This document shows positions 1-64,000 of a stretch of 64,000 nucleotides of DNA, piece after piece. The stretch is from an uncultured Pseudomonadota bacterium (lineage in GTDB: Bacteria; Vulcanimicrobiota; Vulcanimicrobiia; Eremiobacterales; Eremiobacteraceae): NCBI GenBank assembly GCA_963736005.1, contig CAVTNB010000001.1, positions 1,152,001-1,216,000 on the forward strand, given 5' to 3'. Under the pieces are notes generated by a model, which was not told the origin of the DNA, did not search any database, and saw nothing but the letters and a program-made list of their open reading frames with translations. Position 1 is the first letter of the stretch. The number at the start of each line of letters is the position of its first letter. The translations under genes were made by a program, and so were the position numbers.

Positions 1-675
1 CAAGCGGAATCGATCTCGGCCAAGTCGCTCGAAAGCGCCGACATTGCTCGACGTGGTCGCTCCGACGTGGAAACAAACGTGTCGATGATGCTCGCGCTGC
101 GTGACCGTTTTCGCCAGACCAGCGACCGAATCGCGCATCTTTCCGAGCAAATCACGCAGATCGGAACGATCACGCGAACGGTGGCGGACTTCGCGGCTCA
201 GACGAACCTCCTCGCGCTCAACGCGGCAGTGGAGGCGGCGCGCGCGGGCGAGCAGGGGCGCGGCTTCGCCGTGGTCGCGGCAGAAATCCGCAAACTGGCT
301 GACCAAAGCAAGACCGCGACCGAGCGCATCGATGCGCTGACCCGCGAAGTGCAACGAGCATCCGATGAATCGGTCATGGCGATGATCGAGGGCGGCCGAA
401 ACGTCGATGAAAACGCGAGCCACGCAGCGCAGACAGGTCAGGCGATCGCGGAAATCATCGAAACCCTGCAGCATACCGTTGAATCGATGCAAGAGATAGC
501 GCTTGCCGCCAAGCAGCAATCGCACAGCATCGAGCAAGTCACGCAAAGCATTACCGGCGTGAACGCCGCTATGCGCGACACGGTTGCGGCAACGAGTCAG
601 ACGCAAGAGGCCACGCAGCGACTCAATGACCTGGCGCTTGGACTCAAGCACATGGTAGCGGCGTACCGCATCTAA
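1..675 (+). CDS. Methyl-accepting chemotaxis protein, C-terminal signalling domain (5' truncated by window)
   Basis: MCP hairpin-tip signature [34 protein letters not shown]; frame is open from base 1. Confidence 0.95.
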
Positions 676-678
676 CGC

Positions 679-2847
679 ATGGCGATGGATGCAACCCCTG
701 CGGAACTCGCAGAGCTCAAAAGCGTTTTCAAAGCGGAGTGTGAAGAGCACCTCACGGCGCTCGACAGCTTGTTGCTCAAACTAGAACAGGCGCCGCAAAA
801 CACGCTCGTGCTGCAAGAGACCTTCCGTCGCGTCCACAGCATCAAGGGAGCCGCGCGGATGGTGGGATATGCGGGGCTGGAGTCCGTTGCGCATGCGATG
901 GAAACCATGCTGGCGGGCGCGCGCGACGGCCGCCAGAGTCTCACGGCAACCCTGATTTCTGCGCTTTTCGAAGGCGCGGATGCCATGAGCGATCTCATTC
1001 GGACCGATACCGGCCGCGCTGACAGCGAACAGCGTGTGCGCGACGCGCTCGAGCGCATTCTGTTGCTCAGCGGAGATGCGGGTGAAGCAGCCGCGGCGCT
1101 CGATCGGACCCCGCATGCCGCCGTCAGCGACGCTGTGCCAGCCTACGGCCAGGACGTCGTTCGGGTCAGTGCGCAAAAGGTCGACAGTCTGCTTGCGTTT
1201 CCCGGAGAGCTCATGCGCGAGCTCATGGGAGAAGAACGAGAATTGCGCGAGCTGTCGCTCCTCGTGGAGAATTTCTTCGACGCAGCAGACGGAGTGCGCT
1301 CAAACGTTGACCAGCAACGCCGCCAAGCCGCCCTCGAGCGCATGCTTGCGCTGGTCGTCAAACGCCGGGAGCGAGTCCGTTCCCTTATGACGCAAATCGG
1401 GGAGCGCAGTTTGCGAAGGTCTCGAACGCTCGAAGACTTACGCCACGGTCTCGCCGGATTGAGCATGCTGCCGTTCCAAACGATTCTCACCGGCATGCCG
1501 CGCTTGGTGCGCGACACCGCGCTCGCCCAAGGCAAGCGCGTCGAGCTCCGCGTCCTCGGCGCCGAAGTCGAAATTGGTAAGAGCGTGCTCGAAAAACTGA
1601 TGGAGCCGCTCATTCAACTTGTCAAAAACGCAATCGCTCACGGCATTGAAACACCCGAACGGCGCATGGCGCGTGACAAAAACCCAGTCGGCACGGTCAC
1701 GATCAGCGTCACGACCGGTACGGCTAGCGCCACCATTGCTATTGAAGATGATGGTGAAGGAGTCGACCTCGCTCGCATTCGCGCTGCAATTGTCGCCGAA
1801 AACTACGCGAGCGAAGCCGAAGCGGCCACAATGACTGAAGCCAAACTGCTCAGCCATCTCTTCAAGCCGGGCTTTTCGACAAGCGAGCGCGCCGACGCGA
1901 TCGCCGGCCGGGGCGTGGGCTTGGACATCGTCGCCGAACGGGTCAATTTCTTGCGCGGCAGCTATCGTTTGGAAACGCATCCGGGACGGGGGTTTAGCTT
2001 CCATCTAACCGTTCCCGTCAACTTGCTATGGTCTTCCGTCCTCGCGATCAAAGCCGGAGAGTATGAGGCCTGCTTGCGGCTAGCCGACATTCGGGAGGCA
2101 ATGATTTTGCGACCAAGTGACGTCGTCCACATCGACAATCATCTGTGCGCCACGGTCCGCGGCGAAGCTATTCCTCTGCTGCCACTGTCGTTCGTTGGTG
2201 GCGGCGACGCCGAGATCACCTTCGGCTTGGATAGCCAGATCACGGCGATCGTCGTGGAATACGGCGAACGTCGAGCGGCCTTCATCATCGACGAACTCGC
2301 GGGCGTCTCCGACGTCATCGTCAAGTCTTTACCCAAACCACTCGGCACGCTTCCTGGGATCGCGGGCTATACGATTCTGTCATCAGGCCGGTCCGTGTGC
2401 GTCCTCGATGGAGAGTTTTTGGTTGAGGCTGCATACCAGTACAAGACTGCTGGTCGCGTGCGCCACATACAGCCGGCAGTCAAGCGCGCGGTTCTCATCG
2501 TCGAAGACTCCATGACCACCAGGACGCTTCTGCGCAATATTATGATCGGCGCGGGATATGATGTCGACACGTCCGTGGACGGCGCAGATGCTTGGGCAAA
2601 GATTCAGCAGCGGCGGTACCACTGCATTGTGAGCGACATCGAGATGCCCAATATGAACGGCTGGGATCTCTGCTCGCGTGTCAAGCGCGACTCGGCTTCC
2701 GCAGACGTTCCCTTCGTGCTCATTACGTCGCTTTCAAAGGATGAGGAGCGTCAGCGCGGACTCGAGCTTGGTGCCGACGCCTACATGGTCAAAGGACTCT
2801 TCAACGAGCAAGAGCTGCTCGATACCGTTGAAAGGCTCGTCGCTTGA
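679..2847 (+). CDS. cheA: Hybrid chemotaxis histidine kinase (Hpt-HATPase-CheW-REC), WspE/FrzE-like
   Basis: Hpt FRRVHSIKGAA; N box VKNAIAHGIE; DDGEG; F box FKPGFST; GRGVGLD; CheW-like domain; C-terminal REC (VEDS...SDIEMP...K). Confidence 0.95.
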   Translation: MAMDATPAELAELKSVFKAECEEHLTALDSLLLKLEQAPQNTLVLQETFRRVHSIKGAARMVGYAGLESVAHAMETMLAGARDGRQSLTATLISALFEGADAMSDLIRTDTGRADSEQRVRDALERILLLSGDAGEAAAALDRTPHAAVSDAVPAYGQDVVRVSAQKVDSLLAFPGELMRELMGEERELRELSLLVENFFDAADGVRSNVDQQRRQAALERMLALVVKRRERVRSLMTQIGERSLRRSRTLEDLRHGLAGLSMLPFQTILTGMPRLVRDTALAQGKRVELRVLGAEVEIGKSVLEKLMEPLIQLVKNAIAHGIETPERRMARDKNPVGTVTISVTTGTASATIAIEDDGEGVDLARIRAAIVAENYASEAEAATMTEAKLLSHLFKPGFSTSERADAIAGRGVGLDIVAERVNFLRGSYRLETHPGRGFSFHLTVPVNLLWSSVLAIKAGEYEACLRLADIREAMILRPSDVVHIDNHLCATVRGEAIPLLPLSFVGGGDAEITFGLDSQITAIVVEYGERRAAFIIDELAGVSDVIVKSLPKPLGTLPGIAGYTILSSGRSVCVLDGEFLVEAAYQYKTAGRVRHIQPAVKRAVLIVEDSMTTRTLLRNIMIGAGYDVDTSVDGADAWAKIQQRRYHCIVSDIEMPNMNGWDLCSRVKRDSASADVPFVLITSLSKDEERQRGLELGADAYMVKGLFNEQELLDTVERLVA

Positions 2848-3902
2848 CCAAGGCTCGCTGGGCTCGCGTCCTCATTGTCGAAGACTCGCCCACAGCGGCC
2901 CGTTTGCTCGTTGATGGCATCAGCCGCGACCCCAGGCTTGCGGTTGCCGGTGTTGCGCTCACGGCGACCGAAGCGGCTTCCCTCGCCGACCAATTGCGCC
3001 CCGACGTGATCACGGTGGATCTCATGCTGCCGGATGAGACCGGCCTTGACGTCATTTTGCGGGTGTTGCGCAAGCGTTACGTTCCCATCATCGTCGTCAG
3101 CGCCTTGCCGCAGAATGGATCGAGCTTGGCATTCCGCTCCCTGCTTGCCGGTGCGGCGGATATCGTTCCAAAGCCATCTGGTAGCCCCGCTGCGATGGTC
3201 GAGTTCTTTGAGGACCTCAACGAACGGATTGCGTTACTCGCATCGGCGACGGCACCTCCGCCTTCCGCGCGGTCGCCCTTACCCTCGCCCAAGCGCAAGA
3301 TCCAACCAAACGGTGCGACCGTTGGGTGCGTGGTCGTCGGAGCTTCCACTGGCGGACCTACCGCGCTCGTGGAGTTTTTAAGCGGCCTCGGAGCGGACTT
3401 TCCAGCGCCGGTCGTCGTCGTCCAACACATAGCCGCCCCATTTGTCGAGGGGCTGGTAAGATGGCTCAATCAAGAAACGCCCTTATCCGTGAAGCTCGCG
3501 TCCGATGGGGATGTTCTCGAGCCCGGGTGCGCCTATGTGGCCCCGGCTTCCGCCGACCTCCTCATTAAGAGCGGTGGGCGCTTGTCGGTGACGAGCGTGC
3601 TGCCCGATCGAACACACATCGCTCCATCAGCCGATGCCCTGTTTGAATCCGCAGCCGAAACCTATAAGTCACGGCTAGCGGCAGTGCTTCTCTCAGGAAT
3701 GGGGAAGGATGGCGCCGCGGGTCTTCTCAAAGTGCGCAGCAAGGGTGGCAAGACATTTGCGCAAGACCGCGAGAGCTGTACGATCTTTGGCATGCCAGAC
3801 GCGGCGGGCCGCATGGGGGCGGTCGAAGCCTTTGCTGAACCCCGCGGGATCGCCGCTCATCTACGTAAGCTCGTCGAAAGATCGGAAAGGATGCACGAAT
3901 GA
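2844..3902 (+). CDS. cheB: Chemotaxis methylesterase CheB (REC + esterase)
   Basis: N-terminal REC; catalytic motifs GASTGG, VQH and GMGKDG; 4-nt overlap with cheA. Confidence 0.95.
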   Translation: MTKARWARVLIVEDSPTAARLLVDGISRDPRLAVAGVALTATEAASLADQLRPDVITVDLMLPDETGLDVILRVLRKRYVPIIVVSALPQNGSSLAFRSLLAGAADIVPKPSGSPAAMVEFFEDLNERIALLASATAPPPSARSPLPSPKRKIQPNGATVGCVVVGASTGGPTALVEFLSGLGADFPAPVVVVQHIAAPFVEGLVRWLNQETPLSVKLASDGDVLEPGCAYVAPASADLLIKSGGRLSVTSVLPDRTHIAPSADALFESAAETYKSRLAAVLLSGMGKDGAAGLLKVRSKGGKTFAQDRESCTIFGMPDAAGRMGAVEAFAEPRGIAAHLRKLVERSERMHE

Positions 3903-4288
3903 GCAAAACCGTTTTGCTCGTTGATGACAGCGTCACACAATCGTTTCACTTGAAGTTGGCGCTCGTCCGCGCAGGCTTTAAAGTTGTTACGGCGGCCGAT
4001 GGCCGGAGCGCCCTCAAACATCTCGACAGTGAGAACGTCGATGTCGTGCTGGCGGACGTCATCATGCCAATGATGGATGGATACGAACTGTGCCGTCAGA
4101 TCAAGGACAGTCCCAAGCATGGAAAGCTTCCGGTGATCTTGATGAGTGCGCTCGGTGAAACCCACGACCAATATTGGCGCCAGCATGCCGGGGCCGATCT
4201 CTATGTTGCCAAGACCGCGGATGCGAGCAAGCTCATCAAGGCCATTGAGGATCTCCTCGCCGGCAAACCCGTCCAAAGCGAGACCTAA
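3899..4288 (+). CDS. Single-domain response regulator (CheY-like)
   Basis: LLVDDS, ADVIMPMMDGYELC, LMSA, YVAK; ATGA overlap with cheB. Confidence 0.9.
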   Translation: MSKTVLLVDDSVTQSFHLKLALVRAGFKVVTAADGRSALKHLDSENVDVVLADVIMPMMDGYELCRQIKDSPKHGKLPVILMSALGETHDQYWRQHAGADLYVAKTADASKLIKAIEDLLAGKPVQSET

Positions 4289-4322
4289 TTTCGGGGCGAT
4301 TGGAAAATCGCCCCGAAATTAG
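4285..4322. terminator. Perfect 17-bp hairpin between convergent genes (REP family B core), probable bidirectional terminator/stabiliser
   Basis: CTAATTTCGGGGCGATT-GGAA-AATCGCCCCGAAATTAG. Confidence 0.6.
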
Positions 4323-5023
4323 AGGCGACTGGGAGGGAATAGCAGGTCGAGCCCGCGTCGCACGATCAACACCGCTCCCATGACGACGATCGCCCATCCG
4401 AAGAAGTTGACCGCGATCCCCTGCTTCATCCCCATACCCAACCACTTCGCACCCAAGAAAACGAGCAACCCGCCAAAGAGCAGCCAAGCCACGTTTGTCA
4501 GCCGGTTCGAGCGCTCGTAGAGGGGCTGCTCTTGCCTGCGCACGGAGGACGTCGCCGGGGTTCGTTCCTGCACAATCTGCATTTGCTGTACACGCATATC
4601 CAGCGCCAACGGAGTTCGTGTGTGCGGACGCTCTTGAAGGTACAAGGCCAGCGCGTCGGGATCGCTCAGGCGCTCGAAATCATCCGGCGGGGTCGAACAC
4701 GACGTTCGCGTCACGGGGCAGCTTCGATCGATGACCAAGCGATACTCCTCGCTGCCGCTGCACACGATGATGCGCTCTCCGTCGAAGCGAAGACCATCCG
4801 CGGACATCGAACCTTGAGGCCATGTTGCATCGCTTCGGGGGAATTGTTCGCGAGCGGTTGCGACGAACTGAAGGAAATCTGCTTCGATGCCGCGCGGACG
4901 TCCGCTCGCGTTGTTGCGCACGCCTAAAATTACGACACAGGGGAAGGTTTTTTCAGCCGGCAACTGGGTCGTGAACTTACCCAGTGTCTTTGCATAGGAG
5001 ACGAGAAGCTCAGGACTCTTCAT
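4319..5023 (-). CDS. Hypothetical protein with two C-terminal transmembrane helices
   Basis: ATG at 5023 overlaps the nadK end (MKSPELL...); hydrophobic segments VAWLLFGGLLVFLGAKWLGM and IAVNFFGWAIVVMGAVLIV. Confidence 0.6.
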   Translation of the reverse strand: MKSPELLVSYAKTLGKFTTQLPAEKTFPCVVILGVRNNASGRPRGIEADFLQFVATAREQFPRSDATWPQGSMSADGLRFDGERIIVCSGSEEYRLVIDRSCPVTRTSCSTPPDDFERLSDPDALALYLQERPHTRTPLALDMRVQQMQIVQERTPATSSVRRQEQPLYERSNRLTNVAWLLFGGLLVFLGAKWLGMGMKQGIAVNFFGWAIVVMGAVLIVRRGLDLLFPPSRL

Positions 5024-5897
5024 CGATGCCGTGCTTGATCGACATGCCCCAGTGAAGTTTACGCTCGAGCGTTTGGAAAAAATATCCGCGGTCGAGCCGC
5101 ACGAACTCGACCGGCTGCGGTGCGCGCACGACCTCAACGGTTGCCCCGGCCGCTAACTCCACAGCCGGCTGACCGTCGATAAAGAGCTGGGCGCCCTTAC
5201 TGTCGGGCGGCAACACAATCTGGATGGTTTCATCCGCGCTGACGATGAGCGGACGCGAAAACAGCGTGTGCGGACAAATCGGAGCGATGCCAACCGCTGC
5301 AAGTTTCGGCGACATAATCGGTCCGCCGGCGGACAGAAAATACGCCGTCGACCCGGTTGGGCTTGCCACGACGATGCCATCTGCTGGAATCGTCGCGATG
5401 TGCGCACCGCTTAAGACAATGCCGAAGTTTACGATGTGTCCTTGGTGCTTGCGATCGATGTGAATGTCGTTCACCGCGTAAAAATGCTCGCTTGCGCCCA
5501 GCACGCGAGCGTCCAGCGCGAGATGCGATTCGGTGCGGGCTCCATTTTTGAGAATCGATTCCAGCGCCGTTTCGTAACCCGATCGTCCAACCTCAGTGAG
5601 GAATCCCACGCGGCCAAAGTCAACGCCGAGCAGCGGGATCCCCAGTGGGCCTGCCAGATGAGCGGCTTGCAAGAGCGTTCCATCGCCGCCGAGCGACACA
5701 AGCAAATCGGCCGACTGCGGAAATTTTTCCGTGCTGGCCGCTCCGTTGAGCCCAAGCTCCCTCGCCTGGTTGGGACGTACTTGCAGGGCCACGCTGTTGC
5801 GCAAAGCTACCTGCGCCACAGATCGGGCAGCTTGCACGGCGGCTTTGCGGCGCACGTCGACATACAGCGCCATGTTCGCGATCTTCTTGGTCGTCAT
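5010..5897 (-). CDS. nadK: NAD(+) kinase
   Basis: GGDGT motif; AVND; ADGIVVASPTGSTAYFLSAGGP. Confidence 0.95.
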   Translation of the reverse strand: MTTKKIANMALYVDVRRKAAVQAARSVAQVALRNSVALQVRPNQARELGLNGAASTEKFPQSADLLVSLGGDGTLLQAAHLAGPLGIPLLGVDFGRVGFLTEVGRSGYETALESILKNGARTESHLALDARVLGASEHFYAVNDIHIDRKHQGHIVNFGIVLSGAHIATIPADGIVVASPTGSTAYFLSAGGPIMSPKLAAVGIAPICPHTLFSRPLIVSADETIQIVLPPDSKGAQLFIDGQPAVELAAGATVEVVRAPQPVEFVRLDRGYFFQTLERKLHWGMSIKHGIDEES

Positions 5898-6709
5898 CGG
5901 TCGAGCGTTTCGTGGGCTGTTCGCACGACCCCCTCAATCTCAATTCGGGCGATTTTCCAATCGCCCGCTACAACGTCTTCCACGCGGGTGGCTCCGAGGA
6001 GAAACTCGATATTGCCCGCGGGCCCCTTGATCGGGGAATACGTCAGGTGCGTGCACCGCAAACCTGCGCGTTCGAATGCGGTGATGACACTCGCGATGGC
6101 CGCCTCCTGGGCTTGCGGATCGCGCACAACGCCACCCCGCCCGACAGCTTCGCGGCCGGCCTCGAACTGGGGCTTGATCAAGGCAACCATTCGACCGCCG
6201 GCCGCAAGCGCGCCCGCGAACTGCATCGCGAGCTTCGCGAGCGAAATAAAAGATACGTCGGCGCAGGCAAAATCAAACGGTGCTCCGAGAGCGGACGGGT
6301 CGGCGTGTCGAAAATTGGTGCGCTCGATAGGCCGGACTCGGGGGTCCTGACGTAACCGCCACGCCAACAGCCCGTAACCGACATCCACCGCAGCGACAGA
6401 CACCGCACCTCGTTGTAAAAGGCAGTCGGTAAAGCCGCCGGTCGACGCGCCAACATCGAGACAACGCAGTCCTTCGACGGACCAGCCAAAGACGTCCAAC
6501 GCTCGCTCGAGTTTGTACCCGCCACGGCTCGCGAAACGTTCGTGCGTGGAAACTTCGATCGTGGCGCCTTGGGGAACGATCCCACCAGCCTTGCGTCGCG
6601 TTTCCCCATTGACTTTCACGTCACCAGCAAGGATGAGCGCTTGCGCCCGCTCGCGCGAGACTGCGGCCGCTTTGGACACGGCTACGTCAAGGCGCGTCTT
6701 CTCGGGCAT
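5894..6709 (-). CDS. tlyA: TlyA family rRNA 2'-O-methyltransferase
   Basis: S4 domain RLDV; SRGGYKL; DVGASTGGFTD; DVSFISL; KPQFE; GNIEFL. Start chosen at MPEKTRLD. Confidence 0.93.
   Translation of the reverse strand: MPEKTRLDVAVSKAAAVSRERAQALILAGDVKVNGETRRKAGGIVPQGATIEVSTHERFASRGGYKLERALDVFGWSVEGLRCLDVGASTGGFTDCLLQRGAVSVAAVDVGYGLLAWRLRQDPRVRPIERTNFRHADPSALGAPFDFACADVSFISLAKLAMQFAGALAAGGRMVALIKPQFEAGREAVGRGGVVRDPQAQEAAIASVITAFERAGLRCTHLTYSPIKGPAGNIEFLLGATRVEDVVAGDWKIARIEIEGVVRTAHETLDR
5946..5972 (-). repeat. GTAG-tagged REP palindrome family B inside tlyA
   Basis: Minus strand TGTAG-CGGGCGATT-GGAA-AATCGCCCG. Confidence 0.75.
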
Positions 6710-6725
6710 ACCAAGGGCCGTTGTG

Positions 6726-7034
6726 TTAGGCTCCGTCCTCTTCTTCGTGGATTTCTTGATCGACTGTGAGGGCGTCTTCTTCAGCTTCATCATCTGGTGT
6801 CGCGGCGAGCGCCTCTTTTACCGCGAGTTCAGCCTGGACCAGCAAATCGCGGCAGACATTCGCGAGTTTAGTTCCCTCTTTGAAAAGATCCAACGATTTT
6901 GCCAATGGAAGATTCCCATCATCCAGTTGCTCGACGATCTGCTCCAAACGTGCAAGCGCATCCTCAAAATTCGGCTTCGATCGCGGTTGACTTCGCGATT
7001 CTTCTTCACTTCGCTTCGCTGCGCTCTTTGCCAT
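6726..7034 (-). CDS. xseB: Exodeoxyribonuclease VII small subunit
   Basis: FEDALARLEQIVEQLDDGNLPLAKSLDLFKEG; follows xseA. Confidence 0.93.
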   Translation of the reverse strand: MAKSAAKRSEEESRSQPRSKPNFEDALARLEQIVEQLDDGNLPLAKSLDLFKEGTKLANVCRDLLVQAELAVKEALAATPDDEAEEDALTVDQEIHEEEDGA

Positions 7035-8382
7035 GGTCGTCCTTCCGCGATTTCACAACTGCTCCTAACCGGCCTGACTTCAATTCGACGTCGATGTTTT
7101 CCCCGATGCGCACCGCGGCGGCGCGCGTGAGTACGGCTCCCGATGACCCGTACACGATTGCGTATCCGCGCTCCAGGGTCTGACGCGGACCCAACGCGGC
7201 GAGCTTTGCGACTGCGACGTCGAGCGCAGATCCACGCTGGCGCACGACGCGCGTCCACGCCACGGTCAGGCTGCGCCCCACTTGACCCTCTAGCACGCGC
7301 TTGGCCTCAATTGTCCGCAAGCCCAAGATCGGCAGTCGGGCACCGGCCTCAGCAACTCGATTCTGCCAATCGCGAATTTGGCTGCGTGGGTCGCGCCGTA
7401 CGAGCCCGAGCGCGACGCGATCTAGCCTTTGCGCACGTTCGGCAAACATGCCGACTGCCGCGCGTTCTAATCTGAGGATCGCACGCCGCAAAACAAATCC
7501 AGGTGCTTTGGCTGCCCGATCGAGCGCGCGGCGCAGCCGCATTTCGGCGGCTGCGATGCGGGCGAGCAACGCCTCGCGCTCTTGCGCGACGAATTCGGCC
7601 GCGGCGGTAGGGGTTGGTGCACGTAGGTCGGCCACAAAGTCTGCAATGGTAACGTCGGTTTCGTGGCCAACCGCGCTGATGACAGGCTTTGGCGATGCGG
7701 CGATCGCTCGAGCCACTGCCTCGGTATTGAAGGCCCACAGATCTTCGATCGATCCCCCGCCCCTCGCCACCACCACCACGTCAACCGGAAGTCTTCCAGC
7801 GGAGGCGATCGCCCGTGCGAGTGCCGGCGCTGCTGCTGCTCCCTGAACCGGCGCGGGGACGACCCAGATCGTGACGTGAGCGCCGCGCCGCCTGCAGGTC
7901 GTTACAAAGTCCGCCAATGCCGCGGCGTTCTTGCTCGTCACAATGGCGACATTGCGAATAAATGCCGGGATTGGCCGCTTGCGCGATGCTGCGAACAGCC
8001 CCTCGGCATCCAACGCTGCTTTCAGGCGCTCGAAGGCTAGGTGGAGCGCACCTTGGCCCACCGCAATGATGTCGGTGACGCGCAGCTGATAGGAGCTCTT
8101 GGGTTCCCAAATGTCGACGAAGCCAGCAACTTCCACTGCCACGCCGTCGCCGAGAGGTAACGCTACGTTGAGTTGCCGGACGGTGCTATCGAAACAAATG
8201 CAATCGATAAAACCTTCTCGGTCCTTCAGGGAGAAGTAGAGGTTGCCCGCAACTTTTTTGCATTTGGATATTTCCCCGAGCACGCGAACCGGCCCAGGAA
8301 ACTGTCCGCGGAGCGCACGGCGAATTCGCCGGCACAACTCACCGACCGAAATTGCTTGCGCTTCAAACAGGCTGCGCATCAT
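7006..8382 (-). CDS. xseA: Exodeoxyribonuclease VII large subunit
   Basis: GEIS...YFSLKD OB fold; ARGGGSIEDLWAFN; SAVGHETD; RAPTPTAAAE; LERGYA. Confidence 0.95.
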   Translation of the reverse strand: MMRSLFEAQAISVGELCRRIRRALRGQFPGPVRVLGEISKCKKVAGNLYFSLKDREGFIDCICFDSTVRQLNVALPLGDGVAVEVAGFVDIWEPKSSYQLRVTDIIAVGQGALHLAFERLKAALDAEGLFAASRKRPIPAFIRNVAIVTSKNAAALADFVTTCRRRGAHVTIWVVPAPVQGAAAAPALARAIASAGRLPVDVVVVARGGGSIEDLWAFNTEAVARAIAASPKPVISAVGHETDVTIADFVADLRAPTPTAAAEFVAQEREALLARIAAAEMRLRRALDRAAKAPGFVLRRAILRLERAAVGMFAERAQRLDRVALGLVRRDPRSQIRDWQNRVAEAGARLPILGLRTIEAKRVLEGQVGRSLTVAWTRVVRQRGSALDVAVAKLAALGPRQTLERGYAIVYGSSGAVLTRAAAVRIGENIDVELKSGRLGAVVKSRKDDHGKERSEAK

Positions 8383-8405
8383 GCTTACGTGAACGTGAAG
8401 GGATC

Positions 8406-8660
8406 ATGAGCAAGAACGACCCAACCCAGTTGAGTTTCGCGCGCGACATTCGTCCGATGTTTACCGAGACCGATGTGACGCAGATGAAGCTTGTTGGCAT
8501 CGATCTGAGCAGCAGAGACGATGTTGAGGCACGCGCCGACGATATTTACGCCGCTGTCAGCGAGGGCTCGATGCCTCCTGATTATTCGGACGAACCCCCC
8601 TGGACTCCCGAGATGTGCGATCGCTTTAGAGAGTGGCAGACGCAAGGATGCCCGCCGTAA
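8406..8660 (+). CDS. Small hypothetical protein (84 aa), resembles a cytochrome c-like domain lacking CxxCH
   Basis: ATG after GAAGGGA; pattern SFARDIRPMF...GSMPP...W...F..W...G. Confidence 0.7.
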   Translation: MSKNDPTQLSFARDIRPMFTETDVTQMKLVGIDLSSRDDVEARADDIYAAVSEGSMPPDYSDEPPWTPEMCDRFREWQTQGCPP

Positions 8661-8686
8661 ACGGAAAGACGAGCGGATCGTGGGTG

Positions 8687-10819
8687 TCATGGGGAATCCA
8701 CAGGGGTGGGCGCATCGGTGACTAGCGGCGATGGGGTCGTTTGCGTTGGCTGGCCGCTATCTACAGCTGGGGTTGGCGACTCGACCGCGCCGAACGGAAC
8801 GGCAATACCGGCAGGCGCAAGAAGAGCACTTGGTCTGGGCGAGGGATGAGGAACACAGTAGGCGAGCGGAGCGGTGCCGTTGAGAAAATATTCGCTCCTC
8901 CCGCCGACGCCAGGCGGAGCTCTTCGGCTATCGCTGCAGATTCTAACGGCCTCGACGTCCGGTGGCATCGGTCCGAATGCCTGCACCGCCGTACCCTGCA
9001 GCGCGTTTTTCATAAAATGACTCCACGTGCGCGCCGGCACGTTGCCTCCGTACGACTCATACATGCGTGAATAGTCGTCGTTGCCAACCCACACAGCCGC
9101 CGCGAGCTGCGGAACGAAGCCCACAAACCATGCATCCCGAAAATCTGACGTCGTCCCCGTTTTCCCCGCTGCCGGCCTGCCGATGATCGCATTTGGGTAT
9201 CCAGTCCCCTCCTGGATCACTCCCTCCATCATGGTCGTCATGATATACGCAGTACCGGGCGAGAGCACCGCTCGGCGTTGCGGGTAACGATTGTCGACCA
9301 CGATCTGGCCGTACTGATCGGTGATGTATCGGATCGCTTGTGGCGGTGTGTAGATGCCACCATCGGCTATCGTCGAATACCCGGAAACCATGTCGAGCGG
9401 CGACACGACAGCCGTGCCGAGCGCAAGCGAAAGGTCTGCTTCCAAATTCTCCGTGATCCCCATGCGATGCGCGTAATCGACGACGGTGTCGATCCCGATA
9501 TCGTTGGCCAGTCGTACGGCGACGATGTTGCGCGAGAGCTCAAATGCCTTTCGAAGCGTGATGGCGCCGAGATAGCGGTGATCGTCATCTTGTGGCTTGT
9601 AATCCGTACCATCGCCTGCAGCATACGTGACCGGCGCATCCAAATAGATCGAGGAGACCGGAACCCCTTTATCCACGGCTGCCGAGTACACAAATCCCTT
9701 GAACGACGAACCGGGTTGGCGACGTGCCTGCCAGGCGCGGTTGAACTGACTCTTGGGCGAGAATCCAACGCCGCCGACCATCGCGAGAATTTCACCCGAT
9801 CGAGGATCCTCGGCCACCATCGCTCCCTGGTGCATGCCGTAGCCTTCCGAGGCGCCGGCGGCAACGCCCGCGGTCACCGACTTCTGCGCAATGTCTTCAA
9901 GCCTAGGCGAGAGCGTGGTGTAAACAGTCAGACCGCCGCGGAAAATCCGATCGTACCCAAACTGTTTCACGAGTTCCGCGATCACATAGGTCGTGAAATA
10001 AGGATACCGATACGATTGAATGCCATTGTCCGGGGCACCGGTAAAGGTGAGCTTCTTTGCCGCCGCCTCATCTGCTTGAGCTTGCGTAACGTAGCCGTTT
10101 GCCACCATCCGATCGAGGACGTGGCGCTGGCGTTCCTGCGCGCCCGGCAAGTTGTTGTACGGCGAGTACAGCGACGGCGCCGCGATCAATCCGGCGAGCA
10201 TGCTGGCTTGTGCAAGCGAGAGCTTACTGACATCGGTTCCAAAGTAGGCGTGGGCGGCGGCCTGCACGCCGTACGCACCCGCGCCAAAATAGACCAGATT
10301 TAAATAGCGCTCGAGAATCTCGTCTTTGCTATAATCGCGTTCGATTTCGATCGCAAGCAGGGCTTCCTGGATTTTGCGCGTCATTGTCCTGCGATCGCTG
10401 AGGAAAAGACGACGTGCGAGCTGCTGGGTGATCGTGCTCGCGCCCTGCGTGATCTGCTCGTGCTCGTAGTTTGCGAGGGCCGCGCGAACGATGCCGCGGA
10501 TATCGATGCCGTGATGGGAGTAGAAGCGCTCGTCCTCCGTCGCGATCACCGCTTGCCGCATCACGACCGGTATCTCCGTGATCGGCGCGTACACGTCGTA
10601 CTTGTTGTAGAGGCGCGCGAGCTTCGTGCCATCGCGCGCGACGATAAGTGTCGGCGACGTTGGTTCGATAATCGAAAGCGTGCTGACGTCTGGAAGATTC
10701 TGGCCGTACGCCCCGACAACGAAGATCGCGGCCCCGGCGATCGCCAATACTCCGGCGGCCAAGAGCAACAAGACCACGCTGACCGCGATCCGCAAGCGTC
10801 GCCGCCCCACCGCGTTCAT
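8687..10819 (-). CDS. Class A penicillin-binding protein (PBP1A family transglycosylase/transpeptidase)
   Basis: N-terminal TM; EDERFYSHHG, GASTITQQL, RKIQE, KDEILERYLN; SSFK, SRN, KTGT; start at MNAVGRR. Confidence 0.95.
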   Translation of the reverse strand: MNAVGRRRLRIAVSVVLLLLAAGVLAIAGAAIFVVGAYGQNLPDVSTLSIIEPTSPTLIVARDGTKLARLYNKYDVYAPITEIPVVMRQAVIATEDERFYSHHGIDIRGIVRAALANYEHEQITQGASTITQQLARRLFLSDRRTMTRKIQEALLAIEIERDYSKDEILERYLNLVYFGAGAYGVQAAAHAYFGTDVSKLSLAQASMLAGLIAAPSLYSPYNNLPGAQERQRHVLDRMVANGYVTQAQADEAAAKKLTFTGAPDNGIQSYRYPYFTTYVIAELVKQFGYDRIFRGGLTVYTTLSPRLEDIAQKSVTAGVAAGASEGYGMHQGAMVAEDPRSGEILAMVGGVGFSPKSQFNRAWQARRQPGSSFKGFVYSAAVDKGVPVSSIYLDAPVTYAAGDGTDYKPQDDDHRYLGAITLRKAFELSRNIVAVRLANDIGIDTVVDYAHRMGITENLEADLSLALGTAVVSPLDMVSGYSTIADGGIYTPPQAIRYITDQYGQIVVDNRYPQRRAVLSPGTAYIMTTMMEGVIQEGTGYPNAIIGRPAAGKTGTTSDFRDAWFVGFVPQLAAAVWVGNDDYSRMYESYGGNVPARTWSHFMKNALQGTAVQAFGPMPPDVEAVRICSDSRRAPPGVGGRSEYFLNGTAPLAYCVPHPSPRPSALLAPAGIAVPFGAVESPTPAVDSGQPTQTTPSPLVTDAPTPVDSP

Positions 10820-11325
10820 GCTGCAGGCCCAGAAGCCGGCCGCACCGGAGTCTTTGCAAACGCGTCCAAGATGGCGTTGACGAAACCGGCTGATTGGCCA
10901 GTAGAAAGACGGCGCGCCAGTTCGACTGCGTGATTGATCACATCCGTCGCATCGGCATCTGGCCGATAGCGCAGTTCCCAAGCGCCCATTTCCAGAATAA
11001 TCCGGTCGATGTCGGCCAGACGCTCGAGCTTCCATCGAACGAGCAAAGCGCTGAGATCGGCTTGCAGTTCGGCGCGATGATCGAGCGTGCCGCGAACGAT
11101 GCGCTCGAGCAGATTCCAATCGGTAACTCGGGGTGCGTCGGCGCGCCGGTCGACCGCAGGGTATTCGGCCTCGTATGGATCGTCAAGGCGCGCTTGATCG
11201 CCCCGTGAGAAAACCCCCACTTGGTCGTGGGCTTGACGCAATGCCTCTTCGAGCGTCGCCTTCCCGACTGCGATGACATAGAGGATTTCGAGCGCGAGCC
11301 GATGCTCTCGGCGCTCAGCGGCCAT
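10816..11325 (-). CDS. nusB: Transcription antitermination factor NusB
   Basis: [36 protein letters not shown]. Confidence 0.9.
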
Positions 11326-12691
11326 GCGCAGCTCCGACGGCGCTTGGCGGTTGCAGCACGTGCTCGCGGAGCCAGGTCACATACGTGTGACCGTCGAGGA
11401 ACGAATTCATGGTGAGAATGCGCTCGTGCACTGGTATTGTCGTTTCGACGCCCTGAATTTCGGTCTCGGCGAGCGCCCGCCGCATCCGGATGATCGTGTT
11501 GCCCCTCGTGCGATCGCTGACGATGATCTTCGCCAGGAGCGAATCGTAGTAGGGAGGCACCTCCGCACCTGAAAAGATGTGGCTGTCGACGCGAACCCCC
11601 GGCCCACCGGGCAAGAGAACGGTGCCAAGTTTTCCCGCAGTAGGCCGAAAACCGTTTGCGACGTCTTCCGCGTTGATCCGGCACTCGATGGCATGCCCGT
11701 ACGGTTTGATTTCTTCTTGACGCCGGGTGAGACGCTCGCCCGCGGCGATCCGGATCTGCCACTTGACCAGGTCGATGCCGTAGACGACCTCGCTGATCGG
11801 ATGCTCCACCTGAATGCGCGTGTTCATTTCCATGAAGTAATAGCCGCCGTCTTCGCTGACTAAGAACTCAAGCGTTCCCGCGTTGGCGTAATCGACCGCA
11901 CGAGCGGCTCGCACCGCGCTCGCGAGCAAATCACCACGAACGCTCGGATCGAGATTCGGCGCCGGCGTTTCTTCAAGCAGCTTTTGGTGACCCGGCTTTT
12001 GAATCGAACAATCGCGTTCTCCGACGTGAATCACGTGTCCATACTCATCGCCGAGCACTTGCACTTCAATGTGGCGAGGACGCACGAGAAGCTTTTCAAT
12101 ATACACGCGTCCGTCGCTAAAGGCAGCTTGCGCTTCTCCGCTCGCGGCGGTCACGCCGGCCGCGAGGTCAGCCTCTCGGCCAACGATGCGCATGCCCTTG
12201 CCACCGCCACCCGCGGTTGCCTTGATGAGCACTGGAAATCCGACTTCGCGCGCAAACCTTTTCGCTTGCTCCTCAGATTCGATGATGTCAGAACCCGGGA
12301 TGACGGGGACGCCCGCCTCCGCCATGCGATGTTTAGCTGATGACTTGTCGCCCATGAGCGCCAACGCGGCGGGAGCCGGACCAATGAACTTAAAACCGTG
12401 CGATGCACAGATTTCCGCGAACTGCGAATTTTCCGAGAGAAAGCCATAGCCCGGATGGATTGCGTCCACCCCGGCGATCTCACCAGCGCTGATAATGTTC
12501 GGAATGTTGAGATAGGAGCGGGCCGTTTGCGGCGGTCCAATGCAGTAGGCTTCATCTGCAAAGCGCGGGTGCAGCGCTTGGCGATCTGCTTCCGAGAAGA
12601 CCGCCACGGTCTTCACGCCTAATTCGCGACACGCGCGGATGACGCGTATCGCGATCTCCCCTCGATTCGCTATGAGCACCTTAGCAAACAC
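11315..12691 (-). CDS. accC: Acetyl-CoA carboxylase biotin carboxylase subunit
   Basis: [43 protein letters not shown]. Confidence 0.97.
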
Positions 12692-12724
12692 GAACGATCT
12701 CCAAACGGATGTGCGACCTACCCG

Positions 12725-13348
12725 CTACAGGCGCGGAGGTTCTACCGGCGCCACCTCGCTTGGCGCTTGTTCCTGCGGGCTGGACGTTACTGCGCTGATC
12801 TCGTCAGGCGATACCAGCGCGCTCTCGACCACAAAGAGGGCTTCGCCGAAATCCACAGGTTGGCCATCCTCGACCACTTGCGCGACGAGCGCGGAGTCAA
12901 TGGGGCAACGCACTTCGTTGCGGAGGCGCAGCGCCTCGATGTATCCCAAGACCTGACCACTACTCAATGCGGCACCAGGGACGGGGGGTTGGGAAGCGTC
13001 GTGAAATATTCCGACCACTTCTGAGTTGATTGTGATGTAGCTGCGACCTGCCTCGCCGTTTTGCGCCGCTGTCCACGGCATGTACCGGGCGGCAGGCTTG
13101 GCGGAATCTCCAGTCGATCGAGCGGAGTCCGCCCCAGCTACTTCCCCTGTGCCACCGCTGCCCGCACGACTCGAGTCGACCGCCGCATTGGCCTTGACCA
13201 GCGTGACGCTCCCGTGTGGTGTTTTGAGTTGGAGCTGCGCAAGCGGCGATGCGGCAAAGAAGCGGGAGAGCGGATCGACCTGCTTGCGAACGAACCGCAC
13301 AAAGCCGGTCGGCTCTTCACGCGCGCGAGCCTTCTTGTTCTCCGCCAT
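12725..13348 (-). CDS. AccB/BCCP-like protein lacking the biotin-accepting lysine
   Basis: C-terminal biotinyl/lipoyl fold (ITINSEVVGIF...GQVLGYIEALRLRNEV...VEDGQPVDFGEALF); EAMKM is replaced by EALRL; immediately upstream of accC. Confidence 0.85.
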   Translation of the reverse strand: MAENKKARAREEPTGFVRFVRKQVDPLSRFFAASPLAQLQLKTPHGSVTLVKANAAVDSSRAGSGGTGEVAGADSARSTGDSAKPAARYMPWTAAQNGEAGRSYITINSEVVGIFHDASQPPVPGAALSSGQVLGYIEALRLRNEVRCPIDSALVAQVVEDGQPVDFGEALFVVESALVSPDEISAVTSSPQEQAPSEVAPVEPPRL

Positions 13349-13349
13349 C

Positions 13350-14591
13350 TTATATTGGTTCGGCGACTCCGCTCGGGTGGCCTTCGCTATGGTGCCCTAC
13401 GCCACTGACGACGGCTGCGCGCAGCGTGCGCTCGACGCGTTGCACGCCTGCGAGTCGCGCCCGCATTGCGGACAAGCCCGCTTCGAACTCCTGGGGTTTT
13501 AGGAGATGGAACGACGACAGGTGCTTGCGCGCGACGCGTTCGATGAGCAGATCGCCTGCGACGGTTTCTTTGCTTTCGATTTCGCGTACGACAATATCGG
13601 CAAAATCATGCTCTGTCAAATTGCGTATCAATGCTGGCAGTGATGGAAAGCGCGCCAAATCGACCCGCGGAATCGATGGGAAAAATTCGGCGAACGACGT
13701 TTCGATGAAGTGACGATGAGGGAGTGTCACGATGGCGATCTTTGCTTCGGGCGCGAGCACGGCGCGGAGCCGCAGCCAGAATTCTCTTTGCAGCGCGATG
13801 TAGTGAATGGAAAAGAAAAAGGTTACCGCGTCGTATGGGCCGGGTGGGAGTTCGCGATTGGCGTCGCCTTGGTAGTATTGAATGGCAAGGCTACTTGCAG
13901 CGGCCTTGCGGCGCGCGGCCGCAAGCATCGAAGCACTGCGATCGATGCCGGTCATCGAAGCTCCAGCTTGGGCGAGCAACGCGGTGAATCTGCCGGTGCC
14001 ACAGCCGACATCAAGAACCTTCATGCTGGGTCGCAGATGGATGGCTGCAACCACCGCCTCGAGGAGTCGCCGGTCGAGTGTGGTCAGCGGGCGGAGCTCG
14101 TCGTAGTTCGCACCCGCCCCATTTGGAGCATCGTAGTCGAGAGGACGGACCGTTTCTAACTCGGCCGTGCCGCCGATGCGCACCATGCTCTTCCGCACGG
14201 CGTCAGGAAGTTTTCGTGCTACGGCTTCGACCGTTCGGTTCTCGCTTCGCAATATGAGGTCGGCCCAAACGTCCGCAAGAGGCAAAACGAAAGCCTCCTC
14301 AACGAGCTCCGCGGCACGCCCGGCGTACGCGAGTAAACACAGATCGAGGACTGACAACTCCTGCGAGCGTTCGGCAAGTGCGAGCGCTAGATCGTTTGGT
14401 TGAATTTCAGTGGATAGCTCTGCTACCGCATAGTAAGCATCTTGATTCTCACCCGCAGGCGGTTGTTTCGCGCGGTAGAGATCCGAATTTCGAACGACGC
14501 TGCCCAACTTGCGTAGGTCGCGAAGTCCTTCGCGAATGTATCCTGGTGCGTCGCCGGCACGAGACGAAAGGCCAACGAGAGCCGCGTTCAA
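13350..14591 (-). CDS. Degenerate FolK (HPPK)-like domain fused to a class I SAM-dependent methyltransferase
   Basis: N-terminus aligns by eye to HPPK (GLSSRAGD, SDLYR, AVAELST, LDLCLL, EAFVLPLADV); C-terminal VLDVGCGTG...GIDRSASML...GDA; follows folP-folB. Confidence 0.8.
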   Translation of the reverse strand: MNAALVGLSSRAGDAPGYIREGLRDLRKLGSVVRNSDLYRAKQPPAGENQDAYYAVAELSTEIQPNDLALALAERSQELSVLDLCLLAYAGRAAELVEEAFVLPLADVWADLILRSENRTVEAVARKLPDAVRKSMVRIGGTAELETVRPLDYDAPNGAGANYDELRPLTTLDRRLLEAVVAAIHLRPSMKVLDVGCGTGRFTALLAQAGASMTGIDRSASMLAAARRKAAASSLAIQYYQGDANRELPPGPYDAVTFFFSIHYIALQREFWLRLRAVLAPEAKIAIVTLPHRHFIETSFAEFFPSIPRVDLARFPSLPALIRNLTEHDFADIVVREIESKETVAGDLLIERVARKHLSSFHLLKPQEFEAGLSAMRARLAGVQRVERTLRAAVVSGVGHHSEGHPSGVAEPI

Positions 14592-14962
14592 CGAGGCGTG
14601 CGGCGCAGGCGAATTTCCACCTCAGGCGTTGCACCGTCGAGCAGGCGCGGCTTCCTCACGCGAACGGATGCTTCCATAACTCGGGGGTCTTCGCACACGC
14701 GCTCGGCCAGACGCCGAGCGAGCGCCTCGAGCAACACGAACGACTGCTGCGTGACGATTTGCTCGCACAAACTAAAGAGCGTAGCGTAATCGATCGCATC
14801 GGCAAGAGCATCCGAAACCGATGGCTTGCTCAGGTCGGCTGTAATTTCGAGGTCAACATCGATGGGCTGCGTGCGGTCTCTTTCTCCCGGCAGCGCTCCA
14901 TGCTTCCCCCAAAAACGCATTCCGGTTATGCGAATGAATCCCGATTGGGGTGCAACGATCAT
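14588..14962 (-). CDS. folB: Dihydroneopterin aldolase
   Basis: GKHGALPGER..Q; AIDY; LLEALA; VRKP; ATGA overlap with folP. Confidence 0.92.
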   Translation of the reverse strand: MIVAPQSGFIRITGMRFWGKHGALPGERDRTQPIDVDLEITADLSKPSVSDALADAIDYATLFSLCEQIVTQQSFVLLEALARRLAERVCEDPRVMEASVRVRKPRLLDGATPEVEIRLRRTPR

Positions 14963-15837
14963 GATGGAAACCGCATGGGCAGGCGCTCCGGCGCTCGGGC
15001 GGCTCCAACCCGGCAAATTGCGTCGGCCACATCGACCACGCTGCGCATTTCGGCAACATCGTGAACCCGAACGATGTCGGCCCCTCCGGCAATCGAGAGC
15101 GCGCAGGCCGCAGCCGTGCCAAACAAGCGCTCTCCAACCGGCAACCCAGTAATTTTTCCGATAAACGATTTGCGAGATGCACCAACGAGCAGTGGATACG
15201 GCAGTCTGCTCGCGAACTCGTTGAGCCTGCCGATAATCTGCACGTTGTGATCGGGTGTTTTCCCAAAACCGATGCCAGGATCGGCAATGATTTTCTCGGC
15301 AGCTACCCCGCTGTCGCGAGCGTAACGGGTGGCGAGTTCGAGCGAACCGATAACCTCCTTGACGCAATCCCCATCATACTCGGCGTTGACGCGATTGTGC
15401 ATGACGATGAGAGCGGCACCCGAACGCGCCGCCAGTTCCACGATCCCGGGAATAGCACCCCAGACGCAGTTGATCATGTCCGCCCCTACGCTGAGAGCCT
15501 CCACGGCAACCGCTGGTTTGAACGTGTCAATTGAGATCGGCAGCTCGACCGCTCGGCGAATCGCCGCAACAACGGGAATCACGCGATGAAGTTCTTCGGT
15601 TTCGGACACCGGCTCGTGTCCGGGCCGTGTTGACTCACCTCCAATGTCGATGATATCCGCACCCGCCTCTGCGATGTCGATCGCGCGCCTCACGGCAGCG
15701 GCGGTGTCGGCGTAAATCCCGTCGCCAGAAAACGAATCGGGCGTCGCGTTGACGATGCCCATGATGAACGTGCGGGCACCCCACTCGAAAACGTAGTTGC
15801 GGACGATCAATGGCGGGAGCGGCAAACGCTCAAACAT
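14959..15837 (-). CDS. folP: Dihydropteroate synthase
   Basis: MGIVNATPDSFSGDG; DIGGESTRPG; DPGIGFGK; SRK; RVHDV. Confidence 0.96.
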   Translation of the reverse strand: MFERLPLPPLIVRNYVFEWGARTFIMGIVNATPDSFSGDGIYADTAAAVRRAIDIAEAGADIIDIGGESTRPGHEPVSETEELHRVIPVVAAIRRAVELPISIDTFKPAVAVEALSVGADMINCVWGAIPGIVELAARSGAALIVMHNRVNAEYDGDCVKEVIGSLELATRYARDSGVAAEKIIADPGIGFGKTPDHNVQIIGRLNEFASRLPYPLLVGASRKSFIGKITGLPVGERLFGTAAACALSIAGGADIVRVHDVAEMRSVVDVADAICRVGAARAPERLPMRFPS

Positions 15838-17173
15838 TGGCTGCTCGCGAGACGGAAGAATTCTCGAGGAACCAACGCCGCAGCGTCCCCACGAGAAAAG
15901 TGGATCCAGTGACGACGACGAGATCGTTTGCACCGGCAATACGGCGCGCGATCGCGAGCGCCTCGACCGGATCGTCTACCGCTCGCGATGGAAGCCCGGC
16001 CTGCTCGGCGGCGTTGACCAGCGTCTGCGAATGACGTGAGCGGCGGTGCGACACGTCGAACGTCGTAAAGATAAAGTGCGCCGGCAGCTGGCGCCATGCT
16101 TCCAACATACCGGCTGCATCCTTCTCCTGGGCAATCGCAACCACAAAGACAAGACGCCTCCCCGGAAAATGCCGGTCGATCGCGCCGCGCAACGCCGCTG
16201 CCTTTTCAACGTTGTGCGCGACGTCAAACAGCAGCGATGGGCGTGATGGATAGTACTCGGTTCTTCCGGGAAGGGAGATATTGCCGAGCGCCAGCGCTAT
16301 GTCGGCGGCGGTGGTTGGCAAGATGTTGCTGACGATCTCGCACGCCAGGATTGCCGTTGCAGCGTTGATGGCTTGAAACTCGCCGATCAGAGGTAAGGCT
16401 AATTGGTAGCGCGCCAGCGGCGTTTGGACGTCGATGGTTTGCGCGTAGGCGACGTCCCCAACCGTCGACCGAACGGTGACGTCTCGCGACAAAATAGAGA
16501 GTGGCGCGGAATGAACGCGCGCCGCTTCGGCAATGATTTCTAAGACGCTTGGCTGTTCCGCCGCGGTCACCACAGGAATGCCTTCTTTGATGATCCCGGC
16601 CTTGTCGCGCGCGATCTGCTCGATCGTGTCGCCCAAGACGTCGCGATGATCGGTCCCGACGTTTGTGATGATGCTGACCAATGGGATGATCACATTGGTT
16701 CCGTCGAGCGCGCCGCCGACACCGACTTCGATCACAGCGGCGTCAACCTTTTCCTCGGCAAAGTAGACGAACGAAAGCGCCACAAGCAGTTCGAAATAGG
16801 ATGGTGCGCCCCACTCGCACGATCGCATGTCGTCGATCACGGGAACGAGCATCTCAAAGATCGTCGCAAAGCGTTCTTCGCTGATTGTCGAGCCGTTGAT
16901 CCGAGCGCGTTCCGTGACCGAGTGCAGATGGGGTTTCGTGTGAAGTCCAACTCGCCGTCCGGTAGCTCCCAAGATTGCGGCAATCATGGTTGCGGTCGAT
17001 CCCTTACCCGCCGATCCCCCGACGTGGATGGAGCGAAATGACCGTTCTGGATTACCCAAGCGTTCGAGCAGCGAGCGCATGCGATCGAGACGACCAGGGA
17101 ATCTCGCCGACACCGATTCGCCGACGGATTTGTCCAAGAGTTTTACGGCAGTTTGGTAGTCCACGGCAGTCAA
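15830..17173 (-). CDS. folC: Folylpolyglutamate synthase/dihydrofolate synthase
   Basis: IHVGGSAGKGST; PHL...ER; EVGVGG.LD.TN; DH...LG; DVAHN; TGS. Confidence 0.93.
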   Translation of the reverse strand: MTAVDYQTAVKLLDKSVGESVSARFPGRLDRMRSLLERLGNPERSFRSIHVGGSAGKGSTATMIAAILGATGRRVGLHTKPHLHSVTERARINGSTISEERFATIFEMLVPVIDDMRSCEWGAPSYFELLVALSFVYFAEEKVDAAVIEVGVGGALDGTNVIIPLVSIITNVGTDHRDVLGDTIEQIARDKAGIIKEGIPVVTAAEQPSVLEIIAEAARVHSAPLSILSRDVTVRSTVGDVAYAQTIDVQTPLARYQLALPLIGEFQAINAATAILACEIVSNILPTTAADIALALGNISLPGRTEYYPSRPSLLFDVAHNVEKAAALRGAIDRHFPGRRLVFVVAIAQEKDAAGMLEAWRQLPAHFIFTTFDVSHRRSRHSQTLVNAAEQAGLPSRAVDDPVEALAIARRIAGANDLVVVTGSTFLVGTLRRWFLENSSVSRAANV

Positions 17174-17712
17174 CCCGAAATCGCGTGATCGCTCACGCTG
17201 CCACGCAAGACTTCAAATGCATGGCACAGGACTGGCGCGATAATGCCCAACGTCTCGCGAACCGCTTTGGGATTGCCCGGCAGATTAATGATGAGCGTGC
17301 GATTTCGAACCACCGCAACTGCCCGCGAGAGAATCGCCGTGGGAACGGCTTGGGCGCTCCGAACACGCATGGCTTCGGCGATGCCTGGGACTTCGTAATC
17401 GGCGACCGCCAGGGTGGCTTGCGGCGTGCAATCACGAGGGCTCAAGCCGGTTCCACCACTGGTTAAGACTCCATCCACTCGATCGACATCGGCGAGGTGT
17501 CTGAGAAGAGATTCCAGCTCGTCGCGATCGTCGGCCAAGATGCGTTCGGTTACAACCGTGCATTCTTGCGGCAAGCATTCCCGCATGATCGGGAGGCTCG
17601 CATCCGGCCGACGTCCGGATGCGGCTCTATCCGAGAGAATGACGAGCGCCACGCGAAAGACTTGGGGCGATTCAGGCACGCGCTCTCCTCTGAAAGTGAC
17701 CGCTTTTTCCAC
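17170..17712 (-). CDS. mog: Molybdopterin adenylyltransferase (MogA/MoaB family)
   Basis: ILSDR; TSGGTGLSPRDCTP; SRAVA; NLPGNP. Confidence 0.88.
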   Translation of the reverse strand: MEKAVTFRGERVPESPQVFRVALVILSDRAASGRRPDASLPIMRECLPQECTVVTERILADDRDELESLLRHLADVDRVDGVLTSGGTGLSPRDCTPQATLAVADYEVPGIAEAMRVRSAQAVPTAILSRAVAVVRNRTLIINLPGNPKAVRETLGIIAPVLCHAFEVLRGSVSDHAISG

Positions 17713-18184
17713 CGCTCTTTTCCACCAGTTCCACGCGTTCGATCGACATCGCGCGATCCGCGGCCTTGCACATGTCGTAGATGGTCAAGGCAGCGACCGC
17801 CGCACCCGTCAGCGCCTCCATCTCCACACCGGTCTGTCCGCTGCTCGCGGCGGCGCAGCGAATGCGCACCCGGTTGCTCCCCTCGATAGTACAGCTGACG
17901 TCGATGTGGGTCAGGGTGAGCGGATGGCAGAGCGGAATGATGTGCGACGTTCGCTTGGCGGCAAGAATCCCGGCAATTTGCGCCGTCACCAGAGCGTCGC
18001 CTTTTTTTGTCGTGCCCTTCTTGAGAAGCGCTAAGGCAGCCGGCTTCATGCGCACCTCGGCTTGGGCCACAGCGATTCGCGTCGTGACGGGCTTGCCGGC
18101 AACATCCACCATCTTGACGGAACCATCTCGCGCGAGGTGCGAAAGGCGTTTAGGAGAACGCGATCCCCGGCCAACGCGCTTCAT
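17672..18184 (-). CDS. moaC: Cyclic pyranopterin monophosphate synthase
   Basis: LSH...MVDV..K; KKGD; IPLCHP; TGVEMEAL; YDMCKA. Confidence 0.96.
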   Translation of the reverse strand: MKRVGRGSRSPKRLSHLARDGSVKMVDVAGKPVTTRIAVAQAEVRMKPAALALLKKGTTKKGDALVTAQIAGILAAKRTSHIIPLCHPLTLTHIDVSCTIEGSNRVRIRCAAASSGQTGVEMEALTGAAVAALTIYDMCKAADRAMSIERVELVEKSGGKSGHFQRRARA

Positions 18185-19047
18185 GGCAAGCCGGCATGAT
18201 GGCGCCACGTAATGAGGCCAATCATTGCAACGCCAAATATCCAACAGTAGATCGCAAACGGCGTCAACGAGTGTCGGTCAACGAAGCGCATAAAAAAGCG
18301 TATAGCAAAAAAACCGGCGACAAAAGCAACGAGAAAACCGACGACGATGATCGCTAACGGTTCGGGAGCCACCCCCAGTTGGGCTATGTTGTGCTGGCCG
18401 ACGAGATCCGCTGCCTTCGGATGGATGACGCGCCTCATCTCAAACAGGCTCGCCCCAAGGATGGCCGGTCCGGCCAGCAGGAACGAAAAGCGGGCTGCTT
18501 CTTCGCGGGTCAGTCCAGCGAGCATGCCGCCGGCGATCGAGAACCCAGAGCGGGAACCTCCCGGAACGAGCCCTCCTATTTGGGTCAATCCGATCCACAA
18601 GGCCTTGCCCAGTCCGATCTTCTCGATCGTATCGCTTCCTTGGCGCAAACGTTCGACCAAAAACAGAATCAAACCGGTGATGATGAGAAAGCCTGCGGCA
18701 AAGAGCGGCTGCGCGAACAACTTGTCAAATTGCTTTTCGAAAAGTTTTCCCACGATGGCCAAGGGAATGCTTCCTGCGATCACCATCAGTGCAAGCCGTT
18801 CAAACGGCTGAGCAAAACGATCGGTGAAGCCTGAAAAGAACCCGCCGATCAAGCGGCCATAGTCTTTTGCAAAATACACGAGAACTGCCAAGAACGTGCC
18901 CAAGTGCAGCATGACCACGAACGGCAAGCTGGGCAGCTGCCAGCCAAGCAGGTAGGAGATGAGCAGCGTGTGGGCTGCGCTGCTGATGGGGAAGAGTTCG
19001 GCTACTCCCTGGATGATGCCAAGGACGATGGCGTGGAGAAAATCCAT
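18181..19047 (-). CDS. uppP: Undecaprenyl-diphosphate phosphatase (BacA)
   Basis: QGVAELFPISSAAH; LHLGT; PGGSRSG; AARFSFLL. Confidence 0.93.
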   Translation of the reverse strand: MDFLHAIVLGIIQGVAELFPISSAAHTLLISYLLGWQLPSLPFVVMLHLGTFLAVLVYFAKDYGRLIGGFFSGFTDRFAQPFERLALMVIAGSIPLAIVGKLFEKQFDKLFAQPLFAAGFLIITGLILFLVERLRQGSDTIEKIGLGKALWIGLTQIGGLVPGGSRSGFSIAGGMLAGLTREEAARFSFLLAGPAILGASLFEMRRVIHPKAADLVGQHNIAQLGVAPEPLAIIVVGFLVAFVAGFFAIRFFMRFVDRHSLTPFAIYCWIFGVAMIGLITWRHHAGLP

Positions 19048-19113
19048 GCTTGACGCTTGGCCGCGCTCACCGTCGACGCCTCTTGCGCGACACGTGCGCC
19101 GCTCGCCCCTACA

Positions 19114-19824
19114 TTATTGGTTGAGGAGAAAGGTGTAGATCACCCGATACGTCTGCGTCGCTGGCTCGCCATTTACTTCCGGCGGGGCGTAGGTGCTCTG
19201 TTGCGCCGCTTGCATGGCGGCACGATCTAATGCTGCGTTCCCAGACGATTGCCACACCCGCACATCGCTTGGAACGCCATCGGGAGCGATCGTGACGAGA
19301 ACGATGACTGTCCCCTCAACTCCTTGGTTGATCGCCACTTCGGGGAAATTTGGTTCGACGCGATTGATGAATCGCGCGCTGATAATGATGTCGCGGGCGT
19401 CGATTGGAGTAGGCGAAGCCTGTGGCTCGGTTTCCTCTGCACTGGTTTGCTCAGGCAGCGGCGCTTGCACACCACTGTGGGCGACGGGTGCCACAGCCAG
19501 TGGATAAACAGTCGTGGATGGAACCGGTTTGATCGGGCTAGAACGCGGCTTTGCAGCACTCCGAACTGGTCGCGGCCTGGCTTGCGCTTTGGGTCGTGGG
19601 GTTGGCTTTTGAGTTGGTGTGGGAGTCGGACGAGGGGTCGGTACCCGTTCGATAACGATGGGCACCGCTGGCTGAGTAATCTCTTGGTGCGCCCAGGGAG
19701 CGTGGATCGTTCCGCCAAGCGCAAAGTGTAAGATTGCCGACACAAAGACGAAGATAACGGTGACGAGTGCGATCGACTGGCGATCGGACTTCGAAGATGG
19801 AGCACGCTGGCGCGTTGTCTTCAT
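19114..19824 (-). CDS. tonB: Energy transducer TonB family protein
   Basis: N-terminal TM with SxxxH (VSAILH); Pro/Thr-rich linker; TonB_C (PNFPEVA...EGTVIV...SSGNAALDRAA). Confidence 0.85.
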   Translation of the reverse strand: MKTTRQRAPSSKSDRQSIALVTVIFVFVSAILHFALGGTIHAPWAHQEITQPAVPIVIERVPTPRPTPTPTQKPTPRPKAQARPRPVRSAAKPRSSPIKPVPSTTVYPLAVAPVAHSGVQAPLPEQTSAEETEPQASPTPIDARDIIISARFINRVEPNFPEVAINQGVEGTVIVLVTIAPDGVPSDVRVWQSSGNAALDRAAMQAAQQSTYAPPEVNGEPATQTYRVIYTFLLNQ

Positions 19825-19862
19825 GGTTACCCGCGGCCGCGGGTGTTTCGGATAAAAATTCA

Positions 19863-19890
19863 GGTCGCGAATGAATTCGCGACCCTACAT
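19863..19890 (-). repeat. GTAG-tagged REP palindrome family C
   Basis: GGTCGCGAAT-GA-ATTCGCGACC followed by CTACAT. Confidence 0.75.
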
Positions 19891-19895
19891 TATCT

Positions 19896-20624
19896 CTATT
19901 CCAGTTGGAAGTCGTATTCGATTTTGTACTGGCGCGTCGTCGCAACGCCGTTAATCGTCGGCGGTCGAAACGTGCTCGCCTCTGCGGCCGACAGAGCCGA
20001 CTTATCCAAAAGCGCATTGCCTGAAGATTGCGCGATGGAAGCCGCCACCACATTGCCTTGCGGCCCAATCGTGACCAAGACAATAACGGTTCCTTGGATG
20101 TTCTGCTCTTTCACCACGTCCGGGTAGTCGGGCGTCACTTTGTGGATGAAGTCCGAATCTTGGATCACCTCCGGGCCTGCTTGCGGAGGCGGGGTCGCAG
20201 CGGGTGCGACGGTCGGTGCTGCGGTGGGCACACCTTCCGGAGCGCCTGTCGCTGGCGCGACGTATGCTGCTTCTGGCGTCCCTTGGCCACCCTGGCTCAA
20301 CGAGTGAGTGACGTGCAGCTTCAGCGGCGGCGGCGTGTTCTTCTCTGGTGGGGGCGTCGGCGTCGGGGGCGGAGTGGGCGTCGGCTTTGGCGTTGGCGTG
20401 GGCTTGGGCGGTGGCTTAAAATGCATCACCGTGACCATGTGCGGCGGCGGCGTCGCTAGTTCTTTGAAGTGCGGGACTACATTTTCTCCCCACGCGCCAA
20501 GAACGAAGTGTAAGACAACGGAAAAGGTGATGAACGTCAGCGACAGCCCAACGACAGCATAGCGATCTTTTTTGGTAAAGAGCGCTGGAACTGTATGCTG
20601 CTTCGGCGGTTGGTTAGTTGCCAT
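19896..20624 (-). CDS. tonB: Energy transducer TonB family protein
   Basis: TM with SVVLH; KPTPTP repeats; TonB_C (PDYPDVV...QGTVIV...SSGNALLDKSA). Confidence 0.88.
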   Translation of the reverse strand: MATNQPPKQHTVPALFTKKDRYAVVGLSLTFITFSVVLHFVLGAWGENVVPHFKELATPPPHMVTVMHFKPPPKPTPTPKPTPTPPPTPTPPPEKNTPPPLKLHVTHSLSQGGQGTPEAAYVAPATGAPEGVPTAAPTVAPAATPPPQAGPEVIQDSDFIHKVTPDYPDVVKEQNIQGTVIVLVTIGPQGNVVAASIAQSSGNALLDKSALSAAEASTFRPPTINGVATTRQYKIEYDFQLE

Positions 20625-20630
20625 GTTCTC

Positions 20631-21071
20631 CTACTGGCCCGACGCGTTAGGGGCAGCGCCTTGGATCTTGTTCGCCAGACCGAATTGCGAGAAGCCGGCT
20701 CTCTTCGCCGCGTCCATCACCGTGAGCACGGTGCCATACTTTACCGTAGGCGCCGCCTTGATGATAATGTCATCGGCCGCTCCGAACTGCTCGTGGTACG
20801 CTACCATATGGTCGTAAATTTCCAGCTTTGGAATGATCTCGGCGCCAACCTGAATCGTGTCTTGATTGGACTTCGGATCGTGCCCGATGATCATGACGAG
20901 TGGGGAGTTTGTCACCTTAATGCGATTCTTTGCTTCGGGCACGGGCGGGGGTTTCAATAACGACGTCAAGATCATGAAGATGATGAGCAGCACCAACAGC
21001 ACGTCCGTGAACGGCGTGATATTGATGGTGGACATGACCTCTTCTTCCGGCTGCGATCCAATGACTGACAT
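20631..21071 (-). CDS. exbD: Biopolymer transporter ExbD/TolR
   Basis: INITPFTDVLLVLLIIFM (conserved Asp); YGTVLTVMDAAKRAG. Confidence 0.9.
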   Translation of the reverse strand: MSVIGSQPEEEVMSTINITPFTDVLLVLLIIFMILTSLLKPPPVPEAKNRIKVTNSPLVMIIGHDPKSNQDTIQVGAEIIPKLEIYDHMVAYHEQFGAADDIIIKAAPTVKYGTVLTVMDAAKRAGFSQFGLANKIQGAAPNASGQ

Positions 21072-21089
21072 GCTGTGTGCGCGCCCTCT

Positions 21090-21527
21090 CTACTCGGTCA
21101 CGAAACCGACGTCATCATCGCCAGCCGCCCGCGCTGCATCCAGAATCTTGATGATCGTGTTGTAGCTTGCGTCTTGGTCGGCGAGCAGCGACACGTGTGT
21201 CGTGTACCCTTGGTTGGCATGCCTTTGATGGTACGAAATTGTGTTGGCCATATCGTTATACAGATCTGCCATCGCAACTGGCTTGCTGTCGATGTAAATG
21301 CTGTTCTTTGCGGTGACTTCCACTTCGATTTGGTGCTGCAGCTGGCTCTTCGTGATATTCTGCGGAGCCGTGTTCTTCTTGGGCAGCTGTTTTTGGAACC
21401 CGGGAGGCGCCGCCAGCGCCGCCAGGATCATGAAGATGATGAGCAAGACCAACAAGACGTCCGTAAACGGCGTAATGTTGATCTCCGCCATCACGTCTGT
21501 GTCTTGCTTGGATGAGGTCATTCCCAT
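21090..21527 (-). CDS. exbD: Biopolymer transporter ExbD/TolR
   Basis: AEINITPFTDVLLVLLIIFM; ADQDASY..IIKILDAARAAG. Confidence 0.9.
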   Translation of the reverse strand: MGMTSSKQDTDVMAEINITPFTDVLLVLLIIFMILAALAAPPGFQKQLPKKNTAPQNITKSQLQHQIEVEVTAKNSIYIDSKPVAMADLYNDMANTISYHQRHANQGYTTHVSLLADQDASYNTIIKILDAARAAGDDDVGFVTE

Positions 21528-21590
21528 GGTTCGGTCGCCTCGTGCTCTTCTCTAAATACGCTCGCTCAGGTTCGATGGATCACAGCGCAG

Positions 21591-21623
21591 GCAGCGAGGC
21601 GGCCCGAAAGGAGCCGCCGCTGC
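21591..21623. other. GC-rich intercistronic hairpin between exbB and exbD
   Basis: GCAGCG-A-GGCGGC-CCGAAAGG-A-GCCGCC-GCTGC; no U-tract. Confidence 0.4.
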
Positions 21624-21640
21624 ATTGACTGGCGCAAGCC

Positions 21641-22354
21641 TTAGCCGCCGGCCGGACCGCTTGGCCGCGGTGCCGGAGCGCCGATCTGGGCTTTGCGCGG
21701 CGTGTAGAGCTCGGTCGGGATTGGCGCGCCGGCATTGTGGAACGCCAGCATCTCGGCGAGCTTGTTTGCCGCAACGATCATCTCTTGGTTATATGCCTTG
21801 ATACGCGATTTGAAATAGTTGAAGAATACCACCGCGCAGACCGCAACCGCCAAGCCAGCCGCCGTGGTCACCAACGCCTCGGCGACACCCGCAGCAACGA
21901 CCGCGGGGGTCGAGTTGCCTTTAAGCGCGATGTCGTTGAAGGCTCGGATGATGCCGAGCACCGTTCCGAAGAGACCCACAAACGGCGCGATAACGGCGAC
22001 CGTACCGATGATCGAGAGGTTCGCCTCGAGCGCATTGAGCTGCTCGAGCAGCGAGATCGAGAGCGCATCCGAGATGTCGGCGCGGCTCTTCTCGTGCCGG
22101 TAGAGGCCGAACTGGAGAATCTTTGGGAGCATGCCCTTGTGCCGATCGCACACGGCGATGGCACCGTTCATGTCATCCTTGGAAACGCGGTCGCCGATCT
22201 CTTTGAGCAGTTGATTTGGATCCGAATGCTGCTTCGAGAAAAAGTACAACCGTTCGAAAACGATACCCACCGAAACGACGGAGAGCAGCAACAGGGCGTA
22301 CATGGCCGGTCCGCCCCGATTTAGGAAGTCAACGAATGCACCAAAAAAATCCAT
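21641..22354 (-). CDS. exbB: MotA/TolQ/ExbB proton channel protein
   Basis: APFVGLFGTVLGIIRAF; GVAEALVTTAAGLAVA. Confidence 0.93.
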   Translation of the reverse strand: MDFFGAFVDFLNRGGPAMYALLLLSVVSVGIVFERLYFFSKQHSDPNQLLKEIGDRVSKDDMNGAIAVCDRHKGMLPKILQFGLYRHEKSRADISDALSISLLEQLNALEANLSIIGTVAVIAPFVGLFGTVLGIIRAFNDIALKGNSTPAVVAAGVAEALVTTAAGLAVAVCAVVFFNYFKSRIKAYNQEMIVAANKLAEMLAFHNAGAPIPTELYTPRKAQIGAPAPRPSGPAGG

Positions 22355-22518
22355 TGGTGTTTTTTCCCCTTAATGAGATGATTGGCGAACGATGCTGTAA
22401 GTTTACGCCTCATCCGTGAATAAAGAGGGCGGGCTCGATTCGCCCGTCCGAGTGGCGAATCCGGTTACACGCCACTCTTGGTGATTCCTACTGCAACTTC
22501 TGCCATGGGTCATAACTC

Positions 22519-24167
22519 CTAGCCGCCACCCGACCCGGGCTGATTGGTTTTCTCGTTAACGCCTGAGCCGTTCATAAGGCTGTTGTCCTTACCATTAAGT
22601 TGCGTCCACTGCTTGTCGACGGTTTGCATTGCGTTCTGGTCATTCTTGGCCTTGAAGAGGCTAAAGGCTTGTCGCAATGCGGAATTGGCCTGGTCTTTCT
22701 TGTTTTGGTCCGCGTAGGCGATGCCAAGAGAGTACCAGCCCCAGCCGTAGTTTGGGTCCAACTTGGTGGCGGTCTCAGCATAACGTTGGGCGTCGGCGCT
22801 GTGGTCTGCCTTGTCGGTTGTCTGGCTGAGCAGCAACTGCGCGATCGAGGAGTTGTAAGCGGCGGCGTTCGCGGGTGCCAAGGAGATGGCTTTTTGGAGC
22901 GGGGCATCGATGTTCTTAATGTCACCTTGCGCCGCCGGGAGTTCGGCCAGCCCGAAAGCCGCGTCCGCATTGTTTGGACTGATTTGCAGCGCCTTTTGGT
23001 AAGCGGTTTGTGCGGCCGTGAAGTTCTTTTGACGGGTGTAGATGTCGCCGATGTTAATTTGGGCTTGAGCGTTGGTCGGCTGCACTTGCGCAAGTTGGAG
23101 CAGCGGATTGAGCGCCGCACTTAGATTGCCTTGATTAATGTAGTAACTGGCAAGATATTGATACGCATATGGCGCTTTCGGGTCGGTCGTTTCTGCCTGG
23201 TTCAACGCTTGCAGTCCGCCAGCGGTGTTGCCCGAATAGAGAAGGGCATTTCCGAGCGAGGCATAGAGTCGCGACGTAATCATCGTATTCTTCTTGTCGT
23301 CGAGCTTCTCGGCCGCTTGGTAGTCGGCAAGTGCATCCGGTGATTTGGGATCGAGACCAATTTCGCAATCGCCTTTGAGCATGTGGTATTGCATTTCGCT
23401 AGGGCTTAAGGTCGCAGCCTTCGTCGCGTAGGGCAGACACTCGCTGTACTGCTGGGCGGCCATCAAATTGAATGCATAGTCTCCATATGCGGCCGCAACC
23501 ACACGAGGAGGAACCACTCCCGCCTTGAGCTTCAAGGCCTGCTCGTATGAATCGACCGACGTTTTGAGTTTTGTGGTTTCGTGGTTTGCCGCACCATCGG
23601 CATAGTATGCTTGTCCGCGCTTGGCCCATAGGCGCGGATCGCTTGGACCATTTGCACGCCCTCGTCTGCCAGGCTCTCAGCCTTTGCATAGTCGTTCCCG
23701 CTGAGCGCGGTATCAATGAGCGAGAGACGCGCGACGACGTTGTGAGGATCGGCGCTCAGCTGCTTGGTGAGATCGTTCTGCGCTGCAGTATTCTCTGACA
23801 GACCAGTTAAGGTGAACGCATAGCTGAAATCATAAAACGCAGTTGTCGGTTTGCCGTCTCTGGTTGCCGGTGAATAGGAAGAGAGTTTTGCTACCCGCAG
23901 CACTTCGTCGTCGAGGTCTTTGTGGCCGGAAGACTTGGCGATCATCATTTGTTTGACGCTGCCATCTTCGGCAATGAGGGCTTTGACGAAGACCACACCA
24001 GTCTCGTGTTTGGCACGGGCCGAATCTGGATAGTTCGGCTTGATCTGCACCTTGAACTTTGGTGGGTAAAAATATGAGGGTGCATCCGCTCTCGCTGCAG
24101 GCGCCAGCGCCGCGACGAGCACGAGGACGCCAAAAACAGCCGCTATTGTGCGCGCTACGTTTTGCAT
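22519..24167 (-). CDS. Secreted TonB_C-domain + TPR-repeat protein (single gene with a 1-nt deletion near 23646)
   Basis: Signal peptide MQNVAR...AARA; TonB_C (PNYPDSAR...SSGHKDLD); adding one C to GGTCCAAGC gives continuous VPSDPRLWAKRGQAYY...YEQALKLK joined to the TPR ORF 22519-23535. Confidence 0.82.
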
Positions 24168-24353
24168 GGTTCTCCTTACCTTGACCTTTGGTTGGGAATG
24201 TAGACCGTATTCCGGCCCCGGCGAGAATACCTGTTGTTCGAGGACCATTCGAAAATCTCTTACCCGCATTCCGAGAACGCATAACCCCCCGCAAGCGTTT
24301 CGAGCGCTCGAAGGCAGGACGGTCCTTTTAGTGCCGGGGTCGGGGAGATGCCG

Positions 24354-24402
24354 GTAGCGGACCTTTAGGTCCGCTTGTAGGGGCGATTGGAAAATCGCCC
24401 CT
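24354..24402 (+). repeat. Tandem REP family A + family B
   Basis: GTAGCGGACCTTTAGGTCCGCT then TGTAGGGGCGATTGGAAAATCGCCCCT. Confidence 0.8.
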
Positions 24403-24408
24403 CGCGGA

Positions 24409-25098
24409 TTATTCTCGCTCACCGCGGAGTCGGGCAAGTTCGCGCATTTCACCTTTGGTCAACCAACGCGTGCATCCAATCTTGAGGTTCCCAAGTTGAA
24501 TGGGCCCAAATTGGGTTCGCGTCAATGCCAGAACGCGCAATCCTTGGCGTGCGCACATGCGGCGCACCTGACGGTTGCGCCCCTCGCGCAGCGAAAGGTC
24601 GAATGTGCTCGAACCATCTGGGCGCGTTCGAACTGACCGAGCTCCCAAAGCTGCAATGGTCGGCGCGTCGAGCGTGCCCCGGACGATGGCGCGATACGTT
24701 CTCGGCACTTGGTTTTTCGGATTGAGAAGAAAGTTCGCAAGTTCGCCGTCACTTGTGCACAAGAGCAACCCGGTCGTCGCGGCATCGAGTCGACCCACAG
24801 GAAACAACCTCTTGCCCGCAGGCAGAAGGTCCGCCACGGTCTTGCGTCCGCGCTCATCTCGCATGGTTGTGACCACGCCCGAGGGCTTGTTGAGGACGAG
24901 TGTTACGTGTTCTTGACCTTCCTGAACGTTCACATGCCTGCCGTCGACGGTGACGGTAGCTACCGAAGGTTCGACCGTATCGCCGAGGTTAGCGCGGCGG
25001 CCATCAATTCGGACTTTGCCGGCGGCAATCAGCGCATCTGCCGCGCGGCGCGATCCCACACCGCAACTTGCAAGAAACTTGTTGAGTCTCACCTTCAA
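24409..25098 (-). CDS. rRNA pseudouridine synthase (RsuA/RluB family)
   Basis: S4 domain RLNKFLA..G..SRR; LNKP; PVGRLD; EGRNRQVRRM. Confidence 0.92.
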   Translation of the reverse strand: MKVRLNKFLASCGVGSRRAADALIAAGKVRIDGRRANLGDTVEPSVATVTVDGRHVNVQEGQEHVTLVLNKPSGVVTTMRDERGRKTVADLLPAGKRLFPVGRLDAATTGLLLCTSDGELANFLLNPKNQVPRTYRAIVRGTLDAPTIAALGARSVRTRPDGSSTFDLSLREGRNRQVRRMCARQGLRVLALTRTQFGPIQLGNLKIGCTRWLTKGEMRELARLRGERE

Positions 25099-26120
25099 AG
25101 CTTGATAGCGTTCGGCGCGTTTTTGTAGGCTTCGTTCGGTTCGAGAATGACGAGATTACCCGGGTAGTCGATATACACGTTGAACAGCCGCAGGAAATCA
25201 TACCCGATCAGACCGTCTAGCCGTTTGGTCGCAAAGCAGCTGCTCTGCGGCACGGACCAGACAACCCAATTCTTCACGCCCACGTTCTCTACCCGAACCT
25301 GGTCGACTGAATAAGGAGTCATCTCGATGTGGCCGCACAGCGGCCAAAAGAATCGATAGTACGAAGCCTGGGTGTCGTGGCTCAGCTCCTGATACGAGGT
25401 AAAAGCGTGCGGATTGCCGAGCACGAGTCGCGGAAAGACAGCAAACGCCGTCGCGCCTGTATCGATAACGAACGAGCCCCCGGTGGCTGCTCCGACCATT
25501 GCGGAGACAAGGGGTATCCTGTCCTCGGGATAGAGCGAGTACCGCATTGCCGGTTGAGGTGCGTGAAAAGCGGCCGGATCGATGATATGCACCTGCTGGT
25601 GATCGTAGTCGATCTTCACGACCGCCGCCTTCAGAAAATCGTAACCGAGCACGCCGACGATGAGGTTTCCATCCTCGTCGCGGCGGAAAAAGGAGCCTTT
25701 GTTGACCGGCAACCCGCGCATGGTTGCGCCGCCAAACTGAACTGTAGTGATCGTCGCGCTGCCGTCGTCTGCCTGCTGGAGAGCGATGGCGTTAAACACG
25801 GAGTTATCAAGCATGTTGCGGTCCATGCCGGTATCGAGCGTGAGATCCAAGCCACGCCCGTTGACGGTCATGCGAATCGCTATCTCGCCCGTCGTCGAGA
25901 AGCGGGTTGGAATTGTGAGATCTGTGACGCCGGGTGGAAACACCCATGTGGCAGCGGGAGGAGTTGCAGCAGGCGGAGGCTGCGCCGCAGCAGCTTCGGC
26001 CATCGTAAGACCCAGCATGACGAGAACAAAAAGTGGTCTTGCGAATTTATTCGCAACTAAATGTGGTCTTGCGAATTTATTCGCAATTGAATGTAGTCTC
26101 GCGAATTTATTCGCGAGCAT
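25095..26120 (-). CDS. Secreted retropepsin-like aspartyl protease with two DTG domains
   Basis: LTLDTG...GVLGYDFL and FVIDTG...DGLIGYDFL; signal peptide. Confidence 0.85.
   Translation of the reverse strand: MLANKFARLHSIANKFARPHLVANKFARPLFVLVMLGLTMAEAAAAQPPPAATPPAATWVFPPGVTDLTIPTRFSTTGEIAIRMTVNGRGLDLTLDTGMDRNMLDNSVFNAIALQQADDGSATITTVQFGGATMRGLPVNKGSFFRRDEDGNLIVGVLGYDFLKAAVVKIDYDHQQVHIIDPAAFHAPQPAMRYSLYPEDRIPLVSAMVGAATGGSFVIDTGATAFAVFPRLVLGNPHAFTSYQELSHDTQASYYRFFWPLCGHIEMTPYSVDQVRVENVGVKNWVVWSVPQSSCFATKRLDGLIGYDFLRLFNVYIDYPGNLVILEPNEAYKNAPNAIKL
26033..26120 (+). repeat. Three tandem ~30-bp copies of REP family C
   Basis: GTGGTCTTGCGAATTTATTCGCAACTAAAT / GTGGTCTTGCGAATTTATTCGCAATTGAAT / GTAGTCTCGCGAATTTATTCGCGAGCAT. 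Confidence 0.9.
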
Positions 26121-26143
26121 TGCTCACCCCACGCGGCTCCGAG

Positions 26144-27739
26144 TTAGCGGTCTTGATCCGCGTTGGCGAGGGACATTGCTTCCTTGGTAACCGACTTGAG
26201 AAAATCTTCGTTGCTGTCGGTGCGGCGGAAGCGTTCCAAAATCAGTTCGGTCATCTCTTGAGTTCCCAGCACGGCAGTTGCGCGCCTCAGCATGACAACT
26301 TTGCGCAGTTCGATTTCACTGAGCAACAGTTCTTCATGCCGCGTTCCGGACCGTTTGATGTCGACGGCGGGGAAAATGCGGCTATCTGCGAGCTTGCGCA
26401 CGAGGTTAATTTCCATATTGCCCGTGCCTTTGAACTCTTCGAAGATGACGTCATCCATTTTCGAGCCCGTCTCGATAAGAGCAGTGGCGACGATTGTGAG
26501 GCTGCCACCCTCTTCGATGTTGCGGGCCGCGCCGAAGAAACGCTTTGGTCGATGCAGCGCGCTCGTGTCCAAACCGCCTGAAAGAGTGCGGCCGGTTGAG
26601 GGCATGACTTGGTTCCAAGCGCGGGCGAGCCGCGTGATGGAGTCGAGCAGAATCACGACGTCATGGCCGAGTTCGACCAACCGCTTGCAACGCTCGAGTG
26701 TGAGCTCGGCAACTGCGGTGTGATTCTCGGGATGCTCATCGAAGGTGGAGGAGATAACCTCGCCTTCGATCGAGCGGCGCATGTCGGTGACTTCTTCTGG
26801 TCGCTCGTCGACGAGCAGCGCAAAGAGGTCGCATTCGGGATGATTCGCCGCAATGGCGTTGGCGATTTTCTTGAGCAGCGTTGTCTTTCCGGCTTTGGGC
26901 GGCGACACAATGAGTGCCCGCTGCCCCTTCCCGATAGGACAGAACAGATCGAAGACGCGGCCGCACATTTCGAGCGGCGAGGTTTCCATCTTCAGTCGCG
27001 AGTCTGGATAAACCGGGACGAGCTTGTCGAAGTGTCCGCGCCCGCGAAGCGCCTCTGGGTCTTGGCCATTGACGGCTTCAACTTTGAGGATGCCGTGATA
27101 CTTTTCGTTATCTTTGGGGTCGCGAATCTGGCCGGCGATAAGATCGCCCGTGCGCAATTCGAACCGACGGATTTGGGATTGTGAAATGTACACGTCATGC
27201 GGACCGGGGCGCATGTTCTCGCGCCGTAAGAAGCCATAGCCCTCAGGCAAAATCTCCAAGACGCCGGTGGCAAAATTTAGGCCAGCGGCTTTGGCTTGGG
27301 CTTCTAAGATGGGGAACACGAGATCTTGTTTTTTGATGCGCTGAAGTTCTTTGATACCGAGGGTCTTTGCGAGATCGACGAGCTCACCGCGCGTCTTGTC
27401 CTCTAATTCCTTGACGGAGAGAATCGGTACGGTTTCGCCGTCTTTGTTTTGATAACTCTTGGGCGCCGGCTGCTCGCGCTCTTGGTAATTGCGAGCGGGG
27501 TAAACCCGCTGCACCCGGTCGGTGCGATTGCCTCGCTCGAACCGGCCACCTCGGTCGTAACGCTCGGGACGGTCACCGCGATCGTATCGTTCGGGGCGGT
27601 CCCCACCCGGATTGCGAGGGGGATACGGACCGGGAGGCCCGTTTCGTTCTCTGCCGCGAGGTCGGGGCGGTGGGGAGGACGAGGACTCGGTTTCGTCTAG
27701 GGATTGAGATTGAGGTTGATAATCGTTATCTTCTTGCAC
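26144..27739 (-). CDS. rho: Transcription termination factor Rho with N-terminal low-complexity extension
   Basis: [56 protein letters not shown]. Confidence 0.97.
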
Positions 27740-27880
27740 GCTTTTATTTGCCTATCGATGAATGACAACACATATTGATAAGACGACGACGTTGTCGTGA
27801 TTGCTTTCAACGGTCATAACGGAGGGGTGATTTTTTAAGAAGCGGACTCGCAAGCTTGTGAGAGCGAGCGCGCTGCCGCT

Positions 27881-27910
27881 ACTATATCACAGCGGGCCGA
27901 GCGTCGTCAA
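27881..27910 (-). promoter_or_regulatory. Sigma70-type promoter of rho
   Basis: Minus strand TTGACG-18 nt-TATAGT with extended TG; about 135-nt leader. Confidence 0.55.
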
Positions 27911-27936
27911 CGGACCGTTGTGTGCGCTTACCCTCA

Positions 27937-28644
27937 TTATCGGCTGGTCGCAGCCCTTCTTGAGCGCTGTTTGCGTCCTTTTTGAAAGGGCGATATGCTC
28001 GGGCTATTCGGATCGTAAAAGCGCAACGGCCACGTCTGCGCAACGGTTAACCCGATGCGTCCGCTGACAGCCACTTCGGGCGCAGCTCGGCGCGAGTTTG
28101 GTTCGATCCGAAGATCGCCCTCTTGTAGTCCCAGTCCGTCGCAGCGCAAATCGATCGACATTGCGCGACACAAATTTCCTGGTCCGCAGGTGAGCGCCTC
28201 GAGCTCGACCAGCGGGCCCCTTCGGTGGCGCATGGCCTCGATGCCGGACAGAGGCTCAAGAGCTCGGATCAGGACCGCAGCTCCAATGCCAGGTGGTTCG
28301 GTCGATACGTTGAGACAAAAATGCATACCATATATAAGGTAGACGTACGCAAAGCCCGGCCGCCCAAAAAGCGTTGCCGTGCGGCTAGTCGGACCGCGAT
28401 AGCCGTGACACGAAGGATCCACAAGGGGCAAATATGCCTCGGTTTCGACGATGCGCCCTGAGAGCAGTTCTCCAGCGTCGGGCTCACCCAACGGAATGCG
28501 ACGAAGCAGCGTAGCGCCGATGAGCCGGCGCGCCACGTCAACGGTTGGGCCAGAAAAAAACCCCTCAGACGTTCTGCTGTTCGGGCGAATATCAGTTCGC
28601 ACTTGACCGCTCGTTTCTGTTGCGTGATGATGGTGCGTAGCCAC
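27937..28644 (-). CDS. mpg: 3-methyladenine DNA glycosylase (Mpg/AAG family); start may be GTG at 28602
   Basis: GRIVETEAY; YVYLIYGMHFCLN; AVLIRALEP; GPGNLC; RIG. Confidence 0.93.
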   Translation of the reverse strand: MATHHHHATETSGQVRTDIRPNSRTSEGFFSGPTVDVARRLIGATLLRRIPLGEPDAGELLSGRIVETEAYLPLVDPSCHGYRGPTSRTATLFGRPGFAYVYLIYGMHFCLNVSTEPPGIGAAVLIRALEPLSGIEAMRHRRGPLVELEALTCGPGNLCRAMSIDLRCDGLGLQEGDLRIEPNSRRAAPEVAVSGRIGLTVAQTWPLRFYDPNSPSISPFQKGRKQRSRRAATSR

Positions 28645-28646
28645 CC

Positions 28647-28700
28647 ATGTAGTGGGCGACTGTGAAGTCGCCTATGTAGTGTCGCGAATTCATTCGCGAC
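28647..28700 (+). repeat. Tandem REP family D + family C between divergent genes
   Basis: ATGTAGTGGGCGACTGTGAAGTCGCCT then ATGTAGTGTCGCGAATTCATTCGCGAC. Confidence 0.8.
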
Positions 28701-28720
28701 TTTGCCTTGGAGTGTTTGTC

Positions 28721-29733
28721 ATGAAGCCTCGCGCCTATACGCTCGTAGAACTTTTGGTTAGCACGGCGATCATCCTTATCTTGATGATGGCGGTTGGGAA
28801 CGCGATTGTGGCGTCACTCCATTTGCAGGCGATTCACGCTGACCGCGCCGGGATGAGCCGCTCGGCATCTGAGCTTGCGGAGCGATTGGGCGAGGAAGCC
28901 CGCAGCTCCACCGCGGTGTTCATCCCGAGCATTGACGTGTTAGGAAACCCCAATGGTGGTTCGTCGGGGCCGCACGAAGTCGATTTCTTGCGTCATCTTT
29001 CAGACGGCGGTGATGCTATGGTGGCGTACGCTTTCGATGGATCTTCTGGTTCGGTGACACGTTACGAATATGCAACGGGCTCAAGCACCAAGACGATTCT
29101 CAATAGCGATATTGCCGCCGATGGCATCGCTGCGTTTTCATTGGTTCGCGAACCGGTTGCAGCGACGGGGAACACCATAGGCCAAAGCGCCCCAGCGTCG
29201 GTGACCATTCTTTATGGGGGCGCCGAGCTCGCAGGCGGCAACGACGTCGTGGTCGCTAACATTTTGGCAAAAGCTAGTTCGGGGATCCCGAGCCACCTCT
29301 ATGTCGTACATCTGGCCTCGCGAGCAGCGCCAACTTCGCTGGCTATTCTAGCACCCTCGGGTCCGCCTGCATCGCCGCCGTCTACGAGGGTTTTTCCATT
29401 TGTCATATTACGTCCGGGCTTCCCCATACCAGGACCACACGGGCCGATGCATGGCGGCAGTCCTGGCGGGCCTCCGTCTACTACTTCATTGGGTACAGGC
29501 TCCAGGCTCGATACGAATTCCTGCAGTCCGGGCCAATTAATTGGTTTGATTTCACGACTGCATTCGAGAGCGTGACTTCTGGAACATACACATTTAAGGG
29601 AAGCGATGGCTCGACAATTTCCGCGACGATCAGTTGCGTCGGCGGTCCCTGCCCCGATTTTCATCCTTTACCGGTGAACGCCCCGGGTTACGCACCACAA
29701 GGCGGAGTCGCTTTTCAGCTTTCATCTCCCTGA
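28721..29733 (+). CDS. Prepilin-type N-terminal cleavage/methylation domain protein (probable frameshift near 29480-29515)
   Basis: MKPRA-YTLVELLVSTAIILIL class III signal with E5; the ORF stops at 29575, but another frame continues EFLQSGPINWF...CVGGPC...FQLSSP to TGA 29733. Confidence 0.7.
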
Positions 29734-30144
29734 GGTCATTCTCGCCCAACGAGGGCTAGGTATTCTGACCTGAGCACCCTTGTCTCGGTGGTTGATTCGC
29801 GCTCCGAGATCGGTTTACACTTATGCTCGAGACGTTTCTAAGGGTTGTCCAAAAGAGCACAATCCTCTTGAGGCGTTGCCCGTAGGGATCAAAATGATCG
29901 TTGATTTTTCATAATATGTAAGTGAAAATCAAGAACAACGGAACCTGTGGAATCGAGGGCCGAAGAGCCCAGGAGTGTAGCCCTGTCTTGGACTTACGTT
30001 TTGCGGGCGCGTCTTTTGAACGTCCGATTGGAAGGACCGCCTTAACAACCCCTTATTTATTCCTTGAGTATGCATGGGTTCGGCTCCGGCGTGGCCGAGC
30101 CGATTGCCCTAAACCTCATTTCAAGGCAACTTAAGGAGACTTGG

Positions 30145-33100
30145 ATGAGTTATTGTATTTCCAGGCTGATGGGAAAGATCGTTCTTATGGTCGCCACAGC
30201 CTCATTTGTTTTGCTCTTCTTCGGTATTTCAAGTTCGACCGCGTTTGCGAGCTCGACCGGCGTCATGAGCGGGGCTGTAACGGACTCCTTAACGGGTGTT
30301 CCCCTTGCAGATGTTGGCGTCTCTGCAGTTTCCGGATCCGGAACCTACAAGACCATCACAAACGCTCAACTGTTCTTCTCGATGGCAGGCGTGTACGCGG
30401 ACACGTATGTGGTCACGTTTTCTTCAGAAGGCTTCGAAGTCTATGTCGAATCCGGTGTTTCGGTTTTCGCTGATCAAGTGGCGACAGTGGACGCAAGCTG
30501 AGGAAATCGCCCACGCTGTTGAGTCGTGTCGTCATTCGCGCTGAAGCAAGCGCATTCCAGCCGACGCAAACGACATCAACAACCACCGTGAGCGCCGCAC
30601 AGGTTCAGAACTTCCAGGGTTCGGCGTTCAACATCAGTGAAACTAACCTTATCACTTCGTTGCCCGGTGCGATGGCCGACTCTTCAGGCTACCCGGTGAT
30701 CCACGGAGGCCGCGAATACGAGGAAGATTTCGAGTTCGAGGGTATCCCATACGTGGACGCCTACTCGAACCAGTTCACCAACTCGCTCGCGATTCCGACC
30801 GGTGGCGTCCAGCTGTTACAATTGACGACTGGTGCGGGTGACGCGAGCCAGCCCGGCGGCGGAACAGGGGCGTTCAACGTCGTCGCCAAGCGCGGTACCT
30901 ATCCAGGATACGCTCAGGTCTCCGCTGCAGTCGGTGGACCCGGTTTCGACCACCGCCTCAACCTCGACGCCAGTTGGGCTACGCCGGACGGGCACGTGTC
31001 GGATTACGTCTCGTTTGCTGGTGCTAACACCACATTCCAGTACGGTAATGGAAAAACGCCCGTCGCGCAGCTAGGCAGCTACTTTTCCCTCAACAACGAA
31101 TGGGACCGAGAACTTCTCAACAACTTTAACTACCGTTTCGGCAACAACGGGTCGCAATCGCTGCAATTCTTCATCGACGTCGCGGACCACAACTTCCACG
31201 AGGGCGCCGGTGGTTTGACTGGATTGTGCTTTGCCAGTTGCGACCCGGTCTATGACTCGACGTGGGGTGGCATATTCGGGTTCTCGACGTCACAGCTACA
31301 AAACTTATCGGCATTGTATCCCGGGCAAACGAGCCCGAACCAACTGCTCTCGTCAGCCTTTGGCCGCTACCCGAACACTTTTTTCCAACCGAACTCGGCG
31401 ATGAAACTCGAATACACTCGAAACCTCGATGCATCAACGTACATCTCTGCGAAAGTCTACCAGCAGATCTCGGTAGTAACGTTTGACTTCCCGAGCACGG
31501 AAGGCAGCTTCGACGGGGATGCCTACAATCGTCAGGGTGGCAGAACAACCGGCGCCACAATCTCGTTCCAGAAGCAGGTCAGTGATCGGAACCTGTTTAC
31601 GTTCGGTGCCGATTATGGTCTGGTTCACCCGATTGACCAGTTCCTTTCAACCTCTTACGGCCTCTACGGCGCCCTGATCAGTCCGGTTGACATCGCGGGA
31701 ACGGTTTACGGCTTCATCCCCCCGTCAGATCCAGCTTGTCCACTCGGTCCGGGTGGTTGTGGGTACGCCTACAATTTCCCAAACGCGCCGGCACAGCTGA
31801 CCTATCCGCAATTCGACCAGGTCTCGACGATCAACCGCAATGACTACTCGCTCTACGCCAACGACAAGACGGACATAAGCAATCGGCTCAAAGCCGAGAT
31901 CGGGTTGCGCTTCGACATGGCCTCCTACGCGTTGCCGCCAGCTCAGGTCGATCCTATCTATTGCACCACCCAGTACTTGCCCGCGACATGGACGCCCAAT
32001 CCCTCTTACAATAGCAGTCATCCGCTAGGCAACGGCAATTGCCCGTTCAATGCCACCTTCAACATTACGAATCAGGAAACCAGGCCGCAAGTGCTCGAAC
32101 CGCGCGTCGGCCTGTCCTACGAGATTTCGCCGACCTCGGCCGTGCGCGTCACGTACGACCGCGGCGTCGCGTTCGTCCCGATCGCTTCGGTCGGTTTTGG
32201 CCAGGTCGACCCCGGCTATTACATCAACACACCCTACGGCGGCTTACCAGCAGTCAATCTCTTAACCGGTGGCGGCACCAACTGCGGACTTGCACCTGCG
32301 TATACTGTGCCGTGCAAGACTTTCGGTGAACAACTCTACTGGGCGTCTCAGAACTTTGATGGCGTTCCGTTTCAGCCGGCCCTTCCAATGACCGCTGACA
32401 ACTACCAAATCAACTTCCAGACTCAGTTTACACGCGGCTTTCTCAACGGCGTTGGGTTGAGTATCGCTCCGTGGCACCGCTTCCAGCACAACACGACCGC
32501 GAATGAAGCTTCGCCGATCATTGGAGCCAACGGACTGCCCCTGGTCGTCAATGGGGCAATTCAGTTCCTCCCGCCGGTTCTTACCAATCAGGGTAAGGAG
32601 TTCGCCACCGGCGTGGACCTGAACATCACTCGCGCGAGTGAGTTTGGGCTCAGCGGTCAGCTCACGGCCTCGTACATCAACGAGTTCTCTAGCGTCGTAC
32701 CCACCAGCACTTCGGAGGACTTCTATCCCAACATACTCCCCGCGTCGCTGCTCGCTAATAACATCTATCGCGTTGGTTTCGTCTCGCCGTTTCAAGCGAC
32801 GCTTGGGATCACATATAAACGCGCAACGGTTGGCGCATCAATCCGCGTTACTCGTACAACGACGGTTATCCGACCGGTCTTGGCTCGCTGGCGGCCGCGA
32901 TCGTGAATGGCACGGCGCTAAACCTGCCCAACACGAACGCCCTGATCGGCAGCGCGCCCAACGGTCCTGCGTGTTTCGTCGACCCGGAGAATCCCGGATC
33001 GATTCTCAATCCGAACATCGCTGCGTGCCGCGGCAATGCCGAGGTCTCGTCAGCGGGAGGAGAACTCACACCCCCCAACGGGTTTGCCTCAATTACCGTC

Positions 33101-33379
33101 GAGTACAATGCACCTCACTCGCCGATCACGTATGGTGTCAACGTGGACAATGTCTTCAACAAAACCTTCAACGGACCGTCGTTCAACGCTCGCTATCAAC
33201 CGATCGCGACCGGCGTCACGGGACCCTTGACCGGTTTCTCGACGGATCCAACCAACTACACGAACTATCCCTCGGCATGGCCGCAGTACGCAAACTCCAT
33301 TGGGGGTAGGCAAACCTACATTAATATCCCATCGAATCCGGGAACCGCATTCTATTTCTACGTCCAGGCGAGGACCTGA
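30145..33379 (+). CDS. TonB-dependent receptor-like outer membrane protein with N-terminal carboxypeptidase-regulatory-like domain (two 1-nt deletions near 30498 and 32819)
   Basis: Signal peptide; GVMSGAVTD..TG.PL..V; plug-like SLPGA...IHGGRE...FEGIP; barrel-like GLRFD, EPRVGLSY; C-terminal FYFYVQART. Three ORFs join by restoring AGC(C)TGAGG and TATAAA(A)CGCGC. Confidence 0.8.
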
Positions 33380-33380
33380 A

Positions 33381-34580
33381 ATGCACAAGATAACAAAACT
33401 CTATCGAACATTCGGTCTCGCGCTCGCGGTGGCGTTGTTGGTGGCCTGTGCAACCAACGGCGTCGCAAAAATCCCCAACACGACTCAGGCGAACCTGGCA
33501 GCCAATAAGGTGCAGTTCACCGTGGGTACCGCGAGAATCGGGCAGGACGGCGTGGTTGGGGTGAACTTCGTGGCGACGTTGCGCCAGCCTAACGGCCTGA
33601 CGGGCGTACTGGCGAGCAGTCCAAAGATCACCGGTCCGGCGGGTTTCGTGGTTCCGGCTGGCGCGACCGGTGCGTACGCTACCGCCGGTGCGGACCTCGA
33701 CGCGGGCACCAACCACGTCAGCAGCTCACCCCAGGTTCCCCTCAACAACTCCGGGCTCGTCAATACCACGTTCGGCACATTTACCGGTGTTTACGCGTAT
33801 GGTCTAGGGCCATTCAACTCTGACCAAAGCACGGTTAACGGCGGGTATTACCCTGGTCAGCCGCAACTCTACGTCCGGGAATGGATACTCCTCGTCGAAT
33901 TACAATGGCACGTCGATGGTCGGTCTCGCGATCCATGGCGGAGATGCGATCCAGCCGCTGCCGTTCTTTTCGGCGGATCCGATGGTGTATATCACGGGTC
34001 CGCCCGCCGTGCCGTTCTTCAACGATGGAACATTCCCAGTGAACTTGCAGGATACTCACCCGGCTTTACGCCGGTGGAAATCCCGCCGGTTGCTGGATCG
34101 TACACGATGAGCGTGCTTGTAGCAGCGCAAAATGCGGCTCCGTTCACCTACACGCAGACCGCGACGCTCACCTCGACGACCCCCTTGGGGGTGGTGGCGG
34201 CGCCGACGTTCGTCGGTGACGGAGCCGGCGGTGGGAGTGGCACGGTGGTTGTTCCAGCCGGTGTCACGGAGACAATGGTCTACATCGTCGATGCAAATGC
34301 TGGCCTGTTCTACACCATTGGGCCGATCAGCGGCATCGGCGCGCAGCCATATGCATTGCCTGACCATCTCGGCCGGTGCGTCGGCGGCGGATGCCAAAAC
34401 GGTGCTGGTGCGTCCCCTTCAATCGCTACCGGGGACACCTACTTCGTCTCGGCCGTCGGATACGACTATCCGGCATTCCAAGCCGGCCCTCCAGGTAACA
34501 GGCAGCAAACGCCTGCGATTACTGGAGCGAGCGGGCAAGCGGATATCACAATGTCGCCAGTGGTGCAAGGAACCTATTAG
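33381..34580 (+). CDS. Putative lipoprotein (internal compensating +1/-1 indels at about 33864 and 34046)
   Basis: Lipobox LLVAC; Gly/Thr/Pro-rich beta-type sequence; paralogous to 34988-35818; the alternate frame gives NSTSGNGY...GPPAVPFFNDGTFP. Confidence 0.75.
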   Translation: MHKITKLYRTFGLALAVALLVACATNGVAKIPNTTQANLAANKVQFTVGTARIGQDGVVGVNFVATLRQPNGLTGVLASSPKITGPAGFVVPAGATGAYATAGADLDAGTNHVSSSPQVPLNNSGLVNTTFGTFTGVYAYGLGPFNSDQSTVNGGYYPGQPQLYVREWILLVELQWHVDGRSRDPWRRCDPAAAVLFGGSDGVYHGSARRAVLQRWNIPSELAGYSPGFTPVEIPPVAGSYTMSVLVAAQNAAPFTYTQTATLTSTTPLGVVAAPTFVGDGAGGGSGTVVVPAGVTETMVYIVDANAGLFYTIGPISGIGAQPYALPDHLGRCVGGGCQNGAGASPSIATGDTYFVSAVGYDYPAFQAGPPGNRQQTPAITGASGQADITMSPVVQGTY

Positions 34581-34602
34581 TAGAAGCCACTGCTTCGCGA
34601 CG

Positions 34603-34631
34603 AAAGGGTGCAACTTAGACTTGCCCCTTTT
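34603..34631 (+). terminator. Rho-independent terminator candidate
   Basis: AAAGGGTGCAA...TTGCCCCTTTT after the lipoprotein stop. Confidence 0.55.
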
Positions 34632-34987
34632 GTGGCTCGTCCGGGGCAATAGCACGACTTCGAACTAAAGCCGACGCTCAGAGAATTCCACCCATTCCTG
34701 CTAAGCCGGGAGTGCTTTTTACCCAATGATCTACCACACAGATTCCTCTGGCATCTCTCACGGCTGTACAAAAAAGCAGGGCCATTGAAATGAGGCATCT
34801 GCCGCTACAAGGGTTGTGGGCTTGTGCGATTATTTTGATATTCGACGCAAACCTACTTAATAAAGGTCTCGCTCGATTTCAATACGGTATTAGGCCACCG
34901 AATATCTCCAACAGCTAAAGGAACAGGGCCGAAGTCTATCTCAACGGGAAGTTCTAAAAGATGAACAACAGAAAGGACCGACTCTCG

Positions 34988-35818
34988 ATGCACAAGCTAC
35001 GCGTTGCACTGCTAGTCGCACTCTGCGCTGGAGCTGTGGCCGGCTGCAATACGGACACAAGCCCTGGGAATATTGTAGCCGGAAAAGTTGCCATGCAGCT
35101 CGCGGTCGGAACGCTGAACGATAGCGCTGGGACTCTGACCGGAGCAGCCAATACATATCTAAATGCGGTGGCGACATTCCGTGGTCAGTTCGGGGCGTCG
35201 GCGTTTCTGAATACCGGCAACGCGACGCTCACCGGTCCAGGCGGAACCATCGCCTCAATGCTAGGCATCTTCAGTTACGGGCAAGCACCTGGCACGAATG
35301 GCGTTGGCGGGTTCCCGCCCGCGTACACGCCAGCCAGCGCAAATGGTGCAGGCTACGCTACTGGCTTCATCTTGACTGGTGCCCCACCAACCGCCGGCAG
35401 CTACGGAATCAAAACGGTGGTTTCAGCCAACGGACAAAACCAAACCTATGGGGCGGGCGCAACTCTTCCGGCGACGCCGACCGTTCTCGGCAACGAAGCG
35501 GCGCCATCCTACGCCTCTGGAGGAGCTACCGGGGGCGGGACCTTTACGGTCTCGGTCCCGGCGGGAGTCACCGAAACGCTCGTCGTTGTTCTCCAAGGTA
35601 CCTCGGAGGTTGCGACGGCAAAGACCACAGGCACGACTGCGACGCTCCCCAGTAATACGCTCGTCCCGGGCACTTCTTACACGGCCTTTGCTATCGGCGC
35701 AGACTACCCGCTCGTCGAGGCAGGGCCTCCCGCAAACACTTCCATGACGCCGAAGCTCACCGGCGCAGGTGGTACCTCGGACCTAACCGCGTCGTCAGCT
35801 GCCGGCTTTACGCAGTAG
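34988..35818 (+). CDS. Putative lipoprotein, paralog of the upstream lipoprotein
   Basis: Lipobox AVAGC; shares VGT, VATxR, TGP, VPAGVTET, DYP..xAGPP and TGAxGxxD motifs. Confidence 0.8.
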   Translation: MHKLRVALLVALCAGAVAGCNTDTSPGNIVAGKVAMQLAVGTLNDSAGTLTGAANTYLNAVATFRGQFGASAFLNTGNATLTGPGGTIASMLGIFSYGQAPGTNGVGGFPPAYTPASANGAGYATGFILTGAPPTAGSYGIKTVVSANGQNQTYGAGATLPATPTVLGNEAAPSYASGGATGGGTFTVSVPAGVTETLVVVLQGTSEVATAKTTGTTATLPSNTLVPGTSYTAFAIGADYPLVEAGPPANTSMTPKLTGAGGTSDLTASSAAGFTQ

Positions 35819-35846
35819 AAGCAAGGAACTCGCTCGGTAATGCGAT

Positions 35847-35876
35847 AGGGTGGCTGCAAAGCCACCCTTCTTCTTT
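35847..35876 (+). terminator. Rho-independent terminator
   Basis: AGGGTGGCT-GCAA-AGCCACCCT followed by TCTTCTTT. Confidence 0.7.
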
Positions 35877-35890
35877 AGAGGAACGGCTCG

Positions 35891-36970
35891 ATGAGCACGG
35901 ACGACAAGGTTACCCGATCTTTGAAGATCCTCGCGATCGTCGTTGTCTCGCTCCTGCTGGCGACGGCCCTCATTGCTTTCTTGCACCGGGTCATCGCGGT
36001 TGTTATCGTTCTCGTTGGTGCCGTCTTTTTTGCCTATCTGGTCTACCCGCTCGTGCGCCGTTTCAGCCGGCGCCTACCCCGTTGGCTCGCCATCGTTTGT
36101 GTCTATTTCATCTTCGCCGCTGGGCTCGCGTTGCTCGCCCTCTTTATCGGACCCAGAATATCCTGGGAGGCCCGCGCCTTTGCGACTGACTTTCCTCGAC
36201 TCATGCAGGTTGCGCAAAACGACATCCTCAACGCGAACATTGCCATTATCAGCGCCGTTCCGCTTCAAGCTCGCGAGAGCGCAATCACGCTCTTCGACAA
36301 TGCTGCTGCCGCCTTACAACACAATGCGGTCACGTATGTGGGTCAGGCTCTTGGGATTCTCCTCAGCGTGGCATCAATCGTGACGGCGTTCATCATCATT
36401 CCAATCCTAACGTTCTACATTCTCATGGATTTGGAGCGCCTGCACGCCGGGCTGATGCGCATCATCCCAGCTCGGTACCACGACCCGGCAAACTTCGTAC
36501 TTCAAGACATCGACGGCGTGCTTGGGGGCTTTATCCGCGGACAGATTATTGTCGGTGCGGTCGTGGCTGTCTTGATCACAATCCTACTCCTCGTATTGCA
36601 CATCAGATATGCGTTCCTCATTGGACTCTTCGCGGGCATCGTCGATATCATCCCGTACCTTGGCGCTGTTGCGGGCGCAATTCCGGCAATTATCATCGCG
36701 ATGTTTACCCACGGATTTGCGTGGGCACTTTTGGTCGCTGCTGGTTTCGTCGGCGTCTATCAGCTCGAAGGCCATATCATTGCCCCCACCGTCATTGGAC
36801 AGCGAGTGGGGCTGACACCGCTCATGGTTATCCTCGCGATTTTGGCAGGCGCCGAACTCGGGGGAATTCTGGGCATGTTTATTGCGGTGCCACTGGCAGG
36901 CATCATCAAGGCGTTGGTGACCAGATTCTTGGCCGCCCCGCCTGACGAACGCGAGAAAAAAGCTAGTTAA
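35891..36970 (+). CDS. AI-2E family transporter (PerM/UPF0118)
   Basis: Multi-TM; FYILMD; GFIRGQ; IIPYLG; QLEGHIIAP; GGILGMFIAVP. Confidence 0.9.
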   Translation: MSTDDKVTRSLKILAIVVVSLLLATALIAFLHRVIAVVIVLVGAVFFAYLVYPLVRRFSRRLPRWLAIVCVYFIFAAGLALLALFIGPRISWEARAFATDFPRLMQVAQNDILNANIAIISAVPLQARESAITLFDNAAAALQHNAVTYVGQALGILLSVASIVTAFIIIPILTFYILMDLERLHAGLMRIIPARYHDPANFVLQDIDGVLGGFIRGQIIVGAVVAVLITILLLVLHIRYAFLIGLFAGIVDIIPYLGAVAGAIPAIIIAMFTHGFAWALLVAAGFVGVYQLEGHIIAPTVIGQRVGLTPLMVILAILAGAELGGILGMFIAVPLAGIIKALVTRFLAAPPDEREKKAS

Positions 36971-36973
36971 AGG

Positions 36974-37453
36974 TCAGATGGCAGATGCGAGCGGCAGCGT
37001 GGTGTTGTAAATCGTTGCCGCCAGCGTTTCTGTTTGCGTTCGCAATTGCTCGAGTCTACTCGAATGAGCGGCGACGATCTTCGCGCGCCGGAACTCGTTG
37101 AGCTTGCATCCCAAGATGACGTAGGGGAGAGAAAGTTCTTTCGGTGGTTCTACTCGTCGTTCGAGCTCTTCAACGAGCGTATCGTCATCCACCACGATGA
37201 GGACGCGATCCACGCGCAGCGAGCGCAGTCTATCGATGGCAGTCGTTAGACCTGTGTAGGCGTACTCGCGGTGAGATGCGTCCTCGGCTTCGATGGTAAA
37301 TGGCAAGAAATACTCGCCTGAGGGAACGCCAGGCTCGGCAACCACCTTGATCCCCACGAGGCCCCGTCTGGGCCCGCAAGGGACCACCGTGACCAGGGCT
37401 TGGGTTTCGGCCTTGCGCGTGTGTTGCGCGGGCTTTGCAGGGCTTGTAATCAC
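36974..37453 (-). CDS. Hypothetical protein, degenerate RNase H-like (RVT_3-type) fold
   Basis: EYAYTGLTTAIDRLRSLRVDRVLIVVDDDTLVEEL resembles RNase HI AEYxALxxGLxxAxxLGxxxVxVxGDSxLVxxQ; preceded by a consensus promoter. Confidence 0.65.
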   Translation of the reverse strand: MITSPAKPAQHTRKAETQALVTVVPCGPRRGLVGIKVVAEPGVPSGEYFLPFTIEAEDASHREYAYTGLTTAIDRLRSLRVDRVLIVVDDDTLVEELERRVEPPKELSLPYVILGCKLNEFRRAKIVAAHSSRLEQLRTQTETLAATIYNTTLPLASAI

Positions 37454-37459
37454 GATTCT

Positions 37460-37488
37460 ATTGTATCGAACGTATGTTCGAGTGTCAA
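37460..37488 (-). promoter_or_regulatory. Sigma70 promoter (TTGACA-17-TACAAT) with a LexA/Cheo SOS box in the spacer
   Basis: Minus strand TTGACA ctcgaacatacgttcga TACAAT agaatc GTG; palindrome TCGAACGTATGTTCGA at 37466-37481. Confidence 0.85.
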
Positions 37489-37503
37489 GGCGACCCGAGG
37501 CGG

Positions 37504-37529
37504 AGCGGACCTAAAGGTCCGCTGCTACA
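37504..37529 (-). repeat. GTAG-tagged REP family A
   Basis: AGCGGACCTAAAGGTCCGCTGCTACA. Confidence 0.85.
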
Positions 37530-37546
37530 GCTCTTCCCTTACCCTA

Positions 37547-38758
37547 CTACAGGTCTGACGCTACAAAGAGATCCGCTAAGGCGTCCTGCCCTGCGGTCGA
37601 CCAGCTGCGGGCTGTCGAAAGCACTGCTTCGTAAATGGCCAGAACGCGGCCGGCGGTGGCTCTTGCGTCAAAGGTGGCAGCCGCCGTTTTTGCATGCGTC
37701 ACGGCCATTGCACGACGCTCTGGATTTGAAATAAGCTCGAAGGCGGCGTCCGCCATCGACGCTGCGTCATGCACGATCTCGCCGGCCAAGTGCTCGCCAA
37801 ACACGTCGCGCGTTTGCGGGTTGTCGAGGGCGACCACTGGCACGCCCGACGCAAATGCTTCTGCGAGCACGAGACCTTGCGTTTCCGTGACCGATGGAAA
37901 GACAAAGACATCTGCGGCGGCATAGAACAGCGGAATTTCTCCGTGCTCAACCGAGCCCACGAAATGCACAGCCTCCGTCAGGTTGGCGGCCCTTACTTGC
38001 TCTTTGAGTTGGTGAAGCATTGGGCCGCTGCCCACCAACAGCAATCGAGCCTCAGGAAGACGTTGACGCAGCCGACCCAGTGCCTCGATCGCCAGGGGCA
38101 CATTCTTCTCAGACGCGAGGCGGGAGACGAGCAGCAGCAGTGGCGCCTGCCGGGCTATGCCTAACTTGTCCCGCATGGCATTACCATCATCACGGTCAAA
38201 ACGCCGAAAAACCTCGATGTCGACCCCTGTCGGCACCACACAGATCGGGGCGGTCACGCCTTGCTTGCGCAGCTCGCCTGCGACTGCCTTGGTGGGCACG
38301 ATCACCGCGTCCGCCGCGTTTGCGTAGGTCTTGGTGAGCTCGCGCGTTAGCTGCGATGTGATTCTCTGACCGAGCGGCGAATAGTGCGCGTAACTATCGA
38401 GCAAAGTGTGATACGTGTAGACGAGCGGCACGCGAAATCTGCGCCGTGCGTAATACGAAGCCATCCATCCGGTGATGAAGAGCGAATGACTGTGGATGAT
38501 ATCGCAGCGACTAAGAAATCGTCTTTTATTTCGACGTGCAACGAGTGGGAGCGTTAAACGATATTGCGTGCGCGCTGGGAGTGGGAGCGATGGCATGCGA
38601 AAGACACGGCCCGCACTTTCCGCTCCTTTTGGAATGTGTGGCGCAAACGTGAACACATCGTGTCCGAGCGTGCGCAATTGTTCCGCCAACGAATCGACGG
38701 ATGTCACAACACCGTTGACGATGGGCCGATACACTTCCGTGAATATGGCGATCTTCAT
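37547..38758 (-). CDS. GT4 glycosyltransferase (diacylglycerol glycosyltransferase-like)
   Basis: MKIAIFTEVYRPIVNGVVTS; YTYHT; VSRLASEKN; ETQGLVLAEA. Confidence 0.9.
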   Translation of the reverse strand: MKIAIFTEVYRPIVNGVVTSVDSLAEQLRTLGHDVFTFAPHIPKGAESAGRVFRMPSLPLPARTQYRLTLPLVARRNKRRFLSRCDIIHSHSLFITGWMASYYARRRFRVPLVYTYHTLLDSYAHYSPLGQRITSQLTRELTKTYANAADAVIVPTKAVAGELRKQGVTAPICVVPTGVDIEVFRRFDRDDGNAMRDKLGIARQAPLLLLVSRLASEKNVPLAIEALGRLRQRLPEARLLLVGSGPMLHQLKEQVRAANLTEAVHFVGSVEHGEIPLFYAAADVFVFPSVTETQGLVLAEAFASGVPVVALDNPQTRDVFGEHLAGEIVHDAASMADAAFELISNPERRAMAVTHAKTAAATFDARATAGRVLAIYEAVLSTARSWSTAGQDALADLFVASDL

Positions 38759-38885
38759 AACGTCTCTTTATTTAGTATTCGGAAGAACGCGACCCAAAAC
38801 CGTTCTCAACTCGGAACTGTGAACCATTCATCGGTACACATAGTCCCGCTGTGAGCATCTGCGGCACGAATTTGTCGCACGTGGT

Positions 38886-38914
38886 TTGACCCTCACATGC
38901 ACACATGGTATAAT
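38886..38914 (+). promoter_or_regulatory. Near-consensus sigma70 promoter
   Basis: TTGACC-17 nt-TATAAT with extended TG. Confidence 0.7.
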
Positions 38915-39117
38915 CTGCGAGGCTCTTAGCCTTTCGAATTTTTTTACGCGCGAATGATTTCGCGCGATAACAAATCTCCCGATTCATACCGCGCACTTCT
39001 TTTCGCGCGTTCTCGCTCCGCCAAGAATCGTCACAGTCCCAACGACTCTGCCATCACGGATGACGTCTTGACCACGTGGAGAAAACTTGAAGGAACACAC
39101 CAATCACTAGTCGGCCA

Positions 39118-39957
39118 TTGCTTTCCCTCATCACGTTTGCGGCTGCCGGGCTGATCTTGTTCGGCGTCAAGAGCGAGCCATCCGCCGCACGGCCGCTCCT
39201 TGGTACGCGACTCGACTCCTATCGGGCAGCGCTCATCAGTGATTCTTTGCTCTTGACGAAGCTCGTGCACAACCGCTTTGCCCCAAGCGACGGACGCCCG
39301 CAATCGTCGATTACGTTCACCAATCCCCGCTTGCTCGTCACGATGCCAAAAAGCGACGAGCTACCGCTGGCGAACGTTGAAGGCCTTTCGATTCGGACCG
39401 AATTTCGTACGCGTCGAAGCGTTCTGTTCGCGGCACCGCTCTTACGCTTCGCCGCCGACCTGCATCCCGGCACGAAGAAGATTCTGCGCGCCGGCACGCC
39501 GACAGTCGTCGCCATCACCGAACGCGTCACGCTCTGGAATACGGTTATCGTCGACCGCCAGATCGTGAACCACACCACACTCCAGCATGCCAGGCCCGCC
39601 GTGATCCTTGCGGCGCCGCCGCGCACTGTGGCGGAAGCGATGGCAATGACAGGATCGCACAAGCTTCTCGCGGTCTACTCGATGGTTGCCACCGCATATA
39701 CGGCCGATTCTGCGCAAGCGTATCCGACTGGCCGCACCGCAACTGGATTACCTGCCCATTACGGTGTGGTGGCGGTCGATCCGCGAATTATTCCCCTCGG
39801 CGCGCATCTCTTCATCGAAGGATACGGAGCAGCGATCGCCGCCGACACCGGCGGTGCGATCATCGGCAACCGAATCGACCTGTGCATGGATTCGTACCAG
39901 CGTGCCATCAGTTGGGGCCGCCAACCCGTCAGAGTGTACGTCCTCAGGAATAAATAG
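39118..39957 (+). CDS. 3D-domain (YabE/Sps-like) cell wall protein; true start may be TTG 39087 with a 1-nt indel
   Basis: ATAYT...TATG...VAVDPRIIPLG...AADTGGAI.GNRIDL; GGAG RBS before 39087; yabE-like position upstream of rsmA. Confidence 0.85.
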   Translation: MLSLITFAAAGLILFGVKSEPSAARPLLGTRLDSYRAALISDSLLLTKLVHNRFAPSDGRPQSSITFTNPRLLVTMPKSDELPLANVEGLSIRTEFRTRRSVLFAAPLLRFAADLHPGTKKILRAGTPTVVAITERVTLWNTVIVDRQIVNHTTLQHARPAVILAAPPRTVAEAMAMTGSHKLLAVYSMVATAYTADSAQAYPTGRTATGLPAHYGVVAVDPRIIPLGAHLFIEGYGAAIAADTGGAIIGNRIDLCMDSYQRAISWGRQPVRVYVLRNK

Positions 39958-39978
39958 GCAGTCGTCGAACACCGCCTC

Positions 39979-40872
39979 ATGGCAGCGGTGCGCGATGATT
40001 TTCCATCACCAAAACAACTGCTCCAAGCGCGGCACTTGCGGCCGCGTAAACGTTTTGGGCAAAACTTTCTCACTGATCCTCGCGTCGCTGAACGCATCGC
40101 GCGTTCGCTGCCGCCCCGCGCTTACGTCCTGGAAATAGGCGGCGGCACGGGCACGCTCACTGCCGCGCTCCTCGAACACACTGCAAATGTCACGACCCTT
40201 GAAATCGATCGTGACCTTGCCGCGATCTTGGAAGAACGCTTTGCCCCACTCGGCGGGCGCCTGCGCATTGTCGCGGGTGACGTCCTCGAATTCGACCTCC
40301 GGGGAGATCTGGCCGGGCAGTTGGCGCCCCGAGCGATCTGCGGCAATCTTCCTTACTACATCACCACGCCCATCATTGAACGGATCTTTGAGGCGGGCGA
40401 TCTGTGGGAATGCGCGATCCTCATGGTGCAACACGAATACGCCCGACGCATGGTCGCTGCCCCAGGAAGCGAACATTACGGGAGCCTCACGGTGTTTGCG
40501 AGCTACTTCGCGCAGGTCGAGAAACTTTTCGACGTCGGCTCGGCCGGGTTTTATCCTCCTCCCGATGTCGCCTCGACCGTTGTCCGACTCACGCCCCGAT
40601 CCGATCGCCACAAGCTCGTCCGCAACGAGCGTTTGCTCCTGTGGCTTATTCGAGCAGCCTTCTCTCACCGGCGCAAGACCTTCGTGAACAGCGTGCTCGC
40701 AAGCATGCGAGGCGGAAACGCGAGTGTTCGAAAGGAATTGGAATCGGCGTTGCGAGCAAGGGGCCTGGATTTTGTCATTCGCGGGGAGCGCCTGACGTTG
40801 GCGGATTTTTGTGAACTTGCCGATACTCTAGCCCAGGGGCCGATACGGGAGCATCAGTGGACGATACACTAG
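39979..40872 (+). CDS. rsmA: 16S rRNA m6,6A dimethyltransferase
   Basis: KRFGQNFL; LEIGGGTG; EID; GNLPYYIT; RRKT; RGERL. Confidence 0.95.
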   Translation: MAAVRDDFPSPKQLLQARHLRPRKRFGQNFLTDPRVAERIARSLPPRAYVLEIGGGTGTLTAALLEHTANVTTLEIDRDLAAILEERFAPLGGRLRIVAGDVLEFDLRGDLAGQLAPRAICGNLPYYITTPIIERIFEAGDLWECAILMVQHEYARRMVAAPGSEHYGSLTVFASYFAQVEKLFDVGSAGFYPPPDVASTVVRLTPRSDRHKLVRNERLLLWLIRAAFSHRRKTFVNSVLASMRGGNASVRKELESALRARGLDFVIRGERLTLADFCELADTLAQGPIREHQWTIH

Positions 40873-41672
40873 ATCACTCAACCTCGCCGGCAGCGGCATC
40901 GCCAACGCCGGCTTTTTTAAGCCCACGCTGGAACGGCTGGATACTGCTCCTCATAAGCCTTGCGGGCATTGTGGCGTTCATCGTGACCCAAACCGTCGTG
41001 TTTGCTACCATTTTTTTCAAGGCGCATCCCGAAGCGCTACGGCTGGGGATGCCTGCCGGTGCGCTTAGTCAATCAGCCATGGTCGATCTGCTCAGCGCGA
41101 AGAATCTCTGGTACATCTCCGTCAGCTCCGAAGTGGTTCTGGCGGTTGTGACTCTGTTTCTCGCAAGAGTCGCGCTGGGCGCCACCGCGGAGCGGCTTGG
41201 TCTTGGGAAGCTGCCGGCCGTGCGGTGGATAGCATTCGGCTTTGCCGTAGGGGTCATTTTGGTCTTCGCGAGTGGTTTGGTTGAAAAGTTACAGGAATTG
41301 GTGTTCGGACCCCAACCGGCACAGTTTCAAGCCTTGGTTCTCGTAAAACATCGCGGCGCTTGGGCATTTTTTCTCGACCTCATGTCCGTGTCGATCGCCG
41401 CGCCGTTTGCCGAAGAGACCTTCTTTCGCGGTCTTCTTTTTACGGGGCTATCGCAGCGCCTCCCCGTTGTGTTTGCCGCCATCATCAGCGCGGCAGCATT
41501 CGGGCTTGCGCACTTCGAGAAGTTCTCTGTGTTGCCGATCTTTGTTATTGGCTTAGGGCTGGCGTACGTGTACTACACCACCAAATCGTTATGGGCGAGC
41601 ATGGTTGCCCATGCAACGGTCAACACCATTTCGCTTGTTGTCGCGTACGTATTTCCCCAACTAGTGAAGTAA
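40857..41672 (+). CDS. CPBP family intramembrane glutamic endopeptidase (CAAX protease)
   Basis: EETFFRG; FGLAH; HATVN; multi-TM. Confidence 0.9.
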   Translation: MDDTLDHSTSPAAASPTPAFLSPRWNGWILLLISLAGIVAFIVTQTVVFATIFFKAHPEALRLGMPAGALSQSAMVDLLSAKNLWYISVSSEVVLAVVTLFLARVALGATAERLGLGKLPAVRWIAFGFAVGVILVFASGLVEKLQELVFGPQPAQFQALVLVKHRGAWAFFLDLMSVSIAAPFAEETFFRGLLFTGLSQRLPVVFAAIISAAAFGLAHFEKFSVLPIFVIGLGLAYVYYTTKSLWASMVAHATVNTISLVVAYVFPQLVK

Positions 41673-42653
41673 GCGGGTAATCGCCGCAATATACCCCAGA
41701 TAGAACAGTCCGGCGATGGCAAAGGCGAGTGGCTCAACTCGCTTGCGTACCAGCATGGAAACAATCACGATGCCCACCGCGATCAGTGTTGCGCCGGCAG
41801 CGGCATAGGCGCTCGTTTGCAGCTGCCAGGGTGTCGCAAGCATGGCGATGGCGCACGTTATCGACGTTTGGAACATCATGGCGCCGATGACGTTGGCCAG
41901 CGCCAAACTATCTTCTCGTCGACCCATCCAGAGAATGACATTGCTTGCCTCAGGCAGCTCGGTCGCAATGGGGCTTAAGAACAATGACACGATAAACGGC
42001 ATGAGACCAAGCGCGGTTGCGGCAGCGCCGACGGTCACGACGAACCAGCGCGAGGCGAAGACCGTCACGCCAAGCGCGATAGCGAGTTGTAAAATAACCG
42101 CAGCGGTTGGCGGCTCTCGCAAAAAAGGCGCAAGGCGCAATCGAGGCGGCGATGGTTCGGATTCTAGCTGTTCGGAGCGCAGATGATAGAACAAGTAGAT
42201 CGCGTACGCCGCAAGGACGATGCACGCTGCGATCGCGTGCACCACAAAGCTGTGGACAAAGGACGCTGCCAAAGCCAGCGCAAACGTGGCAAAGAAAAGG
42301 CTGGCGCCGAATAGCGTCGGCTTCACTGGAACGACCAATGAGGAAGCCTGTGGGGTTTTTCTGCGCATGAGCGCGATCACTCCAATGAGACTGAAGACGA
42401 CTGTGCCCAGCATGAACGGCGCACCCAAGACCGCGCCAATCCCAATCTCTTGGCTGCGCGCATCCCGTAGGACGAGCAGCGCAACGATCGCAACAACGCT
42501 CTCGGGCAAAGAGGAGCCGATCGCGGCAATCACGGCCCCCGCCGCGCTGCGCGTCAAATTGAGCTTCACTCCCAGCCACTCGACTGCGTTGGTGAATGCG
42601 TCGCTCGCCACGAGGACGAGCACGAGTGTTGCTGCGAGCTGCACGACCAGCAC
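41661..42653 (-). CDS. Sodium:calcium antiporter family protein
   Basis: Alpha repeats AIGSSLPE and IATELPE; multi-TM; start chosen at GTG (VLVVQL). Confidence 0.85.
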   Translation of the reverse strand: MLVVQLAATLVLVLVASDAFTNAVEWLGVKLNLTRSAAGAVIAAIGSSLPESVVAIVALLVLRDARSQEIGIGAVLGAPFMLGTVVFSLIGVIALMRRKTPQASSLVVPVKPTLFGASLFFATFALALAASFVHSFVVHAIAACIVLAAYAIYLFYHLRSEQLESEPSPPRLRLAPFLREPPTAAVILQLAIALGVTVFASRWFVVTVGAAATALGLMPFIVSLFLSPIATELPEASNVILWMGRREDSLALANVIGAMMFQTSITCAIAMLATPWQLQTSAYAAAGATLIAVGIVIVSMLVRKRVEPLAFAIAGLFYLGYIAAITRLLH

Positions 42654-42701
42654 GGGCCGGGCTTTATCGCTCTTCCAGGGCTTCCCTTTGGGGCATTTGA
42701 C

Positions 42702-43835
42702 GTGCATATCGCCGTAGACGCGGCGAATCTGCTCCACGACCGGCGCGGCATTGGCCGCTACGCGCGCGCCTTGTTGCGTCGTTTTTGCGCACCCAGCGCT
42801 GATGACGTGCACGTGACCTTGCTGTTGCCGCACCTCTGGCCGTCACTCGTGCGCGGCCGGCTGGCCGACATGCTTGGCGTCCGCCAGGTTGAGGTGTGCA
42901 AACGCCGCGATGTTGTTAGTTTGGATCCCGACCTCGTTTGGTACCCTTGGAGTGGGATGACGTGGGTGTCACCGCTGCCGAGTATTGCGACCGTTCATGA
43001 CGTCTATCCGTTTGCTGCTCCCGCTGAAGACATGCGTAAACGGCGCAATGAGCAGATTCCCTTTCGGACGACTGCTTCGCATGCGAGCGTCATCATCACC
43101 GATTCGAATTTCTCCAAGAGCGAAATTACAAGACATCTCCTCGTACACCCAGAGCAGGTGCGCGTCGTCCACTTGGGTGTCGATGCCGAATTGCAGAGCG
43201 GACCTAAAGGTCCGCTGCTACAGGGCTCAATGTTGTTGGAGGGTGCGTCGCGCTACGTCTTGTTCGTCGGGGAAAGCGAGCAACGCAAGGATCTGGCGAC
43301 GTTACAGGCGGCCATGCACCTGCTGCCGGACGCGCTTCGAATGACGACGGGCCTCGTCATCGCAGGCAAGCCGGGCCGCGCGCTCGCTGCACGCGGGCGA
43401 TTGGATTCCGGAAGGCATCAAGGCAGGCAGGTGCGCGTGTTGCGCTTCGAGCGCGCCGAATCCATACCAACACTTGTGACCGGCGAAGTCAGTGATACGC
43501 TGTTGCAACAGCTCTATGCGGGTGCGGCAGCGTTCGCGTTCCCATCGCGTTACGAAGGATTTGGTCTGCCGGTCCTTGAGGCGATGGCCCAGGGCATTCC
43601 TGTGGTGGCGTCGGACGCCGCGAGCGTGCCCGAAGTCGCGGGCGACGCGGCCCTCTACTTTGCGCCGGGCGACTCGGGCGGCTTAGCAGGGGCGCTGACG
43701 CGCGTCATCTCAGACCATGCGCTCGCCGCGCAGTTGCGAGCTGGAGGTCTTGCGCGCGCAGCAATCATGACGTGGGACCGCTGCGCCGCTGAAACGTTGG
43801 CGATCTTTCGGGAGGTCGTGGGCCGGCAACCATAA
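42702..43835 (+). CDS. GT4 glycosyltransferase (MtfB/WbpY-like)
   Basis: RGIGRY; TVHD; RK; FPSRYEGFGLPVLEAMA. Confidence 0.9.
   Translation: MHIAVDAANLLHDRRGIGRYARALLRRFCAPSADDVHVTLLLPHLWPSLVRGRLADMLGVRQVEVCKRRDVVSLDPDLVWYPWSGMTWVSPLPSIATVHDVYPFAAPAEDMRKRRNEQIPFRTTASHASVIITDSNFSKSEITRHLLVHPEQVRVVHLGVDAELQSGPKGPLLQGSMLLEGASRYVLFVGESEQRKDLATLQAAMHLLPDALRMTTGLVIAGKPGRALAARGRLDSGRHQGRQVRVLRFERAESIPTLVTGEVSDTLLQQLYAGAAAFAFPSRYEGFGLPVLEAMAQGIPVVASDAASVPEVAGDAALYFAPGDSGGLAGALTRVISDHALAAQLRAGGLARAAIMTWDRCAAETLAIFREVVGRQP
43197..43222 (-). repeat. REP family A inside the glycosyltransferase ORF
   Basis: AGCGGACCTAAAGGTCCGCTGCTACA, identical to 37504-37529 and 58046-58071. Confidence 0.9.
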
Positions 43836-43867
43836 ACGACGCGCCAACAAATTCGCGCGAACGACAG

Positions 43868-44482
43868 TTAGACTTCGAGGTTTTGACCGAGTCGCAGCTG
43901 ACGAATCATGTCTTGGCCGCGAACGGGCGTCAAGAGCGCAGCCATGACGGCTCCGCAGATGACCCCGCCAATGTGTGCCGCATTGGAGATGTTCGGGTTG
44001 AAAAACCCGTACCCGAGCGTCAAGATAATTGGCACGATCGCAGCCTGGGCCAACTCACGCCGCAAGGGCGGGAGCTTGATCGCAAGAATGCCCATGGCGC
44101 CGAACACGCCCATAATAGCACCCGAGGCGCCAGCTGTGACGTCGTTGGTACCGATGGTGTAGAAATACGCAGCGATACCGCCACCGATGAGAGCCACAGT
44201 GTAAATCATCGCATAGCGCGACGAACCGTAGACATATTCCACGAACACGCCCGCTTGGAAAAGCGCGTACGAGTTGAACAAGATGTGGACAATATTAAAG
44301 TGCAAGAAACCATAAGTAATGAGGCGCCACCACTGGCCCTGCAAGACCAACGTTGGAATGATCGCGCCCCCAGCCATAAACTGTCCAATGGCTGCCCCGT
44401 GTGCGGACAACCTATCCAACAAGAAGACCATCCAAAAGATAAAAAGCATGGCCGTGGTGAACGGCGCGCCGCGGGGATTCAC
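43868..44482 (-). CDS. Rhomboid family intramembrane serine protease
   Basis: WWRLIT..FLH...HILFN; GASG; AHIGG. Confidence 0.92.
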   Translation of the reverse strand: MNPRGAPFTTAMLFIFWMVFLLDRLSAHGAAIGQFMAGGAIIPTLVLQGQWWRLITYGFLHFNIVHILFNSYALFQAGVFVEYVYGSSRYAMIYTVALIGGGIAAYFYTIGTNDVTAGASGAIMGVFGAMGILAIKLPPLRRELAQAAIVPIILTLGYGFFNPNISNAAHIGGVICGAVMAALLTPVRGQDMIRQLRLGQNLEV

Positions 44483-44488
44483 GATCCG

Positions 44489-44514
44489 AGCGGACCTGAA
44501 GGTCCGCTGCTACA
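44489..44514 (-). repeat. REP family A
   Basis: AGCGGACCTGAAGGTCCGCTGCTACA. Confidence 0.85.
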
Positions 44515-44519
44515 TTGAT

Positions 44520-45473
44520 TCATGATGCGAGCGCCTCTTTGATGCCGGCGCAGAGAAGCGGGATCATGATCTCGTGGTGCCCCGTGAACATGTACCCCTT
44601 GCCACCGTCGAGGTGAGGGCGGGTGACCACGTTGGTTCGTGGACGATAATGGCGAATGAAATCGAAATCTGCCGTCACGAACTGCCCCCGATATCCGAGG
44701 TTGCGCGCCACGGAGAGTGCTTTAAGAAAGGTTTCCGGCATGATAACGCTTGAGCCGAAGTTGAGATAGACGCCGCCGTCTGTCAGTCCTGCAACGGCGT
44801 CGCTAAAAAGGCGAAAATCGAGCAGCGTAGCTGCGCCGAGTGCGGCGCCATCCGCTTGCGGATGCATGTGGACGATGTCGGTGCCAATGGCCACATGAAC
44901 GGTCACCGGCACGTCCAGTACGGCACCTTGCGCGAGAATAGAGACGCTGGCATTCGCGCCAGTGCGCCGCACGAGCGCGAGCCCAAGTGCCCGACCTAAT
45001 CCAACCTTCGGACCCTCGCTGTTGATCGCACCCAAAATGAAGTCTGCCGTGTCGCCTGACATACCGAATGAGCCGTCGCGCAACGCCTCATCCACATCTT
45101 CCGAGGTTTTGCCTGCCAGTGCAAGTTCAACGTCGTGAATGCAAATAGAACCGTTGCCCGCAACCGCATTGATGACGCCAGATTTCATCAAATCGATGAT
45201 CACCGGCGCCAATCCTGTCTTGATGACATGCCCACCGATGCCGATCGCGATCACTTTCCCGGCGCGATGGGCCGTCACGATGTCGTTGACGAGCGCGCGA
45301 AGGTCGCGGGCTGCTAAAATATCTGGCAAGCCGCGCCAAAAAGCCGCAAATGAATCGCCAGCATGCGCAGGAATTCCAAGCGCGTCAGCGCTGACTTTCG
45401 AAGGGCGCGCTGACAACGCCGTGAGTCGCAGTTTGGACAGGTCGAGCGCAGGGATTCGCGGCTTAGGACTCAA
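44520..45473 (-). CDS. Conserved hypothetical protein, possible deoxyhypusine-synthase-like NAD-binding fold
   Basis: GGHVIKTG, IHDVE...TSEDV, GTDIVHMHP, GSSVIMPE, YRP, GHHE; family recognition from memory. Confidence 0.65.
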   Translation of the reverse strand: MSPKPRIPALDLSKLRLTALSARPSKVSADALGIPAHAGDSFAAFWRGLPDILAARDLRALVNDIVTAHRAGKVIAIGIGGHVIKTGLAPVIIDLMKSGVINAVAGNGSICIHDVELALAGKTSEDVDEALRDGSFGMSGDTADFILGAINSEGPKVGLGRALGLALVRRTGANASVSILAQGAVLDVPVTVHVAIGTDIVHMHPQADGAALGAATLLDFRLFSDAVAGLTDGGVYLNFGSSVIMPETFLKALSVARNLGYRGQFVTADFDFIRHYRPRTNVVTRPHLDGGKGYMFTGHHEIMIPLLCAGIKEALAS

Positions 45474-45505
45474 CGGCTGAGAGCCTCCTTGTCGATCGTG
45501 GGAGT

Positions 45506-45532
45506 GGGGCGATTTTCCAATCGTCCCCTACA
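45506..45532 (-). repeat. REP family B overlapping a stop codon
   Basis: GGGGCGATTTTCCAATCGTCCC-CTACA. Confidence 0.75.
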
Positions 45533-46613
45533 GATCCCGGAGATACGCCTCGATAAGCGCTTCGAACTTCGCCCGAAACGCTTCCGGTGAAAATTTCTGG
45601 GCGTGCATGCGCAAGTGCTGCTGGTCGAAATGCGCTCCATCCAGCGCTTGCAAGGCTTGTGCCAAAGCACGAGCATTCGGTTCGCGAAAGAACAACCCAG
45701 TCTCGCCTTCCACGACCGTTTCGAGCGCCCCTCCGGCTGCAAATGCAACCGTCGGACGACCCGCGGCCGCTGCCTCGAGCGGCACGAGTCCGAAATCTTC
45801 AATGCCCGGTACGATGAGCGCCTTTGCGCCGCCGATGAGACGGCGGCGCGTGACGTCATCAACAAACCCCACGAAGTCAATCGTCGGACCCGCAATGCTG
45901 CGAAGCCGACGCTCGTCTGGCCCACGACCTGCGACGAAAAGTTTTGCGGACAAGAGATTGCAGGCTTCAATCGCAAGCTGAACGCGTTTGTACGGCAACA
46001 GGCGGCTCATCACGACATAGTAATCGCCGGGCGGATCGGCAACGTTGAATCCGCCGACGTCTGCTGGACAGTGCACGACGTCGCTTTTCCTGCCGTAGAT
46101 AGCCGCGATGCGTTCTTGGACATTGTGCGAGTTTGCGATCAAATGATGAGGCCGCTGCGCCGCTGCCCAATCCCAGCGCCGCAGCCAGGGCCGAACGGCT
46201 GCAAGCGCTGGTCGAAAGAGGGCGGGCGTTACCTCGCGCTCGTACTCTTGCGGATACCAAAGAAAGCGGGTCGGCGTGTTGATGTAGCAGACGTGCAAGG
46301 TTCGATCCGGCACCCGTATGCCTTTGGCAAACGAGGTCGTTGAGGAAATGACAAGGTCGAACCCGCGCAGATCGAGTGATTCAAATGCGCGCGGATAGAG
46401 CGGCAACAGTGCCCGAAAATTGTGGACAGCGCCTGGCATCCGCTGGAGAAAGCTCGTTCGCACTTCGATGTCGTGAAATGCGCCGCCGAACGCCGCGGGA
46501 TCGTAGAGCGAGGTATACACGGGGGCTGCCGGATACATCTTTTGCATCTCGAGCAGAACCCGCTCCGCCCCGCCGAACTGCGTTAAGTAGTCGTGGACGA
46601 AGGCCACGCGCAC
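45528..46613 (-). CDS. GT4 glycosyltransferase (WbaZ-like)
   Basis: VAFVHDYLTQFGGAERV; SRLLPYKR; EDFGLVPLEA. Confidence 0.9.
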   Translation of the reverse strand: MRVAFVHDYLTQFGGAERVLLEMQKMYPAAPVYTSLYDPAAFGGAFHDIEVRTSFLQRMPGAVHNFRALLPLYPRAFESLDLRGFDLVISSTTSFAKGIRVPDRTLHVCYINTPTRFLWYPQEYEREVTPALFRPALAAVRPWLRRWDWAAAQRPHHLIANSHNVQERIAAIYGRKSDVVHCPADVGGFNVADPPGDYYVVMSRLLPYKRVQLAIEACNLLSAKLFVAGRGPDERRLRSIAGPTIDFVGFVDDVTRRRLIGGAKALIVPGIEDFGLVPLEAAAAGRPTVAFAAGGALETVVEGETGLFFREPNARALAQALQALDGAHFDQQHLRMHAQKFSPEAFRAKFEALIEAYLRDL

Positions 46614-46623
46614 GGAAGAGGTA

Positions 46624-47934
46624 CTATTGGGCTTGCGCGGGCAAAACGATGGCGATCGTCTCTTTGGTGAAGTAGTGCCGCGCCACTCGTTGAATGTCAC
46701 TTGCTTTGACGGCGAGGATTCGCTGAGGAATCAGGTTTTCAAATGCCAGACCCTCTGGCGATCCAACGGATCGGCCTAAGAGCCAAGCCTGCTCGCTCAA
46801 CGTTGTGGCGCCGAGGTAGTAGTCGCCAAGCGCGCTGCGCTTGGCCTCGTCGATCATTGGCGCAGCAAGCGTTGCTCCTCGCAGCCGCGCGATCCCCGTT
46901 TCAAGGTCGCGCACGGATTGATCGAGGTTCGCTGTGTCGCCGCCCAGGAAGACGATCATGCTACCGGGCGTCACCTCATATTGATAGAACGCGCCCACAT
47001 AGTCATCCGGCACGGGCGCAGCTGACGAGAAGGCAAAAGAGTGCACATCGCCCGCTCCTCCCAGTAGTGCTTCAATAACGAGCATCGTTGCAAAGTCTGA
47101 AGAGTACTGGTCAGGAGCTTGGTACGCTACCGCGATCCAAGGAGCTGGCACGCTGCGGTGCGCAACGACTTGGTGCATTCGGTCGACTTGCTTGGGGGCG
47201 GGCGCCATGTTGGCAGCCCCGGCTGAAAAACTCCCAAACTCTCGTGCCGCTGCGTCGAGCGCTGCCTGGTTGACGGCCCCCTCGAGAGCAACCACCGTTC
47301 CACTCCCACGGCGATAGGAAGTGGCGAACGTTCCGACGTCTGCGCGCGACAGGCGCGCGAGCGTTAATGCGCTGCCTTGATCGGGCAAGGCAAAGCCATT
47401 CCCGCTGTAGTTGACTTGGCGCACCATCGCGTAGGCCACTTCGATAGGATTTTGCGTCATTGACTGTGCGGCATCCAGCGTCTTGGTTCGTTGGACCTCG
47501 ATGCCTGACACATCGGGGCTCGAGACAGCCATGCGAAAGTCATGCAGCAAGCGCGGAAAGTCGGCGTCGCGGCATTCGAGGTAAAAACGCGTATCGAGCG
47601 GATCGAGTGTGTACGAAATCGAGCCACCTGCGTTCGTCACCGCGTCAAGCAGCGTCGTCGAGCCTTCTACAGGAGTCCCAAGGACGAGCGCTGCGGCAAT
47701 GGCGGCGACCCCGGCTTTGTCCGTGGCTTGCTGGGCCAGACCGGCGGGCAAGAAAATTTGCGCACCAATGAGCGGCATATCATTCGAGGGTTGACTTGCA
47801 ATGACAACGCCATTGGGCAGTTTTTGCTCGGTCGCGGGGGAAAAAGAGCGAACGATGGTGTTGGGAGCCTGCGCGGCGCCGAGCAACACGATGGCAGCCG
47901 AGGCCACGATAATCGCCCCTAGAGTATTCTTCAT
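46624..47934 (-). CDS. M16 peptidase-like secreted protein lacking HxxEH
   Basis: Signal peptide; LPNGVV; AGVAAIAAAL at the zinc-motif position; C-terminal V.ASDIQRVARHYF. Confidence 0.75.
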   Translation of the reverse strand: MKNTLGAIIVASAAIVLLGAAQAPNTIVRSFSPATEQKLPNGVVIASQPSNDMPLIGAQIFLPAGLAQQATDKAGVAAIAAALVLGTPVEGSTTLLDAVTNAGGSISYTLDPLDTRFYLECRDADFPRLLHDFRMAVSSPDVSGIEVQRTKTLDAAQSMTQNPIEVAYAMVRQVNYSGNGFALPDQGSALTLARLSRADVGTFATSYRRGSGTVVALEGAVNQAALDAAAREFGSFSAGAANMAPAPKQVDRMHQVVAHRSVPAPWIAVAYQAPDQYSSDFATMLVIEALLGGAGDVHSFAFSSAAPVPDDYVGAFYQYEVTPGSMIVFLGGDTANLDQSVRDLETGIARLRGATLAAPMIDEAKRSALGDYYLGATTLSEQAWLLGRSVGSPEGLAFENLIPQRILAVKASDIQRVARHYFTKETIAIVLPAQAQ

Positions 47935-49343
47935 TTGCTGCTCCGTGGAAGCACGACGATGGTGGGATTAACGAGCACATACTTTTTGGCGATCGAGTAG
48001 ACGTAGTCCGGCGTCAACGACGATACCCTATCGAAATAATCGCCGGACAGCGCAACGTCGGTTGCGCTGGGACTATACGGTAACGCTCCTTGCGCGAAAT
48101 ACCAGCCATAGTTGTCCGCCAGCGCTTCGTCGGTTTGCATGTCGCGCAGCAGATGCGTTACAAAGGCATCGCGCGCTCGCGCGAAGTCGGATTTTGAAAA
48201 CTCATGGCCGACCGCGCTTTGCATCGCACTACGGATGATACCTGGAAGCGTTGCCGGGTCGACCTGTTGACCCGACACGGTGAGGTAGAAAACCCCGGGA
48301 TTGCGCAGCGTGATAAATTGGCCGTTGAAATCTGCCGCGCTGTCAACGGCTGCGATCGTCTTGACGAGCGTTCCATCGCCTTCGTGCGCGAGGTAATCGG
48401 AGAGAAAATCCATGGCCGTTGCTGCCCGCTCGTCTTCAATCGGGGGGCCAATCCAGCCGAGGGCGACGCCGTTCACGGCTGTCTGATCGCTTCGAATCCC
48501 AAATGGGGCGCCCGACGGTGCGGTTTGGGAATTGGGCATTGGTTGCGCAGGGGCACCTGGGGTCGTCAATGGCGACACGTGCTTGAGCACGTCATGAGGA
48601 TCTTGATCGCCGGCCACCACCACGAACTCGCTCTCCGGCACGTAGGCTCGGCCGAGGAATTTCGTGACGTCCGCCAAGGTCATGTCCTTCAGGTTCTTCG
48701 GGTAACCGTACGTGGAATCGCGCAGTGGTCCGCTGGCGAACAACTGCGTAAAGAGCGCATCGCGTAATTGCTGATCCACGACTCCCCCGGCAGCAACTTG
48801 GCCTGCAGCGAGTCGGGTGCGAGCCGAATCAAATGCGGCTTGATCGACATAGGGTCGCGCGGTTGTTGCACTCAGTTTATCGAGGAGCGCAGGCGCGGCG
48901 TACGAGGGAGCGAGGATTGCGATCTCGGTTGATTCGTAGTAGACGGAGACGGCAATCTGGCCTCCCGCGATGCGCGTGGCGTCACGCAGCGAAAGGCTTG
49001 TTGCCGACTTCTCGTCGAGCAGCGCCAGGGCAGCCAGCCGGGCTATGCCAGGGCGGGACGAATCGTAGTCGTTCGAGGGGCAACGAATCCAAACTTCCAG
49101 GGCGACGACCGGCGCGGCACCTGCCTTACGGGCAACTATCGTGAGACCGTTGGGAAACTGTTGAGTCAGCGTTGGGGTGCCAAGCGATGGGGTGGCGCCG
49201 GCAGTCGGGGCCGTGGCGATTTGCGAGGCTTGGGCGACTTTACAGTCGCCCACTACGAGACAAGCGCGGAAGCGAGTGAAGCGGGAGAGCGAGCGAAAAA
49301 AAGCGCGGCGAGTGCGCCGCGCGCTTTGGACGGTTGCTGGCAA
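47931..49343 (-). CDS. M16 peptidase-like protein lacking HxxEH (start uncertain, possibly ATG 49351 with an indel)
   Basis: FPNGLTIV; VALEVWI; PGIARLAALAL in place of GxAHxxEH; VVVAGD; LTPDYVYSIAKKY. Confidence 0.75.
   Translation of the reverse strand: MPATVQSARRTRRAFFRSLSRFTRFRACLVVGDCKVAQASQIATAPTAGATPSLGTPTLTQQFPNGLTIVARKAGAAPVVALEVWIRCPSNDYDSSRPGIARLAALALLDEKSATSLSLRDATRIAGGQIAVSVYYESTEIAILAPSYAAPALLDKLSATTARPYVDQAAFDSARTRLAAGQVAAGGVVDQQLRDALFTQLFASGPLRDSTYGYPKNLKDMTLADVTKFLGRAYVPESEFVVVAGDQDPHDVLKHVSPLTTPGAPAQPMPNSQTAPSGAPFGIRSDQTAVNGVALGWIGPPIEDERAATAMDFLSDYLAHEGDGTLVKTIAAVDSAADFNGQFITLRNPGVFYLTVSGQQVDPATLPGIIRSAMQSAVGHEFSKSDFARARDAFVTHLLRDMQTDEALADNYGWYFAQGALPYSPSATDVALSGDYFDRVSSLTPDYVYSIAKKYVLVNPTIVVLPRSSK
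49231..49256 (-). repeat. REP family D in the 5' coding region of the M16-like gene
   Basis: Minus strand GTAG-TGGGCGACT-GTAA-AGTCGCCCA, matches 28649-28673. Confidence 0.75.
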
Positions 49344-49355
49344 TGCTTCATCGCG

Positions 49356-51296
49356 TTATGCAGGTTCCGGTGGCGGGAAGGGAAGCACCGAGGGCGTGAC
49401 TCTTGGCTTCTCTTCCTTGGGTGCGCTCGTTGCCGCGGCCGCTCGATCGGGCACGACTTCTTCCGGTGCAGCCGGCTTCGGCGACGGCTGGGGACTGTCG
49501 GAAAGCAGACGGTCGACTTCATCCGCTTCGACAGTTTCCTTCTCGAGCAAAGCTTCCGCCAAACGGTGCAGCTTGTCGATGTTGGTTTCGAGCAAATGGT
49601 AGGCGTTAGCGTAGCACGTGTCGATGATCGTCCGCACCTCGGTATCGATTTGACTTGCAACTTCTTCTGAATAGTTGCGCTCTTCAACGATGTCGCGGCC
49701 CAAGAAGACTTGTTCGTGCTTTTTGCCAAGCGCGATCGGCCCGATTTTTGGACTCATGCCGAATTCCATAACCATCTTGCGGGCCAGCGTGGTTGCCTTT
49801 TGCAAGTCGTCATGGGCACCGGTCGTGTTCTCTTGAAAGATCAGCTCTTCAGCAGCGCGCGCACCGAGCAACACCATGATGCGGTCGACGATTTCGGCTT
49901 TGGTCATGAGGTAGCGGTCTTCGGTGGGCAGCTGCATGGTGATGCCGAGCGCCATACCACGCGGAATAATCGTCACCTTGTGCAAAGGATCGGCGTTGGG
50001 CAGAAGCTTCGCCGTCAAGGCGTGGCCACTTTCGTGGTAAGCGACGAGTTCTTTCTCTCGCTGGCTCATGATGCGGCTCTTGCGCTCTGGACCGGCAATG
50101 ACTCGATCGATAGCTTCTTCGCAGTCTTTCATATCGATCTGTGTCTTATCTCCGCGCGCGGCAAGCAAGGCTGCCTCGTTGAGCAAGTTTTCGAGATCGG
50201 CGCCTGAGAAGCCGGGGGTCCGACGCGCGAGCACCTCAAGCCGTACGTCCGGCGCGAGTGGTTTGTTGCGCGCATGCACCGCGAGGATCTGCGCCCGTCC
50301 GACGACGTCCGCTCGATCGACGACCACTTGACGGTCAAAACGACCAGGCCGCAACAGCGCTGGGTCGAGGACGTCGGGCCGGTTGGTTGCAGCGATCAAG
50401 ATAACGCCGGTGTTGGCTTCGAAGCCATCCATTTCAACGAGCAGCTGATTGAGGGTCTGTTCGCGCTCGTCGTGTCCGCCGCCCAAGCCTGCTCCGCGCT
50501 GACGCCCGACGGCGTCGATTTCATCGATGAAGATAATGCATGGTGCGCTCTTTTTGGCTTGCTCGAAAAGATCGCGCACGCGCGATGCGCCAACACCCAC
50601 GAACATTTCCACGAAATCCGAACCGGAGATGCTAAAGAACGGCACGCCCGCTTCGCCGGCGATAGCGCGCGCGAGCAGGGTCTTTCCGCTCCCAGGCGGA
50701 CCAAGCAGCAGCAGACCTTTTGGTATCCGCGCGCCCAATTGTTGAAACTTCTTGGGGTATTTGAGAAACTCGACAACCTCGCTCAGTTCCTGTTTGGCCT
50801 CGTCGACGCCGGCGACGTCCGCAAATGTGACCTTCGGCCGATTTTCCGTCAGCAGCTTCGCACGGCTGCGCCCAAACGAGAGTGCCTGACTACCTCCGGC
50901 TTGGAGGTTGCGAGCGATGACAAAAAAGAGAATGATAGCAAGGGCAATTGGGGCGACGAAGACGAGCAGCGTCGTCGAAATCCCGTTGGTGTTGGGCGGG
51001 TTTTCGGCGCCAACCGTAATGTTGTGCGAGTGGAGGAGGTTGGTGAGGTCCCTATTGGATCCAAAAGGAATCTGCACGACCTCTTGATGGTCGCCCACGA
51101 GTTTGACGGTTGCGGAGGTTTGGCCGACGTCGACCTCGCTGATCGACTCCGGCATCTTGTCGATACGATTGAGGAGATCGCTATAGGACGGCGGCTTCGG
51201 GACCTGGACCTGTCGCTGGTAGTAGCTATACCCAAAGAGGAAGATGAGGGCCACGGCGACCACCCAGAACAACCATCGAAGAACTTTGGCGACCAA
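49356..51296 (-). CDS. ftsH: ATP-dependent zinc metalloprotease FtsH
   Basis: Two TMs; [39 protein letters not shown]. Confidence 0.98.
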
Positions 51297-51326
51297 ATGA
51301 GACTCCTTCGAGACGCGCGCGCGGTT

Positions 51327-51917
51327 TTAGCCGCTTGTCTTTTTGCCGTCCCCTATATCGTTACGCCCGAACCCGGCTTGTAGCTGTCTGATGTGTGGCA
51401 GATTGCGAAAATGTTCTTGAAAATCCAAACCGTAACCTACCAAGAAGCAGTCCCTTGGCGCGACGAGCCCGGCGAAATCTGGTTGCACGTCAACCGCACG
51501 ATGGAACGGTTTGTTGATAAGAGCGCACGATTGCACGCTTGCTGCGTTCCGGCTCTTCAAGTTGTTGAGGAGATAAGCAAGCGTGTAACCTTCATCTACA
51601 ATATCTTCAATGAGCAAGAGATGCTTGCCGGAGGGGCTTTGATCCAAATCTTTCAGGAGTCGAACGTCGGTGTTCGTCGTGCGCCCGGTCCCGTAAGAAC
51701 TAACGACCATGAAGTCAAGGGTCAGGGGGTAGTCTCCTAGCGCGCGGATCAAGTCCGCGGTGAAAGTCAGAGCACCTTTGAGGATACCGACGGCAACGAG
51801 CGGGCGTCCTTGGTTGCGCGCTCGGATTTCGTCGGCGACGCGCGCGACCGCATTCGCGATGTCGTCCACGCTGAAAATCACATCGCCCAACTCGACCTGG
51901 GTTACCAATTCCCTCAT
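51327..51917 (-). CDS. hpt: Hypoxanthine phosphoribosyltransferase
   Basis: ILKGA; VSSYG; LIEDIVDEGYTL; VGYGLD...RNLP. Confidence 0.93.
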   Translation of the reverse strand: MRELVTQVELGDVIFSVDDIANAVARVADEIRARNQGRPLVAVGILKGALTFTADLIRALGDYPLTLDFMVVSSYGTGRTTNTDVRLLKDLDQSPSGKHLLLIEDIVDEGYTLAYLLNNLKSRNAASVQSCALINKPFHRAVDVQPDFAGLVAPRDCFLVGYGLDFQEHFRNLPHIRQLQAGFGRNDIGDGKKTSG

Positions 51918-51930
51918 GTTATGCGCTCTC

Positions 51931-53310
51931 TTAAATATCGGCTGCCCGCCACCCCACCTCAAGGACTGGACTTCGCGACTTAGGCACATACGGTTCCATC
52001 ACGCGCCGGCCGAGGACCGCGGCAATGCGACCTCCGGCACAGAGGAGCGCGACATTGGACCGGCGGGAGAGCGACACGCCAGCCTTCCCCAAGAAGCGGG
52101 CAAGCGAAACCGGCCGACGATGGCCGGACGGAACGCACGTGTCGCCCTTCCTCGGCCCGCGCAGTTCGACGGGCCCGTTGCCCAGCAGGCCGGCAGCATC
52201 GAGGAATTGAGCCGGACTCGCCGCGTCGCGTCGCTCTCTTTTGCCGTGCTTGTGCAAGAAAAACGTGGCCGTTCCCGCGGGGGTCGAGTACGAGGCGGGG
52301 AGTTTTGTGAGGTCAACCGTGACTGGTGTGAAGACTGAGCCACCCTGCGCTCCCGTCTCCACCACAAACTTGCCGCTCGAAAGCACGACCGTTGTCGCGC
52401 CTGCATGATAGCGTCCCCCGCGACCTTGTTTGATCGCTCGCGCAATGGCGTCGCAGTGCTCGAAAGAAAAATTTCGCAGACCCGCTCCGCTGGCCTCAAC
52501 CGCTTGGCGAATGACTCTGCGCAGCAGCGCAATGGGCAAGCGGCGCAAAGGCGCGACAGAGAGCTCGAGCGAGTTCTCGATGCGGGCTTGACTCCAGGCC
52601 GCAACGCTCATGCCGTGGAGCAGTTCGCGGTCGTCTGCAAGCAGGGCTGCGGAGCGGGCAATGCCGCGGTTGGATTGTGGCAGGACAGTTTCGAGCGCTG
52701 CGAGCAACGTCCGAACCGCGTTGCGAGGAACGCGTACATCAGCGTTTGTTTCGTCCTCGGAAAACGGCACCCGGCGCGAGCGGACGAATTCCCGGCACTG
52801 CATCTTTGTTGCCCACAATAAAGGACGAGCGAGCATGACGCCATCGCAAAGCGCTCGGCTCGGCCGCATGGCCGCAACCCCATCAATGCCACTGCCCCGA
52901 GCGAGCGCAAGGAGCGATGTTTCGACGAGATCGTCGCGCTGGTGACCTGTGAGCACGACCGCTGCGCCCGCGCTGCGGGCCACCGATTCGAGCTCCCGGT
53001 AGCGTGCGTTGCGCGCTCGCTCCTCCGGCGACTCTCGCGCTGGTTGCAGCGGACCTAACTTGCGCACGACCACCTTGGCCTTTGCGGCTCGCGCCTGCGC
53101 TCGCACTGCCGTGACGTCGCGTTCGATGCTCTTGGGTGGGCGCAATCCGTGGTCAACGTAGCAGACCAACAGTTTGGCTTTCGGAGCTATTTCACGAGCG
53201 AGCAGCAACGACGCGGCGCTATCGGCGCCTCCCGAACAGGCGACGATCACGGGGCCCGCATCGAGTTGCACGCCAAGCAACCGGCACGCCCGCTCGTACA
53301 GCGCGACCAT
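51931..53310 (-). CDS. tilS: tRNA(Ile)-lysidine synthetase
   Basis: ACSGGADS; DHGLR; EERARNARY; GHQRDDLVET; RPLL; DETN; RN. Confidence 0.93.
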   Translation of the reverse strand: MVALYERACRLLGVQLDAGPVIVACSGGADSAASLLLAREIAPKAKLLVCYVDHGLRPPKSIERDVTAVRAQARAAKAKVVVRKLGPLQPARESPEERARNARYRELESVARSAGAAVVLTGHQRDDLVETSLLALARGSGIDGVAAMRPSRALCDGVMLARPLLWATKMQCREFVRSRRVPFSEDETNADVRVPRNAVRTLLAALETVLPQSNRGIARSAALLADDRELLHGMSVAAWSQARIENSLELSVAPLRRLPIALLRRVIRQAVEASGAGLRNFSFEHCDAIARAIKQGRGGRYHAGATTVVLSSGKFVVETGAQGGSVFTPVTVDLTKLPASYSTPAGTATFFLHKHGKRERRDAASPAQFLDAAGLLGNGPVELRGPRKGDTCVPSGHRRPVSLARFLGKAGVSLSRRSNVALLCAGGRIAAVLGRRVMEPYVPKSRSPVLEVGWRAADI

Positions 53311-53332
53311 GGTCGCAAGATCGCTTATGCGA

Positions 53333-53809
53333 CTAGCGGCGTCGCGCTCGCTCGAGTTCGCGGCGAACTTCTCGTTCTTTAATCGCCTCGCGTTTGTCAT
53401 ACATTTTCTTGCCACGCGCAAGCCCCACTTCAACTTTCACGTGATTGTGGCGGAAATAGATCCGCAAAGGCAAGAGCGTGAGCCCCTTTTCTTGCAGTTT
53501 GCCCGAGAGGCGTGACAGCTCTTTACGATGCAACAAGAGTTTGCGATCGCGGCGCGGCTCGTGTTGCGAGAAGAACGTCCCCTGTTCGTACGGCGGTATA
53601 TGCACGTTGGCGAGCCACGCCTCGCCTTTCGCGAGCCGCACAAAACCATCGACTAACGAGCAGCCGTTCTTTCGCAGGCTCTTGACCTCCGTGCCGGTGA
53701 GCACCACCCCTGCCTCGTTGGTGTCCAAAATTGCGTAGTCATGAAACGCTTTGCGGTTGGAGGCGATAGTCTTGGTGCCGGCCCGCGCGTCAGCGCTCCT
53801 TGCCGGCAT
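53333..53809 (-). CDS. smpB: SsrA-binding protein
   Basis: [35 protein letters not shown]. Confidence 0.97.
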
Positions 53810-54206
53810 CCGCGACGAACCTCCCTTGACCTTCCGCATACACCGTGCCATCTTCGCCGCTGACGGTCGCGCTCAATGTCAACAGACGGCCGCGCCGTCC
53901 TTCGACTCGGCCTTCAGCCACGAGCGGCTGGTCGATGGGAGCGGCTTTTCGAAAGCGAATTTCCAGTCGGCCCGTGACAGCGCGTATGCCCGCGGCGATG
54001 GCCGCATGCGCCATTGCTTCGTCGAGCAGCGTAGCGACAATGCCGCCATGCAGAATTGTCGTCCATCCTGCAAAGCGTCGCTGTGGAACGAAGACCGCGC
54101 GGGCGCTACCGTCGCCGTAGGCAAAACTCAACTGCATCCCCTCCGCGTTATCAGGGCCGCAGGCAAAGCAACGGCGATCGTCGGCTAATGTAGATTCGCC
54201 CATCAA
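53790..54206 (-). CDS. PaaI family (hotdog) thioesterase
   Basis: [21 protein letters not shown]. Confidence 0.88.
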
Positions 54207-54979
54207 TAGCCCAGGGAAAGGCGCTCGCTGAGCTGTGGCGGCAGCTCGACACTTTCCATTTTTTCACGAACCCTCATCACGTCATAGGTCACCCGTCGGA
54301 TTTCGATCACGCTCGCTGCGTCGTCGAACAGAGCAAAGGAGGCCTGCGGATTGCGGTCGCGAGGCTGCCCGACGCTGCCCGGGTTGACGATGTAGCGAAA
54401 TTGCGGCGCCACCTCGATGCGGCCTCCGCGTGATAACCGCTGGTGAAATGTGCGCCCGTGGGCAAGCGGAGCTGAAGAGTCAGGCGGATCTGAAGATCCG
54501 CCGCTACATTGCTGAAAGTAGACCTCGGCGACATGCGTGTGCCCAATAAAGGTCACGGGCTTTTTGACTCGCTCGAATGCCGTCCGTGCGTCGGTCACGC
54601 CGAGAATGTATTGGAAGTGGAACGTGGGAGCTCCGTGCACGATCTCAAACGTATCAAATTGCAGCTCGCGCGGCAGGCGCGCCAGATACGCGCGATTTTT
54701 CGGAGTAAGTTCGCTTCGAGTCCACGCAATCGCCTGGACGGCAAGTGCGTTGAAACTGTCGGCAGCATCGTCAGCGACTGCGGCTTCGTCGTGATTGCCA
54801 GCGATGGCGAGGCAGTCGCGCTCCTGAAGCAGATTGCAACATTCATTTGGACTTGGGCCATAGCCGACAATATCGCCCAAGCACACGAGGCGGTCGATCC
54901 CAAGTGCGTCGAGTTCTGCGACGACTGTGGTCAGCGCATCGTAGTTCGAGTGAATGTCTGAAAGAATGCCATAGCGCAT
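54203..54979 (-). CDS. Calcineurin-like metallophosphoesterase
   Basis: SDIHSN; LGDIVGYG; GNHD; VHG; GHTH; NPGSVGQPRD. Confidence 0.92.
   Translation of the reverse strand: MRYGILSDIHSNYDALTTVVAELDALGIDRLVCLGDIVGYGPSPNECCNLLQERDCLAIAGNHDEAAVADDAADSFNALAVQAIAWTRSELTPKNRAYLARLPRELQFDTFEIVHGAPTFHFQYILGVTDARTAFERVKKPVTFIGHTHVAEVYFQQCSGGSSDPPDSSAPLAHGRTFHQRLSRGGRIEVAPQFRYIVNPGSVGQPRDRNPQASFALFDDAASVIEIRRVTYDVMRVREKMESVELPPQLSERLSLGY
54483..54508 (-). repeat. REP family A variant inside the metallophosphoesterase ORF
   Basis: GGCGGATCT-GA-AGATCCGCC-GCTACA, with compensatory stem changes relative to family A. Confidence 0.75.
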
Positions 54980-55035
54980 TCAGGTGAACAGTCCTCTGTA
55001 GTTGGAGTCGCCGCAGTTCCCTCCGCTCCCGGAGC

Positions 55036-55572
55036 TCACCTCTGGAGGCGCAAACGATCGACAGTGCGCGTGACGCCGGGGACACCGCGAACGGTTTCCC
55101 TGACCAGGGTGTGGACAGTCTTACTTGGCACTGTGCCCTCGAGCGTGACCACCCCGTTGTGGGCGCCGACCTGGATCTTTAACGCGTTGACTCCGGTTTG
55201 CGCGGCAATCGCAGCTTGAACCCGCGCCTGCAACTCAAGGTCCGCTGCAATTTCATTGGCGGTCGGTGCCTTCGGGTTGACTTTCAGCCGATCGTCGATC
55301 CCTGCGATACCGGCAATGCCACGCACTGCTTGGTCGACCTGCATGCGTTCTTGATCGGAGTGCACTTGGCCAGACAGGGTCACTCTCCGGTTTTCGACTT
55401 CCACGTTCACAAGCGAAACCGTTGCCGGATCGATGGTCGCGATTTTCGTTCGGACTTGAGCAGCAATGAACGCGTCGTTGGCCGTGGACTTTGCCCGTTG
55501 TTGTTGGGAGGCGGTGCAGCCGCTGCACGCAAGCACCAGAAGTGCCAGGCTGGCGATCGTGATGAATTTCAT
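55036..55572 (-). CDS. BON-domain lipoprotein (two BON domains)
   Basis: Lipobox-like LACSGC; D..I...V...I...V.V....VTLSG pattern twice. Confidence 0.88.
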   Translation of the reverse strand: MKFITIASLALLVLACSGCTASQQQRAKSTANDAFIAAQVRTKIATIDPATVSLVNVEVENRRVTLSGQVHSDQERMQVDQAVRGIAGIAGIDDRLKVNPKAPTANEIAADLELQARVQAAIAAQTGVNALKIQVGAHNGVVTLEGTVPSKTVHTLVRETVRGVPGVTRTVDRLRLQR

Positions 55573-55592
55573 TGTTCGAGCTCTCCTGTGGC

Positions 55593-56846
55593 TCACCGAA
55601 GCGTCCTCGTCCGCGAGAAAGGCACAGCATCAACCCACGTGCGCGCCGGAATGAGGGTGATGCCTTCTGGAACGACGACGATCGCATCGGCAAAGGCCAA
55701 GATATGCAATTGTGAAGAGGTCCCCAGAATCGGCGTTGCGGTCAATCCATCTCCCGAGCGATCGAGTTGCACCGGGATGCGGTATTCAAGGCCAGGCTCG
55801 ACTTCGATCGGCGCCGTCAGGCGCGCGCGTAGCGGCAGGGTCGAGTCAACTTTGTTAAACATGCGCAGCAAGATGGGCTTTGCCAGCGCTTCAAGCATGA
55901 CGAGCGCCGAAACCGGATTGCCTGGAAGGCCGATCACGGGTCGATCGCCCACCATCGCAAGAAGCACTGGGCGCCCTGGTCTCACGCGAACGCCATGGAC
56001 GATCACTCCCGGTTCTCCCGCCTCGCTCACCAAGCCAGGAGTGTAATCGCGAGTGCCGACACTCGAGCCACCGGAAATCATGACCCCGTCGCATTCATCT
56101 AAAGCCTTGGAGAGCGCGCGCGCAAATATGTCACGATCGTCGGCGACGCGTCCGTAGCGTTGGGGGGTAAATCCCAGAGCGCACAGAGCTGCGCAGATCA
56201 TCACCCCATTGGACTCGCGAATCTGTCCAGGCCCAAGTTGAACGCCTGGCGGCACGAGTTCGTCACCCGTGATGAGCACCGCGATGCGAGGCGACGCATA
56301 GATGTCGACCGCATCGATACCGGCGGCCGCCAGCAAACCGAGCGCGGGCGGATCGAGTACGCGTCCGGGTTCGAACAGCAAGTCGCCGGCCGCAACGTCG
56401 CTCCGCGCGCGATTGATGCGGTCGGCGCAGTCGAGCCCATCGAAGACAAGAACCTCTGCGTCTTTGGTTTCCGTATCTTCAATCTTGACGACGCCGGACG
56501 TTCCCTTGGGCAGCGCGCCGCCTGTGGGAACGATGACTGCGCATCCGCGCTCGAGGCGCGCCGGTGCAGCCTTGCCCATCTGCACTTCGCCCGACACACG
56601 CAAACGCACCGGAGTTTCGCGCGACGCGGTTCGCACGTCTTCGGCAATGATGGCGAAACCGTCCACCATCGATCGGTCGAACGAAGGGACATCCTCAGGA
56701 GCGAGAACTGCCTGGGCGAGAATTCGTCCCTCGAGGTGGTTCAAAGCGGCCCGCTCCACTTTTGCCTTGCGGATTGGGAACTCGGCCATGGCATCCAGCG
56801 CCGCGGATATAGTGATTCGCCGCAATGGTGAGCGAACTGTAGCTAT
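55593..56846 (-). CDS. moeA: Molybdopterin molybdotransferase MoeA (start uncertain: ATA 56846 or TTG 56825)
   Basis: PSFDRSMVDGFA; TGG.LP; TGDEL; SGGSSVG.RD; RPGRP; LPGNPVS. Confidence 0.93.
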   Translation of the reverse strand: MATVRSPLRRITISAALDAMAEFPIRKAKVERAALNHLEGRILAQAVLAPEDVPSFDRSMVDGFAIIAEDVRTASRETPVRLRVSGEVQMGKAAPARLERGCAVIVPTGGALPKGTSGVVKIEDTETKDAEVLVFDGLDCADRINRARSDVAAGDLLFEPGRVLDPPALGLLAAAGIDAVDIYASPRIAVLITGDELVPPGVQLGPGQIRESNGVMICAALCALGFTPQRYGRVADDRDIFARALSKALDECDGVMISGGSSVGTRDYTPGLVSEAGEPGVIVHGVRVRPGRPVLLAMVGDRPVIGLPGNPVSALVMLEALAKPILLRMFNKVDSTLPLRARLTAPIEVEPGLEYRIPVQLDRSGDGLTATPILGTSSQLHILAFADAIVVVPEGITLIPARTWVDAVPFSRTRTLR

Positions 56847-56906
56847 GCTGACCCCTCCAAGACGCCGATATTCTTCTAGGAAGGCTGCATAACGCCTGGA
56901 GGACGC

Positions 56907-58001
56907 ATGTACCCACACAGACTCGATGATCTCTTGATCGGCATCGTAGAGAAAAACGCATCGGACTTGCATTTGGTCGTTGGCAGCCCGCCGATGATGC
57001 GTCTCAATGGGGTCCTTCAGCCGATCGTGGACGAAAAAGTTTCGCCCGAAGATGCACAAGCGCTGCTCACCTCGATCCTCACAAAAGAGCAGGTCGATAA
57101 CCTCAATGAGCAGCGCGAGATCGACTTGGCGTATGCGATGGTTGGCGTCGCTCGCTTTCGCGTCAACGCGTGCTTCGAACGAGGCAGTGTCTCCGCGACC
57201 TTCCGAAACATTCCGGACACCCCGCCGTGGCTCGAGGAAATGGGCTTCCCCGAAGTCGTCGGCGCGCAAACTCTGAAGCCGCGCGGTCTGGTCCTCGTGA
57301 CTGGGCCAACCGGATCGGGTAAGTCAACGACGCTCGCGGCAATGATCAACTACATGAACCGCCACCGGAATTCACGCGTGATTACGATCGAGGATCCGAT
57401 TGAGTTTCTCCACTCCAATATTCAGTGCATTATCACGCAGCGCGAGCTCCACCGAGACACCCATTCCTTTGCCAATGCCCTCCGCTCGGCGCTGCGCCAG
57501 GATCCCGACGTGATCCTCATCGGCGAAATGCGAGACCTCGAGACGATCGCGCTTGCCTTGACCGCGGCCGAAACGGGCCACCTTGTTTTTGGTACCTTGC
57601 ACGTGACGTCTGCTGCGGAATCGATCAACCGAATTATTGACGTCTTCCCGCCAGAACAACAGGAACAAATCCGACTGCAGATGGCGGGTGTCTTAGAGGC
57701 CGTGTTTACGCAGACGCTCGTGCCGAAAGTGGATGGCAGCGGGCGGGTGTGCGCCATGGAAATTCTTTTGGGTACCCCTGCCGTCCGGAATCTCATCCGC
57801 GAGAACAAACCGGCTCAAATTCTTAGCGCGATGCAGACCGGTCAAAACGTCGGCATGCAGACGCTCGACAAGCAGTTGGCAAAATATGTCAACGATGGAC
57901 TGGTCACGCTGGACGCGGCCCTCGAGAAGGCATTGAGTACCGATGAAGTTAGGCGCTACGTCACGCAAAAAGACGAACCGCGTCGCGCCTCTTCGTTCTA
58001 G
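56907..58001 (+). CDS. pilT: Type IV pilus retraction ATPase PilT
   Basis: ASDLHL; GPTGSGKSTT; EDPIE; RQDPDVILIGEMRD; ETGHLVFGTLH; AVRNLIRE; GMQT. Confidence 0.95.
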   Translation: MYPHRLDDLLIGIVEKNASDLHLVVGSPPMMRLNGVLQPIVDEKVSPEDAQALLTSILTKEQVDNLNEQREIDLAYAMVGVARFRVNACFERGSVSATFRNIPDTPPWLEEMGFPEVVGAQTLKPRGLVLVTGPTGSGKSTTLAAMINYMNRHRNSRVITIEDPIEFLHSNIQCIITQRELHRDTHSFANALRSALRQDPDVILIGEMRDLETIALALTAAETGHLVFGTLHVTSAAESINRIIDVFPPEQQEQIRLQMAGVLEAVFTQTLVPKVDGSGRVCAMEILLGTPAVRNLIRENKPAQILSAMQTGQNVGMQTLDKQLAKYVNDGLVTLDAALEKALSTDEVRRYVTQKDEPRRASSF

Positions 58002-58011
58002 CAGCCCCCTG

Positions 58012-58110
58012 TGTAGCAGCGCACCTTCAGGTGCGCTTTCACTCAAGCGGACCTAAAGGTCCGCTGCTACATTATGTTGCCAGCGCGAGCCCTAAAGGTC
58101 CGTTACTACA
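58012..58110. repeat. Inverted pair of family A REPs (REPIN-like) plus a third degenerate copy
   Basis: TGTAGC-AGCGCACCTTCAGGTGCGCT (58012-58037), 8-nt spacer, AGCGGACCTAAAGGTCCGCT-GCTACA (58046-58071), then CCTAAAGGTCCGTTACTACA ending at 58110. Confidence 0.85.
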
Positions 58111-58129
58111 CCGCCTCTAAAACGCGGGT

Positions 58130-59404
58130 ATGCTCGATAAGGCTCTTATTCGCGAGCATCCTGACCTTGTTCGCCGCTCCCTGCGGCGTCGCGGGCTATC
58201 CGACGCAGCTGTAGACGAATTTCTTGCCCTCGACGAACGATGGCGAAAAGCAGTGACGACGGTCGATCGCCTCAAGGCCGAGCGCAATCGTATCTCCGGA
58301 GAGTTTGCCAAAGCGAAGTCCAGCGGTGATGAGGCGCTGCGCGTGCTTCGAGAACAATCAACGTCGCTTGGCAACGAGATCGAAGTCGGCGAGCATGAGG
58401 CTGCTGAATTAGATCGAAAAGCAAGCGATCTGCTGGCGGGGTTGCCGAATATTCTCGCCGACGACGTGCCCGACGGAGCGGATGCCAGCGCCAATGTCGA
58501 ACTGCGCCGCTTTGGGGAACCGCCAAAATTCTCATTCGATCCCAAGCCGCACTGGGAGATTGGTGAACGGCTCGGCATCATCGACTTTGAGCGAGGCGTG
58601 CGGCTCGCGCGGAGCCGCTTTGTCGTGCTCGCTGGGGCCGGCGCCCGCCTGAATCGTGCGCTCATAAACTTTTTTCTCGAGCGGGACGTTGCGGCCGGCT
58701 TTTTGGAGATCATGCCGCCCATTCTTGTCAATCGTGAATCTGTGGAGGCAACCGGCCACCTCAGCAAATTCAGCGACGTTATGTTTTCTGTTGAAGACGG
58801 TGCTCTTTTCTTGTCGCCCACGGCAGAAGTGCAACTCGTCAACTTACATCGGGGTGAGATCCTCGAAGCGGACCAGCTTCCGAAGCTGTATACGGCGTAC
58901 ACGCCATGTTTTCGGGAAGAGGCAGGGGCAGCTGGAAAAGACACGCGCGGCCTCATTCGCCTTCACCAATTCGAGAAGGTTGAACTGGTCGGCATTTGCA
59001 CGGCCAAAGACGCGCCGGCAATTCACGAACGAATTACCGCACAAGCGGAAAGCTTGTTGAAGGCGTTGGAGTTGCCGTATCGCGTGGTGGTGTTGAGTTC
59101 TGGGGATACCGGCTTTGCTTCGCAAAAAACATACGACCTGGAAGTGTGGCTGCCGGGCCAAGGAGCGTACCGGGAAATTTCCTCGTGCAGCAACTGTGGC
59201 GATTTCCAAGCGCGCCGGGCATCCATCCGTTATCGATCGACGCCGAAAGGCAGACCGGAGTTTGCGTCCACGTTGAACGGGTCGGGTTTAGCGGTTGGCC
59301 GCACGATGCTTGCGGTCTTGGAGAACTATCAGCAGGAAGACGGCTCGGTGAACGTACCGAGCGTGCTCCAGAGTTATATGGACGGCCAGACCGTTATTCG
59401 ATAG
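58130..59404 (+). CDS. serS: Serine--tRNA ligase
   Basis: MLD..LIR; PTAEV; CFREEAG; RLHQFEKVE; EISSCSNC.DFQARR; TLNGSGLAVGR. Confidence 0.98.
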   Translation: MLDKALIREHPDLVRRSLRRRGLSDAAVDEFLALDERWRKAVTTVDRLKAERNRISGEFAKAKSSGDEALRVLREQSTSLGNEIEVGEHEAAELDRKASDLLAGLPNILADDVPDGADASANVELRRFGEPPKFSFDPKPHWEIGERLGIIDFERGVRLARSRFVVLAGAGARLNRALINFFLERDVAAGFLEIMPPILVNRESVEATGHLSKFSDVMFSVEDGALFLSPTAEVQLVNLHRGEILEADQLPKLYTAYTPCFREEAGAAGKDTRGLIRLHQFEKVELVGICTAKDAPAIHERITAQAESLLKALELPYRVVVLSSGDTGFASQKTYDLEVWLPGQGAYREISSCSNCGDFQARRASIRYRSTPKGRPEFASTLNGSGLAVGRTMLAVLENYQQEDGSVNVPSVLQSYMDGQTVIR

Positions 59405-59413
59405 GTGGGAGAA

Positions 59414-59440
59414 CGCGCGAATAAATTCGCGCGACTACAT
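59414..59440 (-). repeat. REP family C overlapping a stop codon
   Basis: CGCGCGAAT-AA-ATTCGCGCG-A-CTACAT. Confidence 0.75.
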
Positions 59441-60922
59441 CCACGCGCGGAGGGATTTTTTTGAGGCCTTCTTCCAGGCTTTGCGCCATGATGAGCGAGC
59501 CTCGTCTGCCGCGAGCGACTCCAGTGCGGCAAGGGTACCCGCCGCGAACATCTCTTCTCGGTCGCCTTTAATTTCGCGCAGGCGCTGCTCGACCACGACG
59601 GCATCGTGCAGCTCTCCCAGAATTCTTTGCAATCTCTGTACGCGCCGCGCGAACTGTGCGATCGGCTTGCCGCCGACCGGAACGATCGCCTCCGCGGCAT
59701 ATCGGCACCGCTTGGCCTTGATGCGAACTCGATGGAGCTGCTCGTCTTGCGCGTTGTCGTGGAGTTGGGCGATTGCCTTACAAAGCTTTTTCCAAGGGAC
59801 TTCCACCAACTGCGGCAGCACTTCAATCGCTGGCTCCGATGCGGCTTGTTCCACCCTGGGATCGGCAGCAGCGTCAACCAGTTCGTTCAGCAGATCCAGA
59901 TAGCGCTTCTCGCGCAATACTCGGGCGAGCTCAGAGCGCGCCGCATGACTCTCCTTCGCAAAGCGCTCGATCACGGCATCAACTTTCCGTACGTCTTTCA
60001 TGGACAATCTGGCTGCCCGGCGGCGCAGCCGACCTACCAAGACGTCGGCGTCGCGAACCGCGCCCAGCTCGTCCGTAAACCATTTGATCTTGGCACGAAG
60101 CGAGCGCACCCACTCTTCCCGCAAGAGCGGACCGAACGTTCGGAGATCCGAGCGCAGTTTGCGAGTAGCAACTCGTGCCTGATGCACGGCTTCGGGATCC
60201 ATGTTGAGGCGCAGCGGCGCATCGGCCCGCATCAGCATTTCGACCGACGATGCGAGGGCGTATCGAATGACATCCGAGGCTTTGCTTTGCCCATTTGGTC
60301 GGGCGCAATACAATTCTGGCGGCGCGAGCGCAGGCGCCCCAAGAGCGCGAACGCTTTTTGGCGTTTCGTCGACCGCCCCCGCGCCGGCGTCCTGCAAGCT
60401 GCGTCGAAAGCCCTCGAGCACCGAGGAGGGTGCCCCGTTGAGCAGTTCGACCTCGACCTCTCGAAAGCGATCGACGACTCGTCCACCGCTCATCACGCGA
60501 ACGTCGTCATCAGCGATTTCGGCAATTTCTTCTCCGGATGAACCGTGCAATCGCAAACTCTTCCGCACGGTCCGCAATCTCGCGACTGGCGCTACCGGTC
60601 GACCTCGCAAGAATGCAGCAACAAGCTCTAGCGCCTTGGCTGGCGGTTTTATCCCCTCGGCCGCGAAGGTGTGCTCGACTCTGGCAAGACTGCCATTTTC
60701 GCTGGCAGCAGGAAGCTTGAGCGTCCAGCCTTGCCCGCGGCGAAAGCGTAAACTGCAGCCCCAGCGCGTCAAGCGCAGATCGTCGGTGTCGTAGTAGACG
60801 GTTGAGAGTTTGTGCGCTTGGATGGGTGAAGCCGAAAAACCATCGACGCCATCAGCCAAAACACTGAGGTCGAAGCGGCGTGGCGCTTGCAGTTTGATTT
60901 CTTGCTCGATGTGAACGGACAT
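59435..60922 (-). CDS. CYTH + CHAD domain protein (triphosphate tunnel / polyphosphate-binding)
   Basis: EQEIK; YYDT.D.RL; LR.R; WTLK; EVEVE; CHAD VHQARVATRKLR, LHRVRIKAKRCRY, LGELHD. Confidence 0.9.
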   Translation of the reverse strand: MSVHIEQEIKLQAPRRFDLSVLADGVDGFSASPIQAHKLSTVYYDTDDLRLTRWGCSLRFRRGQGWTLKLPAASENGSLARVEHTFAAEGIKPPAKALELVAAFLRGRPVAPVARLRTVRKSLRLHGSSGEEIAEIADDDVRVMSGGRVVDRFREVEVELLNGAPSSVLEGFRRSLQDAGAGAVDETPKSVRALGAPALAPPELYCARPNGQSKASDVIRYALASSVEMLMRADAPLRLNMDPEAVHQARVATRKLRSDLRTFGPLLREEWVRSLRAKIKWFTDELGAVRDADVLVGRLRRRAARLSMKDVRKVDAVIERFAKESHAARSELARVLREKRYLDLLNELVDAAADPRVEQAASEPAIEVLPQLVEVPWKKLCKAIAQLHDNAQDEQLHRVRIKAKRCRYAAEAIVPVGGKPIAQFARRVQRLQRILGELHDAVVVEQRLREIKGDREEMFAAGTLAALESLAADEARSSWRKAWKKASKKSLRAWM

Positions 60923-61018
60923 AACTCGCTTACAATGGTCGAAGAGGGACTCTAAGTCTTCGAGACAAGCTGGGGTCGTAACTCCTTGCTGCAATCGGCC
61001 GTGCGTTCGGGCGAGCTT

Positions 61019-61045
61019 GGGGCGATTTTCCAATCGCCCCCTACA
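61019..61045 (-). repeat. REP family B
   Basis: GGGGCGATT-TTCC-AATCGCCCC-CTACA. Confidence 0.85.
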
Positions 61046-61053
61046 ATTCGGCC

Positions 61054-62343
61054 TTAAAGGTCCGCGGACACGTTGTCAATGCCTTGACCGAGCATGTCTG
61101 CGGTGATCAGCGTAATGCCGCCCTCCGTTCTGTAGAAGCGCTTGCCATCTTCTGCTGGATCGACGCCAACAACAAGTCCTTCGGGCAATTGGCAGCCCTT
61201 GTCGATGACCGCCCGCCGAACGAAGCAATGCCGCGCGATATTCACGTTGGGCAGTATGACCGAATCTTCAACTCGACTAAACGAGTTCACGCGCACGTTG
61301 GAAAAAAGGAGCGAGCTTTGCACGTGGGCACCAGAAATAATACATCCGCCGGCGACCAGCGAGTTGATCGCGATCCCTCGACGACCTTCTTCGTCAAGAA
61401 CGAATTTCGCCGGAGGCAGTTGTTCCTGATACGTCCAGATGGGCCACTTTGCATCGTATAAATTCAGTTCTGGCACGACGTGGGTGAGATCCATATTTGC
61501 TTCCCAGTAGGCGTCCACCGTACCAACATCACGCCAATAAACCGAGCTTGCAATGCCACCGAGACTTGCCGGTCCGAATCGATGTGCGACCGCTTTGTGA
61601 TGGGCAACGATGTGAGGGATGACGTCGCGCCCGAAATCGTGGGTCGATTCCAAATCCGCTGCATCGCGATCGAGTTGCTTGTACATAAAATGTGCGTTGA
61701 AGCAGTAGATGCCCATGCTGGCTAAAGCGCGATCGTCTTTGTCCGGCATTGGAATCGGGTCTGGGCTCTTCTCTGCAAACTCCGTAATGCGATTGTGGGC
61801 ATCGATCTTCATGGTGCCAAGCGAGGTGGCTGCGCCGCGCGGCACTTCGAAGCTGCCCACCGTCACGTCGGCGCCGCTTTGGACGTGCTGGACGAGCATC
61901 TGACCATAATCCATTTTATACACGTGATCGCCCGCCAACACCAAGACGTGCTCCGGATTGTGCGCTCGAATGATGTCCAGATTTTGGAGGATGGCGTTCG
62001 CCGTGCCCGTGTACCAGGATTCCTCTTCTAAGCGCTGCGACGCCGGCATGAGCTCGACGAATTCTTCGAACTCACCGCGCAGGAAGCCCCAGCCTCGCTG
62101 GATGTGACGCATGAGGCTGTGCGCTTTATATTGTGTAACAACGCCAATGCGTCTGATGCCGGAGTTGATGCAGTTCGAAAGCGGAAAGTCGATGATGCGA
62201 AACTTGCCGCCAAAGGGCACCGCGGGCTTGGCGCGCCACTGCGTGAGATGTTTCAAGCGCGAGCCCCGGCCGCCAGCCAAAACAAGCGCCAGCGTTCCTT
62301 TGGTAAGCAAACTAACGTAACGCGAGGTTTCAGATGAGGACAT
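61054..62343 (-). CDS. glgC: Glucose-1-phosphate adenylyltransferase
   Basis: [51 protein letters not shown]. Confidence 0.97.
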
Positions 62344-62411
62344 AGCCCCTCGTTCTGCGGCAAGAGGAAAGGGGACGCCCATGTTCTCTCAAACAGCGCT
62401 TATCACCGCCT

Positions 62412-64000
62412 ATGATGAGCCATGATGAACTAAAGCGTTTTCATGCTGGCCGGCTTCTGGATGCATATCGCACGCTAGGCTCCCATTGTGGGCACCTCGA
62501 GGGGCAGCCCGGCGTTTGGTTTTCCACCTGGGCGCCCAATGCGCGGCGCGCCAGCGTCGTCGCGGACTTCAATACGTGGGATGGTCGCCGCCACCCCATG
62601 CAACGGCTGGATCGGGGCGGCGTCTGGCAGGTCTTCATCCCCGGCGTCGAGGCGGGTGCGCAATACAAGTTCGAATTCGAGCATGCCGAAACTGGGAAGC
62701 TTGTCATTAAGACGGATCCCTACGCGCAAGCGTTTGTCACCCAAGCGAATACAAACGCACGAGTCATCCCACCAAGCACGCACACGTGGCGAGATGCAAT
62801 GTGGTTGGAGCGAAGGCGCGACTGGCGCTGGCGTGAGGAGCCTATCAACATCTATGAGGTGCACCTCGGGTCTTGGTGCCGCAGCAAAGACGGCTCGTTC
62901 CTTTCTTACGCTAGACTTGGCCAAGAACTCGCCTCTTATGCTCGCGACCGCCACTACACGCACATCGAGCTGCTGCCGGTGTTCGAGCATCCGCTCGACG
63001 AGTCGCTTGGTTACCAGGTGACGGGGTACTTTGCTCCCTCAAGCCGCTTTGGGACCCCTGATGATTTCCGTTCGTTTGTCGATACGTGTCACGAAGCTGG
63101 CGTCGGCATCATCTTGGATTGGGTACCGCTCCACTTCCCGAAAGACTTTTGGGGGCTTAGCGAATTCGATGGCGGTCCGCTCTACGAGCGGGCCGATCCG
63201 GCGATGGCAGAGCATCCGGAGTGGCACACGCTCATCTTCAACTACGGTCGACCCGAAGTTCGCAATTTCTTGCTTGCCAACGCCCTGTACTGGCTTTTAG
63301 AGTTTCACGTTGACGGGTTGCGGGTCGACGCGGTTTCTTCCATGCTGTACTTGGACGACGCTCGGCTCGGGAAGCACTGGCAGCCAAACCCCCTCGGCGG
63401 CCGCGAAAACCTGCCCGCGGTAAAGTTCTTGCGAGAGATGAACGCACAGATAGCACAGCTTGTGCCGGATGCGCTGACGATCGCCGAAGAGTCAACATCC
63501 TGGCCGTCGGTTTCCCAGCCGGCTACGCGCGGTGGTCTCGGGTTTTCGATGAAGTGGAACATGGGCTGGGTTCACGATACGCTCGAGTATCTTGGCTTGC
63601 CGTGGATCGAACGGCCTGCGCATCACAAAGACCTCACGTTCGAGCGGCTGTACGCAAGGAAGGAGCATTTTGTGCTCGCGCTCTCGCACGACGAAAGCGC
63701 GCCACGCAATGGCTCGCTTCTCTCGCACATGTACGGAAGCGACGAGCAGAAGTTCGCGGGCTTGCGTTTGCTCTTTACGTTTCAAACCACATATCCAGGC
63801 AAGAAGCTCAACTTTATGGGCAATGAGTTTGCTCAACGTGAAGACTGGGATCCGACGATGCAACTCCATTGGGAGGCACTCGCCAGCCCGCCTCATCGGC
63901 AGGTCGCCGCGGCGGTCAGCGATTTGGGAGCTCTGTACGGGAAGCTACCGGCCCTCTACGCAGGCGATTTTGACGCCGCGGCCTTTCGCTGGCTCGATCC
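62412..64000 (+). CDS. glgB: 1,4-alpha-glucan branching enzyme (3' truncated by window)
   Basis: Manual translation from ATG 62412: WAPNA..., DPYA, IYEVHLGSW, GYQVTGYF, DWVP.HFP, DGLRVDAVSSMLY, IAEEST, KWNMGW, LSHDE; not in the ORF track, presumably because no stop occurs in the window. Confidence 0.95.
   Translation, partial: MMSHDELKRFHAGRLLDAYRTLGSHCGHLEGQPGVWFSTWAPNARRASVVADFNTWDGRRHPMQRLDRGGVWQVFIPGVEAGAQYKFEFEHAETGKLVIKTDPYAQAFVTQANTNARVIPPSTHTWRDAMWLERRRDWRWREEPINIYEVHLGSWCRSKDGSFLSYARLGQELASYARDRHYTHIELLPVFEHPLDESLGYQVTGYFAPSSRFGTPDDFRSFVDTCHEAGVGIILDWVPLHFPKDFWGLSEFDGGPLYERADPAMAEHPEWHTLIFNYGRPEVRNFLLANALYWLLEFHVDGLRVDAVSSMLYLDDARLGKHWQPNPLGGRENLPAVKFLREMNAQIAQLVPDALTIAEESTSWPSVSQPATRGGLGFSMKWNMGWVHDTLEYLGLPWIERPAHHKDLTFERLYARKEHFVLALSHDESAPRNGSLLSHMYGSDEQKFAGLRLLFTFQTTYPGKKLNFMGNEFAQREDWDPTMQLHWEALASPPHRQVAAAVSDLGALYGKLPALYAGDFDAAAFRWLD

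Follow-up and report, generated by a model that had tools for sequence, protein, structure and literature searches.

A lysine-less BCCP paralogue at the accB position beside accC in Candidatus Eremiobacteraceae, a candidate non-catalytic subunit of acetyl-CoA carboxylase

Introduction

In a 64,000-nucleotide stretch of DNA from a soil bacterium, hereafter called the window, the gene directly upstream of accC encodes a protein that resembles BCCP, the biotin carboxyl carrier protein, and has an arginine where the biotinyl-lysine is expected. This raises the questions which gene provides the carrier for acetyl-CoA carboxylase (ACC), and what a BCCP-like protein without its lysine could do in the operon of biotin carboxylase (BC). 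The original prediction, made from the window alone, likened the protein to the plant BADCs.

In plants and algae, dummy-carrier ACC subunits control oil synthesis. Salie et al. reportedly placed, in 2016, the origin of BADCs within algae and plants. In the passages considered here, three papers describe BADCs as homologues of BCCP that are neither catalytic nor biotinylated and that, on BC, either join with BCCP or compete with it (PMC12706156, PMC7712654, PMC11889953), and part of a further source likewise presents BADC as a non-biotinylated BCCP partner (bioRxiv 10.1101/634550). In the literature searched, no bacterial lysine-less BCCP was found.

Materials and methods

The window's own genome (G000) measures 2.84 Mb in 6 contigs and is 84% complete. 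Its GTDB family (f1) corresponds to Candidatus Eremiobacteraceae according to the NCBI names on four matches; f2 and f3 are sister families. Outside its class but within its GTDB phylum, 20 best-matching loci were sampled.

A tree of 97 rows, comprising hand-chosen family members, representatives and loci, was built by a quick IQ-TREE run on 145 columns. For the 86-row family tree, five fragments shorter than 165 aa were dropped. Locus L042 (genome G009) was left out of alignment A5 because its accC stretch, at the coordinates used, contained an in-frame stop. The AlphaFold2 model of the paralogue was obtained with a 31-row alignment and has a mean pLDDT of 75.6.

Results

Gene neighbourhood and biotin site

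The features of the locus are listed in Table 1. The methyltransferase gene ends in a TAA stop 1 nt ahead of the ATG of the paralogue (junction TAAGATG), and accC starts at 12691, 33 nt downstream of the paralogue. The N-terminus of the methyltransferase has a weak HPPK-like stretch (19.1 bits, below the cut-off of 25.7), and folB, folP and folC lie further upstream. The 1-nt gap upstream, the 33 nt to accC and the 11-nt overlap of accC and nusB suggest, as far as gene spacing can, that paralogue and accC are co-transcribed, and the protein is probably made together with AccC. A promoter and terminator scan of 10500-17800 gave counts at chance level only (2 against 1.7 expected, and 11 against 7.9).

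Table 1. Features of the paralogue, its protein domains and the adjacent genes (window positions)
Feature	Positions	Strand	Details
nusB	10816..11325	-	TIGR01951 94.6 bits, cut-off 88.35; 11-nt overlap with accC stop
accC, biotin carboxylase	11315..12691	-	458 aa; TIGR00514 649.6 bits, cut-off 626.5
Lysine-less BCCP paralogue gene	12725..13348	-	207 aa plus stop, ATG start; from ORF list
C-terminal extension, residues 177-207	12728..12820	-	31 residues; acidic/Pro-rich spacer ending EPPRL-COOH (12728-12742); modelled disordered
Biotinyl-domain-like beta barrel, residues 104-176	12821..13039	-	Lys-free; pLDDT 91-97
Arg141 codon CGC, at biotinyl-lysine position	12926..12928	-	aligned to K of E. 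coli EAMKMM and K of the genome's own LEAMKLMNEI
Disordered Ala/Gly/Ser-rich linker, residues 58-100	13049..13177	-	pLDDT 43-57; poorly aligned, length varies among orthologues
N-terminal module, residues 15-51	13196..13306	-	helix 15-33 and beta hairpin 38-43/46-51; AlphaFold2 pLDDT about 90
SAM methyltransferase gene, upstream of paralogue	13350..14591	-	Pfam Methyltransf_25 71.7 bits

Where a BCCP would have its biotinylation motif, the translated paralogue reads IEALRLRNEV. The minus strand at this site, GGA TAC ATC GAG GCG CTG CGC CTC CGC AAC, encodes G Y I E A L R L R N, and the codons CTG CGC CTC CGC cited in the original prediction are indeed those found. In a phmmer search against PDB chains, Arg141 falls opposite the lysine in 'EAMKMMNQ' of E. 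coli BCCP (1bdo, 3bdo, 1a6x, 4hr7; E about 5e-5), and leucine replaces both flanking methionines. To get from AAA or AAG to CGC takes three base changes, which excludes a single-base error, as had been argued from the outset. The only lysines of the protein are residues 5, 6, 22, 42, 52 and 84; residues 85-207 have none, so that barrel and tail are free of lysine. Judged by its sequence, the paralogue is unable to be biotinylated.

Against the BCCP profile TIGR00531 the protein scores 56.7 bits (56.6 in the genome scan) over profile positions 8-155 of 156, below the cut-off of 115.2. No Pfam family was matched at E≤0.01; Biotin_lipoyl (PF00364) reached 13.8 bits in the genome scan, where the gathering threshold is 22.1. 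The modelled fold, as compared by Foldseek, is nevertheless that of a Biotin_lipoyl domain.

A canonical AccB elsewhere in the genome

The TIGR00531 scan of the genome identified a second BCCP gene at G000:C1:1825911-1826342, with the sequence CILEAMKLMNEI. Its product also scores just under the TIGR00531 cut-off (108.4 bits against 115.2). The gene directly follows hisS and is itself followed by heptose-pathway genes, while its surroundings contain no accC, and so the EAMK-type accB that the original prediction expected outside the operon does exist. The genome has a single stand-alone accC, the copy in the window, which was the one match above the cut-off in a TIGR00514 scan. It also holds adjacent accD/accA-type genes, birA, and two acyl-CoA carboxylase subunits in which BC and BCCP are fused, both accompanied by a carboxyltransferase. 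With only one stand-alone AccC present, this AccC must pair with the hisS-linked AccB, and the window gene is an extra, lysine-less paralogue.

A canonical accB was matched in 41 of 41 genomes; its product has the motif LEAMKL[MF]NEI in all 30 loci, EAMK being kept throughout. It follows hisS in 29 of these 30 loci, the exception being cut by a contig end, and lies beside accC in none of 35 loci, five Armatimonadota loci counted. Several sources give members of the paralogue family the name 'acetyl-CoA carboxylase biotin carboxyl carrier protein', which obscures that the true accB is elsewhere.

Two genomes titled 'Limnocylindrales' (L109) and 'Baltobacteraceae' (L107) share the same Acidobacteriota-like canonical accB, and the full paralogue is absent from the rows inspected for them.

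Protein architecture

Like AccB proteins (TIGR00531; E. coli AccB, 1BDO, 4HR7), the paralogue is predicted to consist of an N-terminal module, a flexible linker and a barrel of about 75 residues, and its gene too is directly upstream of accC. It differs in the Arg for the biotinyl-lysine and the Leu for both Met, a thumb that is 5 residues shorter, a score below the cut-off and an extra tail of 31 residues. Residues F31, L36, L39 and L50 of the N-terminal module are nearly invariant in the family. Foldseek ranks E. coli BCCP (1bdo), BCCP1 of Arabidopsis (9a87) and 4hr7, a complex of BC with BCCP, as the best matches, with TM(target) of 0.80-0.82.

In ACC-type BCCPs, the second and third strands are typically separated by a thumb of full length. 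Between P124 and G125 the paralogue has a 5-residue gap relative to the 'PSPDAKAFIEVG' stretch of E. coli BCCP, which we take to be the thumb, and relative to the canonical AccB of its own genome. The same gap is found in all lysine-less forms aligned, and in the K-type members described below, when compared to canonical copies. The complete BCCP-type C-terminal domain of the original prediction is thus borne out for the fold, the barrel of residues 104-176 being modelled with pLDDT above 95, but not in full for the sequence: the thumb is 5 residues short and the thresholds of TIGR00531 and Pfam are missed.

The C-terminal extension has a common form in f1, a spacer of 25-35 residues that ends in EPPR[ILMV]-COOH, in 85 of 85 metagenomic clusters and 22 of 25 loci. 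Canonical BCCPs and the Gly-type paralogues of the sister families lack this tail.

Conservation in the family and its sister families

Orthologues were found in all 24 other genomes of f1. Over the 25 f1 loci, that of the window included, 15 have R and 10 have K at the biotin site, and a flanking Met occurs in none; without three R loci from unpublished genomes (L028, L035 and L048 of G013, G011 and G008) the counts are R 12 and K 10 of 22. In the ten K-type loci the context is E-A-L-K-[LV]. One K-type protein (P0060) narrowly passes the Pfam Biotin_lipoyl threshold, with 28.6 bits against 22.1. The family accounts for 85 of 89 metagenomic clusters (R 56, K 29). In sister family f2 the site is Gly (VEALGIRNPV) in 5 of 5 loci, and a second sample from f2 and f3 had Gly in 24 of 24, or 29 of 29 for the sister families together.

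All of 30 loci have accC directly downstream of the orthologue, and so do another 29 of 29 from the class and phylum; the methyltransferase is a neighbour in 16 of 30.

Had all close orthologues retained MK, the window gene would represent a recent, strain-specific lesion. M-K-M is found in no orthologue. Close orthologues carry R throughout, with R in 50 of 51 rows of a starred clade of the family tree and in 56 of the 85 clusters, and in more distant relatives K or R stands in an L-x-[LV] context. From these alignments, loss of the lysine is a trait of the lineage and not a lesion of one strain.

Occurrence in other classes and phyla

Of the 20 loci sampled from other classes, 17 are BCCP-like genes adjacent to accC; the other three are canonical, with EAMK and no accC nearby. 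As read by eye from the alignments, the site in the 17 is S (5), N (7), G (3), R (1) or K (1). When 1.84 billion cluster representatives were searched with a profile, more lysine-less groups emerged, including one with the motif 'E-[AS]-M-R-L-M-N-D-C', which a scan of species genomes traced to Armatimonadota MAGs. Five Armatimonadota genomes have two TIGR00531 matches each, one of them lysine-less; a canonical copy with IEAMKVFSEV was read in four of the five, and accC lies downstream of the lysine-less copy in three of five loci.

Across 80 genome loci of many phyla, accC follows the BCCP gene in 77, mostly a canonical accB (EAMK in 22 of the 27 read), which indicates that the slot taken by the paralogue is the ancestral one of accB, in the order accB-accC-nusB. 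Within the 80, nusB comes next in Armatimonadota and in three loci of Bacillota.

Phylogeny and selection

In the 97-row tree the paralogues of Eremiobacterota are united in a single starred clade (support 98), within which the f1 group with its EPPR tail (99) stands against a Gly group (84). Their canonical AccBs make up another clade (100), divided in the same way between f1 and f2. This mirroring in both copies implies that paralogue and AccB diverged before f1 and f2 did. A single origin of all lysine-less BCCPs was considered as well; the backbone is without resolution, 51 of 94 inner branches being open, and supports neither one nor several origins.

On the 86-row family tree the K, R and G states need at least five changes. 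Sister tips can differ, P0077 having K and P0063 R, both residues are found within one genus (L047 with K, L041 with R), and there is a large R clade of 51 rows, 50 with R and one K inside (support 99). The site that swaps K and R freely, and has G, S or N in relatives, thus appears to be under no selection to carry biotin; the lysine of canonical AccB, unlike the paralogue site, is invariant.

Five orthologue comparisons gave dN/dS values of 0.19-0.30 for the paralogue and 0.02-0.05 for accC. By these substitution ratios, the paralogue is under purifying selection but less constrained than accC, evolving 4-16 times faster than AccC.

Model of the complex with AccC

The model of AccC with the paralogue scored 0.69, and the best of three controls 0.02. 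That mark is reached by 116 of 157 solved complexes and by 2 of 215 mismatched pairs, counts that hold roughly, own alignments having been used here. At least 51% of contacts agree between runs, and the pLDDT of the partner is at least 55. On AccC the modelled contacts are residues 34, 49-53, 59, 64-69 and 71-72, all in Biotin_carb_N (residues 1-110); on the paralogue they are 111-114, 139-140, 164 and 166-169, and include the family-invariant V112, G113 and G168. Since BC-BCCP complexes have been solved (4HR7, 8UXZ and others), a passing model indicates likeness, possibly memory, and is no proof of binding. Canonical BCCPs share the conserved contact residues, which are thus no distinguishing mark of the paralogue.

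The contacts modelled with confidence on AccC involve no residue of the tail, and the idea of the tail as an AccC-docking peptide receives no backing from the model.

Discussion

We propose that the paralogue is a non-catalytic, BADC-like fifth subunit of ACC, which would park on AccC and join the hub of AccB as an anchor or a brake, and we assign this reading a probability of about 0.6. Without the lysine it cannot shuttle carboxyl groups, and could only hold, space or compete. The place where its barrel would dock is AccC's N-terminal domain, at a distance from the ATP-grasp active site; binding to AccC is what we infer from the complex model. The N-terminal alpha/beta/beta module may let it enter the oligomeric hub of the true AccB, in mixed oligomers.

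What is reported of BCCPs in other organisms fits such an arrangement. According to the parts of a preprint consulted here, the barrel of E. coli BCCP rests at a non-catalytic site of BC, as in the structure 4HR7, and also against the N-terminus of AccD, and roughly the first 30 residues of BCCP adopt an alpha/beta/beta motif, for which assembly into a central beta-barrel that tethers the carriers is predicted (PMC11160672). The N-terminal module of the paralogue has the same predicted alpha/beta/beta layout as this oligomerising N-terminus, as far as the preprint's text at hand describes it (PMC11160672). In an extract from another paper, a beta-hairpin of Chloroflexus BCCP makes tetramers of BC (PMC11077971).

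As an anchor, the paralogue would keep a permanent hold on the BC-BCCP assembly while holo-AccB swings; as a brake, it would take the place of AccB on AccC. The two are indistinguishable from sequence, and for the direction of the effect on activity either sign could be proposed. The EPPR[ILMV] peptide, which is confined to the family, probably serves as a tail on which another partner docks.

Other readings of the gene have to be set against a non-catalytic subunit. It could be a decaying relic, an in-operon accB that lost its lysine once the second copy had taken over and is now a functionless remnant. Scores under the BCCP and Biotin_lipoyl thresholds, evolution faster than that of accC and free variation at the former biotin site are what decay would produce, but the frame is intact in 25 of 25 family genomes, 29 sister-family and f3 loci, 17 other-class loci and 85 metagenomic clusters, dN/dS is 0.19-0.30 and not about 1, barrel and N-terminal module are modelled at pLDDT 90-97, and the new C-terminal motif is kept in 85 of 85 proteins. 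The paralogue tree, moreover, mirrors that of canonical AccB at the f1/f2 split, so the gene has been kept since before that split; we regard decay as highly improbable. Another reading would have the K-type proteins, with E-A-L-K-[LV], biotinylated as a second BCCP for AccC, and the R-type as a recent loss that is tolerated beside AccB. The methionines beside the lysine are not known to be required for biotinylation by BirA, and the E-A-L-K-[LV] forms might be acceptable to this enzyme, in which case part of the family would still be a carrier; the lysine is present in 10 of 25 family loci and 29 of 85 clusters, and K-type P0060 passes the Pfam threshold. K/R swaps between sister tips and within a genus, however, fit a site that needs only a positive charge, while Gly in the sister families and S, N or G in other classes point to a loss of lysine that is old and general. 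The R clade is also large and well supported (51 rows, 50 with R, support 99) and so does not look like a recent lesion, the thumb is shortened in every form, K-type too, and the domain of the window protein is without any lysine. We therefore consider a partly retained carrier function unlikely.

The protein could also act as a regulator outside the enzyme, either as a repressor of accBC resembling the N-terminus of AccB, or as a placeholder that spares apo-AccB from AccC before BirA has acted. In E. coli an N-terminal function of AccB represses accBC transcription, and an excess of AccC hinders the biotinylation of AccB. The paralogue has retained and conserved its N-terminal module, its gene is tightly packed with accC, and the portion of the preprint used here discusses the AccB N-terminus as an expression regulator (PMC11160672). 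Against a repressor stand the present data, which contain no sign of DNA or RNA binding, and the barrel, which would be needless in such a role and is the best conserved part. A placeholder would be one particular form of AccC binding, and telling it from the subunit we propose is difficult; altogether we rate a regulator outside the enzyme as rather improbable. Adjacency to accC could finally be incidental, and the protein a subunit of another enzyme or pathway, for example that of the upstream folate genes (folC-folP-folB-HPPK/methyltransferase). The fol genes and the HPPK-like gene are indeed directly upstream, here and in one sister-family locus. The methyltransferase is a neighbour in only 16 of 30 loci, however, as compared to 30 of 30 for accC, adjacency to accC persists in other classes and in Armatimonadota, and the slot is that of accB, given that accC comes after the BCCP gene in 77 of the 80 loci of many phyla. 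We give a role in folate or another pathway hardly any credence.

For the non-catalytic subunit, the closest comparison is with the BADCs of plants and algae (Arabidopsis BADC1-3). They too are BCCP homologues without the biotinyl-lysine, with a true BCCP and a single BC alongside, and they associate with BC, which for the paralogue is a predicted docking. The paralogue differs in being bacterial and in the accB slot of an accC operon, in a site that is not fixed but R, K, G, S or N, and, in the window family, in the EPPR[ILMV] C-terminal tail. It forms a clade of its own among bacterial BCCPs, and the plant BADCs, likened to it by the features described, may be regarded as a functional analogue. 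New are the lineage, the phylum-wide spread with a free site residue, the toggling of K and R, the stable relocation of accB to hisS, and the EPPR tail.

If the fifth-subunit reading is true, the BADC idea gains a simpler system that can be reconstituted. There would be consequences, too, for how BC and BCCP hold together as a sub-complex while BCCP swings, a question that the structure of the E. coli filament raises in the part of the preprint referred to above (PMC11160672). A bacterial counterpart kept across phyla would mean that the four-subunit enzyme of E. coli is not a general bacterial model.

More tentatively, and at rather less than even odds, a five-subunit ACC could extend over a large block of Terrabacteria, comprising the whole GTDB phylum of this genome and Armatimonadota. 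The accB slot would then encode a biotin-free anchor that sits on AccC and joins the N-terminal hub, the carrier being encoded elsewhere, and in Eremiobacteraceae EPPR[ILMV] would recruit another partner, such as the carboxyltransferase, PII or a protease. Such an enzyme would provide a bacterial control point on fatty-acid synthesis, arisen independently of that in plants. The Armatimonadota 'E-[AS]-M-R-L-x-N-D-C' paralogues resemble the window family in having Arg or another non-Lys residue at the site, the same 5-residue gap in the thumb and an end with DGQPVEYGQPLFEI; unlike it, they are without the EPPR tail and form a separate starred clade. Of 10 other lysine-less clusters checked for names, a single one, of N-type, bears an organism name, Ktedonobacterales.

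The C-terminal tail and the gene neighbourhood

The lysine-less BCCP paralogue ends in a strictly conserved pentapeptide, EPPR[I/L/M/V], which follows a variable acidic spacer and is present in all 85 metagenomic protein clusters of the family as well as in 22 of the 25 genome loci from Ca. Eremiobacteraceae. At the other three loci the protein ends in PEAPQI, SPPGI and LPPAH. The pentapeptide looks like a docking or recognition tail. Coordinates of this and the other features are listed in the table.

Upstream of the paralogue, the SAM methyltransferase shows a weak likeness to HPPK, the folK product, in its first approximately 75 residues (19.1 bits, below the cut-off). L052, a locus from a sister family, has an HPPK reading frame of normal appearance that stops immediately before the paralogue. 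The accC match of locus L042 (G009:C12, stretch 2057-3430) contains one in-frame stop at the coordinates used; a frameshift, an error in the assembly or the choice of coordinates could explain it.

Features of the window and of its genome, G000
Feature	Coordinates	Strand	Remarks
C-terminal pentapeptide EPPR[I/L/M/V] of the paralogue	window 12728-12742	-	orthologues in L024-L048 and P0001-P0085
SAM methyltransferase gene, upstream of the paralogue	window 13350-14591	-	413 aa
Further biotin enzyme, fused BC-BCCP subunit	G000:C1:741043-744480		
Further biotin enzyme, fused BC-BCCP subunit	G000:C1:724458-728847		

BCCP genes elsewhere

At E<=1e-6 the profile of the paralogue had zero matches in 13 of 15 genomes of family f6 and in five of six of family f13, both of the same GTDB phylum. 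These matchless genomes may lack any stand-alone BCCP; most are 92-99% complete and a few lower.

Canonical accB-accC is near-identical between L107, from a record titled Candidatus Baltobacteraceae, and L109, from one titled Candidatus Limnocylindrales: the motif and the C-terminal residues are the same, and the two accC matches differ neither in coordinates nor in their identity to the query. Their accB resembles that of Acidobacteriota loci in the same list. Both genomes measure 4.9-5.2 Mb, and therefore the taxon labels or the bins of L107 and L109 may be wrong.

In the window's own genome the open frames of the two fused BC-BCCP subunits span 626 and 760 aa, and a carboxyltransferase gene adjoins each of them; 760 aa is long for such a subunit.

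Follow-up and report, generated by a model that had tools for sequence, protein, structure and literature searches.

A degenerate FolK domain fused to a class I methyltransferase in the folate operon of an uncultured Eremiobacteraceae bacterium

The folate operon of an uncultured Eremiobacteraceae bacterium carries, directly after folB, a gene in which a degenerate HPPK (FolK) domain runs into a class I SAM-dependent methyltransferase. We analysed it in a window of 64,000 nucleotides (contig CAVTNB010000001.1, positions 1,152,001 to 1,216,000, assembly GCA_963736005.1). Our preferred reading, to which we give a probability of about 0.7, is that the gene is a spare folK whose HPPK half has decayed to a brace for the methyltransferase, with a FolK-FolE2 fusion protein likely doing the HPPK work. 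The starting point is the presence of two folK copies, of which the FolK-FolE2 one has all the residues that we scored. The trees suggest that a methyltransferase joined the then-intact operon folK in the ancestor of two families of the class, the family of the source genome (f1) and one of the two others (f3; the remaining one is f2). Both domains would then have gained an interface signature, seen in the sequences as D14-x-P-G-x-x-R20 on one side and H292-R293-x-x-x-E297 with S317 on the other, and brought together in a structural model. The catalytic and pterin-binding residues were afterwards lost at least three times with the interface kept, and the whole gene was lost repeatedly, as the sequences and loci described below show. 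The fused partner would be what keeps the dead HPPK domain. The weakest step concerns the reaction: the methyltransferase may O-methylate a small anionic metabolite (a carboxylate or a phosphate), like its stand-alone relatives and unrelated to folate, a proposal to which we give rather less than even odds.

The fusion gene and its HPPK domain

The operon runs in the order folC, folP, folB, fusion gene, accB-like gene and accC (Table 1). The fusion gene starts with a TTG and overlaps the folB stop by 4 nt; the loci read share this overlap of start codon and folB stop. An earlier note, made from the sequence alone, had described a gene of HPPK descent that overlaps folB in the usual folK slot and continues in frame into an intact-looking class I methyltransferase. 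Both observations hold, given the overlap, the HPPK fold match reported below and a Methyltransf_25 match at residues 192-281 (71.7 bits, above the Pfam cut-off). A frameshift or assembly artefact was ruled out by full-length relatives and by a 95%-identical metagenome protein (P0002) that carries the identical deletion of the Arg-rich loop. Among the matches listed, 53 of 120 proteins cover at least 91% of the query. Neither the window nor the surroundings of folK-folE2 has an Rfam match that reaches the gathering score.

Table 1. Features of the fusion gene and its surroundings (positions in the window)
Feature	Position	Strand
Fusion gene, 413 aa: degenerate HPPK (FolK) domain, linker and class I SAM methyltransferase	13350..14591	-
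HPPK-fold remnant, residues 1-140, with 2/14 scored active-site residues left	14172..14591	-
Fusion-specific patch G13-D14-A-P16-G17-Y-I-R20-E21, predicted to pack on the methyltransferase cap	14529..14555	-
Fusion-specific strand S36-D37-L38-Y39, with L38 in the predicted interface	14475..14486	-
Position of the Arg-rich loop deletion, and D83-L-C85 left from the Mg-binding D-x-D	14337..14360	-
Class I methyltransferase domain, residues 146-400, with small-molecule-type cap	13392..14156	-
SAM-binding motif I, residues 192-200	13992..14018	-
Methyltransferase cap segments 291-297 and 317-323, receiving the remnant in the complex model	13623..13721	-
folB, dihydroneopterin aldolase	14588..14962	-
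folP, dihydropteroate synthase	14959..15837	-
folC	15830..17173	-
Downstream AccB-like gene without biotin-acceptor Lys (context)	12725..13348	-

The HPPK profile PF01288, proposed as a check on the N-terminus, matches residues 6-74 weakly (19.1 bits, E 0.0017) and does not reach its curated cut-off of 25.7, and TIGR01498 gave no match to the fusion protein among the best 25 of 78 NCBIfam rows. In an alignment-based model of the fusion protein (pLDDT 93.6, pTM 0.91), residues 1-141 match the HPPK of H. influenzae (1cbk) with a Z of 17.9 and an rmsd of 2.5 over 137 aligned residues, which speaks against an N-terminus devoid of the HPPK fold; the modelled fold of the remnant is partly borrowed from intact fusions, because these stood in the alignment. 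The fold predicted from the single sequence was unusable (pLDDT 33.9).

Fourteen HPPK residues were scored in E. coli numbering, including N10, P43, Q50 and E77, which we take to belong to this set. Among the others, R92 and F123 are named as HPPK residues in PMC4814558, D95 and D97 are described in PMC3614987 as absolutely conserved metal ligands, and T42, Y53, N55, R82, H115 and R121 were transferred by an offset of 10 from the Arabidopsis numbering of 10.1101/2021.11.10.468163. The query retains 2 of the 14. From the group D95, D97, R82, R92, His115 and Arg121 it has the equivalent of D95 only, and from the pterin pocket (Thr42, the aromatic residue at 53, Asn55 and Phe123) that of Phe123 only (F101). 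The three defects listed in the earlier note are all real when the protein is set against its intact relatives: the Arg-rich loop is deleted, D83-L-C85 stands in place of D-x-D, and P-H is absent. Further losses affect the Asn of G-S-N, the T-x-P segment, the pterin-binding Asn and aromatic residue, and the Arg of R-x-F. With so few scored residues left, the description of the domain as catalytically degenerate was well founded. By these features the N-terminal domain is a descendant of active FolK and not a member of it. It resembles HPPK/FolK (PF01288, TIGR01498, EC 2.7.6.3) in fold, in its place after folB and in its descent from an intact fused FolK, whereas it differs in its score below the Pfam cut-off, in the deleted Arg-rich loop and PH, and in a fusion-specific interface patch.

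The second FolK and the history of the operon copy

Besides the remnant in the fusion gene, the source genome has exactly one HPPK, the N-terminal domain of a 511-aa FolK-FolE2/MptA protein (G000 C1:737670-739205; L001:1453-2988), which scores 122.5 bits with the folK model TIGR01498 and 266 bits with the FolE2/MptA model TIGR00294, both above the NCBIfam cut-offs. GTP cyclohydrolase FolE of type IA was not found in this genome, which is 84% complete. All 14 scored residues are present in 29/29 FolK-FolE2 copies fetched from genomes of the family (four of them end at contig ends inside FolE2), and these copies cover all 9 genomes with a degenerate operon copy. PF01288 is above its cut-off in 32/32 family genomes, and among the genomes sampled from each of the class's three families the FolK-FolE2 fusion was matched in 9/9, 71/71 and 1/1, at full length in those rows that were listed. 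Judging from its residues, FolK-FolE2 likely makes the pterin pyrophosphate for FolP. The search for another folK, suggested with the first description of the gene, was therefore successful, and the expectation that HPPK activity comes from elsewhere is likely correct; its other part, a non-orthologous replacement, is unnecessary because an orthologous FolK is present. The findings reveal no gap in folate synthesis. They do carry a warning for annotation, since some degenerate proteins bear the name folK in their source (P0005, with 4/14 residues) and the likely working FolK is hidden in a FolK-FolE2 fusion. The latter links non-consecutive pterin steps and, apart from G000, was matched in every one of the 81 genomes sampled from the class. 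A ClpC-like gene adjacent to folK-folE2 (L002:4736-7222; G000 C1 about 734700-737200) is split over several reading frames, which suggests frameshifts or assembly errors.

A precedent has been published for Acinetobacter baylyi, in which a second FolK is active and the folB-linked folK2, without R92 and F123, is inactive and fails to complement (PMC4814558). Duplication of folK is common; the same source reports two folK copies in 14% of about 11,400 genomes, and duplicates are also noted in PMC1971073. In both bacteria folK is duplicated and the copy linked to folB is the one that lost catalytic residues, the other copy of A. baylyi being the working one. However, the active copy of A. baylyi lies beside panB and its FolK2 is described as a single gene without the two residues, whereas in the present genome the copy that looks active shares a protein with FolE2 and the dead one, much more strongly eroded, has a methyltransferase as its partner. 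FolK frequently occurs within fusion proteins; those known (FolB-FolK, FolK-FolP and FolB-FolK-FolP; PMC1971073, PMC4224340) associate consecutive folate enzymes, unlike the present one, whose partner is a methyltransferase. We found no description of a FolK-methyltransferase or FolK-FolE2 fusion in the literature searched, the supplements of PMC1971073 and PMC4814558 being outside its scope, and the methyltransferase fusion of a dead FolK appears to be new within these bounds.

The slot after folB was read in 30 loci of f1, which have 7 intact fusions, 9 degenerate ones (one visible only in part, at a contig end) and 14 cases without the gene, 13 of them with folB directly before accB. At one locus (L061, G041 C25) the slot holds an unrelated signal-peptide-like ORF of at least 490 residues. 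Conservation of the fusion in relatives, another point that the earlier note had wished to see checked, is clear from 69 distinct full-length fusions, 38 with 14/14 residues and 31 with 6 or fewer; the two classes were set by five of the 14 residues, and the other nine are independent of the definition. This set excludes 8 partial or self proteins, 6 partial loci and 4 duplicates; a further 7 loci, truncated by contig starts and missing the N-terminal motif, were left out before counting. The near-copies L094 and L099 were also dropped for the conservation and pocket counts. Since 38 of the 69 fusions have a fully intact HPPK despite FolK-FolE2, a redundant copy does not have to decay for that reason alone. 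One family contains intact, repeatedly dead and deleted forms side by side, which make a natural series from enzyme to pseudoenzyme.

The f2 family has a plain FolK in the slot at 19 loci, 7 of which have it fused in frame to an AccB-like neighbour whose AccB-like part lacks the Lys (L073, L074, L075, L076, L079, L091 and L092). The operon folK therefore fuses readily with whatever follows it. The methyltransferase profile, with 13 candidates scored per genome, matched 3/3 f3 and 14/32 f1 genomes at E 1e-40, and had no match in 166 f2 genomes, which keep the operon.

On the methyltransferase-domain tree rooted with f3 (35 rows hand-picked to span the clades and a careful search; the tree of the 69-row set came from a quick one), at least 3 changes between intact and degenerate states are forced, and monophyly of the degenerate forms is rejected (p-AU 0.0058). 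The folC-folP-folB tree has the same main degenerate clade (support 100/97), with gene losses within it, and gene absence requires 6 changes on this tree, 3 of them forced by starred branches. Both trees thus point to vertical inheritance, with repeated decay of the HPPK half and a dispensable gene. As read from the scored residues, HPPK function was lost independently at least three times in the fusion lineage.

A low-sensitivity search gave no remnant without methyltransferase among 210 candidates of 30-226 aa. Similarly, no fusion outside this clade was seen among the best 150 profile matches, reported without taxonomy, of 1.84 billion representatives; in these 150, a gap from 235 to 190 bits parts the fusion family from single-domain matches. 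Three unpublished genomes contribute one degenerate row (G013), one gene-absent row (G011) and one row of the 32-genome counts (G008). No conclusion hangs on them, and the permission of their depositors is needed before publication.

The methyltransferase and its acceptor

The second half of the protein belongs to the class I SAM-dependent methyltransferases by its motifs and modelled fold: G196, G198, G200 and D217 are invariant in 57 rows, and a Rossmann-like fold carries motif I (GxGxG) and the acidic residue after strand 2. Its relatives form a wide family of stand-alone proteins of about 250 aa, which we count in hundreds, with named records from Thermoleophilia, Gaiellaceae, Dehalococcoidia and Bathyarchaeota. 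In two proteins (P0162 and P0214), a member of this methyltransferase family carries a NUDIX-like domain at its N-terminus, and a plasmid search with the stand-alone relative P0070 gave nothing at 1e-20. NCBIfam has no model near its cut-off for this domain, and the ESM Atlas returned generic class I methyltransferase clusters only.

Over residues 150-400, the model is similar in fold and cap to capped small-molecule class I methyltransferases: 3ege (Anabaena, uncharacterised), TTHA0223 (2yqz), TmtA (5egp), OxaG (5w7k) and HvrF (9e72), with Z of 20.7, 20.4, 20.3, 19.7 and 19.6, respectively, tied within 1.1 Z (rmsd 2.6-3.2, 222-242 aligned). Trans-aconitate methyltransferase and BioC are grouped with them on the same grounds. 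However, identities are of 13-20%, no NCBIfam model comes near its cut-off, and the substrate is not transferable from these enzymes. Of all PDB sequences, 3ege alone was matched along almost the full family profile (6-228 of 246).

Seven residues (Y163, R167, F304, P305, D311, R314 and S359) are common to 79 fusions and 51 stand-alone proteins, and the acceptor is therefore likely the same in both. Y163, R167, D311, R314 and S359 are candidate residues of the acceptor pocket, where the two invariant Arg tentatively suggest an anionic small acceptor. We looked at the neighbours of the stand-alone relatives in 37 loci (28/49 non-fusion metagenome loci and 9/80 genome loci), whose ORFs were called by a rough script: FolB, HPPK, a pterin-binding barrel and GTP cyclohydrolase are all missing among the 115 neighbouring ORFs. 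The only recurrent neighbour is an RNase Z-like metallo-beta-lactamase, in 9/37 loci that are probably one clade. In these Gaiellales/Thermoleophilia-type loci (L127, L131, L135, L136, L137, L173, L174, L176 and L178) the methyltransferase lies just 3' of the RNase Z-like Lactamase_B_2 gene.

These data bear on the best-placed alternative, in which a pterin or folate intermediate is methylated in the pocket of the methyltransferase itself, this activity was the reason for the fusion with FolK, and the remnant serves today as a brace and nothing more. We regard it as unlikely, and the same holds for its more specific form, in which the methyltransferase was recruited onto FolK to methylate the substrate or product of HPPK, and lineages with a dead HPPK draw their substrate from FolB or FolK-FolE2. 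Two families did keep the fusion within the folC-folP-folB operon, where an interface evolved; that its intact form lasted so long in a folate operon is also what a pterin-related function would predict. Moreover, the 2'-O-methyl-tetrahydromonapterin of Agrobacterium is made by an orphan methyltransferase (PMC4488946), and the conserved Arg residues could hold a pyrophosphate. Yet there is no folate gene by the 37 stand-alone loci that share the conserved residues, the gene is missing from the slot in almost half of the f1 loci (14/30), and, at 13 candidates scored per genome, it was not found in the 166 f2 genomes that keep the operon. At E 1e-38, the methyltransferase family was also not matched in the 121 genomes searched from the bacterial family to which a Mesorhizobium genome belongs, a search without positive control in a group for which the membership of Agrobacterium is not established; two Mesorhizobium genomes gave core-domain matches only. 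The substrate is thus probably not a pterin. If it were, the stand-alone relatives would mark an unrecognised methyl-pterin pathway and the orphan activity would get a protein.

What the remnant keeps

The degenerate copies have not decayed evenly. Mean identity among 29 of them is 0.52 in residues 2-40, 0.54 in the methyltransferase and 0.27 in residues 41-130, their least conserved part, where the pterin and ATP sites lie. The corresponding values among the 38 intact copies are 0.60 for residues 2-40, 0.53 for the methyltransferase and 0.55 for residues 41-130. The dN/dS values, which are simple pairwise counts with whole-gene dS in GC-rich genes, are 0.10, 0.37 and 0.10 for residues 2-40, residues 41-130 and the methyltransferase between the source genome and G002, and 0.17, 0.33 and 0.07 between the source genome and L093, these being the two closest pairs. 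Across close pairs they range over 0.10-0.31 in residues 2-40 and 0.33-0.52 in residues 41-130, whereas close pairs of intact copies have about equal values in the middle part and the methyltransferase (e.g., 0.11 vs 0.13). The motifs D-[SA]-[PA]-G-x-x-R and [ST]-D-L-Y are found in 67/67 fusions and in 0/16 unfused operon FolKs (the 19 f2 loci minus 3 with mis-called starts), and the D14 patch is lost in no sequence of the 69-row set.

Modelled as separate chains, the two domains form a complex that scores 0.84, against 0.00 for the best of 3 controls, with at least 97% contact agreement between runs and a partner pLDDT of at least 87. The mark used for such models is reached by 116/157 solved complexes and 2/215 mismatched pairs, counts that hold only roughly here because the alignment is our own, of covalently fused halves, and uncalibrated. 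The predicted interface places residues 13-18, 20-21, 38, 40 and 51 on the cap at 291-297 and 308-323. Structure searches gave no solved structure of such a fusion, so it is unlikely that the model recalls a known complex. What it shows is packing, and not a need for packing, the halves being one chain in nature. In degenerate copies, conservation is 0.82 at the N-terminal positions of this interface and 0.37 at the remaining ones (0/20000 permutations), and E297 and S317 are conserved in more than 90% of the fusions and not in the 51 stand-alone relatives. The domain therefore behaves as a pseudoenzyme, which has lost its catalytic residues and has its fold and one surface under purifying selection. 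It likely persists as a folded structural brace on the methyltransferase cap, as the model would have it; the stand-alone relatives presumably work without any brace. With the retained surface identified, the persistence of dead enzyme domains becomes testable by a few point changes.

Two other accounts of the remnant fare worse than that of a brace. It could be a functionless vestige on its way out, kept for the start of the reading frame through translational coupling to folB, in line with the overlap of start codon and folB stop, the progressive shortening in several lineages and the frequent loss of the whole gene. We hold this for improbable, as residues 2-40 are as conserved as the methyltransferase and evolve under constraint in close pairs, and as the patch, present in every fusion of the set, maps to one predicted interface. 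Lower still stands the idea of the earlier note that the dead domain binds a pterin and gates or directs the methyltransferase. The HPPK fold is retained, dN/dS in residues 41-130 is still below 1, the query keeps F101 (the second stacking Phe), and the modelled contact with the cap makes allostery geometrically possible. However, among the 29 degenerate copies the pterin-tethering Asn and the first stacking aromatic are each kept in 0/29, the Thr in 7/29 and the second Phe in 5/29. Large and differing deletions run through the pocket and leave N-terminal parts of 115-170 residues, against a median of 172 in intact copies. HPPK binds pterin after Mg-ATP and loop closure (10.1101/2021.11.10.468163), and the parts for these steps are gone. 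The proposed pterin-binding or regulatory module is thus not supported, since it is the predicted interface that was conserved and not the pocket.

The last two readings are very improbable. The usual folK slot is what would speak for a weak HPPK activity of the domain, which has lost both catalytic Arg, the second of two Asp ligands described as absolutely conserved (PMC3614987), the His and the Arg of R-x-F. An identity of the methyltransferase with BioC (malonyl-ACP O-methyltransferase), placed before accB-accC, would agree with its position and with a TIGR02072 match over residues 175-337, but was ruled out by the score of this match (41.7 bits for a cut-off of 184.95) and by bioB, found in only 2/32 family genomes (55-98% complete), both without the fusion gene; accB-accC also follow folK where the methyltransferase is absent.

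The AccB-like gene that lies between the fusion gene and accC has E-A-L-R-L in place of the biotin-acceptor motif E-A-M-K, and a canonical accB is found elsewhere (G000 C1 near 1825809). Over 40 genomes, the biotin position of the AccB-like protein is Arg in 14 f1 genomes, Lys in 12 f1 genomes, and Gly in 13 f2 genomes and 1 f3 genome. The protein is possibly a non-biotinylated BCCP-like subunit, for which the BADC proteins of plants provide a parallel.
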